Below are positions 1-64,000 of a DNA stretch of 64,000 nucleotides, in pieces. Numbering within the stretch: the stretch's first letter is position 1; every line of letters begins with the position of its first letter. This DNA is from Oculina patagonica (lineage: Eukaryota). The translations under genes and the position numbers were made by a program. Where the stretch lies: contig NC_135763.1 of assembly GCF_052425735.1 (NCBI RefSeq), forward strand, positions 15,128,001-15,192,000, written 5' to 3'. Below the pieces are notes generated by a model that did no database searches, was not told where the DNA came from, and worked only from the letters and a program-made list of their open reading frames with translations.

Positions 1-398
1 TACTGTTCAGCGAATTAAAGCACAGGCACTATTATTTCAGTCCATTTTTGTTCTGTTTTTTTTTTTTGTTTCTTTGTTCGTTGTTGTTTTTTTTGGAAAA
101 ATTCACTTTCTCTCCAGCCATCGTTCCGCATTACGGGGGAGCTTCCCTTTTTCCTCTAGGAACAGACCCCTCTTTGTATAAGAGACAGGCTACAAAGAGT
201 TATTTCCGCGACTGTTAGGCAAGTAGTCTCCTTCGCCCGCACAGCCGTTTGGGGGATGTCACGCAACGCTGTCTTTGGGGGAGGGTTGCGTGACATCCCA
301 CTGACGGGCTTTATAGGGAAGCCACTGCCATTGGGCCGGTATTTCTGTACGACACCCAGCATCCTTTAATTTGAAAGAGTCATCATAACGCTTAAGTC

Positions 399-2290
399 AT
401 GGCTGCGGAGTGCTATCAGGAAAGTTCCCTTAGTGTACAAATGGAAAGCGGTAAACTGTTCATACGAACGGACGTGATACCACAACCTGGAGACGCCATC
501 TTGGATTTAGGCTGTGGTACCGGTGAGCTATCTGCGTACATTGCTGAGCTCGTAGGACCGAAGGGATATGTTGTTGGCGTCGATCCTGACATGAATCGAC
601 TTCAATTGGCTCGAGAAGCTCATAATGGGGTGAAAAACCTCTCTTTTGCCAAAGGGAATTCAGATAACTTCGAAGGTATGGGCTCTGAAAAGTACGACAT
701 AATTTTCCTGAATCATGTGTTTCACTGGATTCCAAACAAGCACCAGGCGCTGAAAAACATATTCAGCAGTTTAAAAACAGGCGGAAAAATTGCCATGCAA
801 TACGCGGACGCCTTGTCTCCCTTTGAAGAGAGCGTGATGGACGAGTTAAACCCTGAGACTAAAGAACAAATTACGATGACCTTTCACGGTATTGGGCAGT
901 GGCGTAGCCAGGGGAGGGTTCCAGGGGTTCCGGAACCCCCCCTTCGGGATATCGCAATAGCTAATTCAAGAGAAAAAATATTATTAGAACCCCCCTTTAA
1001 TTCCGCCAGATTAGAAAAATGAAATTTTTGAGAAAATAAAATGAAATCTATAAAGTATCACCTTGTGTTTACAATTACAAAATTTCAACATGGCTACCAC
1101 CACAGCGAGAAAAGCAGACATCGAGCCCTCTATGCCACGCGTTGTTGGTCGGCAACAGCACCGAAGCAATGTTGAAGCAGAATCACCCAAGGAGTACTAC
1201 AAAAGAGCGCTTACAATTCCTCTGCTAGATCACCTTATCTCTGAGATGGATTTATACTTCGACCCAAACAATGATGCTGTGATGTCTTCCCTCCTGTACG
1301 TACTACCAGCCTTGCTTGTTTCTCAAAAAGGAAACCCTGTGCAAGCTGCCATCCAGTACTATGCAGATGATCTACCATCACCCCAAGTTGCAGATGTGGA
1401 GCTTGCCTGTTGGCGGCGAAAGTGGCTAAGTGCGGATTAAGACCTACCAAAAAGTGCAGTTCAGGCCTTGGCAGAATGTGACAGCGATTTTTATCCAAAT
1501 GTGCACAAGTTGCTGCGCATCTTGTGTACGTTGCCAATTACTTCTGCAGAATGTGAGCGATCGTTCAGCACATTGCGCAGACTAAAGACATACCTGCGGG
1601 TTACAATGACCAGCGAGCGAGAGTCAGGACTTGCTCTTATGAACATACATTACAACAGACAAATTGACATTAGTGCAACAGTCGACATTTTTGCACGGAA
1701 GCATCCACGGCGCCTACTTCTGGCTGATATACTAGCTGACTAGTGAGTGACGGTACGCCGGGAGTGAATGGTACGCCGGAAAAATTACCTGATACGCGGG
1801 ATTTTGAGCTTCCCTTCTAAGAAATACTAGCTTCAATTGACGCTAAAATTGCTAAAAATTTATGCTTAGAATCAAGGAGATGCCATTTCTGGGGACCGCA
1901 AATTTCGGACCCCTCTAGAGGAGGGGCGCCTCCGGCGCTCAGTTTTACCTTCACAATTACAATTCACATTTGGAACCCCCCTATACAAAAATCCTGGCTA
2001 CGAGGGTAGATGTGGATCGCTTGTGCGTGACAGTCGGATTTGACGTCTTAAAAAGCTACTACAGCAATGACGACACGCTTGTATTTCAAAGTCTTGAGGA
2101 TCTTCTGAAGTGGTTTTGGTCATCTTCACACGGAGTGTTTGATCTACAACTTGTAACACAAGAAAGAATACAACGGTTTTTAAGTAGGGTTGGAAATCCA
2201 CCCTTCGACTTCTCAGCGGGTTCTGTTGATAGTAGGCTAGTTGCTGTGAAACCAAAAGACTATGTCAATGCCATGAATAAACCGCTCTGA
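399..2290 (+). pseudogene. Intronless class I SAM-dependent methyltransferase interrupted by a hAT insertion (CDS parts 399-896 and 2003-2290; 261 aa if rejoined)
   Basis: Motif I ILDLGCGTG, plus VGVD and YDIIF..HVFHW. Removing 897-2002 gives a continuous frame ...TFHGIG|RVDVDRLC...KPL*. Confidence 0.85.
897..2002 (+). mobile_element. Internally deleted, non-autonomous hAT DNA transposon (THAP12/ZMYM1-like transposase C-terminus)
   Basis: Left TIR CAGTGGCGTAGCCAGG (897-912); partial right TIR CCTGGCTACG (1993-2002). ORFs 1063-1440 and 1468-1743 are in one frame separated by TAA and encode the hAT dimerization motif (LPITSAECERSFSTLRRLKTYLR). Confidence 0.9.
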
Positions 2291-2346
2291 ACATTGGTAA
2301 TTTTAATCAATTGATCAAAACCCTGAAGCTGGTAATATAAACTTAC

Positions 2347-2992
2347 CACTTTCTAAAGGGGTTACTGTGTTTTATTTGTTTGTCCTGGTTACAAAGGAAT
2401 ATGTGAGTATAAATTTTAAATCAATATGGATTTTTCGATTTCATATTTGACAGATGGTTCGTCGTTCGCAGATTTCCGAGAAAAATGCGGATATAACTTA
2501 AAATCTACCCGATCATATTAAAGTTGTGGCAGGCTGGTATTATGCCTTGAAATTCCCGATCATGAAGGTTTCAAGTTAATATGCGACCTTTCGATCAAGT
2601 CTTCTATCAAAAACAACAGTCCGAGCAGTTTTTATATTCGAGGACTGTACTAAATTAAATGCAACAACACGCCACGGCAAGAAATACATTACTGCCTTTC
2701 CCTCTTGTATTAAATTTGATGGAATATCATACTGAATATAAAAATCTAATAATATAACAATAAAAATGATATACTATAAACAGAAATCGACTTGCTACGG
2801 TGCTGCTTTGTTATAAAGAGCAATGAATAGCGTCTAGCTTTCAAGAACGTTATTCAAAAGGGATGAAAGTACGCAAACCATCCACAAATGTTGTTGTACG
2901 TGATTTACTCACATGTTGTGCGGTCTTTTGCTCTTGCGGGTGTTTTTACTGAACAGGTTTACTTTACAAAACGGACTGCAGCAGTTTCCCAT
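2347..2992 (-). CDS. Putative 5' exons of a gene starting MGNCCS (predicted myristoylation/palmitoylation); exons 2992-2913, 2603-2588(?), 2384-2347; continues leftwards
   Basis: ATG GGA AAC TGC TGC AGT; donor AT|GTGAGT after 2913; 38-nt exon flanked by TTTGTAACCAG and GTAAGT. A 16-nt microexon with a weak donor is needed to keep the frame. N-terminus resembles the gene at 8364. Confidence 0.35.
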
Positions 2993-4222
2993 CTTGACGA
3001 ATTTGATGTTCAGGATATGCAGTAGTGTAGCAGCTCTTGTAAGCTTCTAATGAAGCGTTCAAGCGTGGTTCTCCTCACTCCACAAACTTATAAATGCATT
3101 ACGGAAAGACTATGGCGGAAATAAATATGTAAATCATCAGGACCCAAACTAAATCAGAGGCCGGAGGCCAGTTCATCATCGAAACCTTCAGACCTCCCCC
3201 CTCAGTGGTCGCGTCGGAAAGAACACAACCACTGCCAGTTAGGCAGACATGATGAGGGATTAGAGGCCCAGAGTTTCTATGCTGCTCGGGAGGCATATAT
3301 CCCCTTATGTTCGGAATACATGTTTCTTTGATTACCATTATAAACTAGACGTATTAACAAACCCTGCCAATGGTCTCCATTCTCCTGGTGACCACGTGAC
3401 ACACTCTGGGAGATGTCAGGGGCATGCATGTTTTTTTCCCGACAATTTTACAGATTCACGTTATTATAAAAGCCCTCTACACTTTTAGGTTATCTTTAAC
3501 AAATTTGATAGATCTAAAAACAAGCAGCAGATTTCATTTTTTTCTAATTCCGGATTTTTCTAAACATTAAGATAGTAAATGTTTTTAGACAAGTATGATA
3601 CAGACTTTGCAAGGCAGGCCTTTACGGTTCTGTTGGCTACAAGTAGTATAAGTAGTATATTATACAAATATTAAATATATATAGTTATCACTTACCAAGA
3701 GCATATTGGCCCAACTTTTTGTTTTTAATTTTTTTCACTGGGATTACGGCAATGTCGATATCTTACATGGTAACAGCCCCACTGGCCTCCCCCCCAATCA
3801 ATGTTGCTATGAATTGGCGAACACTAAAATGAACTGTAATCTTTCGTTAATTGTCTCAACAGTTTTGACCGGGGTTGAAGGTCTTGACAGTACGGATCGA
3901 GGACAGATATTCACCTATAAATGACTGAAAAAGATTTGTATGGATGTTAAAGGAAAGTTGAAAGGATAAGGGGATTCTGAACGAGATTCTGAACGTGGAG
4001 CCAACGGGTGTTTCGGTCGTAAAAAAAGAATGTCCTAACGTTGTTGAACAAACCAATTAAAAATTACGAGAGGGTCTTTCATGCGAATCAAGTTTAATTG
4101 TTAGATTGCATCAGTGCGGGATCTTTCGGGACAATACCCGGTCCAATACTTAGAAAATATTTGACCGGCAATGGAGCAATCTGATTGGCTGATTTTAGTA
4201 ACTGGCCCTCTTAGCTGTCTTA

Positions 4223-4644
4223 AGGCCATGTTACACGGCGCCATTTTTCCTGCAACTTGCAACGCAACAAACGTTGCGTTGCAAGTTGCAGGAAAAAAAT
4301 TGCACGTGTATCATCCCATTTTCGCAACCTGCAATGCAACAAATTGTAACGTTGCAAGTTGCAGAAAAAGTTGAACTATCCTCTACTTTTCGCAACGTTG
4401 CGAGAAAAGTTGCTGCGTGTAACGTATCAAGCGCAACCTGCAACGCGTTTGTGTTGTAATCAGCCAATGATAGCACTTAGAGCCAATCGTTACCGCTGAG
4501 ATTTTAACTATTCAGCGGGTGCATTGCAAGTTACAAACCAAAAATTGCGCTGGTGTGACACCTCCTCTGCAACTTGCAATGTTTTTGTAGTCGTCGTCGT
4601 AGCGTTGCAAGTTGCAGGAAAAACTGTTTCGTGTAACATGGCCT
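4223..4644. mobile_element. PIF/Harbinger-type MITE
   Basis: TIRs AGGCCATGTTACACG...CGTGTAACATGGCCT, TTA on both flanks, internal TGCAAC/GTTGCA repeats. Confidence 0.85.
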
Positions 4645-5352
4645 TTAGTCGTAATAAAGTTCCATTCTGGTAGTGGATTATTATTTGTTGTGACAATTGC
4701 TAAGTGTCTGCACTGGAGGAACAAAAAAGCTCAGGAACTCGATGTAAACTGTTTATTATATACGTGTTCAAAGCAACATCCTAACCTAACGGATCCTTAC
4801 ATAATTATGGTGTCTTAAAATTGGCATCTAAAAACGGCATCCACTTTACTACCCACCACAGTCAAAAACATGGTTTCAAAATCACAGCAAACATCCTTCT
4901 ATCAATTTATTTACATTTATACTCTCCTTGCGTTACGAGCTTTGCCGCTAAAATACAGTACTTGGGTTCCATATGGTTTGAGAACTAGTTCAGTCAACGT
5001 TCAATTCCCTCTATCAGACGCGCCTGTAGGGTTCATGGTATTTGTATTCAACTTTGCAAAGTCTTGGCTGTTTTTGTTAAAACAACTACCTTAATTAGAT
5101 GCAAAAGCGTTTCATAGAAGAAACTGATTATTGGCAGAGACCCTTATGGATTTCTGGTATCGGTGACACATTCCTTAATATTTGACTACAAAACTGTTTA
5201 TTTTCTTTGCTAATGTTTTTGAACGGACTCTGTACAATAGAAGTACTTTTTTGATAAGCAGAGCAGCAACTATTAAACAAAAACTTAAAACCACAAGGGT
5301 ATAGTAACCGAGCAACTTTTTCCAGAACTTCACGAGTTGAAATTATGATCTG

Positions 5353-8300
5353 CTAGTACAAGAAACGATCCCAGTGGCTTTTCTGTTGCTCGCGAGGAGT
5401 ATCCGTGATCATGCCTTGGTTTGTACGCCCCTCTTGGGCATTATTTACAATCGCTTTGAGCTCTTCAAGGACCCTGTCATCTCTAGAATAATAGTTAAAT
5501 TCCGTTCGCTGATACTTGACATTCAATTTAAGAGGAGGCGGATATTTCACATCGTAGCACCTGCAAAAGATCCGAAGAAAGTCTTATAGAAGAATTGTCA
5601 CTGAATTTTATCGTGAGACAATACACACTGTTCTGTACCCTTTCAGGCAGGAATACCCAAGTATCATGTCAGTTTACAATCCCGGCAGAAAGTGAACAAT
5701 ACATAAGCAGCAAACTTCTTGTCACTCATGTTATGATACGTTTAATGCCATTATCTTGACTATGTAACGCTTTTGGACTCTGATAACGATATGAGGCAAT
5801 TTCAAAATAGGCAATTTAAACACGTACTCTGTACAAAACAAGCAAGCTGATTTTACACTAGAGACGGACAAATCGTCTAAGACGGATAAGTCGTCTCAGT
5901 GTGTAAACGGGACGAACACATCTGATCGCTAGCTTTTTTTGATGCGAGTGGATTAAACCATAGAATGACTGATTAATTGATTGAAGAGTTTGAAGAATGA
6001 CACATTGCATGAATCGGGTATTTCCGGCGCGCAAAATGTTAGTGCGAGGGCCGGCGACAACAACTATGTAAATTATCTTTGCGGGAAAATCGCGGACAAT
6101 CCAGGCTGGGAAAGATAGGCCCATCTTGCCCGCTTGGGTACTCAATCCCAACATAGGGTTTAGCTCATCTTGGCAGCTCTCGCGGAGTCACCCGAGTCAG
6201 GAAAAGCTGAAAACTGATTTAAATGAGGACTAATCATACACCTACTCTGTGCAATAAATTCCTTGGCCACGGTGACGATCAACGTCGCGGAAACATTCGC
6301 AACATTTCCCTGTCTTTAAACTATAGCATCTGACGATAAAGAAAAACAAAAAATTTAAATATTTACATTGTTGCTAATAGAACTTTTAGTCATATTCGAC
6401 CTAATTCCTGTATGGAATTTGCATACCACATAAGTGTTTATGTATAAATAAAGCACTAATCATTCAGAACATAACATTATATACATGTACAGTATTGCCT
6501 TATCCAAACATATTAATTTTTTACCAAAAGTAAACATTTATAATCAATTTTGAAACTAAGAACCTGTTTCCACATTTTAGGCTTAATAGGTTCTTATAAA
6601 GAGGGGGTCTAATTTGCAAATTTTAACCTTACAGGTTCTTACTCGCGGGTTTTTACTGTATATGGTTTTACTTATAATCCCATTTTAAAAACTCACTCTC
6701 ACTTTATTTTGGCGGGAATTAATTTTAAGTGGTAGTCGAGTGCTTGCATTAAAATGTAGCGTGATTTGACAGCCGTAAAATTTGTCAACGCCTCCACGAG
6801 ATCTTTTTCAAACTTTTCCTATTGGCTTTTTTAACTAACAAGAAACTTAATTACTTACGAACGAAATTACTCTTCTGAGCTAGGCTGAAATTAAACTTAA
6901 TATTATAGCTTATCTTTGTGAAATATTTCAACTAAAGTTGTCCGACGTTTCGATGTAAACTGTTGATTATACGATATATATGTGAACACCCAAATAACCG
7001 ATGTGAGGCAGATGCTCCTATATTAAATCTGTTTAAAATAAACTATTAACGCATAGAGAGAAGAGGCCATGTCGTGGATGACTTACATTAAAATTTGCTT
7101 GGGTTACTTTAGCGCAAATGCAAATGCAAATATTGAAAGCGCAAATGCAATTATTGAAGAACGTTGGCACTGCAGCTTTGCAATCCAAAATCGTCCTAAA
7201 TTTGGTAGATTAGCCGTTAAAACTCTCATTGCTGCCTTGTTGATCATTTATCCTTACCTGGCTTAATACCATTTTAGGCCGGGGTCAGAGATTTTTACCA
7301 GCGAAATGGCCAGTTCAAATTACTAATGCATCTGTTGCATCGAGTGTCCGGTTCTTAGAAATTAATTAACATGTAGAAGTTTGCTTTTCGTACACTTGGT
7401 GCATTGGCCTATATAGCCTGTGTGTGTGGCCGCACTACAAAATGATATTAAAGTACCCTTACAAAGACTGATGCTGCCGGAGCAAAGACTATTCTAGTTT
7501 CTAGTATCAATAGTTCGACGTTCACGATGCGTAAAATTTGATCGGCAGAAATATTAATGATGAAGGCAGGTAAAAATAGCACATTACTGACTGAGGTATT
7601 AAAGCCTTTTTGAATTGTAACTGAGTAAACAAAACAGCAAGACTATGAAATTCTCGGAAATGTTGCACAACTCAAGGAAATATAAGCTGGAAATTGTTTT
7701 CAATAAATCTTTCCCCTTGTATATTCCCTGCTACATGTAAGAAAGACTTGCAAGGCTAGAACAAAACATCTTCAAACTGAAGTAAAACAAACGTTTCCGC
7801 TAGAATCCAAGTGTTGAGCGAGGGTCAGGCTAACTTGACCATTTCGGAGAAATTTAACGCCGTTGTTTTTTAACTTTGTGTAAATTCGATTTCGTTCTTA
7901 GCAACTGACATAAGCACATGAAGCTCCATCTCGATCTGAGAATTCAGCAGAAAAAATGACGGTCAGCAGAGGGGTTGCGAATGGGTGTTTCGTGTACCTG
8001 CGGTACCCTATTTAACAGCGTAAGAAATATCCGATTTCGATTGCGAAACTTTCACGAGTCTCGAACGCCATTCAAAAATACAGTCGAGTTCCGAATTGAG
8101 TTTTCGCATCCTGACTTTCAGCCAAGTTACATTTATGGGGTTGACACTTCCAGGGGTCTTTTCTTTCGGAAATTCCCCGCTGGTGAGTAAACCACTCCAC
8201 GTAACGGCTTCTTTCTAAAGCACTAGTTGCGTCGGTCAGGTCAAAGGACAACAAATCTAATGGACATAAGAAGTGAGAAGCATTCGGCGATATACAAACC

Positions 8301-8364
8301 TGTTGCAGTACTTTCCGCTTTTAACACTCACTTTACAGTCACGATTACTGCATTTGTTTCCCAT
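5353..8364 (-). CDS. Small (118 aa) N-myristoylated Cys-rich protein with two C4 zinc-finger-like motifs; exons 8364-8300, 6329-6246, 5560-5353
   Basis: Canonical GT-AG introns, both phase 2, join to MGNKCSNRDCKVSVKSGKYCNRCYSLKTGKCCECFRDVDRHRGQGIYCTECYDVKYPPP...HWDRFLY*. Each junction falls inside a YCxxCY motif that exists only after splicing. Confidence 0.7.
6545..6658 (-). mobile_element. Truncated, diverged copy of the Tc1/mariner-type MITE at 8809-9297
   Basis: Reverse complement reads TACAGTAAAAACCCGCGAGTAAGAACC, matching the 8809 terminus. Confidence 0.7.
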
Positions 8365-8808
8365 GTTACCTTTTATCTTTAGATTCCGCTCCAAATTTTA
8401 CTCTCTCCTTTTAGCGGAATACCTTGTTGGCTGGTGTTTGTCTTAGAACTGGGTCGGTTTGGTGATCTGAATACTATATTTGCGTCACGTTACGTCACGT
8501 TTAAAATATGAGAGAAGATGTTTTCGTCTCCAAGGCTACCCGTATTTCATTCTTGTCCTCAGAGCTGCTCGTTTTTCAGATGTCGTTTTTGTTTTTGATT
8601 CCATAGTCGAGGTAGGTTACGAATGAAAATATCGACCTCCTGCCCGTTCCCCACGAAGAACGGAAAAGCCCTGTGAACGAAGTTTGAAAAAATATTAGCA
8701 AAAAACAGTTACAAGAAGAGAGGATGAAACGTACAGATTAGACCGAGAATAAAGTTTGAGGGCTTATTTGTAGTTTTTTTTAGAATATGATATTTCCAGA
8801 GGCAACTA

Positions 8809-9297
8809 CAGTAAAAACCCGCGTATAAGAACCTGTTAGGCTAAAATTTCATTTTTAAGCACCCTTCACATAAGAACCATTTTAGGCTAAAATTCTAAAA
8901 CAGGTTCTTATTTTCAAAAAAGAAAAAATAATCTTCTCAAAAATATAGAATTAAAAAATCTTTTCAAAAATATATTTATAACACAGTCTGTACACATTAT
9001 AGTTACAGCATAGTTACAAGATTTATTGGGAATTATAGTGAAGGTTACAATATAGTTTTGATTTTAACGGAATCAGATTAAAATAGTATAGTATTTTGCT
9101 TACAGAAGCCTTCAAGAATACTGTTATTGGACATTAAAGAGCAGATCATTTACAAATTCTACTTTATTTCTTGAACAAAAGTTAAGAACCTAATTAAGAA
9201 CGCAGTAGGCCTAATTTTACACTAAATACCATTTATATAAGAACCTGTTTAGGCTTACTTGAAAAAAACCTAGGTTCTTATACGCGGGTTTTCACTG
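8809..9297. mobile_element. Tc1/mariner (pogo-like) MITE
   Basis: TIRs CAGTAAAAACCCGCGTATAAGAACC / GGTTCTTATACGCGGGTTTTCACTG with TA on both sides. Confidence 0.85.
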
Positions 9298-9493
9298 TAT
9301 CAACCCATAGGCCCTCGACAGAAAATTCTTTCAACCCGGGGGACCGCGCCTTTGTTCGCCCCGGACTACCCTTAGTCATACGCTCAAGCTCTTCCAAGAC
9401 ATTTTTAAAATCTGAAGACGAATTGAATTCAATGGTTCAATGATAACTTTACTACATTTCTTTTTTCCTGTCTACAGGATTTATCGCTGATTT

Positions 9494-11946
9494 TGTGACG
9501 AAAGGTTTTTGCTTGCTTTGTGTGTTTGAACCAACTTTTGAACTGTAACTGGAAACGCGTTGAACTTCACTGAAATATGACTCAAATACGGGGAACTTAA
9601 CTCGGTAGAGCACCCACTTGCTACGGAATCGAAGCCTCGTCACTAGCTTCTGTACACGGCGATCTAACTTCGAGGATCTTCAGTACTACAGACTTAAGGC
9701 TGAGACAGAACTTGGGTCCAACAGAAGTTTAATCTAACTCAGTTTGTAATCAAAGAAAGTTTTACAACGTAGCTCCTTATATATCGTAGATACAAATAAG
9801 GTGTTTACAATGTGAACAAAAGCTTTCTATTGAGTACAATAAATAAGGAAACGATTGCAATTACAAGAGCGAACTTATATCAACAGTAGGAAGTTTACAA
9901 AATTAAATACGAGAACTTAGATTAAAAATCATAACTTTAAAATTAGAATTAGCGAACTTAAATTAAGCTAAAACAAGCATAGGATATTAACTCAGAGACT
10001 CAAAGGACAGTGCAGAATGCAATGGAGTCGACAATTGAAAGTATTATGTTTTTGTTCGTGTTTTTTTTTTTGCTTTAGTTTACTTTCAATTAGACGTTGA
10101 AACACCACTTGTATTTCTTTCCGGGTTTTTCTTAAGCTAATCTTTGCAAACTTAGCACAACACCTTTGTTCATTTGAAACAAGATACTTTTGTTTTCCTT
10201 AAAAATGCCGTAGCATGATACTTTTGTTCGTTTTTGTTTTGTTTCACGGCGAACATCGAGAGCATTAGGCCTAGTTCAGACATCGTGCTCCTGCCGTGCC
10301 GAACTAAATTCAAGAATTAAGTTCGACAAAAGCACGGCAGAAGCACGGCGTCTAAATCAAACTTTTGAATTGAGTTCGGCAAAGCAATTTAGTTCGACAC
10401 GGCATGTCGTGCCGCACGACTCTGGCACGGCAGCGGTTCAAACATCGTGCTTTTGCCGCACCAAACCAAATTCATAAATTATATTAATGTATTTTGGCGG
10501 GATTACGTTCCCGCGAGGAGTTACGAGGAGACCCGAGAATAATTCTCCATTACGGAGTATGCGCACAACCTCGTTCCCAGGGCCTTCTCCGTTTTTAGCC
10601 GCCATTTTGAAAACGGAGAAGACCCTGGTGACGATGTTTTAACATCGTCACCAGTTGCATACTTAAAAAAATGCAAATTGAATTTTATTCTTGCCAGACG
10701 GCAAAAACCATGGCGACCAGCCAAAGGAATACAATGAATATTTTTCTGCTAAAAAGCACGTCGAAGATGTTTCATTCAACGAAGTCGATAACACTAATGA
10801 CAAGGAGCAGGGGGAAGAAGAACTAGCGGGTCTGAATCCGAAATAAGCAAGTTTTCGGAAACTAGTCGGGCAAACAAACAAACATTCGCCGTACTCGCAA
10901 AAGGAAAAGTTTTTTTCTGTTGCTTTTCTTTGAGTTTTTGCTGCAATTTGGAAAACGGCGCCATTTTTGTTGGATCACCGCTGACTAATTATTACGTAGA
11001 TTCAGTACTCCTGAATTTGGTACGACTCTGGCACGACGTCTGAATCAAAGTCGTGCTTCTGCCGTGCTACAGTCGAACCTAATTACAATTTAGTTCGGCA
11101 CGGCAGGAGCACGATGTCTGAACTAGGCCTTAGACTTCCTTTCAATAATATAAAGCCAATTATTTCACTTTAATCTAATTAATTTACGGTTTAAACTGCA
11201 CGAAAGAGGTTTCTCAAAAGTAAGGAACAAATCTAATCAAAAAACATCTCTTCAGAGGCGCAAAGTAAGTTGCCCTAGAAAGAGTATAGTACCACAAGGA
11301 GATCAAAGAGTTTTCTGAAACAAATATATATACCTTTGAGATCTTCATATGAAAGTAACGTAGATATGCTCCAGGTTTTACCTGGGGGTACAGTCAGGTG
11401 CTCCCCACCCCCTGCCCCTTCACAGAAATAATTAATAATTAATTGATATTAATTAATTAATTGGTGATTAAAAGTTTACACCATAGTGCTTTAGCGCTTG
11501 AGGGGTACGGTTTAGGGGTTTAGCGGACGACAGCCTCCACCAATCCATCACAATAGTGTATTCTGCACTAAACATGAAAAGCTTATTAAGATTTCTGGAA
11601 TTGGTTTGCTCAGCTAACTAACTAAGAGCGACCCTTAAATGAAAAGCAATATAACTTCATTAAGGAAAATAAGTTCAGCTGGCGAGCTTCCGTGGAAACT
11701 AACATAAAACCAGGAACTTTAAATAATGAGCGGAAAACTCAAAAGAATAAGTTACCGAGATATTTATGTAATAAATGAACTGCGGTTATGAACAAAGCTG
11801 CAGATGTACAGGTGTACAATTTCCAAACACACGACAAATGAATTTCTTCTTGGACAGGAACTAACTGTTGGTTTTTTGAAAGGTTTAAAATGCTGAATAA
11901 GGATAAACACAGAAATGACTGAAACATGGAAAATTCTCTCCTAACA
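9494..11946. mobile_element. Probable solo LTR (Gypsy-like), about 1.6 kb without the nested MITE
   Basis: TG...CA ends (TGTGAC...CTAACA); 4-bp TSD ATTT (9490-9493, 11947-11950); empty site visible in the paralogous exon; no ORF. Confidence 0.75.
10268..11129. mobile_element. PIF/Harbinger-type MITE nested in the solo LTR
   Basis: About 40-bp TIRs GGCCTAGTTCAGACATCGTGCTCCTGCCGTGCCGAACTAAATT, TTA TSD; contains a small hairpin repeat at ~10566-10640. Confidence 0.9.
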
Positions 11947-12209
11947 ATTTATTTGGACGTACAACCCTGCTTTCTACATAGCAGGATCAGTGCAGATTTT
12001 AACTGTTGGAATTCTATTCTTAACAAACTGTGACAAGCATGGTGACACCATTGCCATGAAGGACATTCATGTAGAAAAGTTGTTTGTTGCTGATAAAATT
12101 ACGGTCCATTGGAGACGAGTTCTTTTACAGAATCTTATAAATTGAACATGAACTACACTCGTGAATAAATTGACGGAAACACAAAGCGAAGATCGTCAAC
12201 ATCCAGGTA

Positions 12210-12525
12210 AAAATAAAAAAAAATAAAAAATAAATAAATATGTGTTTATAGTGGTCATGCACTTAGCTTCATATCTCAACGAGATAGCTAGTTTACAGGC
12301 ATGCCACTGAAACAGAGGAAACAAATAATTTATAAATGAACATAACAAGGTTAAAAATCCCAACTGGCAGGAGGCAGACCAGTTGGCTATAAACAAAGCG
12401 TGGTCGAGGATTTGAACTCGGGACAACCGAGAAACAAATCCAGCTAGTGGCAAGGGCAGGCCTCGAACCAGTGACCTCCGGATTGTAACATCAGCGCCCT
12501 AAACCACTCGGCCACGCTTGCCTCC
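12210..12525 (-). mobile_element. tRNA-derived SINE
   Basis: 5' GGAGGCAAGCG, A box TGGCCGAGTGG, B box GGTTCGAGGCC, body, T/A-rich tail. Absent from the paralogous segment near 23790. Confidence 0.85.
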
Positions 12526-13117
12526 AGGTATAAGAATGTGTACATTATTAGTTCGCCAAACAACAACACTTGATGATGGAGTCGCCATCTCGAATGACGA
12601 GTTCTTCCCCACTCAATCCCTCTGTCCTTGCGATACAAGATGGCGGCCATACGACCAAACTTGAGTGTGTCAACATAACTGGAAAGCATACAGGGAAATT
12701 ATAGGACGTCAGGGAAAAGAATAAAGTCTTAAGAATAAAGAAACTGGCGAGTTGAGGGGAAAGTGAGATGATGTGATCCAATTTTCTCTCTAAAAAAACT
12801 CCTCGTACTATACTGAACGGGCCGGTAAAAGCAGCCAGAGGATGTGGGCGGCTACCGATCTCATCGGCGATACGTTTCTTGGTATAGGGCTTAACGAGCT
12901 AGATGGCTGAACAAGAAGTGTTTTGGGTTACAGTATTGGTGCAGTACTGGATCATTTTACATCATATGGACCACTTGCTTAAAACAGTTCTGATGATGGG
13001 AGTAGGGGCGTGTGAGAAGATGGGAGAAAAAAGGAAGCGCTTGTGTGCATACTCCGTTTTCTGCCACACCCAGCAGGATGGTGAGCGTGATTCAAGGCTA
13101 GTGCTACAAATGATACT

Positions 13118-13803
13118 ACTAATTACCGTACCTAAATTTGCAAGTAGCCAATCAGAAGCGCGATCTACTGTCCTGATATCCTACGATATCAAGTCACTGA
13201 CCTGATATGCCACCGTATCACGGTCACTTTGATGTAAAGTAGTTTTTTCTGTTCGATGAATTGAAAAGACGTTTTACCAATAAAACAGAACTTCGTAATT
13301 TAAGTTTAGCGGTGTTAAGCGGTCGTAAAAAGAGAAAAACTTTCCTGCCAAAACTAAAATTGAGCGCGCTCGCCAATTGCGCGATGTTTGCCGACAAGTA
13401 AAGAGACCTTCAGACTGAAAAAATGGAGTCGACTCGGAATTTCCAAATTTTTCGCTTAAGTTGGATTTTGAAAATCAAGAGAATGAAACTCTAAACAAAC
13501 GAGCAGAAAAAAAAGGCAGAAAAGGAACTTGGCAAAAGTGTTGAAGATCAATTCAACACAATTTGCAGTGCGTACCTTGCAAGCATGGCTTCAACAGAGC
13601 GATAAATATAACCGAATTTTTGGCTGAATTTGGGTACGGTAAATGCCTAATCGTACCTTTTTGGTACGCTTCGGCTGCATATCAGGCTCGTTCGGTCTCG
13701 CCATGGGTATTTTGGCTCGACTGCGTCTCGCCAAAATACGAACCATGGCTTGACCAAACTCGTCTGATATGCCGCCGAAGCGTACCAAAAAGGTACGATT
13801 AGG
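13118..13803. repeat. Composite inverted-repeat element
   Basis: TTACCGTACCTAAATT (13121) inverted to AATTTGGGTACGGTAA (~13627), followed by a 158-bp hairpin CCTAATCGTACC...GGTACGATTAGG (13646-13803). Absent from the paralogous segment near 25085. Confidence 0.7.
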
Positions 13804-15191
13804 TATAATAATGATGATGATGATGATGTTGATGTTGACGACGACAACAACAACAGGGCAGGCGCTGCATATAGCCTATCTGCAGTTCAATGCGGGCAAA
13901 AAGGAGAATTAATCGCTGCTACTAGTTTATCTGCTGCGACTGACTATCGAGGCAAAACAAGCGCAAGGAACGCGGTCGGCGAACCAAACGCGAGCCGATA
14001 GAAAAATGGGCTCCGTTCTGCTCGTTCATATCCTAGCTTTCCTGTTAACACAATTTCTGATTTTAAAAAGGAAGATTTTAATACTGATTTTCATGTTTGC
14101 AATGTGATGCTGTATATTGATATCAATACCATAGCTGGTGGATTGCAGGTGGGAAGCAATTCAATGAATCATAACATTACTTATAATTTCCTTCGTCCTT
14201 TCTAAACGTTTCCTTCTAATAATAAATAATAATCCGGATTTAACACTGAATACGAGTAAGCGACTGTTGCTTGTTTTATTTTCCATACCAGTCGAGCCTG
14301 CATCTGTTGTCAGCTCTTTCAAATATTCATTAGCACTTGACGCTGTTTATAGTTGTAAATATAAATTTCTCTCTTGACAGAATTATTACCTGTTCAAGCG
14401 GACAGGGATGTTTCTCTTCGTGTCCCGCATGAACTGTTTTCAGGAATAAAACAACTGATATTATCATAACAATTGCAAGGCAGAGAGACCCTGGGAGTGA
14501 GTTGTGGCTGGCAGCTGGACAGTAAACAGGGCGTAGTCTGAGCTTTGGGGGGGGGGGGGGGGGGGGTAAAGCGTTACTTAAAAAACATCGCACATTGCCA
14601 AACGTCGAAATACAATACTTGAAATACAATGTTGGTTTAATCCGAATAAATTTATATTTAGGTTGAGAGTGTTTACATTACACAGACATTGACCTGCATG
14701 TGGAATATAAAACGTTCTTAAACTTTAGATTTATCTAGTTTAGTTTAAAGGATAGCCATTAAAAATTAAAAAGAAAGCCTGATTGTTTAATTTCAAGGTG
14801 TGAAATGGCGCTAATTTTGTTTTCTCGAATTCTTACGTACGGAAATACATAAATATGAACGGAGACTTCAACAGCGCATAAATAGAGAGAAGTTAAGAGC
14901 ATTGAGAAGAGAGCCGGCGGATAACACTTAACAGGTATACTTGAGTGAAGCGTGTTTGTATTTTTTAAGACTTCATCGAACAAAACATAGCTTACAACTG
15001 CGGCTTTCTGGCACGTTATACTAACCTTTAGTCATATATTGGGATTTAACTCTTAACCTTATTAAAAAGGATCGGTACTAAGCTCCTTGTAAGTACTGTA
15101 CTTGTAATTGTAGATAAAACTGCTGGAGCGATCTGTGGTCATAGCTTAAAATATAAAAATGGTTTAAACAGATCTAAAAATATAAAAAGGA

Positions 15192-15235
15192 TACTCTAAA
15201 TTTTCGATCGCCTTCTGCGGTCTTCTTCAGAGAAT
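15192..15235 (-). ncRNA. Minimal type I hammerhead ribozyme motif
   Basis: Minus strand attct-CTGAAGA-a-GACCGC agaag GCGATC-GAAAATTT-agagt: core boxes, stem II with one mismatch, palindromic mini stem III, stem I closure. Confidence 0.7.
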
Positions 15236-15247
15236 GATGGATTTTGC

Positions 15248-15402
15248 CAGCCTCGTCCCCAGGCCATACCGCGCTATGCGAGTGAGCGGAGGAGGACTGG
15301 TACCGAGCACGATAGCGCGAGGCGTCCTAGGCGAACTTCCCCGACAAGCTTGGCGGGTGACGTCACATCCAAATTCGCCGGGGACGACTGGGGACGAGGC
15401 TG
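15248..15402. mobile_element. Short hairpin MITE with 9-bp TSD, inserted in the Penelope 3' region
   Basis: CAGCCTCGTCCCCAG...CTGGGGACGAGGCTG flanked by perfect GGATTTTGC direct repeats. Confidence 0.85.
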
Positions 15403-16435
15403 GGATTTTGCAAGGTTCGCAGAATTCTAATAAGTTGCATTGACGTTATTGTTCGTTGCCCCCCTGGGGAGCAACTAGCGATGCGTAAACCCTGGGGAAG
15501 GGCGCTCTTTCGTTTATAGTGTTTTTGTCAAGGAAAGAATGTAAAGACTCCAGAAACAGTCTTTTGTTCTTGCTGCTTACACCTGTTTCAAGAATTTCGG
15601 CGTAACTTGGATGTATGTCATGGCCGATTTCTGCATGATGTTTAATCGCGGAGTTGATATTTCCGTTTGTTCCGGGCTTGTGTTCGGCTCCTCGCGATTT
15701 CCAGCTTCTTTTGCTTTCCCCAACGTATGCAAATGAGCATGTCCTGCAAGTCACTTTGTATACAATTCCTTTTGAACAACCGCTCTTTATTCGGTCGGTC
15801 CTTGGGATTTTTGAAGATGTTTCCTGTTTCCTTTCCGTCGCTTTCTCGACGGCTGGTATTCGAGCCCATGTGCCTCTATGTTCTAAGATAAATTTCAATT
15901 CAAGGCAACAACACAACATTGCCCGTTATCCGGTCAATAAATTTATTATACCAAAGCGTTTTGTTCTAGCATGGAAACAGGCTCCCTGCTGGGGTATAGG
16001 CTAAAAAAACTCGGCGATGGAAGCAAGTCGAAAACTGTTGTTATTGCAAACATAGCATAGCCTTTTGAAAGTCCGTTGTTCTTTGGCTAAAATCCATAGA
16101 CATAAATATTGATTTTTATATGATTACGATATCATTTTCGGCCTCGCTCAAAAGAATCTCAAATGGACCTTTCTAAATCATATTAATATTATTGGTAAAC
16201 AGGTCATTTACTCTAACCGGCTCAAGAACATTCTACCCCTTTTGCCTCATGTTATCATAAAAATTAAATAAATTGAATCAATTGAGCGATCCATTGCTCT
16301 AAAAAATAACAAACTGAAAACTCAGGTTGAAAAGTGGAAGCCAATTATCAACTCTCTGTAATATAACATATAAGATTATTAAGTTTTTTAAGATTAGGTT
16401 TTTAACATATACCGTAATTAGTTTTGTAACGTATA

Positions 16436-16716
16436 GAGCGGTTTTCACTTGAGTGTCCAAAGTTAATTGTGTTTGCTTTGGTTTTGCATTGCTTCGCTTA
16501 GTGATTGGTTTAAAAGTTTCGCGCCACTTTCTCGGCCAATCAGGAGTAAAACCAAAACCAATCGTGACTTTCTCGCGCACGTTTTCCCGCGCTTCGTGCC
16601 AGCTACATGTATTTGCTTTGAGTTTTGATTGGTTCACTGGATTATCTGTGTCTTTTGTGATTGGCCAGAGTAATAACTTTGGTTTTGGTTTTACAACACT
16701 CAATTGAAAACTGCTT
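16436..16716 (+). mobile_element. TA-targeting MITE family, copy 1 (CCAAT-rich)
   Basis: TIR GAGCGGTTTTCA; near-identical to 38118-38397 (inverted) and 43837-44118. Confidence 0.85.
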
Positions 16717-16769
16717 TAACGTTAGTAATGTAGTATGTTGATAATAAGCACAAAAGTTCCAAAGTTACT

Positions 16770-18265
16770 GCGTGGCACTTAAACATACAGGTGTAATAAA
16801 ATGGGTAATAAAGTGCCAAAAAAGATTTTTTTGAAAAACCAGACGTTTCGGGCAACAGCCCTTCTTTGGTGGTAAACGAAATAGAACTGAACACAATTTC
16901 TTAACCAAACTTCGCCTACTGGTTTATTACTTTGAGGGAACTTAAATTTTGAAATAAAAAAGGGGGGTCACCAGATTCGTTTAGGAGCAGGAAGACCATG
17001 TATATTCCATACAATTCCTTAATAATTCCTCTGCGAGTACTGGCAAAGTACACTTTTTTTGCGATAATTTATTTTTTAAACACATGAATTGATCTGTTTT
17101 CATTTTACAGAAAGAATTTGATCGCTACACCAAAAATATGAGAAAAAATTGATAGGTCACCACACTCGTTTAGGAGAAAGTGACAATTTACTTCTCTCGC
17201 GGACCAAGCCACATACAAAAAAGCCGCCATTTTGTTGATGTTCGCGCGCGCGCGCGCACTAAATACGCGTAAAATTCTGCGCAGTAAGGATGCGCAATGC
17301 AATACAGGGCAATGACCTTGAAAATAACGTTCAAAGCCCAGCGCGCGCAAAGGGGCGCGCGTGCAGTTTAAATGAATGTGAAGTTAATGTTCATCCCGCG
17401 TGGTCGCAGGTGCCCAATCTGAAGATCATTCTCATCTCCTGTCGCTTCCGGTTCATGTTGTTTCCGGTGCAAAGTCTGATTCCGCGTATTTGGATGTCGG
17501 AGATAGAATGACGGTCTTTGATGAAGTGCTCCGCCACGGGAAAACCGGGTACCCTCTTTTCTATACTTCTAAGGTGTTTGCCGAAGCGTTCTCGAAGGGT
17601 ACGTCCGGTTTCACCGATGTAAAGGGCGGAGCATCGAAGACAGGAGATGCAATAGACCTGGTTACTGGACTGGCAGTTGAAATATTCCTTGATGGTAAAG
17701 GAGCCACTGGGGCCGTCAACAGTAACAGAGGGGATGACATGTTCACAGGTGCGGCAACGGGGATGATTGCAGGGTGTAGTACCGGTTGGAACTTCAGTAT
17801 TACACTTCATGGTAGTGTGTACCAAGGAGCTTCGAAGGTTGCGATCGTGTCGGTAGGCCACGAGGGGGGCAGATGGAAAAATCTGCGCAGTCTCGGGGTC
17901 ATCTCTTAAGATGTTTAAGTTGCGGAGAAGAATTTTCTTTGTGCGCTCGTTGAGAGGGTGGTACGTTAATACCAAAGGAATTCTCTCAGTTGGGCCATTG
18001 TCAACTCTTGGGCCGTAGATGGTGTCCAGTCTGTTCGTGCTTTGGACCTTGCGAAGTTGCCTTTGGAGGTTCGTCGAGGGGTAGCCACTTTGTTCGAAAA
18101 AACCGAACATTTCACGTGCCCTCGAATTGAAATTGTCGTCATCAGAGCAGAGACGACGGAGGCGCAGTAGCTGACTGTATGGAATGCTGTTCTTCGAATG
18201 TCGAGGGTGTGAGAACTCGAAGGGAAGATAGCCGTGTGTGTCAGTGTCTTTATAGTATAAAGAAA
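16770..18265 (-). mobile_element. 5'-truncated Penelope-like retroelement (RT C-terminus + GIY-YIG), with another repeat inserted at ~16930-17320
   Basis: ORF 17391-18284: YYKDTDTHGYL..SHP..KNSIPYSQLLRLRRLCS, CNHPRCRTC, VYCISCLRCSALYIGETGR. Confidence 0.9.
16838..16873 (-). ncRNA. Degenerate hammerhead ribozyme motif of the second Penelope copy
   Basis: acca-CCAAAGA-a-GGGC tgtt GCCC-GAAACGTC-tggt; stems intact but the CUGA core reads CCAA. Confidence 0.6.
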
Positions 18266-18937
18266 GGCCAAATATAAACACCAAAGAAAAGTGTAAAGAA
18301 TAACCTTTCTACGATTAACTAACTAGTCAGGAGCGGGTACAGGGATATTCAGAAACAGTGGCCTTGGCAGTTAGTGCGACATCTAAGGAGGAAGTGGAGG
18401 GAGGGGGGTATACCCCCGGGAAAATTAAAAAAAAAATCTTGTAGATTCTCTGGGATGAGATATTATTTCAATTCATTATAAAAGCATTTGTGACGAAAGT
18501 GTTTCATATTTCGCCGCCCTCGGGGTCGTTTTCGCAATCGAGGCTGTGTTTTGTTATGCAAATATGACAAGTTTTATTTGATATAAACCTATTGTGGTGA
18601 TCACGAATTGTCCGAATTTTCTCGATAGCTCATTCGGCGCAGGCTGCACAGGGATAGGTAAGTCGTTTTCGTCACCGTTTTTCCACTGCCTTTAATTAGT
18701 ATAAATTATTTTAGGGGAAATTTTTGCTGTTTTATTTTAACTCCTCCGAAATTAGAAACCTCGAAATCCTGAACGCATATATTTTTATATTTTGGAACGG
18801 TCGAATCGGACATGTCGCATGTCTATGTCGCTACTTTAAAGGTTTTTCCCCCTTAAATACTTGGCTCCAGTACTGCGTCCTAAAAGGGTTTGCGAGACTC
18901 ACGATTTTTCAATGCATCATAATAATGCATCACCAAC

Positions 18938-19143
18938 TAGGGGTGGTAATGATCCTTCAAAAAATGCGTGTCTTGCAAAATTTTAGCCAAATTTCAGGGG
19001 TCTCGTCGTCCCGAATTTTTCTTTAATTTGACGCCTTCTCGGAGTCTCGATTTCTTTTGCAAAAAGGTCTCGGCTCGGGCTCGCAGAAAAGTTATCAGTC
19101 TCGCCGTCTCACAAAGTCTCGCATTTACAATTCGACACCCCTC
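18938..19143. mobile_element. Short TIR element with 4-bp TSD (Sola-like, tentative)
   Basis: TAGGGGTG...CACCCCTC with CAAC duplicated; empty site CACCAACTGAAATG present in the paralogous region at ~30141. Confidence 0.75.
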
Positions 19144-20520
19144 CAACTGAAATGTGGCAAGGTGATACATGCTCCCTGTACGTCCAGGGTCAGGCGGCTA
19201 TGTCTGAAAAAAAAAAATAGCACTTTGTCATAACGGGCAGCACGATATACATTAAGTAGCTTATAAGTTATACAAAGGTCACTGACTCTCACAGATCCTC
19301 GGACTAAATTATTTATTTTTGGACGGACTGTTTACATTTAGGGTCTTGACAAAGTGCGAGCCAGCGAGTCATGCAAGCCATTCCGGTTAGCCTAAAAAGC
19401 ACTGCGGTTAGACTACAAGGGATTTCTGTCTAGTTATTGGGATTTGGGATTTCTAGTTTGCATCGCATTATATCTAGTTGTAACCAATGCAGCGCAATGC
19501 AGTCAGCTCAGCATGAAGCTGCATGAACATTCGTCAGCCCGATAACCTTTTCCGCGCCGACAGATCAGAACAAACAGAAAAAAATATGGATCGAAATAGA
19601 CACCGGTCCTCTTTTACGGCAAATAAAAGTGGTTTGTATAAATCGTGTTAATTTTAGACTCTTGTATAAACACGTAGTAAAACGCCAATTAATTGCTTAT
19701 TTTTCGTGCCCGGTCTGTAAAATGTTTGCTTGCAATTGCACAAACGCCCCCTGTCGTTTGCCGCGTTCTGAAATGAGTAGGTTTCCGTTTGCAACGCAGG
19801 CTAATTTCCGGTAAAAAGCCTAAAAAGAGTCTGACCTGGCCATTGTCACGCCCATTTGTTGGTCAACGATGAAAGAAGAAATTTATGTATACAGTATGAA
19901 GTAGCCTTCCACGCAGTCGTTTTTTAAAGGGTGATCGTGTTTCAGTCCTCACGATCGCCCCTAAAAACGACTGCGTGGGAGGCTTATATATGAAGGTACT
20001 ACCTTACACAAACAAAAATAGAAATGCTGATCACATACTAAGGTGATCATGATATGACAAACAAAAGATATGCTAAATCCCTACAAAGTGTCAGGTACTG
20101 TCTGATACAAATTGTAGGTATTGTCTAGAAAAAAAAACCCTAACTAAGACAAGTAGGTGTTTTAACAAATACTGAATTTGGGTGTCCAATTCAGGTTTTA
20201 AAAGCTGTTAATGTAAAAAGCTTTTTTAATTTAAGACTGAGCAGAATCTAAGATTTTGACACAATCAGAGTTGTACTGGTTTCTACAATAAGAAGAGCAA
20301 TCGAGGTGTTTAAAAAACATGAAAAGTTTTAGCAGTAGTGTGCTCTTTGACCCTTGTTGAAAGATGGGGAAAAGTCTCACCAACATCCGACACAAGTAAA
20401 TTAATTATCGTGTTCTTTTTTTAAAAATTTGCTATTATCTTATCAAAATTTGCTTTTATCTTATGGCTAAGAAGGAGTTATGGAACGATGAAAAGTGTAA
20501 AAAGCTGGCTAACATTCTGA

Positions 20521-20722
20521 GGCATGATGTTTACACTGGACCGGTTCCAAACGGATCCGGTCTGACCGGATAGGCCTTCTGTTTTCACGGGACCGTTCTG
20601 GAACAGGTCCGGAACTGATCCATACGGTCCAAAATTGTAGACCTGCTGTTTTGCAGATCCAGCTTTGGATCCGTGCTGGACCGGTTCCAGAACGGTCCCG
20701 TGTAAACAGAAGCCGATCCGAT
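20521..20722. repeat. Foldback/MITE fragment just upstream of the SLC16 start codon
   Basis: GGCCTTCTGTTTTCACGGGACCGTTCTGGAAC (~20573) inverted to GTTCCAGAACGGTCCCGTGTAAACAGAAGCC (~20684). Confidence 0.65.
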
Positions 20723-20738
20723 CCTCTATGTTGCAGCA

Positions 20739-23703
20739 ATGGGTTGTGATCTGGAGAAGAATCTTCCACTGGAAAAAATCACTACAGAAAGTAATAAACA
20801 AGCACAGAAAAAATGCTGTCGGATGTTGACTTCACCAACCAAGAGTGCACGACAGCCTGACAGCCCGTACGCGTACTTGGTGTGTTTCTGTGGGGTTCTC
20901 TGCAATTTAATCATGTTTGGCTGTTCCTATTCTTACGGCCTTATATTTCCGTCACTTCTGGATGAGTTTAAAGAAGGAAAAGCAAAAACAGGTAATTCAG
21001 ATACCTTAATTAAATGCAGTTCACAAATCTTGCTTCCTTAATTCCCGTGCGGGAAAAAAAAGGAAAAAACACGACCAGCTCCAGCAAATGTGCTTTACCT
21101 GCCCCGTGTATGTACCTGTGCTTGTTACATTGCCATTTTATCATATTGTAACAAAAAGGATACTGTAAATTGCACAGTTTCTTTCGTTATCCAAGATTTC
21201 AGTGGAGACTTAGGTTTTTCTGTTACACTGTACCGCACACACCCAGTATCCCCCTCCATAATGTTTGTTACGTTAGTTCCCGAATCAAGGTCCTGCTCTT
21301 GGGCAGGCCACTAAACTCTCACAGCGACTCTCTCCAACCATGAAGTAGAAATTAGTGCCAGCGAACTGTTAGAACAACTTGGCAGAATGCTGGAGCAACC
21401 TGCGATGGACTATAGCATCGCATTTAAATTTGAAGTCGCATGCCACGGAAATTGAAGGAAGCGCCTGCACCGATAAGAAATATGGCGCGTCCAACCCAAG
21501 GATTTAAACAAGCTTTGACCTTACCTTACCTAACCTTACCCCTTACTAAATGTAAACTGAAATTCATTTTTGTTTCCTCCCCTAACAGCCTGGGTAGGTT
21601 CTCTGGCATATGGATCTTCTGGCATCTTTGGGCCTGTCGTTGGAGTTCTCTCTGATCGATTTGACCCTCGTATCATTGCGATCATTGGTGGTTTTATTTC
21701 TACCATTGGTCTTATAGTGACGTCACAAGCACCGAACCTAACGTTAATGTACTTCTCGTACGGGATCCTTTATGGGTTTGGATCGTCCTGTGTATTTTTT
21801 GTTGTTTTGATTATTCTGCAAAGGTACTTCATCAAGAGCCGCTCTTTGGTGACGGGACTTGCTGTGACGGGGCCCGGAGCGGGACTGTTTGTTATGGGCC
21901 CCATCATACAGGCCCTGTTAAATAACACCTCGTGGAGAATGACCTTCATGTCCATGGCAGGGATCGTGTTTTTGACTTGCATCATGTCGTGTTCATTTGA
22001 CCCGAACGTTGATATAGACAACGAGTCAAGTGACCATCAAAAGACGCAAGCAAGAAAGATGCATCGGTTAAACAGATGTGCAAGTTTGGATTTTTCATAT
22101 TTGAGAAACAAGGAATATGTTGTGTACTTGGTGGCATGTAGCGTAGCGTTTAGTGGCAACGCCATTCCAATTGTACATCTGGTAAGTAATGAATCCTACA
22201 GATTTTCTTTTTTACAGATTTTTCATACCTTTCAGTGTAGCTCTGAGCGCTTGTTTCATCTCCGTTCGACTAGGTCTTTAAGGGTGGTAAAGAGGGATTC
22301 ATATCACGTTTCACGTAACGTAAGCTACAATTCACGGCCACCTAAAAACTTTATCCTCTTTTCAAGAACAATTGTCAGGTCACGGCTCATAGCCACCATC
22401 ACATTTCACGAGAAAAAAAAAACGTAATTTCACGTTTCAGCTCTTCTTTTTTTTTGGGGGGGGGGGGGAAGGAAACGTGGGTGAAGGGGGCGTGAAACGT
22501 GATTTAAAAATCACGCCTAACGAAAATGCCCTTTACCACCGAACTCTCCATTAGACTCGATTATTCTGGCTCCAGATCTAACTTGTCTTTAGGAGTATTA
22601 CCGAACAAGAAACTATGTCGACATTCTTCTTCAAAACAGGGTCGTTATTGCCAAGAGATTGGAATTGATGCTAACCATGTAGCACAGATGTTTTTCTTCA
22701 ATGGACTCGCATCGGCCATTTTCAGGGCCGTCACGGGCCGACTTTGCGATATCAGGAAAGATTGCCCCGTGTGGATCATGAGGCTTACACTGTTTGTGTC
22801 TGGGACCATGGTGATTTTAATGACGTTATGGTCGTCATTTAAGCAGCTGTTGGCGTGGTTTGTCGTTTATGGAATGACGGATGGCGCGTTTGCTTCTTCG
22901 ATGAATGTTTTAGTTCTATCCACGTTATCTCCTCAACAGAAATCCCAAGGAATTGGCTTTTTTCATTTGTGCCTATCATGTATGGTGGTAGCTGGTCCCC
23001 CATTTGGAGGTAGGTTATTTAACAATTACAAAGCCAACCAACCACACCACCCACCCAACTCACCAACCAATCACCTAAACCACCCACAAATCAACCCAAC
23101 AACCAACCAGCCCACCAGCCAACCCACCCTTTAACCCACCAAGCAAGCAAGAAAGCAAGAAAGCAAGCAAGCAGGCAAGTAACCGACCAACTCACACATT
23201 AACCCACCAAGCAACCAAGCAACCAACCAACCCACTCACCCACCCATTAGACCCACCAAGTAACAAAGCAAGCAACCAACCCCTCCCCACCCATTCCTAC
23301 CAACCAACCAACCCACTTACCCACCCACCCAATCAAACAATCGACTAGCAAACGAACCAACCAACCAACAAACCAAACAATCCATCCATCTATCCGTCCG
23401 TCCGTCCGTTTGTCTGTCCAGTCAATCAATCAAAATCGGTTAAATAAAACCAATAAATTTAATTAATTAGTTAATTAATTAATTAATTCAGTGATAACTT
23501 TTCCTACATTTTTCCACTTCACAGGATTAATCGCTGATTTATTTGGATCGTACAACCCTGCTTTTTACTTAGCAGCATCGGCGCAGATTTTAGCTGTTGT
23601 AATTCTTTTCTTAACAAACTGTGACAAGCATGGTGACACCATTGTTGTGAAGGACTTTCATGTAGAAAAGCTGCTAATTGTCGATAAAATCACGGTGTTG
23701 TGA
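20739..23703 (+). CDS. Monocarboxylate/aromatic amino acid transporter (SLC16 family, MFS), paralog A, 464 aa; exons 20739-20991, 21589-22181, 22640-23009, 23525-23703
   Basis: PDSPYAYLVCF (PDGG-like motif), TAWVGSL, YFIKSRSLVTG, GPPFGGLIADLFGSYNPAF. All introns GT-AG; total CDS 1395 nt. Confidence 0.92.
23030..23440. repeat. Degenerate (ACCA/AAGC)n microsatellite in intron 3
   Basis: Visible tetranucleotide repeats. Confidence 0.9.
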
Positions 23704-24414
23704 CAATGGGTTCTTGTACAGCATCTAATGAATTGATTGTGAAATAAGCGCTGAGTGACTATTAAAATACGAAGTGAAGATCGTCTACTACCAGCGAACA
23801 CATGGTCGGTATTAGAAGGTGACCGTGTACAGTTATTTTTTGTTAGTTTGTCAAACAACCACACGGATAGGCTAGGCCTGGGGTCTAGGGTTAAGGTTAG
23901 GGTGCCGTCTTGAATAACGGATTTCTCCCCCACCCGATCCCCCTTTCTTTGCGATTCAGTTGTAAGATGGCGGACGTACGACCAAGCGAACCGCTTGTTT
24001 GACAAAATAATAGAAATGCAAACGCACAAAGCACAAAGTAATGACGTTACGTCGTAGGAATAAAGATGAGAAAGTGTGTTTGATCTGATCCCATATTCTC
24101 TCAACAAAAATTATAAAAAATGTGTTGGAAAATTCAGTGATAGCCCCCTTCTTCACCATATGCCTACTGAATGGGTCGGCAAAACCAGGAAGAGGATTTG
24201 GGCGGCTCCCGATCTCATCGGCGATACGTTTCTTGGTGGGGGGTTTAACTAGATGGCTTAAGATGAATTACAGTCCGTACTGGTTCGGCTGTTTTTTGTA
24301 AAAATTAATATTTTTTTTTTTTTTTTTGAAAAATAGGGAAAATTTAAAAAAAAAAAAAAAAACTAGAAGCGATTTTGGCTATGGAACGGGATAATGTCAC
24401 TTTATATGGAACTT

Positions 24415-24952
24415 GCGTCTGAATGGGGTTTAGTGTTAAGTGTTATTTGCCCATAATTTTTAGTGTTTGCTGTTACATTGGCTAATTTTTTAACGTTTAC
24501 TGTTTTCGGCAAAAATACTGTAATTAAGTGTTTGGAGATTTTTTTATAAAAAAATTTAGCATTATAAATCCTTATCTGCTCTTCAAAAATCGGATATAAT
24601 CACTCATGAACTTAAAGAGAACTTTCGGATTTCTGATCAGAAATCTTTGGTAGTCTTCGGACATCTTCGATAGTCTTTGGAAATCTTCGGCCGTCTTCGG
24701 GAATAGTCGGTAGTCTTCGGAAATCTTCCATACTGATCGGAAATTGTCGGAAAATTGCTCAAAACTTCTTCAAATACTAAACAAATTAATATTGGCCTTT
24801 TGGAGCCGTTTATGTTTCTTTTTGGAGAAAATTCACTGTTACAGTCAATTTTTTACTGTTAGTGTTAAAATGCCTAAAATTTTACTGTTTCATGTTACAG
24901 AGCCACAAAATTAAGTGTTTAGTGTTATCGAGGTACCCCCATTCAGACCCTC
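24415..24952. mobile_element. TIR element with internal TCTTCGG repeats
   Basis: GTCTGAATGGGG ... CCCCATTCAGACCCTC; absent from the paralogous segment at ~12950. Confidence 0.6.
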
Positions 24953-25776
24953 ACTTGCTGGCAACACAGTTTTGACGATCAGAGTAGGAGCGTGCAAGAA
25001 GATGGGAGAAAAATACGAACCGCGTGTGCGCATACTCCGTCCTCTGCCACATCCAGCAGGCGACTCAAGATCTAGTGCTACACACAGAAAACAACAGGCG
25101 TTGCATATAGTTTATCAACAGTTTAGAGCGAACAGAGAGGAGAATTAGTTGCGTTTTTAAAGTTTACCACTTTACACTGCGACGGAACATCGAGGCAAAA
25201 CTAGCTGTAATGCGGTCACAGGCAAGCTAAACGAGCCGAGAGAAACATATGCTCCTTTCTTTTCGTTTTATTCCTCAGTTACAAGAGGGCCTGTTCATAG
25301 CCTAGCTTTCCTGTCAACACAATCTCTGACTTGAAAAAGGAAGATTTTAATACTGATTGTCACATTTACATTGTGATATTGCATTTAATATTGAGTCGGA
25401 ATAATAATGACCTTGGTATAGCTGGTGGATTGCAGGTGCGAAGCATCTCCAATGAACAATATCATCTAATCATAATTGTCTTCGTCCTTTCTAAACGTTT
25501 CCTTGTAATAATACACAATAACCCTGATTTAACGAGAATACGAGTAAGGGATCGTTGCTTGTTTTATTTCTCGTGCTGAGGCTGGCAGCCGGACAGTTAA
25601 CGGGGCGTACTCTGAGATTTGGGCGTAAAGCGTTGCTTTAAAAACATTCGCACATTGCTCAAGGTTGCGTTGCAAACAAATTTAGATTTAAAAAGACTAA
25701 ATATATATTTGGTTTAAAAATATCTGGTTTGAAGCCGGGCATGGTTAAAACTGAGTTAAAAAAATTCTTTAAAAAG

Positions 25777-26083
25777 TTGACAGAGGTTAAAAAATTATTT
25801 CGGACGGCTACTATATTTCAGCAAAAATGTAAATTTTAAAACGGCGCCCCTGGTGTTATGAGAGTAAAGAATTAAAACAAAAAACAGAAAAGGTGATAAT
25901 GAATGCGCCAAGCAAAAAAACCAACCCCACTTTTTTGCTAAGAGCATTCATTATCACCTTTTATGTATTTTTTTATTCTTTATTCTTATAACACCAGCGA
26001 CGCCATTTTTAAATTTACATATTTGCTGAAGAAAGCTACAGTAGCAGTCGAAACATCCGAAATAATTTTTTAGCCAGTGTCAA
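25777..26083. repeat. Foldback element with ~145-bp arms
   Basis: GTTGACAGAGGTTAAAAAATTATTT...AAATAATTTTTTAGCCAGTGTCAAC; arms complementary almost to the centre. Confidence 0.8.
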
Positions 26084-27256
26084 CGAAGTATCAGAGATAA
26101 GATTGCGCGTTTTTACTTAAACAAGGCTTTGGTCTGTTTTTGGAATATAAAATGCTCTTGAAAATATTTGATTATTTGGTATATTTTAAAGTATTACCAT
26201 AAATAATTAAAATAGAAAGCCTAAAAATTATGTAACTTTCGCTAGTTCTGCAGTGTTTGATTTCTTCAGTGATTTGAAGGTGTGGAATAGCGCTATTTTT
26301 TTTCCCTCGAATTCTTACCAAAATACAACGATAACAACGGAGACTTCGACAGCGCATAAATAGAGAAATTAAAAAGGACATCGAGAAGAAAGCCGGCAGG
26401 TTAGAGTTTAACAGGTATGCTGTTTAACAGTAAAGTGTGTTTGTATAATTGAAGACCTCATCGCACAAAACATAGCTTGCAGGCTATCTGGCACGCTATA
26501 TACATTAAATCCTCTTAGGCAGCTTAGGCACATTAAGATTTAGAGAATTGTCAGTTCATAAAAACATCGGTACTGGATCGTGCTGTAAGCATGAGAGAGA
26601 GAATCAAATACTTTTTCATAATCTTGAGGTGAAATCCGCGAAAACAAACCGCATTTTTTATAGGTCATGTGTGCCTTAGGCTAATAGACTCCAGTTGCGT
26701 CGCTTTCTTGAGTGCGGTCTCCGCTTCTCCTCGAGTTGGGGAGACAAAGCGCAGGCTTATTTTCTCAACAGCGGCTTGAAATCGAACCATTGTGTCCTTA
26801 TGTCTAAAGACAAACGAGCATGCTGAAACTACCAACACTACGTTCAAAAAACGCCCTAGACCGTATTAGGAAAACTACGCAGGCCGCGCTAGGCTTGTTC
26901 TGTCGGGAGCCTGCTCGCAGTATCTCAGTGAGGTATCATGTTTTTTAGGCCAATCGTGGAGCAAATACGAACAACCACATGTAAATGCCAGAGTTAATGT
27001 GAAGAATAATCTGTTTGCGGTTAACTTGCCATATAAACATAGCAATTCATTTAAACTTAGTAGAAACGAGACAATTTCGGGCACTAGTTGTAAGCTACCG
27101 GGTTCACTTAAAACCGTTTTAAAATCAGGAGCGGGTCCAGGATATTGAGGAACGGTGGGCGTAACAGTTGATGCGGCATTTAATGTGTGTGTGTGTCGGG
27201 AGGAGGAGGAAGGTTTCGGTGGGGAGTAGGTATGGCTCCGGGACGTTTTAAAAATC

Positions 27257-29355
27257 TAGGCTCAATTAACAGCCGCTGTTCGGGGAATGAGAGCACAGGG
27301 AGCCCAGACAAACTGTTTGTGTATGGCCTGTGCACATTTACATTTTTAAAGAATGTATGGAATTTACCGAATGGTTCGTAGATGCGTATATGGTGCAAAA
27401 GAACAAGTTTGTGGATATGTTAAGTTCCACGTGCAGTGTCGTTCTTTGGCTCGAATGCGAATTTGAGTCGATTGAAGGGTATTTTGCTTTTGCTGTTTAC
27501 TATACATCTAATATATGGAAAGGGTGGAAACTCCAACAGCTCCAAAGTGAACACTTCCAGCGCCGAGCCGATTTTCGACCTGATAATCCCATCGCACAGC
27601 TTCAACTACGCACCAGAAAAGAGGAAGGCTGACGAATCCCGATGATCGAAAATATCCAAACGGTCCGGAACAAGCCCCAAACGAAACGGGTATCCAAAAT
27701 TTTTAAGCCGTCCGAATGCGTAGCACCAATGTGGTGCCGAAGGAAACGCATTCCCCAGCCTCTGTGATGGAACAATTGAACAATGGTCGCAAGAGGTGGA
27801 AGGGAGGCAAGGCAACCAAACTCAATAGTATGGGAGGATGTCAATGTGCGACACAACCAAGGACCCCGCGCAAGAGAGGCGATGCCGAATGCGATGCATT
27901 ATCATTAATATGCGTCGTTGTAACTTCTATGCGTCGAAGTAAAAGGGTGCACCGTTGACGTCTGTTTATTTACTTCCAAATACACTCTTCCGAAGCACCG
28001 CTCCCACAAACAATGAAAACCTTTTTCCCTTGCTTTAGCAGTCAACTGTTGATAGCCTCGCCACAAAAGATTTCCCTGTTCCTCCCTCTCCAGTTACGAG
28101 AATATTGTGCCCAGCTTCGGCTATGTGTAGGATCAGATTGTTCAGAAGTTATAGGTTTCGAACTATAAAATGAGGACTATTTCGGTGATTGCAGCCATAA
28201 TGTTTAAAACATCAAAAACAGAAAGAAAAATAAAGGAACAAACACGAATACCTTGCCATATTCGTATGTCCCGAAAAATCCCACTTTCCGCAAACTCGCG
28301 ATCGCCTGCATTTTCTGCGCTACGAAAGTCGTGATGGAACTTCGCGGGGTTTTCCCAATCAGCCAGACCTTGACATAAGAAGCAATCACAACACGGTTTT
28401 GCACGAGAGTTTCAATGATGTTTGAATCTCGTAACTAGTGAGAGATAAGTCTGATATTTTTTAGGCGTAAAATTTTTTTCGTTGAAAAATGAACGCTGAC
28501 TTTTTTTGAAGCTAGCTAGTTAAAAATGAACCGACGACAGATAGTATTACTCGTTTTTAGCAGTATGAACAAAACTTGCCGCACTGACAAGTTACAACGA
28601 CGCATATTTAAATGATAATGCATCGCTTTCGGCATCGCCGTCAATATTGCCATATTTTGCGCGAGGGTCCTTAGGTTGTGTCGCACAATTGATATCACTC
28701 CCTATACTATTGAGTATTGGTTTTGCCTTGCCTCCCTATCCACGAAACAAAATCTTGAACGACCATTGTTCAATTGTATCCAATCAAAAGAGGCTGGGGA
28801 AGGTTTCCCTCGGCACCACAAATTGGTGCTACGCATCGGACGGCTTAAAAATTTTGGATACCCGTTTTCGTTTGAGGGCTGTCCGGACCGTTTGGATAAA
28901 TTTTCGATCAAATGATACGAGAAGATTCGTCAAGCCTTCCTCTTTTCTGGTGCGTAGTTGAAGGTGCGATGGGATTATCGGTGAAAATCGGCTCGGCGCT
29001 GGAAGTGTTCTACTTTGGAGCTGTTGGAGTTTCCACCCTTTCCATATAATTAGATGTATAGTAAAAGCGAAAGCAAATACCCTTCAATCGACTCAAATCG
29101 CCATTCGAGCCAAAAGAACGACACTACACAAAAGGTAGGAAACTTAACATTTATTCAGCACAAATTTGTTAATGTTTTGCACCATTTTACGCAATTCTAC
29201 AAACCATTCGGTAAATTCCATACATTCTCTATAAAAATGTAAATGTGCACAGGCCATACACAAACAGTTTGTCTGGGCCCCCTGTGATGAGAGGACCGGA
29301 CGCAGGAACCCAAGAGCTCCTGCCGGACACGAGAAAGCGGCGGAAATCAAGCCTA
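27257..29355. mobile_element. Non-autonomous DNA transposon with ~650-bp TIRs and 9-bp TSD (AcademH-like or Mutator/foldback)
   Basis: TAGGCT...AGCCTA ends; 27300-27910 inverted to 28620-29280; flanks TTAAAAATC / TTAACAATC; empty site at ~18430. Confidence 0.8.
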
Positions 29356-29512
29356 TTAACAATCCTGCAGGTTTTCTGAGATTTAATTTCCTTCGTTATG
29401 AAAGCATTTGTCACGAAACCTTTAAGGCTTTTAACTTGAAATTTCTCAGACGCGGCCTCTCACATATTTATTATTGAAACGGTCGAATCAGACATGTCGG
29501 ATTTCGCTACTT

Positions 29513-30047
29513 TGATGATCTTCAATCCTACCATGTAACTATGTAATACTCGTGTTTTGCACGTATGTGGGATTATTATAATTTACAAGAGAGTGTAATG
29601 GGCCGAGTCCCTAGAGACAAAGAGAACATTTAAATACGCCCTTTAGCGGCGAAAAGCGGACGAACATTGAGTTAACCGGTAGATCCGAAGTACAAGAGTA
29701 AAAGTTCAAGGACATTTTTCAAGGAACATTAACGGGAGTGGCAAATAGAATTGTAAGTAGTGTATTACATTATTACAATAACGTTATACTGTCGAGGTTA
29801 GGATTTTCGAGAGCTATTCGGCACGAATTAAGATATATTTTTGTTCTTATTTATAGTTTGACTACATTATATTGTGAATTGCGTACGAAGACAATCACGA
29901 TCCAGTACAGAAATTAAAGTCACTGTTTCCCTTAAAGCTGTGGTGTTGCTACTTATGTCTCATCACTTCGAACGGCACATTGTTCGAAACAACTCGTGAA
30001 CTTCCCCTAGGAGTTCAGTTAAGGCTAATAAAGGAAGATCTCAATCA
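29513..30047 (+). mobile_element. Insertion with TG...CA ends, possibly a solo LTR
   Basis: Absent from the homologous site at ~18838; ends TGATGATCTTC / GAAGATCTCAATCA; AATAAA near the 3' end; no TSD found. Confidence 0.4.
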
Positions 30048-31759
30048 GGTAAAGGTCTTTGCCCCTCGAATCTCGGCTCCAAATTGCGTCCTAAAAGTGT
30101 TTTCCGAGACACACGATCATTCAATGGAGAAATAATGTGTCACCAACTGAAATGCGGCAAGGAGACACATGGAGGGTCCGAGCAAGAGCCCATCGCTGCC
30201 CCCTGTCCCACAGGGCACAGAGGAGTCAAGTTTGTCCGCAGTTCAAATTCTCTACCGTGCAAAACGACCTTCAAAAGCCTTTCAAAGCGATCGTGTAAGC
30301 CGTACGTGATACAGCGCCGTCATGCGATACTTGTTTACAGATGGTCTTGTCTGGTGATATCGTATTCGTACTCTCATGCGACATAATATTATAAGCTCTC
30401 GCTTGAGTTTCTCATACCTCTCGAAAACTTTTTCGGGCTTCAGAAAGCTATTTTTAAAACTTTTATTTACGTCAATTGGTGGAAGCTAAATATTTTATAC
30501 ACACTACTTGGTGGTGAACATGTCGTTTTCTGTCGAAAACGAGCCATTCTTGTTCCGTAAAAGAAAAAAGATTTCATTTTGTTGCTGTTAAGGCCAACCT
30601 AAAGCTTTATGGTAAATATTGTGCAAACAATACATCTTTGCAGGCCCTAAATCATGTCTTCTGGATTTTTTGAGAAACGCACGCCGACTCTTAGCTCTGT
30701 TCCAAATACTCTTTGGGTGGGTTCATTTAGAAAAAGTCGCATAGTAAAAACCAGATTATGATCGCCAAATCAATATCAAAAATTTGTTTATGTGACAGAA
30801 AGAAAAAACAACTGTCAGACCCTCAGAGTAGGTCAGTTGTTGAGATTAACCTTCGATCATTACGCCCTCCGTTAAATCTTCTTCGCCTGAAATTCTAAGA
30901 GGAGAGACCTAGAAGATAATGTCGCTCCTGTAAATATCTATTTAAATTGCCGTAACCGTTCATCAGTAGGATGCCTTAAATGCGTGCAATTCCACAATTG
31001 GTTTTTGGCTCCATTAAATCCTATACCAATTGCAATACACTTTAGGAGGAGCCACCCACGATGTGAGCACTGTTACAGACAAGACATAATATAAGGGAAA
31101 AAAATAAAATAAATGTTAAATTACGAGGGATCGGAAAACATTCTTTTTTTCCTCTCTCCGGCTTCTTAAAAAGAAACAAAAGAAAACAAAAAGGAAAAGA
31201 AAAGAAAAAAATTAAACCTGCCCGATCGCAGATTACGTTAAGAAGTAAAACTCCTCGAATTATGGATACCGCTATATCTATCCACCCGATAAATAACTAT
31301 CTAGTGCATAGCGTACATAGAGATTACTCCATGGATATTGTTTTTTTTTTATTTTTTTAAAAAATGTTTTTTAACACTTATCCAGTGGATAGTGATTTAT
31401 CCAGTAGATAGCCTTATCCACCCGTTGAACAACCGGGGCCAAAACTTACCTACATTGATAGCACAAGAAAACAACGACTTTCCTAACAAATTACTCTTTT
31501 AATCTGCTAGAAGTAACTGCTATGATGTTTTTTCCCACGAGCGACAAAAAATCAACTTCTGCAATTCATTTGTTTGTCGTGAATGTCGGATTTTTCCCCT
31601 ATTTTTATTAGAATTAGATAAAATCGTAACAAAATGAAAGGAAAGCTTGTTAGCCGTAGAACGCCATGCTTAATCTCTCCATTGCAACAAGCTGAATATA
31701 GTAATACCTAATGTTAAATAAATGCATAATACTCCTTAGAAACTACAAAAATGACAGGT

Positions 31760-31930
31760 NNNNNNNNNNNNNNNNNNNNNNNNNNNNNNNNNNNNNNNNN
31801 NNNNNNNNNNNNNNNNNNNNNNNNNNNNNNNNNNNNNNNNNNNNNNNNNNNNNNNNNNNNNNNNNNNNNNNNNNNNNNNNNNNNNNNNNNNNNNNNNNNN
31901 NNNNNNNNNNNNNNNNNNNNNNNNNNNNNN
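31760..31930. other. Assembly gap
   Basis: Run of N. Confidence 1.
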
Positions 31931-32712
31931 TTGAAAGAAAAAAGTCTTCAAACTACAGTCTGGACTAATTTGAGTCCGCTTAGTAAGTCTATTAAATCGG
32001 AACTCGAATATTAAATTAGATCGCAAATGATTTTAGCATGCGTTGCAGACGAACAAAACCCCGGTATAGTCAGGGGTTTTGTTCGTCTGCAACGCAGGCT
32101 AGAATGATCTCTGCATGTTTTTCAAAGATTTAGATAAATGCGTCAAATTTACTGCCAATAAAGCCAACAGTGAGAACATGTTGGACATCCAAGACTCTCT
32201 TGGATTCCTTTTCATGGGGCGAGAAAGACAGTACTTATAGCCGTCCAGGCGTCGGAGTGGGAAGCGCGAAAAACGGCGAGGAAAAAAAGTAAGGGGAGGG
32301 AGGCGGGGAGGAGGAGTCCCCTCCCCATTTGCTCGCCGTTCTTGCGCTGCTTTCCAACTAACCGAACGCCTGGAACAGGCACAGTACTTATAAAGACTGG
32401 CTTTGTTGTGGCCGTCATGGGCGATAATTTTGACTACTAAACGACCGTCCTGAGACAAACGTTAATGGGTAAAATTAGCATTTCGACAACGTAGCTATAG
32501 TGCATGTATAGTTCTTCGGGTTTTATGTCATTAACACAGAAACTGACAATACAGAAAGTAAGGTCTACAGGCAGACTCCAACATTTGAACAATTGCTGAC
32601 AGCTTCTGCAACTATTTAGGATTTCTATAAAGATCGCTCTGTGAGAGACATTTTCATTGAAGGCAATTGTTTGGCGTTAATTATACGAATCATCTTGTTT
32701 TTTTGTTCTAGT

Positions 32713-34720
32713 ATGGAGTGTCAACAAGAAGATGGCCTTTCATCGCCAGAGGAAGACACCAAAGAACAACAGAAACGATGCCGTCAGGGCCGTCGGTTTA
32801 TGTCGATTTCACGACCCGGGAAGAGCTGTACGCAGCCCGATAGCCCGTACTCATACGTGGTGTGCTTCTGTGGGTTTTTGTCCATTTTGATAGCTATCGG
32901 CTGCTCGTATTCGTATGGCCTTCTCTTTCCTGTACTGCTGGACGAGTTTAAAGAAGGAAAAGCCAAGACAGGTATTAAAATACGACTTCTTATTGACCGC
33001 CTCAATATCCCTTACTTTGTCTGTTTGACAATGTATTGTTATTGAATTCCGGGAAAAATGTTGGCGGGAACGTTGGCCAATTTCGGAAAATGGACGGCCT
33101 AAAGCGAATCGCTATCAGACAAGCGTATCAAATCAGCACCCGCGATTTTTATATCATCACCATCAACGAGTTTGGAATAAAAAGCATATTACCTCGCTTT
33201 AGTCGTTTATCTTTACGGTTTTCTGCAATTTAGACAGTTTTTAGTTCCTCTGCTTTGCTCTCGGTATTACGCAAAAGGATATAGAGAGAGCAAAGGAGCG
33301 GAGCTAAAAACTGCCTCAATCGGCAGCAAATCGACCCAGAAACCTCACCGGAAACATTAAGATAAACGACTGAAGCGAGAAAAGATACTTTTTATTCCAA
33401 ACTCGTTGATATTTTCAATTTTTTTTATTGCAACCATTCTCTTTATACAAACCCTTGTATTTCGAGTGTTGCGTAATAACTTACAACAGATACTCATGCA
33501 TCGACCTTGGGCTACCTGTGCCTTAATAGCCTCCCCTCCCTCACCCCTACTCTTCACACTTGCCTCTGCAGTTGTGGGTCACAAGGCTTATAACTGTTAT
33601 CTGCGCTCTCTTCTCTCCTAACAGCTTGGGTGGGTTCTTTGGCCTATGCATGCGGCAGCCTGTTCGGACCAGTCGTGGGAGTTCTTTGTGATCGATTCAG
33701 CCATCGTACAGTTGCTATTAGCGGTGGACTTATCGCGACCGTGGCTCTTCTCGTGACGTCACAAGCACCCAGTTTGACGCTGATGTACTTCACGTTTGGC
33801 CTTGCATTTGGTTTTGGTTGTTGCTGTATATTCTTTGTTGTTCTGACTATCATGCCCAGGTACTTCATCAAGAGGCGCTCTTTGGCAGCGGGACTCGTTC
33901 TTATGGGACCCGGAGGAGGATTGATTGTTATGAGCCCCATTATTCAGGCCCTACTGGATGTCACCACATGGAGAATTACTTTTGTCGCCATGGCGGGGAT
34001 GTTGTTATTGACTTGCATATTGTCATGTTCGTTTGACTCAAATGTAAGAGACGAGTTAACAAGGACAATAATCAAGCGGTAAAGGGCCCAGGCAGATCAT
34101 CTTACTTGTGTTCGACTTTAGATTTCTCATTCTTGCGAAATAAGGAATTTGTTATCTACCTGATTGCAAGTACAACTTGTTTCTGTGGCATTACTGTTCC
34201 TCTAATTCACATGGTGAGTATAACGACTTCCACACCAAGTGACTAAATTAGTTTACTGACTGACTGACTGACTGACTGATGACTGACTGACTGACTGACT
34301 GACTTTACTGATCTTTTGACCTTCTAATTGATAAACTGACTGTCTCTGACTGTCTGGCTGTCTGGTTGCCTTGCTGACTATCTGCCTGCCTGCCTACCTG
34401 ACTCACTCACTCACTTGCTGCTGACTGACTTAATGACAAATTGACTGACTGGCTGGCTGGTTCACTGGTTGTCTGATTGACCGACCGACCGACTGACTGA
34501 CAAACAGTTTCACTGACTGACAGATCGACCGACCGACTAACTAACTGATTGAATAACCGAAAGACTGATTGATTGATTGACTGGCTGGCTGGCTGACTTA
34601 CTGACTGACTCACTTGCTAAATGGCTGGCTGACTGACAGGTTGATTGACTGAATCACTGACTGACTGACTTAGTGGCCAACTGGCTGGCTGACTCTCTTG
34701 CTGACCGGCTGACTGACTGA

Positions 34721-34783
<63 letters not shown>

Positions 34784-36433
34784 CCAATAATAACTGACTG
34801 ACTGACTCACTCACTTGCTAAATGGCTGGCTGACCGACAGATTGATTGACTGCTGACTGACTGGGCGTTTGGCTGGCTGACTCTTTTGCTGACCGGCTGA
34901 CTGACTGACTAGCTCACTGGTTGTGTGACTGACTGACTGACTGACTATTCGACTGGCTGGCTGCCTACTTGGCTGATTCGCTTGCTGATTGGCCGGCTAA
35001 TTGACTGACAAATAGCCCTACTTTCTATGGAACTTACTATTGAACTGACCAACTGACTGGCTTGGGAAAATATTTTAGCACCTGGGTATCGTTTCTTTTG
35101 AAACTTTTTGGATTTTCTCTAGGTTTAGGGAACTGGGAATTAAAATAACGTGAAATATCCTTAATCGTGTCAGCGAGTTCCCTCAAGGATCGTAGAATGG
35201 TATCGGATACTTGTACAGTTTGCTAAGGCACTTCAATGTGCACAACACTCTTGTAAACAGTACAAAAATATGTTAATTTAAGATTCAATTTGTTTGTCAA
35301 ATGTCCTTTCTTTTCACACAGGCTCGATATTGTCAAGAACGGGACATAGACGCAAAGCGCGCGTCCATGATGTACTTTTGGAACGGGATCGCGTCCGTCA
35401 TTTGCAGGGCCCTGACGGGCTACGTCTGTGACATGAAGAGAATACACCCCAAGTGGATCATTCAAGCTGCAGTGTTCGTTGCTGGAGCCACTACAGCACT
35501 GACCACGCTCTCGTTCTCTTACAACCAGTTGATGGCTTGTTTCGTTGTCTATGGTATCGCTGACGGTGCTATAATATCTTCAATGAACATCTTAGCTATG
35601 GCAACGCTCTCGCCGGAACAAAGGACTCAAGGATTTGGGTTTTTTCATTTTTGTGTGGCGATTGCTTTAGCTGTGGGTCCCCCTTTTGGAGGTATGTAGC
35701 TTTTTGTCTTAACCGGGGTGGAAGGGTTCGTAATCTTTTCAGCTTTTAAAAATTCCATGACTCTCCGTGATCATTTCCATGACTTTTCAAAGTTTTCATG
35801 ACCTATTAAAATTTGACCATTTCTTCTTGGAAATTTTAAAAAATTATCTTGATTTCAGGCATGTTTTAACCCTTTTCTTCTCAAAAGATAACCTGCCTAA
35901 TTTATTTTGTACAATGAATTTCATTTTCCATGACTTTCCAGGCCTGGAAAATGGAATTCTCAAACTCCATGACTTTCCAAGTTTTCCATGACCCGTACGA
36001 ACCCTCGGGTGGGATGGGGTAAACAGTTTCTCTACTTTTTGGCGTAGTGGTGCGTTTTGCATCTCGTCGTTGACTAGACATAATTGAATCAAGGCTGTCC
36101 ACGGAAGATTTTCAGTTTTCCAATCGACCTCTAAAAACCAACGAGTGACCTTCTTTAAGGATTTGTACTTTGAAATTCCTATGGGGGACAGGGTCGAGTT
36201 TTGGCCTCAAAATACTTTACCAACTATTTTAATTCTTCTCCACAGGTTTTCTGGCTGATTTATCTGGATCGTACACTCTCACCTTCTACGTAGCGGGATC
36301 TTTCCACGCCGTAGCCGGATGTATTTTCTTTTTGTCATATTGTATCAAAAATGCCAATGTCACTCGCGAGGATTTAAACGATCTTTTACAGCTGGAAAAA
36401 TTTCTCATTGTCGAAATTGTCACTGTTCTATGA
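32713..36433 (+). CDS. SLC16-family transporter, paralog B (~468 aa); exons 32713-32971, 33625-34213, 35322-35691, 36246-36433; 1-nt frameshift near 34050
   Basis: Same exon phases as paralog A and colinear protein similarity. Exon sum of 1406 nt is one base short of a multiple of three; the frame resumes as ...[14 protein letters not shown]. Confidence 0.85.
34250..35060. repeat. Degenerate (GACT/GGCT)n microsatellite with a poly-T run in intron 2
   Basis: Visible tetranucleotide repeats. Confidence 0.9.
35723..36005. mobile_element. Short TIR element
   Basis: AGGGTTCGTA...TACGAACCCT with internal TTCCATGAC repeats. Confidence 0.6.
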
Positions 36434-37556
36434 TTACGTCATAGAGTGAGTTGCTCACAAATCTGGCCTGCGAGCAGGCACACGCTTCGGAATACAAGCA
36501 GGAGTCGGCGGGAAGAAATCCGGGGCGGAAACATAAATCTAAAAGAGATTATTTATAATACCCTGGATGAAATTCAAATGCCACCCTAACTATAAATTTT
36601 TATTCTGTAAACGAGTTTGTTATAAAGCTTCTCTTTAGGTAAAGAACGTTATTCATAAATTTCTTAGAATACACTTCGTTCGGGGGGGGGGGGGGGGGGA
36701 ATGCTCAGGCGATGGCCGTCATGTTGGATTTCAACGCCTGAAAGGTCCTTGGGGAAGGTTCGAGTATTGATGAGTCCGCGGTATTCTGAGCAGTAGTTGC
36801 TAGGCAACATGACGTAACCTATGACGCCACGCTAACGTGAGTACTCGTGACTAAGGTGCCAGCCGAAAGTGGATCGGGGGGGGGGGGGGGGATTGTTCAT
36901 TTCCTTGGCCAAATTTTCTGACTGTGAAAACGCACACTCGAAAACGGCTGTAGACAGGATTCTCAATGCGTATAGTTTCGTTTTCAAAGTTCGGGAATAA
37001 ACAGGACTTGACAAAAATAAAAAGAACATTAAATAATCTTTTTCTTCTTGTAGCGAAAGCTTAGCGAACATCAGGCACGTCTGCCTTCTCAACGAGCACT
37101 CCGTCAATTTTATTTGGAGCCCTTTATTCTGGGTGTATGGGTGACTTCGAATGACTATTCGTCTTTGATGGTAAATGTGGCTGTCTTTTTGAATTGAATT
37201 GTTCTTTGACACCCTGAACCCGTATCTGTATCAACCAATGAAGATACGAATTTTCAAGTTTGCGTTTCTTGTTGGAGTTTGTACGTTCCTGAAATCTGGT
37301 GCTATTTTCTTCTTGATGTCTTGAGTTTCGTGTATGTAGAATAGCAAGGAAGTATAAGCAAAGTAATGTTGAAAAAGAGGTTCCATGGTATCCGTATCCA
37401 TACTTCTACAAAAAGCCCGGCAATGCAATAAATTCTGTGACTACCGCTGGAACATGACGAAGTCACCTCTTCCTGCACGGTATCATAAATAACAGTTGCT
37501 TTACAAAATCAGTAAAATAGCTTAGAGCATCTCTTCTAAATTACTATTCTTCTGTT

Positions 37557-40500
37557 TCATTTCTTCATTGATTTCCTTATTAATGCCAACCTCTGCAAGA
37601 AAAAAACAAATAAAGAACAGTCTTGTGGAGGAAGTTGCTTTTCTGAAGAAGTGAACAAACACCTTTTGCCAAGTCGCTCTTGCACTGACCTGTTTATGAG
37701 CCTCTGTTGTCGCCTGTTTCTTAAATGGTCGAAGTTCATCACTACCAAATCCTGGAATCCACATGTTCCAACACCTTTCTAAAATGTAAACAACAGTGCA
37801 CACATAAAAAAAATGTAAATTTATAGGCATGATTCTAGAACACCCGGTCACTTTTCTGAAGAACTTATGCGACTACCACCGCGGTCGACGGTGTCCGTAG
37901 TAAAAAAACATGCAAATCAAACAATTATTGATTTTTGCAACTACCACCATGGTACATGGTATATGTCACAAGTCACGCCATTGTGATTCGTGTCAAGTTC
38001 CGCAGAACTTAAGCGACTGCCGCCGCGGTCCACATTCTGCAACTATCACCATGGTAGCCTCCCATAGGAAAAGCGATGAGGATGATTGTCTGAAAATTTG
38101 AATTAAAGGAAAAGGTAGAGCAGTTTTCAATTGAGTGTCGTAAAACCAAAACCAAAGTAATTACTCTGGCCAATCACAAAGGACACAGACAATCCAGCGA
38201 ACCAATCAAAACTCGAAGCAAATACATGTAGCTGGCACGAAGCGCCGGAAAACGTGCGCGAGCGAGTCACGATTGGTTTTGGTTTTACTCCTGATTGGTT
38301 GAAAAAGTGGCGCGAGATTTTTAAGCCAATCACTAAGCGTAGTAATGCAAACCAAAGCAAACGCAATTTACTTTCGACACTCAAGTGAAAACCGCTCTAT
38401 CACGAGGATTTTGATTGTTTTTGATCGAAACTGTGGTGTAACTACCTCTACTAGTTTAGAGAAATATCCTAGAACACCAAGAGGAAGATATCAACCGAAG
38501 TATTAAAAAAAAACAAAAAACAAATCATGATCGTTCATGGCGTATTTTTTTTTAAAAAAAAGTGCGAGAATGACTTGGCGAGAACTTGAACACTTCCGCC
38601 GGAATTTTTCAAGTTGTAATTCATTTTAACCCTTTCCACCCATGGGCAGAGACATTCGTCGGCAAGTTTTAGTACACTAGGTGGTAATTTATAACGAACC
38701 TGGACTATTACTTAAAGTTTCCGTTAACACTGAAATGTATTTTTAGATTTTGAAGTTACACAGATACCCGTGAATTAAACCCCTAAATGAGACCAATCTC
38801 GGCGTGGTTCAAGCCTTTCTTGAGCCCTAAAAGACATCATTTTTTCATGGCCGATCAGTCCAAGACACTAACACAGTACGATGTGCAACCCTAAACAAGA
38901 CCTTGACAGCTAAAGATATTGGCATCTTGTCCTGCACACCATAAATGAGACCAAAATCCATAATTTACACTCTAAATGAAATCGAAAGCACCCCAATTCC
39001 CTTTCATTAGGGAGTCCTCCCCCGGGGGGTACTCCGGCTTGTAAATGACGGGGATGATCGAATGGAGGCAAAACTCAGGACCCCCAAAAATCCCTAAGTC
39101 TTCCGACATTACCCCAAAAAATCCCTGGACCAAAAATAACCCCCCAAAAAATCGGCCCTTGTCAAATTACCCCGAACTTGCCAGGAGTGGGCTATAACAT
39201 AACACAAAGAATTCGCTTCGGTTTTGATTGGTTCACTGGATTATCATTCCATAAATAGGCCAAGGCCGCGTAAGGCACTTTAGTCCGTTTTTAATACTCC
39301 AAATTGAAATCCCCTATCAAAATGAAGTCACTCAAAAATCTTGCCAAATTTTTCAACCCAAAAAAATCCTGGAATCGAAAATTTCAAACTCCAAAAAAAT
39401 CTTTCCATCATCCCCGGAGTACCCCCCCCCCTGGGGTCCTCCCCCACCCCACAGGCATCAGTCAAAATTATGAACAAAATATTGATGTCAATGAAATACA
39501 AACCCAGATGCAGCTGTACATCTCGCACTTCCAGTGTGTTTGATTTTCGATGCTTGGCAATCTGACAGGAAGCTGTTACCACACTCTCAATGAAGTCATC
39601 TGCAATCTGCAGCAACATCTACAACAAGGACAACAAACAGTTGAATACCGAGAATCCGGCCCGGGCAACAACCGAAGGGTGGGGGGCAAAGCAGAGGGGC
39701 AACGGGAGGGCAGGCGGAAGGAAAACGCCAAACGAGCCCGGGAGGGAGACGAGAAAAACGCACAAAAAGCAACAAGCCCGCAGACGCACGGAGAGGGGGG
39801 CACCGGGGGGGGGGGGGGCAAACCGGAGATGCCAGGGAGGGCCCCGGGGGGCAGCGGGGGGGCAAACCGGAGGCAACTGATCGTTTTAGAAAAGTGGCCA
39901 AACGTTACTCCATAGATAGCTGTAAATTATCTTAAGCAATTTCTTTTTGAGAGGGAAGGGGCTTTATCTTTGTGTGTCTTTGTGTGAGCCTGTCTGCAGT
40001 CTAAACAAGACACCACACCACATGAGGATCTTTTGACTACATTTAAGTGGTACAGCAACATCTCACAATCTTCTGGCCCACTGCAGTGCCACTACATTAA
40101 CCATTTTATAAGGCATGGTAAGAAAAAAAGTGAGAAGAGGACGACATCTCTCTGTACATCTCCTTGGCTCTTGTTCTTATCACCATCCCACTTTACCACC
40201 CCTGGTCCTAGAAGATCATCTTGAAACTCACATCCTCAACATCATCATCCATCTGTTCACGAGGGTCAATCTCATGAAGTAAGTCTTGCAGTCGTCTTTT
40301 TGTCAGAACCTGGTTTGACGACGGGCTGCTAGTGTCTCCTCTCAATGCTGAACCTAGAAATTATCAAAGATTGCTATGTAAATACAATTTTATTTATATT
40401 TTGTTACAGTGTGTACCAGTAAATTCTAACTGATATCTACGTTTTCACTTGCTTTGAGTTTTGGTTTTTTGTTGATTTCTACCCTTTTCCAGGGTCCTAA

Positions 40501-43500
40501 AAATTTGGCGCCAATTCTCTTAGTCTACCAGAATAAAACAAAACAATGTTCTCCTTTCCGCGTGGGTTTTCGAGTTTTCACTGGTTCAGTAGCTTCTCTG
40601 GTCTTTTGTGATTGGCAGAGTAAAGCAGTTTTAAATGAGTGTTAAAAATGATTAAATTTCTGGCAATCACAAAGGAGTCTGACAATTGGCCAGTGAACCA
40701 TTCAAAGCTGAAATGCAAACTTATTGCGCGGGATAACGTGCGGTGGCCTACCCCATAAGCCTTGTGGTTTCTTGGAGGTCTCCTTGGTGAGAAAGTGGGT
40801 AATTTTTAACGCCTTATCTTTTTAAGTTAATTAATTACTTTGGTTTGTTTAATTCTGAAGTGGCAATATAAATGATATATGCACACTATTACTGGCCGAT
40901 CATATGTGTTTGAGGAAGCCTGCTCCAGGCATTCAGTTAGTTGGGGAGCAGCACAAAAAACTGTGAGTGAAATATAAGAGGAGGGGTCCTCTGTTTCCCT
41001 AAGCCCTTCACTTTTTTTTCCACTTGCTGTTCTTCTCCCTTATCCAGTATTTCACACTGCTGAGTTATTAGGAGCTAAGCCATGAGTACATTTACAGGTA
41101 ACGGTAGCTGTATAATCAAACTCAGCATCCTAAACTTCCAAACAACAGAATTAACAAAAACCAGTTGTAGCTGAAGCAGTATAGTCCTCACAGTTGCACT
41201 ACCCCCGCCTAGATTAGTTGTCTTTACTAGTAGCTGGGGAAAGCAACTTTGTAACCATATTCATAAAAAACAAATGAAGTTCAGTTCAGTTCATTTAACT
41301 GAAAAAACTTCTCCTATGCTTACCAGCAGCCTGAGTTGAATTGTGGATTCCTTTAGACACAGCAGCTGCTACAGGTGCAGGTGCAATGTTGGCAACAACA
41401 TGTCCTCCTGTTGGCACGGCGGCAGATACCGTCCCAGATGGAGCCAGCGTGATTGGCATGTTAACTGGTGATTTGTTGGGAACCAATGGCCTCTGAACAG
41501 TTAAAGTCTGAGTGACACCTTGAGTTACTACAAGATAAATAAAATTAGTATATACTAAAACAGTGGATAGCATTGTTGGCACACGCTGATTGGCTATCCA
41601 AACATGCGATATCTTTTGCTATTCACCTCCAAGCAACTCGTGTGTGAAAACTGTAATCGTTGACAGTGCTGAAATAAATAGGTTAAAGTGATTCTTTTTG
41701 GGTTATATTATCTTACTGTGTTAGTGTTGGTGGCTAGTGGTTGATATTTACCTCGCTGCTTCACACCTCAATAAATATCCACCACTAGCCACCTCTACTT
41801 CAGTGAATAGTTGTTAAATACACAGAATTGCATCAAATTTAATACAAAATCGAGTTTACATATCTAATAAAACACTGTATTATGTAAAACACACCTTGCA
41901 TTGGTCTGTCTGTGGTAGTTACCACAGGTTTGATTCCAGTTGCTGGGCGTGCTGGTGCAACACTTCTCACTGCTATCTGCTGACCGGCTGCAACAGTCTG
42001 TATGGGTGTCTGGGTGACTTGAAGATGGGTTGCTTGGGGTGATGTCACAGTCCTGAGCTGGGCTGCATTTCAATATATAATTGCAGTTAACATTTGATTT
42101 ACACATACCTCTTATTAACCATGTGCAAGGTTTGTACAAAACGTTTTGGCATGTCATTCCCTTTTTATGGCCCACATATGAAGCATGCGGGCCACAAAAA
42201 AGTAAAAATAAAAGAAAAAAAAATGCAAAACAAGGATTGTCTAAATAAATGCAAGGCAGGATGAATGCCATTCCTCCTGAGACTTTTTTGTAATTTTGAA
42301 AAGGGGATTGGCTCTATGATGCTTTTTTAAAGCTTTTAGTAGTTGCTCATTCATCCTTTGCAGAAATTCTGATATGTAAACTGTGCCCATAATTGTTAGA
42401 TGACACCATGGTAAAATCAGAATTACATGCAGGTCTGGTCAAAAAATCATCATTTTTGACATATTTCTTTATTGTTCCAGTCATTTAGAACAAATTGTAC
42501 AATTTGTTTAATTTTGCATTCCATAAGCATCTTGGCTTGATTTTGTATCATTTTCCATTGTTTCCTGACTTTCTAAGAAAACAGTGAAATCCAAGATGGC
42601 AGATCCAAGATGGTGGCTCACATGACATGACAAAAATTATGCCACCTTGTGGAGTAAGCACGACTTTAAGGAGGGGGGTCCATCTAACCCCTCCTTGTAC
42701 CACGGTGGGGTTATGGATTTGCATGTATGTCAGAGGATTAATTACTACTAGGTTAGAAATAATTGATTGCCTTACTCCCTTCTACAGGCCTCTGTAACTG
42801 TTGTATATTTCCAGCTGGGTTTATCACCACATTGCGAGTCTGTACTTGCTGTAAAGTGGTTTGCGGAAGGATGGTCTTTGTGGTTAAAGATGGCTGAGCA
42901 ACAGGGACCCCACCAGTGACTGTGCTTACAGGACGAACAGTGGTCTGTTGGGTTGGTAATGCTGTGGTAGCTGGAGCAATCTTTGCCATCTGTAGGGTGC
43001 CTGGAGTAGTGACGTGGGCAGGAACCAAGACCTGTGTGACGGGTGTCATAACAGTCGTCGTTCTCACCACAGCTATCTTACCTTCCTGGAGTGCCTTGGA
43101 AAGAAAAGGCAAATAAAAAAATATTTAGAAAATGGCTCTATATATTTTGACAACACTGGCACAGCTTCTAACAGACATAATTGCTTCTTTTCACACTTTG
43201 TAAATTAAAACTATCATGACTTAAAGGGTCTGTCACAGCTGAGTTTACTTGTAGTCTACTTTATTAAGTTTTGCCAAAGTCGAAAAAAAGAAATTTCTTC
43301 TATGGATCTACATGTAAATGACAAAACCGTAACCTCATCGCAAATAAAATGTGTCTCTCGGGTGTTGTAAAGGAGACTAAAAAAAAACATATACAGTCCC
43401 GGGACCGCAGGAGTCCCCGGCGAAAGGTGACGGAGACCGTACTGACTCTCGCTATGGACACAACGACGCCCCGAGCGGTCCGCTTTAACGAGAGTGACTG

Positions 43501-46155
43501 TAAAGGCCCATTTCAGTATTCTTCAATTCTTGTCCATCTGCACCTGATACATGAAAATTTTCTATACACATTGACTTGATTTACATTTAGATTTTGTCAT
43601 TTATACTATACATGTATGTAAATACAGTTGACTGAAGAATCATTATTGGGAAAAGTATAAACCACAAACAGTAAAACCTTTAGGAATACCGGTAATATGG
43701 AGACCTGAATTTGTGTGTGTATATAATAACAATATTAGTTCCAAACTATTACTGATTACAGGTAATACTGATTTGTTCAATGTTTTAATGCATGTACATG
43801 GTCTCTAAGAATGCAACTTCCGTATTTACTCGAATAGAGCAGTTTTCACTTGAGTGTCGAAAGAAAATTGCGTTTGCTTTGGTTTTGCATTACCACGCTT
43901 AGTGATTGGCTTAAAAACTATGGCGCCACTTTCCCAACCAATCACAACTGAAACCAAAACCAATGGTGACCTGCTCGCGCACGTTTTCCCACGCTTCATG
44001 CCAGCTACATGTATTTGCTTTGAGTTTTGATTGGTTCACTGGATTGTCTGTGTCCTTTGTGATTGGCCAGAGTAATTACTTTGGTTTTGGTTTTACGACA
44101 CTCAATTGAAAACTGCTCTAAGTGCCACCTCCGAATAAGCGCCGCCCTCGAATAAGCGCCCCATTTAGGACAAAAAAGTTAATAAGTGCTGCAGTACCGA
44201 TGCGCTGCTCATTCAAGGGATTCCGTTTTACTAAAAAGAGCTTTACAAAGCAACTTTTAAACGAACTTGGGACATTTCTTTTTCATCAAAAGCGATGGTT
44301 TGCAGTTCAAAGTGGTTGTTTTACTGCTCTCCCATTAGTTCTTCTATCCAGCATTCTTACAATACGTAGTTCTGTAAATTTTGTGAAGACCGCAAACATT
44401 GCCAGGACAGCTAGCGCCACTTCTCTCTTCAGTAAGAGACGAATACTGGCAATCAAAACACGTTATTTTCAATTACTATTAAAGCTTAGACTTTAGATTC
44501 TTTGTGGCGTCCAAATTTTAAATAAGGGCCACCCTCGAATAAGCGCAAAAAATTTAATAGGCGCCGCAGCGCTTATTCAAGTAAATACAAAAAGTCCATA
44601 CTTCACACTCAGGTTTCCCAGAAAACCACAGGGTCATATTGATTGCGGTTCAGGCATTTTTCTTGACAACATTTTTTCAAACAGGTGTATGTGGTACCCC
44701 ATAAACACCATTTTACTCACCTTCTCGTAGTCTGATTTAAATTTGTGGTAAATAAGTTTTAGTCTTTCAATTTCTTTAGCTTGATCCGCTGTGTAAGGAC
44801 CTGGCCCAAAAGACTAAAGAGAAAAATCAACTGAATAAATACAAGTCCTTGGAGGCCTGGTGGCCTAATGGTTAGCCAGCTGGACTCTGGATTGAGCAAT
44901 CTGGGTTCGAGCCCTGACTGGTGTCACTGTGTTGTGATTATACCAGTAATTGACACTAATCAAAGTTTTTATGGATGATCGATTAATAATTTATGATAAT
45001 CCACACAAAGTCAGGCAAATCTATATCTACACGAACTTTTCCTGATTACCTGGGAGACTCCCGGATACAGACCAAATCTCCTGGTCTCCCGTATACAAAA
45101 AGCTGAAGGGTGCTTAAAATAGTTTTCAAGCTTACTTTTGCCTTTATGTTGGTGGATTTTGTGAATGAATCGGCCAAGCCCTAGCTTTTAGTCTAGGAGG
45201 TTGAGTTAAGGGGTATCGTGGCAAGAAATGTTCAGTCTCCCAGATTTTGATGTTTTCCTTTGTGGTGAGAGGGCACTTAAATTGAACAAGTATTAAATTT
45301 GACCAAGATAAATTTTAGCGAGTACTAAATTTAGCGATTTTTACCCAACTCGCTAAAATCGCTAAAATTATTAGCCGCTTTAGAACAATAGTAATCTTAA
45401 GGTACTCATCATATACCAATAGTAATAAGATTAATTAATAACAATTATTTTATTAATTCACATTCATTTGATTTTCATCACCTAACTACTTCAGGGTATA
45501 AAGTATATAAGTTTAACTTCTTTTTTCAGAAAATATTTTGGGTATTTTGGGGGATGTTGTCAGGGTATATTGCGAATACACATGTACTGGTATACCAATA
45601 CCCCCTTCCATGGCTGACATGTTTTCTATACCAAGTGACCCAAATGTTCAAATGGTTTAGAGGACTCCTTGGGCTAGGAAGAGTGGCAAATGCCCAAGGG
45701 ATATCTGATATGTGTTCAGCGGTGGAGAAGGGGGAAAAATGTTGACGCCAACTGATCCCCGCATTGTACTGATGACTTTTTACATGAACAAGAAAAATGG
45801 TTACGCCTAAGCTTAATGGCACATTTGCTACGTTAAACTGAAAGATGGGTAGTTGTTCCATCAATAAAACATTACGTGTTTCAATTGTAAGAAGCTACGC
45901 GAAGTGACGCTAGTAAATAGCTTATTATTAAGATCTAAAAGAATGATAAAAAAGATTCGAACCTGGATCCTCTTTTGTAAATCTTGTAACATCTCGACCA
46001 TACTTTTCTGCTGTACAATCTTCGTCGAGGAGTTACCAGGAGAAGCTGTTGTGACTGTTGGTAATGACTAACGATAGAAAACAACACCACAAGAGTTAAA
46101 AACTGAAAAACAGTCGTGAAAATAAGCTCACTCAAAAGTTACGACTTACCGCCAT
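37557..46155 (-). CDS. TAF12: TFIID/SAGA subunit TAF12, 383 aa; exons 46155-46150, 44813-44721, 43094-42776, 42062-41895, 41527-41324, 40353-40232, 39618-39504, 37778-37690, 37592-37557
   Basis: Histone fold VLTKRRLQDLLHEIDPREQMDDDVEDMLLQIADDFIESVVTASCQIAKHRKSNTLEVRDVQLHLERCWNMWIPGFG...TEAHKQRLALIRK. All junctions GT-AG and phase-consistent (1152 nt). Confidence 0.9.
38118..38397 (-). mobile_element. TA-targeting MITE family, copy 2
   Basis: Inverted copy of 16436-16716 with TA flanks. Confidence 0.85.
43820..44588. mobile_element. Tc1/mariner-type MITE with MITE family copy 3 (43837-44118) nested in its left TIR
   Basis: CCGTATTTACTCGAATA[insert]AGTGCC ... GCGCTTATTCAAGTAAATAC; the insert duplicates the TA. 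Confidence 0.8.
44852..44938 (+). mobile_element. tRNA-derived SINE head fragment
   Basis: A box TGGCCTAATGG, B box GGTTCGAGCCC, followed by SINE body rather than a tRNA acceptor stem. Confidence 0.7.
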
Positions 46156-46279
46156 GATGGCTGTTGGTTACCAAGCTCAAACGACGCGCGGCTACCAAGG
46201 CATAGCAGCCATGTTTTATAGCGGTTGATTTGTTTTTCCGCCAGTTGTTCTCGACAATTTCAAGCAATAATTGGCAACG
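46156..46279. promoter_or_regulatory. Compact bidirectional promoter between TAF12 and TRAPPC3
   Basis: Divergent start codons 124 bp apart. Confidence 0.75.
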
Positions 46280-50182
<3,903 letters not shown>

Positions 50183-51782
50183 ACATCTAATATATTATAA
50201 TGTACAGTGAACATTTTAATCAATATATAGATTGTAGTGTCAATAGACTCCTTTTGGGCCATTATTTGAATAGTCACGCAACAATTCTTTTATCGTGCGA
50301 TGACCTTGTAACACAATGCTGCATCTCCACAAGTATGGCGTGACAGTTTGAAGAACCATTTTGACAGAAGACTACAACATTATGAGTACAGCATTTTTAT
50401 GAAACAAATTCAGCTACAGTAAAATTTAAATTTGAGTAACGTTTCTTCAAGGAAAGCAAGGGAAAGGAAGATAAAATACCGGTGTTCTTAGTCTTTGTGT
50501 AGAATGATCAACTCAGGTTTTGTTTAATTATGAACTAGAATTTTCATATTTCATTTTACAACGTGAAGAGAGATTAGTAATGATTTCACATACGGCACAC
50601 TTTTGAAAATAATGAACCTCGTTACTTTTAAAACTACGGTAACCATAAAAGCTCTCTTTAAGTCCCTGAGGGTATATTTTCTTTTTTAAAACCTTTTGAA
50701 GGGAGGTTATTAGAGACGGGGGACTTAATTCAAATCAAATGTCAGTTAGGGAACATATGAAAGAAATAAAAAGGATTTTCGCTGTTTCTTTACAAACTTT
50801 CACGCAAAAGTAACAAAAAAAGGAAATGTGTTGATGGATAAGTATAAAGCTAAAATTATCTTGTTTTCTTGTTTAGGGGGAGAGGGGTATTAAAAAATAA
50901 ACTTCCAGAGGCGGGCTTATTTGAGCTTTAATCACAAGATGTACTCAGCAGAGAGTGTTCTGGAACATCTCTGATAAACACGATTTAATTAACTCTTCAG
51001 TCTATTGATGGTGTATATAAAAATATCAAATTTAATGCTTCTAGAAAACGTTTCATTGCAGTGCGTTAATAGTTTATTGCAGTAAGAAGTCTCTTTACGG
51101 TGAAAAACAGGAAACAGTTTGTACATCGTCGCCACTGCCTCACATGACTTGACTTGACACAAGAATGTTCTAAGACATAATTCTAAAATATTAGACACAA
51201 TAAGTAAAAAAACTCAGGAGCTTCTTGCTTTTAATTTAATCATACTTTAAGACGACCTTGAAGTGAAAAAAATGCAAAACTTTAGTAAATATGTGTAGTG
51301 TCACGCGTCGTTTGAAACAAAAAGAACTTTCTAGAACATCATTCATATAAATATGAAAATAAACAAGTAGAAAATTTCATCAAGTTTATTACATTTTCAG
51401 TAATTCTTTTGTGGTTTATTAAGATTAAAAACCGTCTAGAAACCTATCAAAGCTGCTATCAACCTAGCAGTAGCTAAAAATCTAGACTTATAGGCTGTAT
51501 AAGTGATATGGATGTTTCTGGACTTCTCAATCAACTTCTTCGTATAATTGTATCTTTTATGACCACAGTATTCTTTATGACCACAGCAAAACTCTGACAC
51601 ATTATTAAATGGATCGTAAAAATACGTTACATTGTCAAATAGCACGAGACATCAAGTGGAAATTTCTAGAAAATGATAACATTCTTACAAGACCATGAGT
51701 ATTGGACACTATAGTTAATTTAGCAGACGTGTATAAATGAATTAATGGCGGGAACTATCTTGGTGAATGTCCTAATATACGC

Positions 51783-53264
51783 TTACATCAGAAACCTCCG
51801 AAAATTGTTGATAGGAGAGGGGGGGGGGGCTACTCTAGAATTCTCTCTTCGCTGTTCATTCCTATTGTTTTCTAAATTGTGATCCCTTTTTGAAGATTCA
51901 TCTTTGACCCCTTCCTCACTCTTTTCAACAGCTGTGCATGAAACCTTCTGTTCCAATTGGGCAAGTGTTCTTTGCAATCGTTGTACTGCTGTTTTTCTCG
52001 CTAAGCGGATATTTTCGTCTTGATTTGTCTCAATACCATCCAACTCGATCAGGCAACAAGTGAGGATTTCTTCAAGGATCAGATATTCTTTAGTCTTGCT
52101 ATTGTCACTGAAATCATCGACTTTCTTCTCGAGTACTTCAGCTTTCTTGAGGATGCTTTGAATTATCAACAGCTTGTTCTTTAAGTTGCTTTCATTTTCT
52201 TCCGTAAATTCCTTTGGTAATAACGTACTTGCAGATTGCTCTCCGATTTCTATGACTACTTGACCTTGTTCAGTATTGCCTTCGCCTTCATTTATTTCTC
52301 CAGCAATATCGTCTTCACTGTTGTCCAAAATTTGTCCTTTATCAGTATTGTTACAGTAGTTGGTTCCATCAAAACTTAAAACAGTGTAAGGTTCGTCAAT
52401 TCTGAAAGTATCGCGGGTTTTTTGCTCGTTAACAACTTCTGAAACTGGCTTGGTAGTCTCCTCTTCATCTTGAAGGCTCGCTTTCTCGACTTCTTTGTTT
52501 TCTTTAATATCTTTATCCTCGCTTTCATTGGCTTCTTTTATTTCATCAATTTCAACCCGAAAGGGTACATCAAAAGACGTTTCCATTCTGTTTCGTCCCG
52601 AGAGGTTTTTTCCAATTTTCGGTTCTGAAAGATGGCTTTCCCGTGAACTTTTCTTCTCAATTTCATTCCCATCTTTCATTTCTTCAAATTCAACCTTAAC
52701 GGGTATGTCGAAGGATATTTCCTTTTTGTTTCGTTCCGAAGAGTTTCTTCCGATTTTCGGATCAGAATGCTGGGTTTCCCGAGAGCTTCCCTCACTGTAC
52801 GTATTTCGTCTTCCCAGTTTCACCGGACGCCTTAAATCCGATGTGTACTGATCTTCAAACACTTTCTCCAAATCTCCGATAAACGGATTTTCTGCGAAAA
52901 AATGCCTTCTTTGTTCTTTTCCATCGGGAACGTTGTGTTTACAAGGCCCCTGTTTGCAGAAGTGTTGCATTTTTGGATAACCAACAGGCGAGCTAGATTC
53001 CCAGAAGTTGTAATTTTGGTTGCTTTTTGTTCCATTTGTTCCTTGGCTCTGATATTCAGCCGCGGTTTGTTTCTGTTCTGGCTTTGAAACTTGTTCCACA
53101 TCAGCCCCGTTCGGGTCTGAAGTTTCCACAACCAATTTTAGTTTCGGTCCGCTCGGCAAACTCGAAGATCGAGTGAAAATGCGGGGTTTTCCCTGCTGGT
53201 CGCCCGTCGTTTGTCTTCTGTACTCGGGGTGAACATTGATAGGAATTTCTCTACTCATTGCCAT
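51783..53264 (-). CDS. BAG-domain Hsp70 co-chaperone (BAG3/starvin-like), intronless, 493 aa
   Basis: C-terminal BAG domain (TKEYLILEEILTCCLIELDGIET...IRLARKTAVQRLQ); IPV-like motifs EIPINV, DIPVKV, DVPFRV. Confidence 0.88.
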   Translation of the reverse strand: MAMSREIPINVHPEYRRQTTGDQQGKPRIFTRSSSLPSGPKLKLVVETSDPNGADVEQVSKPEQKQTAAEYQSQGTNGTKSNQNYNFWESSSPVGYPKMQHFCKQGPCKHNVPDGKEQRRHFFAENPFIGDLEKVFEDQYTSDLRRPVKLGRRNTYSEGSSRETQHSDPKIGRNSSERNKKEISFDIPVKVEFEEMKDGNEIEKKSSRESHLSEPKIGKNLSGRNRMETSFDVPFRVEIDEIKEANESEDKDIKENKEVEKASLQDEEETTKPVSEVVNEQKTRDTFRIDEPYTVLSFDGTNYCNNTDKGQILDNSEDDIAGEINEGEGNTEQGQVVIEIGEQSASTLLPKEFTEENESNLKNKLLIIQSILKKAEVLEKKVDDFSDNSKTKEYLILEEILTCCLIELDGIETNQDENIRLARKTAVQRLQRTLAQLEQKVSCTAVEKSEEGVKDESSKRDHNLENNRNEQRRENSRVAPPPSPINNFRRFLM

Positions 53265-53538
53265 TCTTGAGTTGTTAACTGAGTGACTAACAAGACCTTA
53301 GACGCGATTGAAAATTCGTGAAGATTACTTTCGAGATTACCACAAATCAAGAAGATATGGATCAAGATTGAGGTAAACAACATACTTGCGATATTAGCAT
53401 GGTTGACTCGATACTTGAACTTTGTCACGTAAACACAAGTTCACTTCGCGTTTAACAATTGCGTGACAGTCTCTACAATCATCCAGAAAAGTTTTAAAAG
53501 CGCAGTAAATGCTAGTTTTATGGTATTCATCTCCGCTG

Positions 53539-53675
53539 TTCTAGAATTTTCAAAATAAATCGTCTATCGGAAAACCGATTTTCTAAATTTACAATTTCCG
53601 TGTTTCGTGAAAGTCAAGAAACCCGTGATTATTTACTTCCCGTTGTTTCGACCAATGAATCGTTCTAGAATATTC
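53539..53675. promoter_or_regulatory. Two perfect heat-shock elements and a CCAAT box upstream of the BAG gene
   Basis: TTCtaGAAttTTC (53539-53551), CCAAT (53652), TTCtaGAAtaTTC (53663-53675). Confidence 0.8.
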
Positions 53676-54860
53676 GGCGAAATTTTTGCGGCATAAAGAT
53701 TACCGCGATTATGATTCGTCGCGTGAGTACGGCATTTAATATTGTCGACACCATCTACTGTGTCTTGATATTATCAAGGCCCGAGCATAAAATTAGATCA
53801 TAATTGGACAAACAGTAATATTGTGTAGACTTATATAAGTCGCTAGTTTTGAGTAAGACCTGAACTGCTGTTTTTCGCTTTCGTTTAATATGCTTTTGTG
53901 CGGTGTGGTACGGTACCTAGTACAAAATAAATATGGAAAGTAATATTGTACTGCGAACTTTCAGGCTTTTGTCCTTCAGACAGGTTTCGGGTTTCTTTTC
54001 GTTCAAGTTCATATATTGTAGTTCTACCGGCAATTTCCAAGTTTCCATTTGGTAATATAATGTTTTTGACCGTTATGTTAATTGTTCCAAACATAGACTT
54101 TTCGCGGTGCAATCAGCCCCACGTATCACGGCCTCCCCAGTCCCCACCCCCCCCCTCCCCACCTCACCCCAAGACCGAGGAGAACGTCTACGCATGTGCT
54201 GAGCACCGTCCATCCGGCACCAGCGAGGAGTGTGCACAGGGAGACACGGACGGGAGAGAAGAGAGCAAGCAGCGGAGAGGAGCCGACGCCCGACCACCCA
54301 CCAGGGGCGGAGCCCGCACACCGCAGACGCCGCGTCGCCCGAGGGACGCCCCGAGACCGCGCAGACGGGAGAGGGAGGGGGGAGCGGACGACGAGACGGA
54401 CGACAGCCGGACCCGCGCCGCGCAGGACGAGACCAGACACCGAGCACCGGACGGGCAGCACGGGCACCGGAACGCGCCACACAAGGGGGACCGGAGGCCC
54501 GAGACCCGCGCCAGGCCGGCGACGGGAGAACGCGACGGAACAAGCACGGAAACACGACAAGACCACCGCGCGGCCGCGGTGTCCCGCACCCCTACCCTTC
54601 TCCCTCACCCCAAGAGAGGCTCACCCCCAATCCAACTCCTGGCAAGACTAGGACTCTTCTCTTTATAGATTTTTATCTCGCATTCTTGGGAAGAAGATAG
54701 GCCAGAGTTGTATCATATTGCGTGTGTTCTGATACAAAGAATACAACAATAATATTAATTCACGGGATTTTTCATCGAGATATGCACATACCGTAAACTT
54801 AAACAAGGAAGCCGCGTGAAAACCGCGTTGAGCTGGGCGACACTCTTTCCAGTCTTCTCT

Positions 54861-54967
54861 ATTGGCGCGGACAAGATGGAGGACGCTAGAACTTTCTAGT
54901 AAATTGTCTTCAAGATGTTGTTTGCTGTTAACTTTCGTGTTTAACGTCACGGCTTTGTTGTAAATAA
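54861..54967 (+). promoter_or_regulatory. Putative DNAJB promoter (inverted CCAAT, imperfect HSE, TATA-like)
   Basis: ATTGG at 54861, GAActTTCtaGTA at 54889-54901, TAAATAA at ~54961. Confidence 0.55.
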
Positions 54968-55072
54968 CTCCGGGAAAAGGTCTGGACTTACCTGAAAAAT
55001 AAAAATTAATGTAGCTGATTCAAAAACAGGAAAAATCAAGCAAGAAGTTGCGTGGCAGTCAACAATGAAACA

Positions 55073-57838
55073 ATGGGGAAGGATTATTACAAGATCTTGG
55101 ATATTCCACGCAACGCAAGTGAAGACGAGATCCGAAAAGCCTACAGAAAAATGGCTTTGAAATTTCACCCAGACAAGAACAAGAGCCCTGAAGCTGAAGA
55201 TAGGTTTAAAGACATTGCAGAAGCCTACGAGGTTCTCAGTGACCCACAAAAGAGGGAAGTATTTGATAAGTTTGGCGAAGAAGGATTAAAAGGAACACCG
55301 AAGCCTCCAACAAGTGCTGGTGGTGCTCCTGAATTCCACTTTGAGATGCCCCCGGGATTTACAGCTTTCACGTTCCATGGAGATCCTATGTCCACGTTTT
55401 CAAGAGTATTTGGAAGAGAAGACCCTTTCAGGGGTAAGCATGCTATATTATTAAAAATATCGAGCTTTAAGCTTACTTTTATCCTGCTAAAAATATTATG
55501 TTTACACAGTAGTTAAACTGACCGACAATATAAGAAATGAGTTTCATTCACTAAGTAAGGTTAAGCGTACGGTATTGATAGGATTTCCTAGTTTGTATTT
55601 GACTTCATTTTATGGCAAATTATTTAACAATCTCTTTTCTTACTTTTCGGCACATATAAATAGAATTTGAGCTGTGTTTTCTGAAGTAAAATTAAATGCA
55701 TATGTTTTGGATCAAGTTTACTCAAGCGTGCGGCTGAAGTTCTCGTAAAATTCAATTTACATGTTTTATTTTACGCTGGGGCTCACTGAATCCACTAGAA
55801 TATTTATTTTAATTGCTGACAGCGTGAATGTTTCAAACATATCCTTATTTGTTATTCTTATCCTAAGAAATGTAATTGTTATAAACTTGCGGTTTGCTCA
55901 ATTATAAATATTTTTAATTGTCAAGCAATTTCTGAATACCCTTTTGTTGTTGAACAATAGTGAACTGCAACTATTATAAAATATGGCAATCATATGGAAA
56001 ATCGTGGGAAACTTTGTGGAATTCAAAAAAGTGGTTTAAATCAAAATAAAGCAACAGGTTTGGATTACTCAATTAAAAAATGTTACTTTCTCTTGCTAAA
56101 CATTTTAAAGAGGCATTCTTATTTTTTTTTTTGAACTATCCATTTTTTGGGTTCAATTTTTACAAAAAAGAAAATGTTCCTGAAGAATCTAGAATGTTTT
56201 ATTGTGTTTACAAACAACCATAGGTCATCTGGGTTAACCTCATTAATTCAAATGTCCTGTGAAAGTAAAATAGATTTTTATTTTGAAAATCTGTCTCCTT
56301 CATTTTACTTTCAAATATCTTCCTAAAAGAGTTTTTATTTAGGTCATTTTAATTTGGTAAAATTTCTTCCTCAATTTTTATTTGTTTGTTTGTTTGTTTA
56401 TAATTAACTTCTGGTTTGGATGCAGCTTTTATTTCATTTCATGACCATGGCTTCCTATTTTTGTCTTGTTTAATAAGCTTTCAGTTTCAAGAAACTTCTT
56501 CTTTGATAATTATGTGAAAGAAAGATTCTTCTCAACAAGACATTTGCATGTTCTGGAAATCTTTTATGACTATACAAGTGTTTATTTATAATTTCAACAA
56601 GGGAAGCTTATGAAACAATGAAGAATATTGTGAGTGTGCATTCTAGATTTATCTGTGGTAACATATCTGACATTCACTGCTTGTTTTTGAGATTCCCTGT
56701 TGTTGAAAATATTTTTCTGTTCAAGGGTCTTCCTATCTAATGAATCTAGAAACTGTTAATTAAATCTTGGAATGTTCATTCTGGAATTAATAGCAAGGAT
56801 ATTATCAAAGTTGTGATTTTATGTCAAAATTTAAGTTGAAGCAGGACTATAGCTCTAGGCATAAATTTCCAAAGAGAAGGGGTTTACATGTGAGCTTTGT
56901 GTTTCAAGGGGGTTTTCAAGTACGAAACGAGAATCAGTCAGTCAGGTAAATATCAACTGGAAGGTAAATAAACTACTGTAGCGAGTTTTGATAAGCTGAC
57001 ATCTCAGTATATATCATTATATATCAGTCCTTTCGTGGGCCACAGTGAAAACTACTGGGTGGACCTATCAAGTATTTGCGGCTAACGGATGGCTTTCTTT
57101 CCCTTTCTTTCAGGAATGTTTGATCATGGATTTGCTATGCCTGGTGCATTTGGAGGAATGGACTTTTCTGATACTGGAGGTTTCCACCAGTCCTTCCACC
57201 AACAGATGCATCCTGGCTTCAATCGACAGAGGTCATCATCTTTTGAAGACATGCCATCGTTTGCTCGCAAAAAGGCCCAGGATCCTCCGATTGAAAAATA
57301 CCTCATGGTGACATTAGAGGAGCTCCTAGAAGGAACTACAAAGAAACTGAAAATCATTAAAAAGGTTCTGAATCCTGATAGAGTGACAACCCACACGGAA
57401 GATAAAATTCTCACAATTGATGTACGAAAAGGCTGGAAAGAGGGAACAAAAATCACTTTCCCAGAGGAGGGAGACCAAAAACCGCACACTGTTCCTGCTG
57501 ATATCGTCTTTACAATCAAGGACAAACCACATGCGTACTTCAAACGTGATCAGGACAACAACATTCTCTATACTGCCCAGTTGTCTCTGAGAGATGCTCT
57601 TACAGGGCACACCACGGCATCTTCAGTGCCGGTTCCCACATTGGATGGGAGGACAGTCAATATTCCTTTAAACTGTATAATCAAACCTGGAGCAAAACGG
57701 CGCATCAAAGGTGAAGGTCTGCCATTACCCAAGAAGCTCAATCAACGAGCTGATATGCTGGTAGAGTTTGAAGTCGTGTTTCCAAAGGAACTTTCCCCTG
57801 CTAGTATTGACGTGTTGAAGAATGCTTTACCAGAGTGA
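55073..57838 (+). CDS. Class B J-domain protein (DNAJB1/4/5-type Hsp40), 361 aa; exons 55073-55433, 57114-57838
   Basis: MGKDYYKIL...[11 protein letters not shown] domain, G/F-rich region, CTD ([16 protein letters not shown]). Phase-1 GT-AG intron. Confidence 0.95.
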
Positions 57839-59721
57839 GGCTAGAAAACATTTACTATTTTAGCTTGAAGCTCTTGATGCAGCTATTTTAAATTATTTTT
57901 GAAGTTTTAACTTCAGCTAAGAGTGGGTTGATCAGAACCACTCTTACTGATTAACATTTTTGCTACTCTTATAAGAGTAGAAAGCGAAGGACACTTCGCT
58001 ACCAGTACATACAGTCAAATTGGGTGTCCTTTTTACTCTTAAGGGGGTGGAGATGAGGAGAAGAGTGAATGTTTAGTAGAATCTTAGCTGTTGTAAATTT
58101 TATGGTCACCATGAATGGGAGAATTTAGTTTTGAGTCAAGTAAGGCCATGTTTTGAGTTGTTATTGTGACCAGACCCCTGTTCAGGTGTGTTTTTACAAA
58201 TTTAAGGTTAAGAGAGGTTAAAATGGCCCTGCCAGGGTAAATTCAGACAAGCAACATGACCCAGCACATAAAATAAAATCGTGACAAACGACAACCCTTT
58301 TGGAAAAACTTAAATTCTGACAAGTACAAGTAATTTTCCTTCAATTCTACTACCGACAGCGAAGTTTCATAAAACAGCGACATGGCATATTTTTTAATTT
58401 AGACAAGGGACACGGGAAACCCCACCAGGCAGGGCCTCGTTAGAGAGTTACTTGTACAATATGCAGCATATTGCAGTGTTCATCAGTCCAACGTGCAGTG
58501 GGGATAGGCCAAGGTCCCCAGTCTGTTCCTGCAAGCTTGGAGTGGAATGTGTATAGGGAAGGGCTATGCATTGCTAGCCCTCATTGGAGGCTAAAATGCG
58601 AGTGGATCATGTTTATGATTATTTTTTAATTAGGTATTTCTCTCCAAAAACATTTCACAAGTAGTGCAGTCAGTACTTGGAAAGCAAAATAAGATACCAA
58701 GGCCCATTTTTATCCTGTTAACATTTGGCATGGAGTCATGTTTCTTTTATGAAGATGTTTGAGTTATTTAAGCTATTGAATTATTTAAAATTAAGTGCAC
58801 TGGATCAGAGGATTATTGGATCAATTTGGTCACACTGTTAAAAAAAAAAAAAAAAAAAAACAAATGGCCACAAAACATAGAGAATGAAAGTGGGTCTTCA
58901 AGCTAGTGGCAATGAAAGTAAATTGACTAGGTTTCACTTAGAAAAAATTCTTAGAAGAAACTATTTTTATTATTTAGCAAAGGTGTTTTATTTAACATGG
59001 GGAATTTGAAGCCCTTCTCGCATGTTTACGCAAACTAAAACAGTTCCTGGATAGGGTCTGGTGTGAAATATAGTATCAAATCTTGGGTTAGTTCTGAAAT
59101 GGCGCTAATAAAAATCGTTCATTTCGGCCCGAAAGGGTTTAAAGAAGTGTGGTGCACACTAGCTTCCAAACTCTTGGAGAGTACTTCCCTCCAAAAGGGA
59201 AGTGAGTGTAGTTTAAAAGTTGTTAATAATAAATTGTATTCAGGTGTGCTTTCGTTTAATGTTATCATCATACAATGTCAATTCAGTTACTTGTCGTTTT
59301 TACATCAGATGAATAATTTATTTCTCGTTTTCTTATGAATCAGTAAATTTGTAATGAGCAATTCATCTTAATTTATAAGCAAAATAAAGTATGGATACAA
59401 ACGTGAACTGTGTGCCAATGGCCAAGGTCTATGAATTATTTAGAATACAATTATCCCACACTGCCCATATCCCAGAGTTTTTTCTTCTTTTTCCTCCCAA
59501 CTGGAATTTGAATAATTCAATTGCGAGGGTAATAAGGGTGTTTAACAGCACTAGCTGCATTCACACACCTCAACAAACCTGCCCTTTTTTTCACCCGCCA
59601 TTCTTCTTGCATTGCTCCCCAACTGACTAAATGCCTGGAACAGGCTGTTGCGAGAGAGAGCCTTGCTTTGAAGTGACAAAAGAAAAACGCAAGAAAATTT
59701 CATTCTCATCCCCATAGCCGC

Positions 59722-59992
59722 TTGTCCCTCTTTGCCAGCAGAACCTGGGGCATAAGGAACAAGTGGCTCTGGGAACACATGATTTGATTGGCTAGATTTT
59801 CAACAAAAAAAAACTAAAATCTAGCAAATCAAATCAACTGTTTTAAAACCCCTTTGTTGTAAAGGGGAATTTAAAACGTTTGATCTGGTTGGCTTTATTT
59901 AAATTCTCTTTGTTGAAAATCTAGCCAATCAAATCATGTGTCCCCAGAGCCACTTGTTCCTCATGCCCCAGGTTCTGCTGGCTTAGAGGACG
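59722..59992. repeat. Foldback element with ~100-bp arms
   Basis: GCCAGCAGAACCTGGGGCATAAGGAACAAGTGGCTCTGGG... inverted to ...CCCAGAGCCACTTGTTCCTCATGCCCCAGGTTCTGCTGGC. Confidence 0.85.
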
Positions 59993-61141
59993 AAAAATGA
60001 AAAAACAAAATGTGAAAAACAGGACCCAAGTAACGAAAATCCTCCATAGTCTCAGAGACACATGACCATAATGGCCAGGGTCTCTCTGTCTTGCTCCCTA
60101 GGGGGTGGGAAACTTGGAAGAAGAGAGCACTGGGGATGAGGTTGATAACAACTCTTTTCTCAGAATGAATTTTTATTTTTTATTTGTAATAAATAACAGA
60201 AGCATATCACCTAGAAGAGGTGATATGCTTCTGTAAATAATAATCTACAATTTTTTTAATAATGAAGTAACATAAAAAGGAATAGAGATCTATACATGTA
60301 ATGAAGTCTTCTAAGGTCCTGTGTTTGCCAAAAAGGCTTTGAACAAAGTATGATAAGCAATATAAAACAGTTGATGCAAGCTGAACTTGTGCGAAATCAT
60401 TCAAGAAAGTTGAAACAAATATATTAATTATTCTTACCAATTATATTACAACCAGTGTGTATGTTAAGTATCAGTTCCATACAACTTTTTTGTGTGAACG
60501 ATAGTGGTGAATGAGGTATGATTGTGTATGACAATTAATGAGTAGGAATAATATTGTTCTGGCATCATTCTAATGATCGGTTACATTTCCAAGTACTCTT
60601 TACCTTACAGTTTCTACAACCTTGTTTCCAGGGGCTCTTTTCTTTGCTCAAGGGGGTGGGACAAGAGAGACCATGGAAGCAAGGTTGCTTTGGAGCACAG
60701 TTTTATAGACGATCACATAAATAAGACGTTTGTGTATCCAGTTTTGTTACTGCATGGTGACTGGATGATTGAGTCAGTCTCTGCGAAGAGTGAACGACAC
60801 CTATTCCAAGTTATAAACTATGGGCATTTTTGACAAGCTACTACATACAACATATTTGTGTTGAAGAGGTACGGTTATATTACTAAAAGTCAGTTTGTAC
60901 AATGTAATGAGAATAATAACAATATTGTCCTCAAAGTCAGACCAATATGCTGTCGGTACACATGTTCATTAAAGATCCTCATAGAGATGAGTTTGTCACT
61001 AGCATGGCTGTCTCTTCTGTTATACATGTCAACCAGGGGGACAATGCAGCTCTCAGTTTTTGTCCACTTACTCTGGAAACTGATGTTTCCACTTTGCCTT
61101 CTTTTTAACATAAAATGCTTTGTTTATCTTGAGTGCCGCAG

Positions 61142-63783
61142 TTACGCCTGTGTCATAGGTGGCTGGCCAATTCTGTTTACTTCATAAGGAAGTCCTAAAA
61201 ACTGGTCGGCAATTCTACCAGCCTCTCTCAAACCACTCAAAAGGGCTCCGTGTACTGTAGCAGGATAGTTCCTGATTGTGTGCTCTCCAGCAAAGAATAC
61301 TCTTGGAGGGTTGGGTGGGGCAGGATTGCCTGGTGGCATTCCTGCTGCACTGGGGGAGGGGCTACGGGGGATGCCATTAGATCATAGTCATTCCCTGATG
61401 AGCCTGCTGCCACAAATGAGTAAGAGCCTCGTGACCACTCGTCTGACTTCCAGCGTGTTACAACTGACTCTTTTGGCTGCAAGGGACAAGGCAAAGATCA
61501 AGTCACATTCTTCTACATTAAATAATCACTGAACAACAGATCAAAATAAATCAAGTAGGGCTCATATCAATAGAAAAGACCAAGATGCATTAAAACACGA
61601 AAACGTTGGGCTTTTACGCAGGGACACACACGCAGAGCCGGAAAGCGAGGACCGAGGAACAGACGAAGAGGAAAAAAGGGCACACAGGGGCCGCGTAAAT
61701 GACTCTTTTCACTCTCATTTTACAGTAGGGGGACAAAGTACCACTTCACAAGGAAATCCAACCTCCGAGATAGGACTGCAAAGTTACATGATGTATTTGT
61801 TAATCATTGGTTTCGGGGTACTTGTGAGCACTTGCGCTAGCTTTTGATTGGATAAAATAAATCAGAAACTCTTTGTGTGCTTCAAAAAGATTTGCCAAAA
61901 CTGGCACTTATTCCCTTGACTGTTAAAACTTTTTAGACCCTGTTTTTTCCACTTTCAATATTCCATAATTTATAACCTGATTTTACAAGTTTTTAACTTT
62001 TAGTTGTTTTCCTGTAAGTTTCATTTAAATCATACAGTTGGCTGCAAATATGTTAAAGTCACAACGTCTCTCCTGCCTTGAGTGCAATAAACACATAATG
62101 TATGAGCATACCTGAGGAACAGCACTGCTTCCAAATATCCCCTTCAACACTGCAATGGCACTTCCAACAATAATTTCATCAGAAACGTTCTCCAGCTTGT
62201 TAGCAGCTTCACCGGCAACAAGGGCAATGAGGACTGGAGACTTGTAGAGATTCCAAAACAGGAAGAGCTCGCCGCGATTAGCTGTCGTACTTCCAACATG
62301 ACCAAACAGATTTGTGTTTGGATCCCAAAACACTCGATCAAAACACAAAACCACCTACAGTCAACAAAGCAATGATTAGTTGGGGTTCCACAGACAGGGG
62401 CATTTTCATGTATGTGATCAAGGTGCAAAGTAAGATTAAGAACTCTTGGGCACGCTAATTGCAACATGAATTTATTGCCCAGAGGTCCATTTTAATCCAC
62501 ATACTAAGAAAAGTGAGTCATAAAGTGTTGTTTGTCTGATGGGAAAGTCAAGCTTGCCAGCTGCTGCCTGTGAATTGGCATTAATGTTTGCAAAAAAGTT
62601 ACTGACAATAAGTTTTGGTGGCACAGCCAGGAATGAAAACAATAGGTGGAAGGCGGGAAAAAAACACCTGAGGACTTGATTTTTCCAGCTAAAAGACTTT
62701 ATCTGGTTAGATCTTTCTTTTAATGATATCTTTCTTTTAATGCGACCCAAATTTTCCGCCTGTGATCAAGAAAATTTCACCTGTTGGAAATCGTAGCTAC
62801 ATCCCTGAGATCCATGAAAAGTAGCTTCACGTCTTATTGTTTAGATGCATCCCTACTTCAAAAGTTACTTGAAAGCCTCATTTTAAGTTCACGTTTTTCA
62901 CTTACCTTGTTAAGATTTCCAAATCCCATTCGGTGGACAGCAGCAGTCTTCCACTCAGGGAGGGGAGGGTGGAACTGAACACCAGATGGATGGCTTTTGA
63001 GCACCCCAAGGGGAAGGGTTATTAATACAGCATCTCCTTTGAATGTCTGTGTTGTGGTTATAGATGACTTGCTAGTGCTCTGAGTGACTATTTCCACACC
63101 TGATGGCAAATAAAAAACCTATGGTCAGTTTACTATAATTACCTCAGCCTGTTGGGCTTCTCTGGGGTCAAGATTCAAAGGTTGGGAGTTTAAGCCCGGC
63201 TTGAATGTCTTTGCATTTGGTCTTTCACCAAGACACCACCAACAGCAACAGAAACAACATCAACAACACTGAATTTATATTTACAAAGATTTTCTCCACC
63301 TGAAGGTAGTGAGTGCAAGTTTAGGAGGCCCTGTTAGGGGCATATGCATGCCCCTCGTCTGAAATTCAAACCTCTTCATATGTTGCAATTTTGAAAACTC
63401 TGCACTTTGCTGTTGGAATTTCAATGTCTTAATGTTTTTTTGTCATTTCATCTGCCTCACTAAATAAGGCCTCATCCAGACAAGAAGAACGTTTTTGCTT
63501 GAACTAAAAAAGCAGGGGCTAGTTGTTAATTCTCTCACCAGTTCTGTTGTAACGGACATGTCTGACTGCTGTGTTGAGTCTGATATCAAGTCCTTCAGCG
63601 AGAGCAGCAGGAAGGCAGGAGTAGCCATTACGCACAGTCATGTGACTACCACTGAACTCAAAATCATCATCTTGGTCCCAGTGCTTCAGAGACAATGACG
63701 TCAAAGGCGTGGCATTTGCAAACTCCAGATTGGCAAAGTGCCAGTCAAGGATCTGTCTATCTCTTGACGACAAATAAACATCA
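61142..63783 (-). CDS. KDM1A: Lysine-specific demethylase 1A (LSD1), last four exons: 63783-63539, 63099-62906, 62354-62112, 61476-61142; 5' part outside the window
   Basis: [97 protein letters not shown]. One 1-nt slip in a G-run at ~61355. Confidence 0.95.
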
Positions 63784-64000
63784 CTGGAACAAAAGAATCA
63801 ACACAAATTAATAATAAGAGCATGCGATTCATTAATAACCAGGGTTCTCAGTTGAACCCGTAACCCGTAACACCTGTCACGAGTGTCACTTGAAAGTATT
63901 AGGGCTGTCAAAGCACTGCAGTCAATAGATTTAAGTTACATAGCCTTTGGCCATGTAGATCCCTGTTACGGGTGAAAACAACACAGCAACAGCTGCTGAA

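Follow-up and report, generated by a model that had tools for sequence, protein, structure and literature searches.

A spliced stony-coral gene in Oculina patagonica encodes a candidate membrane-tethered adaptor with predicted LIM-like zinc fingers

The 64,000 nucleotides of Oculina patagonica DNA analyzed here (the window, in whose numbering all positions are given) contain a three-exon gene on the minus strand that is transcribed and spliced as the first-pass annotation had proposed. Its parts are collected in Table 1. Joining the three short exons by script yielded an open reading frame of 357 nt and the expected product of 118 residues, interrupted by two phase-2 introns at codons 22 and 50, in both cases the last codon between the two cysteines of a Y-C-x-x/C-Y knuckle. 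The first finger (F1) has the spacing C5-x4-C10-x9-C20-x2-C23 and the second (F3) the spacing C31-x2-C34-x13-C48-x2-C51, and C32 is the ninth cysteine. The loop of the second finger has 13 residues instead of the 12 first counted.

Table 1. Features of the gene in the window
Feature	Positions	Strand	Length and content	Evidence
5' UTR	at least 8365..8463	(-)		X1 contig reaches 8463
Exon 1	8300..8463	(-)	CDS 8364-8300, 65 nt; MGNKCS start and finger F1 to Y-C-N-(R), donor right after 8300	sequence, GT donor, X1 contig
Intron 1	6330..8299	(-)	1970 nt, phase 2, GT..AG	X1 contig joint 6329/8300
Exon 2	6246..6329	(-)	84 nt; last F1 ligand (C23-Y), then finger F3 to Y-C-T-(E)	sequence, contig joints
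Intron 2	5561..6245	(-)	685 nt, phase 2, GT..AG	joint in X1 and X4
Exon 3, coding part	5353..5560	(-)	208 nt including stop TAG at 5355-5353; last F3 ligand (C51-Y), YPPPL motif, conserved VKY..EF.YYSRDD hairpin, helix, variable tail	
3' UTR	5100..5352	(-)	AATAAA at 5202-5197	sequence, X1 contig

The start codon at 8364 is the first ATG of the known 5' UTR (no ATG occurs in 8463-8365), lies in a strong context (A at -3, G at +4) and is preceded by an in-frame stop 11 codons upstream. At the other end, a 735-nt contig from run X1 covers 5100-5492 and continues past 5100, probably to about 4758, adjoining a second AATAAA at 4757-4752. An interspersed repeat is located within intron 1 (about 6520-6665) and a repeat within intron 2 (about 5796-5911). 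An Rfam scan of 4300-9000 gave no match.

The splicing could be read directly from contigs of the public runs X1-X8, whose RNA nature is in itself a guess. A 344-nt contig from X1 aligns with 0 mismatches to 5465-5558, 6244-6329 and 8300-8463. Its joints, with CT..AC ends on the plus strand, coincide exactly with the junctions predicted at 8300/6329 and 6246/5560, the raw joint 5558/6244 becoming 5560/6246 when the cut is shifted by +2; the second junction is also seen in X4, a run from a related species. The contigs of these runs lack the introns, the intron bins are at zero depth apart from the repeats, and a search of the genome for an intron-less copy of the gene found none; the contigs must therefore derive from spliced RNA. 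The alternative donor AAA/GTGAGT near 8331, whose exclusive use would have spoken against this gene model, was not seen in any contig, and its use would place a stop directly past the junction (ATG CTA TAG).

Contrary to the first-pass annotation, the gene is not hidden. Its spliced product is identical to the database protein P0001, annotated by NCBI as "uncharacterized protein LOC144656719" of Oculina patagonica, so that the gene itself was already annotated automatically whereas its family is undescribed; literature searches on the gene identifiers and on coral-restricted zinc-finger genes found no paper on the LOC144656719 family. For this locus the practical result is modest: the existing automatic annotation is confirmed and gains a family, a domain architecture and predictions open to test, namely two Zn per chain and myristoylation of Gly2.

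About 25-30 relatives of LOC144656719 were recovered among billions of proteins, with 18 matches at E ≤ 1e-3 in a phmmer search against 1.84 billion representatives and 25 and 13 matches in profile searches with the family. All of the named sources are stony corals (Oculina, Desmophyllum, Porites, Acropora, Stylophora and Pocillopora) and the family thus appears, as found so far, to be restricted to this group, in keeping with the lineage restriction suggested at first. Scans of nine members (P0001 and eight relatives) against Pfam showed nothing above noise, the best row being zf-C2HC5 (20.8 bits, below the cut-off) in the repeat-rich P0009. A phmmer search of P0001 against the PDB stayed at chance level (Pcc1, E 0.32; CYLD B-box, E 1.6), and nothing in the ESM Atlas feature search reached a score of 0.9. 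The cysteines, whose loss in relatives would have argued against the fingers, are conserved among 20 relatives (C23, C31, C32, C34 and C48 in 90% or more, C51 in all). A typical member consists of an MG start, F1 (C4), F2 (C2HC), F3 (C4), a PPP motif and a hairpin-plus-helix tail, with two to six fingers across the family. Since the family has no Pfam model, a definition of the finger and tail domains could be built from the alignments. Genes found only in stony corals are candidates for group-defining traits, and few intracellular ones have been described.

Each finger of the family occupies its own exon, flanked by phase-2 introns placed within the second CxxC. This symmetry allows fingers to be duplicated, lost or skipped with the frame intact. 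The gene of the paralog P0035 has exons of 71, 87 and 84 nt plus a last exon, every intron being in phase 2; the paralog LOC144656038 contains four tandem F2 exons spaced about 210 nt apart; and isoform X2 of Porites lutea (P0022) skips F2 and so acquires the F1+F3 layout of LOC144656719. Within this one family, finger exons have thus been duplicated in tandem, lost and alternatively skipped, which illustrates cleanly how symmetric phase-2 exons let the number of domains evolve. The proposal that the second finger arose by exon duplication holds in part: the one-finger-per-exon rule and the tandem array of LOC144656038 agree with it, but the two fingers of LOC144656719 are of distinct ancient types, F1 and F3. 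Exon 2 shares 79% identity with the F3 exon of P0035. P0001 branches in the tree as the sister of P0035 and P0002 (91/91), and the three are nested in a clade with three-finger genes of Porites and Acropora (99/98). A three-finger paralog, LOC144656043, lies 0.54 Mb away, and LOC144656719 is probably a diverged duplicate of it whose evolution has since been faster. Loss of the middle exon, which encodes the C2HC finger F2, following gene duplication is the most likely source of the two-finger state; a tblastn search of intron 1 with the paralogs for an F2 exon, degenerate or not, found nothing better than chance.

In the AF2 model of P0035 the fingers have pLDDT values of 78-89; each is predicted to form a hairpin and then a helix whose start is the second CxxC. 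The model of P0001 itself is poor (mean pLDDT 58, about 42 over finger 1), and a Foldseek search with this low-confidence model gave no meaningful match. The tail had been called helical-looking; a helix is predicted there, but a predicted β-hairpin precedes it. This hairpin plus helix resembles the N-terminus of ZapA (Z 4.0, in a structure comparison with all Z ≤ 4), a likeness treated as a common motif, and the homodimer prediction for the C-terminal domain scored 0.02, a value that speaks neither for nor against a dimer.

The signal from searches by sequence, profile and fold is weak but consistent and leads to LIM fingers, not to A20, and the LIM half-domain likeness noted at first is the best lead. 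Almost all of the first 33 rows of the Foldseek search against the PDB are LIM proteins (E from 0.014), which also account for all named matches in the AFDB-cluster search (E from 1.7e-4); overall, the LIM fold matches range from E 1.7e-4 to 0.5, with TM ≤ 0.34 and Z ≤ 4. The family profile against PDB sequences placed the LIM domains of CRP1/CRP2 first (E 0.06). With hhalign, F2+F3 aligned end to end to 19 Oculina LIM domains (P 1.5e-4, probability 52%), better than 40 column shuffles (best shuffle, P 1e-3). A hmmscan with PF00412 at E ≤ 10 found no LIM match in P0001 or eight relatives, and in a genome-wide search LIM matches at E ≤ 1e-8 numbered at least 36, with LOC144656719 and its paralog cluster not among them. 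The LIM ligand set, C2HC + C2C(C/H/D), is present only in F2+F3 of three-finger relatives, P0001 being C4 + C4, and the 7-residue spacer C23-C31 and the loops of 9 and 13 residues (9-14 in the family) fall outside the LIM rule.

The N-terminus M-G-N-K-C-S-N, encoded from the AUG that comes first in the transcript contig, fits PROSITE pattern PS00008, so that the myristoylation consensus described before is present as a predicted motif. The MG start is kept in 15 of the 19 full-length members, in both major coral clades, and an N-myristoylation-type start, MG(N/Q)xx(S/C), recurs in the family; the PS00008 pattern, which is permissive, fits 11 of the 19. One subfamily starts with MSFLWGK or MTLIWGK and cannot be myristoylated. 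The pattern asks for Gly2 behind the true initiator Met, a small uncharged residue at position 3, Ser, Thr or a small residue at position 6, and no Pro at position 7. Residues 1-26 of P0001 carry a net charge of +5. As finger F1 would require Cys5 for zinc binding, this residue cannot double as a palmitoylation site.

Could LOC144656719 be a decaying duplicate, transcribed and drifting with no selected function? It has lost the F2 exon, its branch in the tree is three times longer than that of its paralog (0.20 versus 0.06), and its C-terminal 66 codons are barely constrained (omega 0.90 against the paralog), all 10 of the listed tail differences from the related species being nonsynonymous (the X4 contig may contain up to two more, unlisted). 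Against decay, the tail has diverged less than the 3' UTR (0.21 versus 0.32), and the F3 exon, with an omega of 0.18 against the paralog, is under purifying selection. The reading frame, splice sites and start context are intact, the coding differences listed for contigs of two other species consist entirely of substitutions (no indel, no stop), and Porites yields an equal F1+F3 form by splicing. Decay is thus improbable. The barely constrained tail may have no fixed partner. Positive selection on the tail is not established: the lack of synonymous changes among the ten would also fit neutrality (P about 0.11), and Fisher tests against the UTR gave P values of 0.07-0.46, with the omega of 0.90 and the lower divergence than in the UTR taken into account.

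Other readings accept a functional protein and differ in its role. The A20-type, ubiquitin-binding finger suggested in the first-pass annotation is very hard to sustain, its sole point of likeness being the approximate C-x4-C-x(9)-C-x2-C spacing in finger 1; the zf-A20 HMM had no match at E ≤ 10 in nine members, the loop has 9 residues in P0001 and ranges from 9 to 12 across the family, where A20 has 11, and fold and PDB sequence searches returned no A20 finger. A metallothionein-like, metal-buffering protein would account for 9 cysteines in 118 residues and for the small size; it is just as poor a candidate, because the cysteines are arranged regularly, in paired knuckles where aromatic and glycine positions are conserved and secondary structure is predicted, and a conserved domain free of cysteine makes up more than half of the protein. 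More weight is due to a soluble, non-lipidated cofactor of the LIM-only type (CRP, LMO or FHL-like), acting at the cytoskeleton or in the nucleus, with an incidental MG start. By sequence and by fold, LIM-only adaptors (CRP1/2, FHL1/2, LMO) come closest, one subfamily has no MG start and 8 of the 19 members fail PS00008. Against it stand the wide retention of MG, the fit of Ser6 and of a small uncharged residue 3 to the preference of N-myristoyltransferase, and the departures from canonical LIM features, and it is regarded as possible but rather unlikely.

We favor, with moderate confidence, a small membrane-tethered adaptor with LIM-like zinc fingers as the product of LOC144656719. Met1 would be removed and Gly2 myristoylated, and the protein would be kept at the membrane jointly by this lipid and its basic first finger. 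The two putative Zn(Cys4) fingers would adopt a LIM-like treble-clef arrangement, with one CxxC in a β-hairpin knuckle and the second at the start of a short helix, and may act with the C-terminal domain as protein-binding modules. A bolder form of this proposal is doubtful: a LIM-derived, membrane-anchored adaptor of stony corals whose valency is set by duplication, loss or skipping of exons and whose fast-evolving tail tracks a lineage-specific partner. If it were true, a tie to signaling in calcifying cells or in symbiont-hosting cells would be conceivable.

Several known systems can be set beside this family. SCRiPs are coral-restricted small cysteine-rich proteins with a signal peptide and the pattern Cx6-7Cx4-6CPx3-6Cx4-6Cx5-6CCC (PMC2652719). 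Both groups are small, rich in cysteine and restricted to reef-building corals, but the present family has a polar, basic N-terminus with no hydrophobic leader and paired CxxC knuckles. A SCRiP identity was rejected, as there is no signal peptide and the cysteine pattern differs, and the two are considered unrelated. The A20-type domain (PF01754) is a single C4 finger with a ligand order similar to that of the family finger, spaced C-x2-4-C-x11-C-x2-C against x9 in P0001 and 9-12 in relatives. N-myristoylated proteins of the Src/MARCKS type attach to membranes through their myristate and a patch of basic residues. Like them, P0001 has an M-G-x-x-x-S start at the first AUG and a basic stretch, which in P0001, unlike in those proteins, is itself a predicted zinc finger. 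The closest comparison is with LIM (PF00412; CRP/CSRP, FHL). Its spacer has 2 residues (7-8 in the family), its loops 16-23 (9-14 in the family) and its histidine finger H-x2-C (H-x3-C in the family); LOC144656719 has no C2HC finger, and the MG start and the C-terminal domain of the family are not LIM features. On the other hand, LIM domains are tandem treble-clef zinc fingers, as those of the family are predicted to be, their C2HC + C4 ligands are reproduced by F2+F3 of three-finger members, including C-x2-C-K-x-P-I and G-x-Y-C-x-x-C-Y, and FHL proteins have an extra N-terminal C4 "half-LIM", as is found in this family.

The three-exon minus-strand model of the first-pass annotation was reproduced by splicing the window sequence, giving a CDS of 357 nt and a product of 118 aa (P0001), with both introns in phase 2 and each cutting the last codon between the two Cys of a Y-C-x-x/C-Y knuckle. 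The Cys spacings agree with those described before, except that the second loop comprises 13 residues instead of 12 and an extra Cys32 is present. The start context is AAC-ATG-G, with an in-frame stop 11 codons upstream and no ATG in the 5' UTR known from the contig (8463–8365). Just upstream of this transcript-contig 5' end, a tandem ACGTGACGTA / ACGTGACGCA with CRE/ATF-like TGACG cores is followed by AAATATAG; this segment may be the core promoter.

Coordinates of the gene, its surrounding repeats and its paralog cluster
Feature	Position	Strand	Remarks
Exon 1, coding part	ATG 8364 to 8300, 65 nt	minus	donor GTTTGT after 8300
Exon 2	6329-6246, 84 nt	minus	T-rich tract and CAG before; donor GTAGGT after 6246
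Exon 3, coding part	5560 to TAG 5355-5353	minus	preceded by TTTTGCAG
Candidate core promoter	8481-8500	minus	TGACG-core tandem
Interspersed repeat, intron 1	6520-6665		core ...AAATTTTAGCCTAACAGGTTCTTA...CGCGGGTTTTTACTGTA
Interspersed repeat, upstream copy	8815-8860		opposite orientation
Second repeat, intron 2	5796-5911
Motif cluster, downstream	4300-4650	minus	dense short GCAACTTGCAAC / TTGCAGGTTGCG-type motifs
Paralog cluster (loci L009, L010)	G000:C6:15658600-15680712 (assembly coordinates)		three genes
LOC144656038	in cluster	plus	four tandem F2 exons, 210-nt period
LOC144656046	in cluster, about 11 kb span	minus
LOC144656043	in cluster	minus	closest relative of LOC144656719

Contigs from four of 13 small public runs (three organisms, all marked as RNA by guess only) were aligned to positions 5100–8560. 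Both predicted junctions were found in a 344-nt contig of run X1 (organism A, presumably the species of the window), which matches 5465–5558, 6244–6329 and 8300–8463 with no mismatches. Its joints skip 685 nt (5560/6246 after shifting the cut by +2) and 1970 nt (6329/8300), both with CT..AC ends on the plus strand, that is, GT..AG on the gene strand. The 5560/6246 joint recurs in X4, a run from organism B with about 96% identity, where some 60 unplaced letters before the 5' UTR match would leave space for a diverged exon 1 three codons longer, not for an extra finger exon of 87–96 nt. Contig depth in the intron bins of the four runs is zero except at repeats, and the genome search returned only the split gene and one 73%-identical paralog; the contigs spanning the junctions must therefore derive from spliced RNA. 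The competing donor near 8331 was not seen in the run contigs, and its use would place a stop directly after the junction.

The repeat in intron 1 reaches a summed contig depth of 2000–4500 in bin 6608–6723 in all four runs and shows many differing loose contig ends at 6633 and 6660–6664; it is thus an abundant, MITE or SINE-like element transcribed from many loci, for which no Rfam match was found. The second repeat has a depth of up to 1274 in X1, with the flanking intron at 0. The motif cluster downstream of the gene resembles a repeat or the remains of a transposon.

Although first described as hidden, the gene is already annotated, since a search with the exon-3 peptide led to the 118-aa NCBI entry "uncharacterized protein LOC144656719 [Oculina patagonica]", which has the same sequence as the spliced product. 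Only 18 proteins were retrieved at E<=1e-3 by phmmer with P0001 against 1.84 billion cluster representatives, and 25 and 13 by two profile searches of a 5.8-billion set. As the proposed lineage restriction anticipated, every named match comes from a stony coral: Oculina (three further paralogs, LOC144656038, LOC144656043 and LOC144656046), Desmophyllum pertusum, Porites (four species), Acropora millepora, Stylophora pistillata and Pocillopora (three species). These genera span both major coral clades and the family is therefore older than their split. All members are named uncharacterised or hypothetical, no Pfam domain is precomputed or detectable in them, and a literature search found no mention of the family gene IDs. 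LOC144656719 is an annotated, uncharacterised member of an undescribed family, so far seen only in stony corals.

The alignment of relatives defines a start MG(N/Q)xx(S/C) and three fingers, F1 (C-x2(4)-C-x9-12-Y-C-x2-C-Y), the C2HC finger F2 (F-P-x-C-x2-C-K-x-P-I...G-N-(Y/C)-H-K-x-P-C-Y) and F3 (T-G-K-C-C-E-C...G-x-Y-C-x2-C-Y). These are followed by a PPP(L) motif, a conserved V-K-Y..E-F..Y-S-R-D-D, a helix and a variable tail. The cysteines are conserved in relatives: among 20 sequences, C51 is invariant, and C23, C31, C32, C34 and C48 are each shared by 90% or more.

The second finger had been attributed to exon duplication, and exon modularity indeed holds family-wide. The gene of the paralog P0035 (LOC144656043; 159 aa, 59–64% identical to P0001), rebuilt from genomic DNA, has exons of 71, 87 and 84 nt plus a last exon, and its three introns are all phase 2 at the same Y-C-x-x/C-Y site. 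The near-identical F2 exons of LOC144656038 (P0009), spaced about 210 nt apart, are direct evidence of tandem exon duplication. The two fingers of LOC144656719, however, represent two old and distinct types, F1 and F3. In a maximum-likelihood tree built on the shared F3 and tail region, P0001 is sister to P0035+P0002 (support 91/91), with a branch about three times that of P0035. This group is nested in a 99/98 clade, the rest of which consists of three-finger proteins from Porites and Acropora. The two-finger state is best accounted for by a gene duplication and a subsequent loss of F2. No trace of an F2 exon was found in intron 1. The parent paralog cluster lies 0.53–0.54 Mb away on the same chromosome, the window itself being G000:C6:15128001-15192000. 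In Porites lutea isoform X2 (P0022, 145 aa) F1 is joined directly to F3, the layout of LOC144656719, through in-frame skipping of the F2 exon, which suggests that alternative splicing, too, regulates the number of fingers; the skip is visible when this NCBI isoform is set against the Porites proteins P0004 and P0020.

Compared with the paralog, omega is 0.18 for the F3 exon and 0.90 for the tail (66 codons), the tail diverging less (0.21) than the adjacent 3' UTR (0.32). The CDS differences listed in related-species contigs are all nonsynonymous (10/10); they spare the cysteines as well as the PPP and YSRDD motifs and, being so few, do not depart significantly from neutrality. The fingers are thus constrained and the tail weakly so, with no claim of positive selection. 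A second, short X1 contig on exon 3 (5454–5543), deeper than the reference-like one, carries 6 mismatches over 79 nt, with five differences listed, all nonsynonymous (A86P, N72S, T69A, R68G, L62M). As no matching copy was found in the assembly, it is probably a divergent allele; the A86P, R68G and L62M states agree with related species and, at aligned positions, with the paralog.

At the N-terminus, M-G-N-K-C-S-N of P0001 fits the PROSITE N-myristoylation pattern, in line with the MGxxxS consensus noted before; an MG start occurs in 15 of 19 full-length relatives and the whole pattern in 11. The reading does not extend to one subfamily, starting MSFLWGK or MTLIWGK, in which myristoylation is impossible. 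The net charge of residues 1–26 (+5) would suit a predicted myristate-plus-basic-patch membrane anchor. A role as a membrane-tethered adaptor, tied to no particular process, is the inferred function, though less likely than not.

Regarding the finger type, AlphaFold2 gave a poor model for P0001 with 20 relatives (mean pLDDT 58) and a usable one for P0035 with 24 relatives (mean 70.8; 78–89 over the fingers). In the latter every finger shows a short hairpin with the first knuckle, then a helix starting at the second CxxC, a predicted treble-clef arrangement; the tail forms a hairpin (91–105) and a helix (110–128). The suggested A20 similarity was rejected, there being no HMM match, no structural match and a loop of wrong and variable length. 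The likeness to LIM half-domains fared better. Foldseek against the PDB gave no match below E 1e-3, its first 33 rows being almost all LIM proteins (FHL1, Lhx3, PINCH, LMO4, FHL2, TES, CRP1), and a second structural comparison (VIA) gave Z<=4. Named matches among AlphaFold DB clusters were all LIM proteins (E 1.7e-4 to 6e-3), and the family profile placed CRP1/CRP2 LIM domains on top of the PDB sequences (E 0.06–0.2). With hhalign, F2 and F3 of the family aligned end to end with a LIM profile built from 19 canonical domains of the Oculina patagonica genome (P 1.5e-4, probability 52%; best of 40 column shuffles, P 1e-3); with P0001 alone only F3 aligned, matching the second finger of LIM (P 0.0035).

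Family members are small, LIM-like zinc-finger proteins, probably myristoylated, with an unusual design of one finger per exon. The earlier observation is confirmed and its interpretation was right in part. The result is useful as a definition of the family and offers a neat example of exon-level domain evolution; it is not a new kind of system. The coral-restricted, Cys-rich SCRiPs differ in being secreted and in their Cys pattern. Defining LIM features fail, as the family has no Pfam LIM score, a spacer of 7–8 residues between fingers (2 in LIM), loops of 9–14 residues (16–23 in LIM) and H-x3-C in F2 in place of H-x2-C; the fingers are therefore LIM-like, not LIM domains, and possibly LIM-derived.

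Follow-up and report, generated by a model that had tools for sequence, protein, structure and literature searches.

A divergent BAG–DNAJB gene pair in a field of heat-shock elements as a candidate conserved target of heat-shock factor in a coral

Two divergent genes of Oculina patagonica, encoding a BAG-type exchange factor and a class B J-protein, lie in a field of heat-shock elements (HSEs), and the question they raise is whether heat-shock factor (HSF) governs both. Coral heat tolerance has been shown to depend on HSF1 (bioRxiv 10.64898/2026.04.01.714264), whose direct targets in corals, with their cis-regulatory layout, have mostly been predicted from 500-bp upstream scans. Cnidarian heat-induced genes carry GAANNTTCNNGAA motifs at most ~350 bp from the transcription start site, with DnaJ in the core heat response (bioRxiv 10.1101/2025.10.15.682611; PMC13104882). 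The HSE architecture of Nematostella HSP70 and HSP90 promoters has been described (bioRxiv 10.1101/2025.10.15.682611), more HSEs go with stronger induction (PMC13104882), and in mammals BAG3 (Bis) is induced via HSF1 (PMC4211124, PMC6019875). The two cnidarian studies covered 500-bp upstream regions only, and BAG, gene pairing and HSEs in 3′UTRs or introns are not reported there; our literature search returned no paper pairing BAG and DNAJB head to head and none listing BAG3 among coral heat genes. From the whole 64-kb stretch of DNA analysed here (the window; Table 1) and its relatives, we conclude, with a probability of roughly three in four, that HSF targets both genes of this conserved divergent pair, which encode the two regulators of the Hsp70 cycle.

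With respect to the genes themselves, Pfam domains bear out the original prediction of a BAG-type exchange factor divergent from a class B J-protein. The BAG domain occupies residues 368–440 (E 8e-15), and its closest solved counterparts are those of BAG4 and BAG3. Across 13 aligned orthologues E398/E399, D409, R423/K424 and Q428, which we take to be the Hsp70-contact positions, are invariant, and the I-P-[IV] columns show little or no variation. The three IPV-type motifs (REIPINVHPE, FDIPVKVE and FDVPFRVE) are a mark of BAG3 orthology of the vertebrate BAG3/Drosophila starvin type, and through them the BAG3-like protein is probably a small-HSP adaptor too; the WW domain, a second mark of BAG3 orthology, was not found in the protein even at E ≤ 10. 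A word-index profile search for remoter BAG relatives added one partial sequence (56% identity) and none more distant, and a full HMMER search yielded four further full-length relatives and then generic BAG domains. The partner gene encodes DnaJ (E 1e-28) and DnaJ_C (E 1e-35) domains and no further Pfam family; the N-terminal J domain with FHPDKN, the G/F-rich stretch, the C-terminal DnaJ_C and the lack of a zinc finger place it in class B, and human DNAJB1 is its best solved relative (E 1e-62).

Table 1. Genes, transcripts and HSEs of the locus, in window positions
Feature	Position	Strand	Remarks
Last coding exon, convergent TRAPP (Bet3-type) gene	50063..50182	+	bounds 3′ HSE field
Distal imperfect HSEs	50953-50965 (one mismatch), 51039-51050 (TTCTAGAA dimer)	.	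far end of BAG 3′UTR
BAG mRNA contig, unspliced	51226..53387, ~235 nt more to ~50990	-	run X1, 2355 nt, no joints
Perfect HSE TTCTAGAAAGTTC (BAG strand)	51324..51336	.	447 nt beyond BAG stop, ~50 nt after proximal AATAAA
Perfect HSE	51659..51671	.	BAG 3′UTR, 112 nt beyond stop
BAG3-like gene	51783..53264	-	single uninterrupted ORF, 493 aa
Perfect HSE GAAAATTCGTGAA	53310..53322	.	BAG 5′UTR; conservation poor
Perfect HSE TTCTAGAATTTTC	53539..53551	.	-275 to -287 from BAG ATG; kept in nearest relatives
Perfect HSE TTCTAGAATATTC	53663..53675	.	-399 to -411 from BAG ATG; distal BAG promoter HSE
GC-rich block almost without T (346 nt, one T)	54137..54583	.	447 nt, flanked by 35-nt direct repeats
Invariant CAAGATGGAGGAC block, AAGATGG motif	54872..54884	+	adjoins DNAJB HSE, at RNA contig 5′ end
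DNAJB-proximal imperfect HSE GAACTTTCTAGTA	54889..54901	.	-172 to -184 from DNAJB ATG
DNAJB exon 1, coding part	55073..55433	+	J domain with HPD, start of G/F region
DNAJB intron	55434..57113	+	phase 1, GT..AG; joint in two RNA runs
Imperfect intronic HSE arrays	56172-56199, 56546-56558, 56770-56788	.	DNAJB intron
Perfect intronic HSE	56486-56498	.	DNAJB intron
DNAJB exon 2, coding part	57114..57838	+	remaining G/F region, DnaJ_C substrate-binding domains

Both genes are transcribed, as judged from RNA contigs. Run X1 can be taken as RNA because it lacks coverage of the intergenic region and the intron and contains a GT..AG joint in DNAJB, whose mRNA is spliced, the contig beginning at 54868. 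The extent of the BAG contig places the elements at 53310, 51659 and 51324 inside the transcript. Two of these had been described as lying 3′ of BAG; they are indeed beyond the stop codon, but within the 3′UTR. By the same contigs, strong HSEs flank BAG or lie within it, upstream, in the 5′UTR and twice in the 3′UTR.

We defined an HSE as an uninterrupted run of three or more inverted nGAAn units in a 5-bp register. A pattern scan of the window returned six perfect three-unit elements, all within 51324–56498 (~5.2 kb) and none elsewhere, which agrees with the original prediction, in which a scan by eye noticed none in the rest of the window. Five of the six (51324–51336, 51659–51671, 53539–53551, 53663–53675 and 56486–56498) had been located correctly at the outset, and the sixth, at 53310–53322, had been overlooked. 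The imperfect elements named alongside them are present as well, with one mismatch at 50953, 54889, 56172–56199 and 56546 and as two-unit sites at 51039, 51163 and 56770, and imperfect arrays of four to six units lie at 53310–53327 and 56172–56199.

This density stands well above background by the genome-wide rate, shuffles and random genome alike. The 529-Mb genome has 10,889 matches to GAANNTTCNNGAA on either strand (1 per 48.6 kb), a rate that predicts 0.12 perfect HSEs in 5.85 kb where six were observed (Poisson P(≥6) ~4e-9), although HSE clusters also exist in transposon-like DNA of this genome and the Poisson null therefore overstates the uniqueness of the locus. Dinucleotide shuffles of the region (n=3000) averaged 0.18 and never exceeded 4, and a 200-kb random genome sample held four sites, never two per 10 kb. 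The stricter TTCTAGAANNTTC is found 740 times in the whole 529 Mb and four times within 2.35 kb of the locus, and HSEs with at most one mismatch reach 2.6/kb at the locus versus 0.43–0.45/kb in the remaining window and random genome. An origin in chance or base composition, or in a transposon as with the Caenorhabditis Helitrons reported to carry HSE clusters, would sit well with GAA/TTC-rich, AT-rich DNA and with a second dense cluster of six HSEs in 9 kb of transposon-like DNA (C1:3450553-3459299). The shuffles, the genome-wide rate and the random samples rule out the first, however, and the second is ruled out because the HSE-bearing flanks on both sides are single copy; with sites orthologously conserved in many species besides, we regard this explanation as effectively refuted.

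Other genes of the same genome provide a point of reference. A five-unit HSE array lies in front of one intronless HSP70, between -370 and -240, an array was looked for and not found at its HSC70-like twin, and the BAG–DNAJB locus exceeds the inducible HSP70 in perfect HSEs. The HSF DNA-binding domain (PF00447) matches at four places in the genome, with a best E of 3.5e-24.

Linkage and individual HSEs are both kept in relatives, a comparison suggested along with the original prediction. Every other assembly with sufficient flank, 10 in all, has BAG and DNAJB head to head, at BAG identities as low as ~32%. The gene order in L001–L008 is amine oxidase ← DNAJB ← → BAG → ← TRAPP, with TRAPP Pfam matches at the syntenic loci; L022–L024, the most distant full-length relatives, and five additional metagenome contigs show the two genes head to head too. 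Three HSE blocks are invariant in six species, within surrounding alignments only 47–60% identical: that ~400 nt upstream of the BAG ATG (53663–53675; columns G126–A137), that ~450 nt past the BAG stop (51324, core C.AGAAAGTTC; columns C507–C517) and an imperfect one ~180 nt upstream of the DNAJB ATG (GAACTTTCTAG; columns G250–G260). The last has a degenerate third unit and, in the relatives furthest removed, reappears between -181 and -205. When nine assemblies, whose relatedness means that the counts are not independent, are pooled, the far flanks (94.9 kb) contain no perfect HSE; the intergenic DNA (15.1 kb) contains 10, the DNA downstream of BAG (8.7 kb) another 10 and the DNAJB introns (18.5 kb) 3.

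The 3′UTR is an unusual placement for conserved HSEs. All of the eight other assemblies compared, L001–L008, have a counterpart of the 51659 element between +112 and +204, with at most one mismatch and perfect in L003, L004, L005 and L008. Each of the deeply conserved 3′UTR elements lies just past a poly(A) signal, and the distal imperfect ones at 50953–51050 sit where the BAG 3′UTR converges with TRAPPC3. On a bolder and doubtful reading, such sites might work as HSF enhancers downstream of the gene, anchor gene loops or form HSF roadblocks enforcing termination; were the last role true, heat-induced read-through would be kept out of the convergent TRAPPC3. We consider it distinctly improbable that these HSE-like sequences persist for a reason unrelated to HSF, whether as an RNA element of the BAG 3′UTR or as signals of the TRAPPC3 3′ end or an antisense transcript. 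They are transcribed and lie ~30–60 nt past a minus-strand AATAAA, in a zone that contains plus-strand TRAPPC3 AATAAA signals too, and in run X3 a contig of greater depth stands apart at ~51045–51407; yet the conserved core matches the HSE consensus TTCTAGAAAGTTC exactly, identical words recur upstream of BAG and at DNAJB, the spacing of GAA/TTC units is maintained while the flanks drift, and no Rfam family matches within 50000–58500.

In terms of a shared promoter, to which the elements at 53539 and 53663 had been assigned, the two do lie between the divergent genes, but they are ~150 and ~275 nt from the BAG RNA contig 5′ end and ~1.2–1.3 kb from that of the DNAJB mRNA (~0.8 kb discounting the 447-nt T-free block). 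In classical bidirectional promoters, under 1 kb separates the divergent start sites, and elements are shared. Here the distance, measured between RNA contig 5′ ends (53387 and 54868) rather than mapped start sites, is 1,481 nt, or 1,034 nt minus the block. The block is absent from the DNA contigs of relatives and is skipped by a joint (54136>54584) in runs X15 and X16; it is an insertion private to this genome or else an artefact of assembly, and a C-to-Y degenerate 34-mer, used to seek a genomic copy from which it might derive by T-to-C hypermutation, matched itself alone. The co-regulated module first proposed is thus upheld in its gene types, HSE enrichment and conservation, but its strong HSEs are mostly BAG-side and fit one shared promoter only in part.

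The DNAJB promoter is TATA-less, and the AAGATGG motif of its invariant CAAGATGGAGGAC block presumably represents a YY1-like consensus. Because the neighbouring imperfect HSE falls inside the RNA contig starting at 54868, it belongs to the 5′UTR and is not upstream, a position atypical for an activating HSE. A conserved upstream ORF at this 5′ end (ATGGAGGAC...TAG) was rejected, its frame being lost in L002 and L004, and a bacterial promoter/terminator scan of the region was set aside as inapplicable to a eukaryote. Within the intron, the imperfect arrays are conserved in the two nearest species, the 56486 element is perfect solely in O. patagonica among the compared relatives, and one-mismatch HSEs reach 2.06/kb across nine assemblies versus 0.26–0.53/kb in flanks.

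A second divergent BAG–DNAJB pair lies ~57 kb away, with HSEs, a TATA box and only 547 nt between its two ATGs; the BAG paralogues of the two pairs are only 24% identical. It is possible, though we think it unlikely, that the HSE field described here serves essentially BAG alone, with the adjacent DNAJB-1 a constitutive housekeeping J-protein retained through inherited synteny and DNAJB-2 of the second pair the heat-inducible Hsp40. Every perfect HSE conserved between species is BAG-side, yet GAACTTTCTAG at DNAJB-1 is invariant as far as the most distant relatives. The TATA-less, YY1-like promoter of DNAJB-1 offers just a 2.3-unit HSE within the transcript, but one-mismatch HSEs are enriched 4–8 times in its intron in nine assemblies. 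DNAJB-1 has that intron, whereas DNAJB-2 is intronless, one ORF of 350 aa preceded by an HSE array and TATATAAAA; the head-to-head linkage of the first pair is nonetheless unbroken in more than 10 assemblies. A bolder extension, which we offer tentatively and rate as doubtful, is that BAG(IPV)–DNAJB constitutes an ancient HSF-controlled module duplicated as a unit, with the BAG 3′UTR HSEs as functional DNA elements.

The divergent pair, the conserved and single-copy excess of HSEs and the genome-encoded HSF together point strongly to HSF control, and by its sequence the locus is likely a unit at the core of how corals respond to heat. We infer HSF occupancy, heat induction and the sharing of elements between BAG and DNAJB. 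Under proteotoxic heat stress, trimeric HSF would bind HSE arrays of the TTCTAGAA type. Around BAG lie the strongest and best-conserved sites (~-400 and ~-280 relative to the ATG, the 5′UTR and two in the 3′UTR), which likely make BAG a fast heat-shock gene independent of splicing. DNAJB would be driven by a TATA-less, YY1-like core promoter with one imperfect HSE at the mRNA 5′ end and intronic arrays, a make-up that fits basal expression with an HSF boost, and the BAG-side HSEs ~0.7–1.2 kb off may assist its expression. The supply of J-protein and exchange factor for Hsp70 would then be tied into one chromosomal unit. Compact, deeply conserved and HSE-rich, the locus is a candidate for measuring direct HSF1 binding, induction kinetics and differences between species, and coral transgenesis might find a heat-inducible bidirectional promoter in the 547 nt between the genes of the second pair.

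Among known systems, the human pair HSPD1/HSPE1 (Hsp60/Hsp10) lies head to head around a bidirectional promoter inducible by heat. It resembles the coral pair in joining functionally coupled, divergent chaperone partners with HSEs between them; the coral partners differ in that both are Hsp70 co-factors, their RNA 5′ ends are more than 1 kb apart and HSEs also occur in the 3′UTR and intron. The C. elegans hsp-16.1/hsp-16.48 and hsp-16.2/hsp-16.41 pairs share HSEs, and Drosophila hsp70 copies are likewise divergent. Divergent orientation, intergenic HSEs and duplication as a unit, which the second coral pair suggests, are common ground, but those pairs are paralogues of one family, whereas the coral pair unites two unrelated families. 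For the putative function of the intronic HSEs of DNAJB, the functional HSE in the first intron of vertebrate HSP90-beta is a precedent, albeit in a different gene. Mammalian BAG3 and DNAJB1, finally, are HSF1 targets that are unlinked and contain introns. They belong to the same two protein classes under the same presumed regulator, and the likeness extends to the IPV motifs and a short BAG3/BAG4-like BAG domain; in contrast to mammalian BAG3, the coral BAG has no WW domain, no introns and a DNAJB gene linked to it.

A regular-expression scan of the 64-kb window for perfect heat shock elements (HSEs; three inverted nGAAn units) recovered all five sites of the original prediction together with a sixth that it had overlooked, GAAAATTCGTGAA at 53310-53322. 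All six fall within 51324-56498, in keeping with the claim that none was noticeable elsewhere, and every imperfect element that had been listed was also present. Measured against background, as had been proposed, these six compare with an expectation of 0.12 in the 5.85 kb originally delimited (from 10,889 genome-wide matches in 529 Mb), close to the earlier estimate of ~0.1 per 6 kb. In 3000 dinucleotide-preserving shuffles of the region the mean was 0.18 and the maximum 4, and twenty random 10-kb genome samples held four in total, never two per sample. The optimal core TTCTAGAANNTTC, common to 4/6 perfect sites, occurs at 740 places genome-wide versus four within 2.35 kb here, and elements with at most one mismatch numbered 15 in the 5.85 kb versus 0.43-0.45/kb elsewhere, a roughly six-fold excess. 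The uniqueness of the locus is nonetheless subject to a caveat: perfect HSEs clump elsewhere too, as in a run of six in transposon-like DNA on contig C1, and a Poisson model understates this clumping.

Coordinates of features at the BAG-DNAJB locus (window positions) and elsewhere in the genome (contig:positions)
Feature	Position	Strand	Remarks
BAG ORF	51783-53264	minus	493 aa, BAG domain at C-terminal end
DNAJB coding exons	55073-55433, 57114-57838	plus	phase-1 GT..AG intron between
T-free GC-rich block	54137-54583		447 nt of the 1,481 nt between RNA 5' ends; single T in 346 nt
Second T-poor GC-rich block	39681-39880	plus	~200 nt, two T, non-repetitive
Second pair, BAG-2 + DNAJB-2	C6:15236531-15238258 (L059:1486-3213)		head-to-head
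Third DNAJB-type gene	C6:15246204-15246683		8 kb beyond second pair
HSP70, intronless, 650 aa	C3:26751947-26756764 (L011)		five-unit HSE array 240-370 nt upstream of ATG
HSP70, intronless, 651 aa	C2:22230851-22235671 (L012)		no HSE array upstream
HSE cluster	C1:3450553-3459299 (L009, L010)		six perfect HSEs in 9 kb, three within 113 nt

With respect to the genes themselves, the predicted nucleotide-exchange factor is borne out by the BAG domain of the minus-strand ORF, which among solved structures comes closest to the short domains of BAG4 and BAG3. Three I-P-[IV] motifs are kept across 13 orthologues, but no WW domain was found in the protein, and we therefore call it BAG3-like in predicted function rather than a strict BAG3 orthologue. 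Its C-terminus is uncertain (51763-51874): the database product stops at residue 475, the window ORF runs 18 codons longer through a poly-G run (51820-51830), and the DNA contigs of relatives differ in this part by 78-85 nt. The plus-strand gene likewise encodes the expected J-protein, with a J domain, G/F region and DnaJ_C, and human DNAJB1 is its top solved match.

Two runs were taken as RNA over 51200-57190, given absent intergenic and intronic coverage and the presence of the 55433^57114 joint. The BAG RNA contig (2,355 nt) spans 51226-53387 with ~235 nt beyond and contains zero joints, so that BAG is intronless. Its extent places HSE 53310 in the 5'UTR and HSEs 51659 and 51324 in the 3'UTR; the latter two, predicted to lie 3' of BAG, are thus beyond the coding sequence yet inside the transcript, just past poly(A) signals, which is an unusual placement for conserved HSEs. 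The two elements assigned to a shared promoter (53539 and 53663) are indeed intergenic, upstream of the 5' end of the BAG RNA contig by ~150 and ~275 nt, but the RNA 5' ends of the two genes are 1,481 nt apart. As the DNAJB contig begins at 54868, a conserved imperfect HSE (54889-54901) lies inside that transcript. At the same mRNA end, CAAGATGGAGGAC (54872-54884) is invariant in six species and YY1-like (core motif AAGATGG); within the 5'UTR, the four nearest species retain a CRE-like ACGTCA (~54944-54950). In RNA run X3, a separate contig at ~51045-51407 has a depth of 43 versus 3-6 over the BAG coding region, and may represent the BAG 3' end or else a long TRAPPC3 3'UTR that terminates at a plus-strand AATAAA (51358). 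Overlap of the BAG and TRAPPC3 3'UTRs, which converge here, is probable.

The T-free block between the genes, named for its plus strand, is non-repetitive and unique in the genome, carries 35-nt direct repeats on both sides and is skipped exactly by DNA contigs of two related organisms; no comparable T-poor block was found in 200 kb of random genome. Such blocks reflect either an artefact of assembly or a private insertion.

Conservation, of both linkage and sites, was the other check proposed, and it favours the prediction. A word-indexed search gave 35 relatives of the BAG protein, and a full HMMER search added four more distant full-length ones; relatives of the BAG gene are also present on Tara scaffolds. 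In all relatives whose contig had enough flank to be scored (L001-L008 and L022-L024, BAG identity 70% to ~32%), a DnaJ exon lies upstream of BAG on the opposite strand, as in five more metagenome contigs; BAG is one ORF and DNAJB two throughout the linked relatives, and the order of the flanking genes, amine oxidase and TRAPP, is kept. Pooling the window with L001-L008, perfect HSEs number 10 in 15.1 kb of intergenic DNA, 10 in 8.7 kb comprising the first 1 kb after BAG, 3 in 18.5 kb of DNAJB introns and 0 in 94.9 kb of far flanks (one-mismatch elements 1.99, 2.64, 2.06 and 0.26-0.53/kb, respectively). In MAFFT alignments otherwise 47-60% identical, invariant columns fall on three HSEs, namely the distal one of BAG, the second of its 3'UTR (core C.AGAAAGTTC), and GAACTTTCTAG at DNAJB, with the equally invariant block CAAGATGG.GGAC beside it. 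The two nearest species retain the intronic arrays (56172-56199, 56546 and 56770), intronic HSE 56486 is perfect in this species only, and the HSE-bearing flanks are single copy in the genome. Two mRNA-like Logan contigs of 2.2-2.3 kb (L025, L026; SRR22097828, SRR22097847) encode a distant BAG orthologue with a perfect HSE 265 nt past its stop, so that transcription of the 3'UTR HSE extends to that species.

A Pfam scan found only three BAG loci in the genome, one of them on the same contig, 57 kb from the first. There, intronless BAG-2 (278 aa, IPV-like motif, 24% identical to BAG-1) is head to head with DNAJB-2, a single 350-aa ORF on the opposite strand, 58% identical to DNAJB-1 over the N-terminus. 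The 547 nt between their ATGs contain a TATA box and two perfect HSEs, one within a 5-6-unit array ~25 nt before TATATAAAA, and resemble a classic bidirectional heat-shock promoter of compact form. The genome's three best DnaJ_C matches and two of its three BAG matches lie within ~70 kb. Four places in the genome encode an HSF DNA-binding domain. The two intronless HSP70 genes suggest an inducible/constitutive pair; with an HSE array at only one, the motif discriminates inducible-type genes in this genome, and since that HSP70 has a single perfect triple, the BAG-DNAJB locus is the richer in perfect HSEs.

Taken together, the most economical reading of these sequence features is an HSF-controlled co-chaperone locus. 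The features of BAG, no intron and strong HSEs conserved close to its start, are typical of a primary heat-shock gene and make it a candidate for one; those of DNAJB-1 suggest basal expression with weaker predicted HSF input. The literature searched yielded no description of BAG-DNAJB linkage or of BAG3 in coral heat responses; cnidarian HSE surveys have covered 500 bp upstream of HSP70/HSP90, or all promoters (bioRxiv 10.1101/2025.10.15.682611; PMC13104882). The HSE-rich locus is real, conserved and useful, and its proposed mechanism is of a well-known kind. The C1 cluster, whose neighbouring ORFs carry zf-RVT, Herpes_teg_N (OTU-like protease) and STPR domains that mark it as transposon-like, is reminiscent of the Helitrons with HSEs in Caenorhabditis, which PMC13104882 cites.
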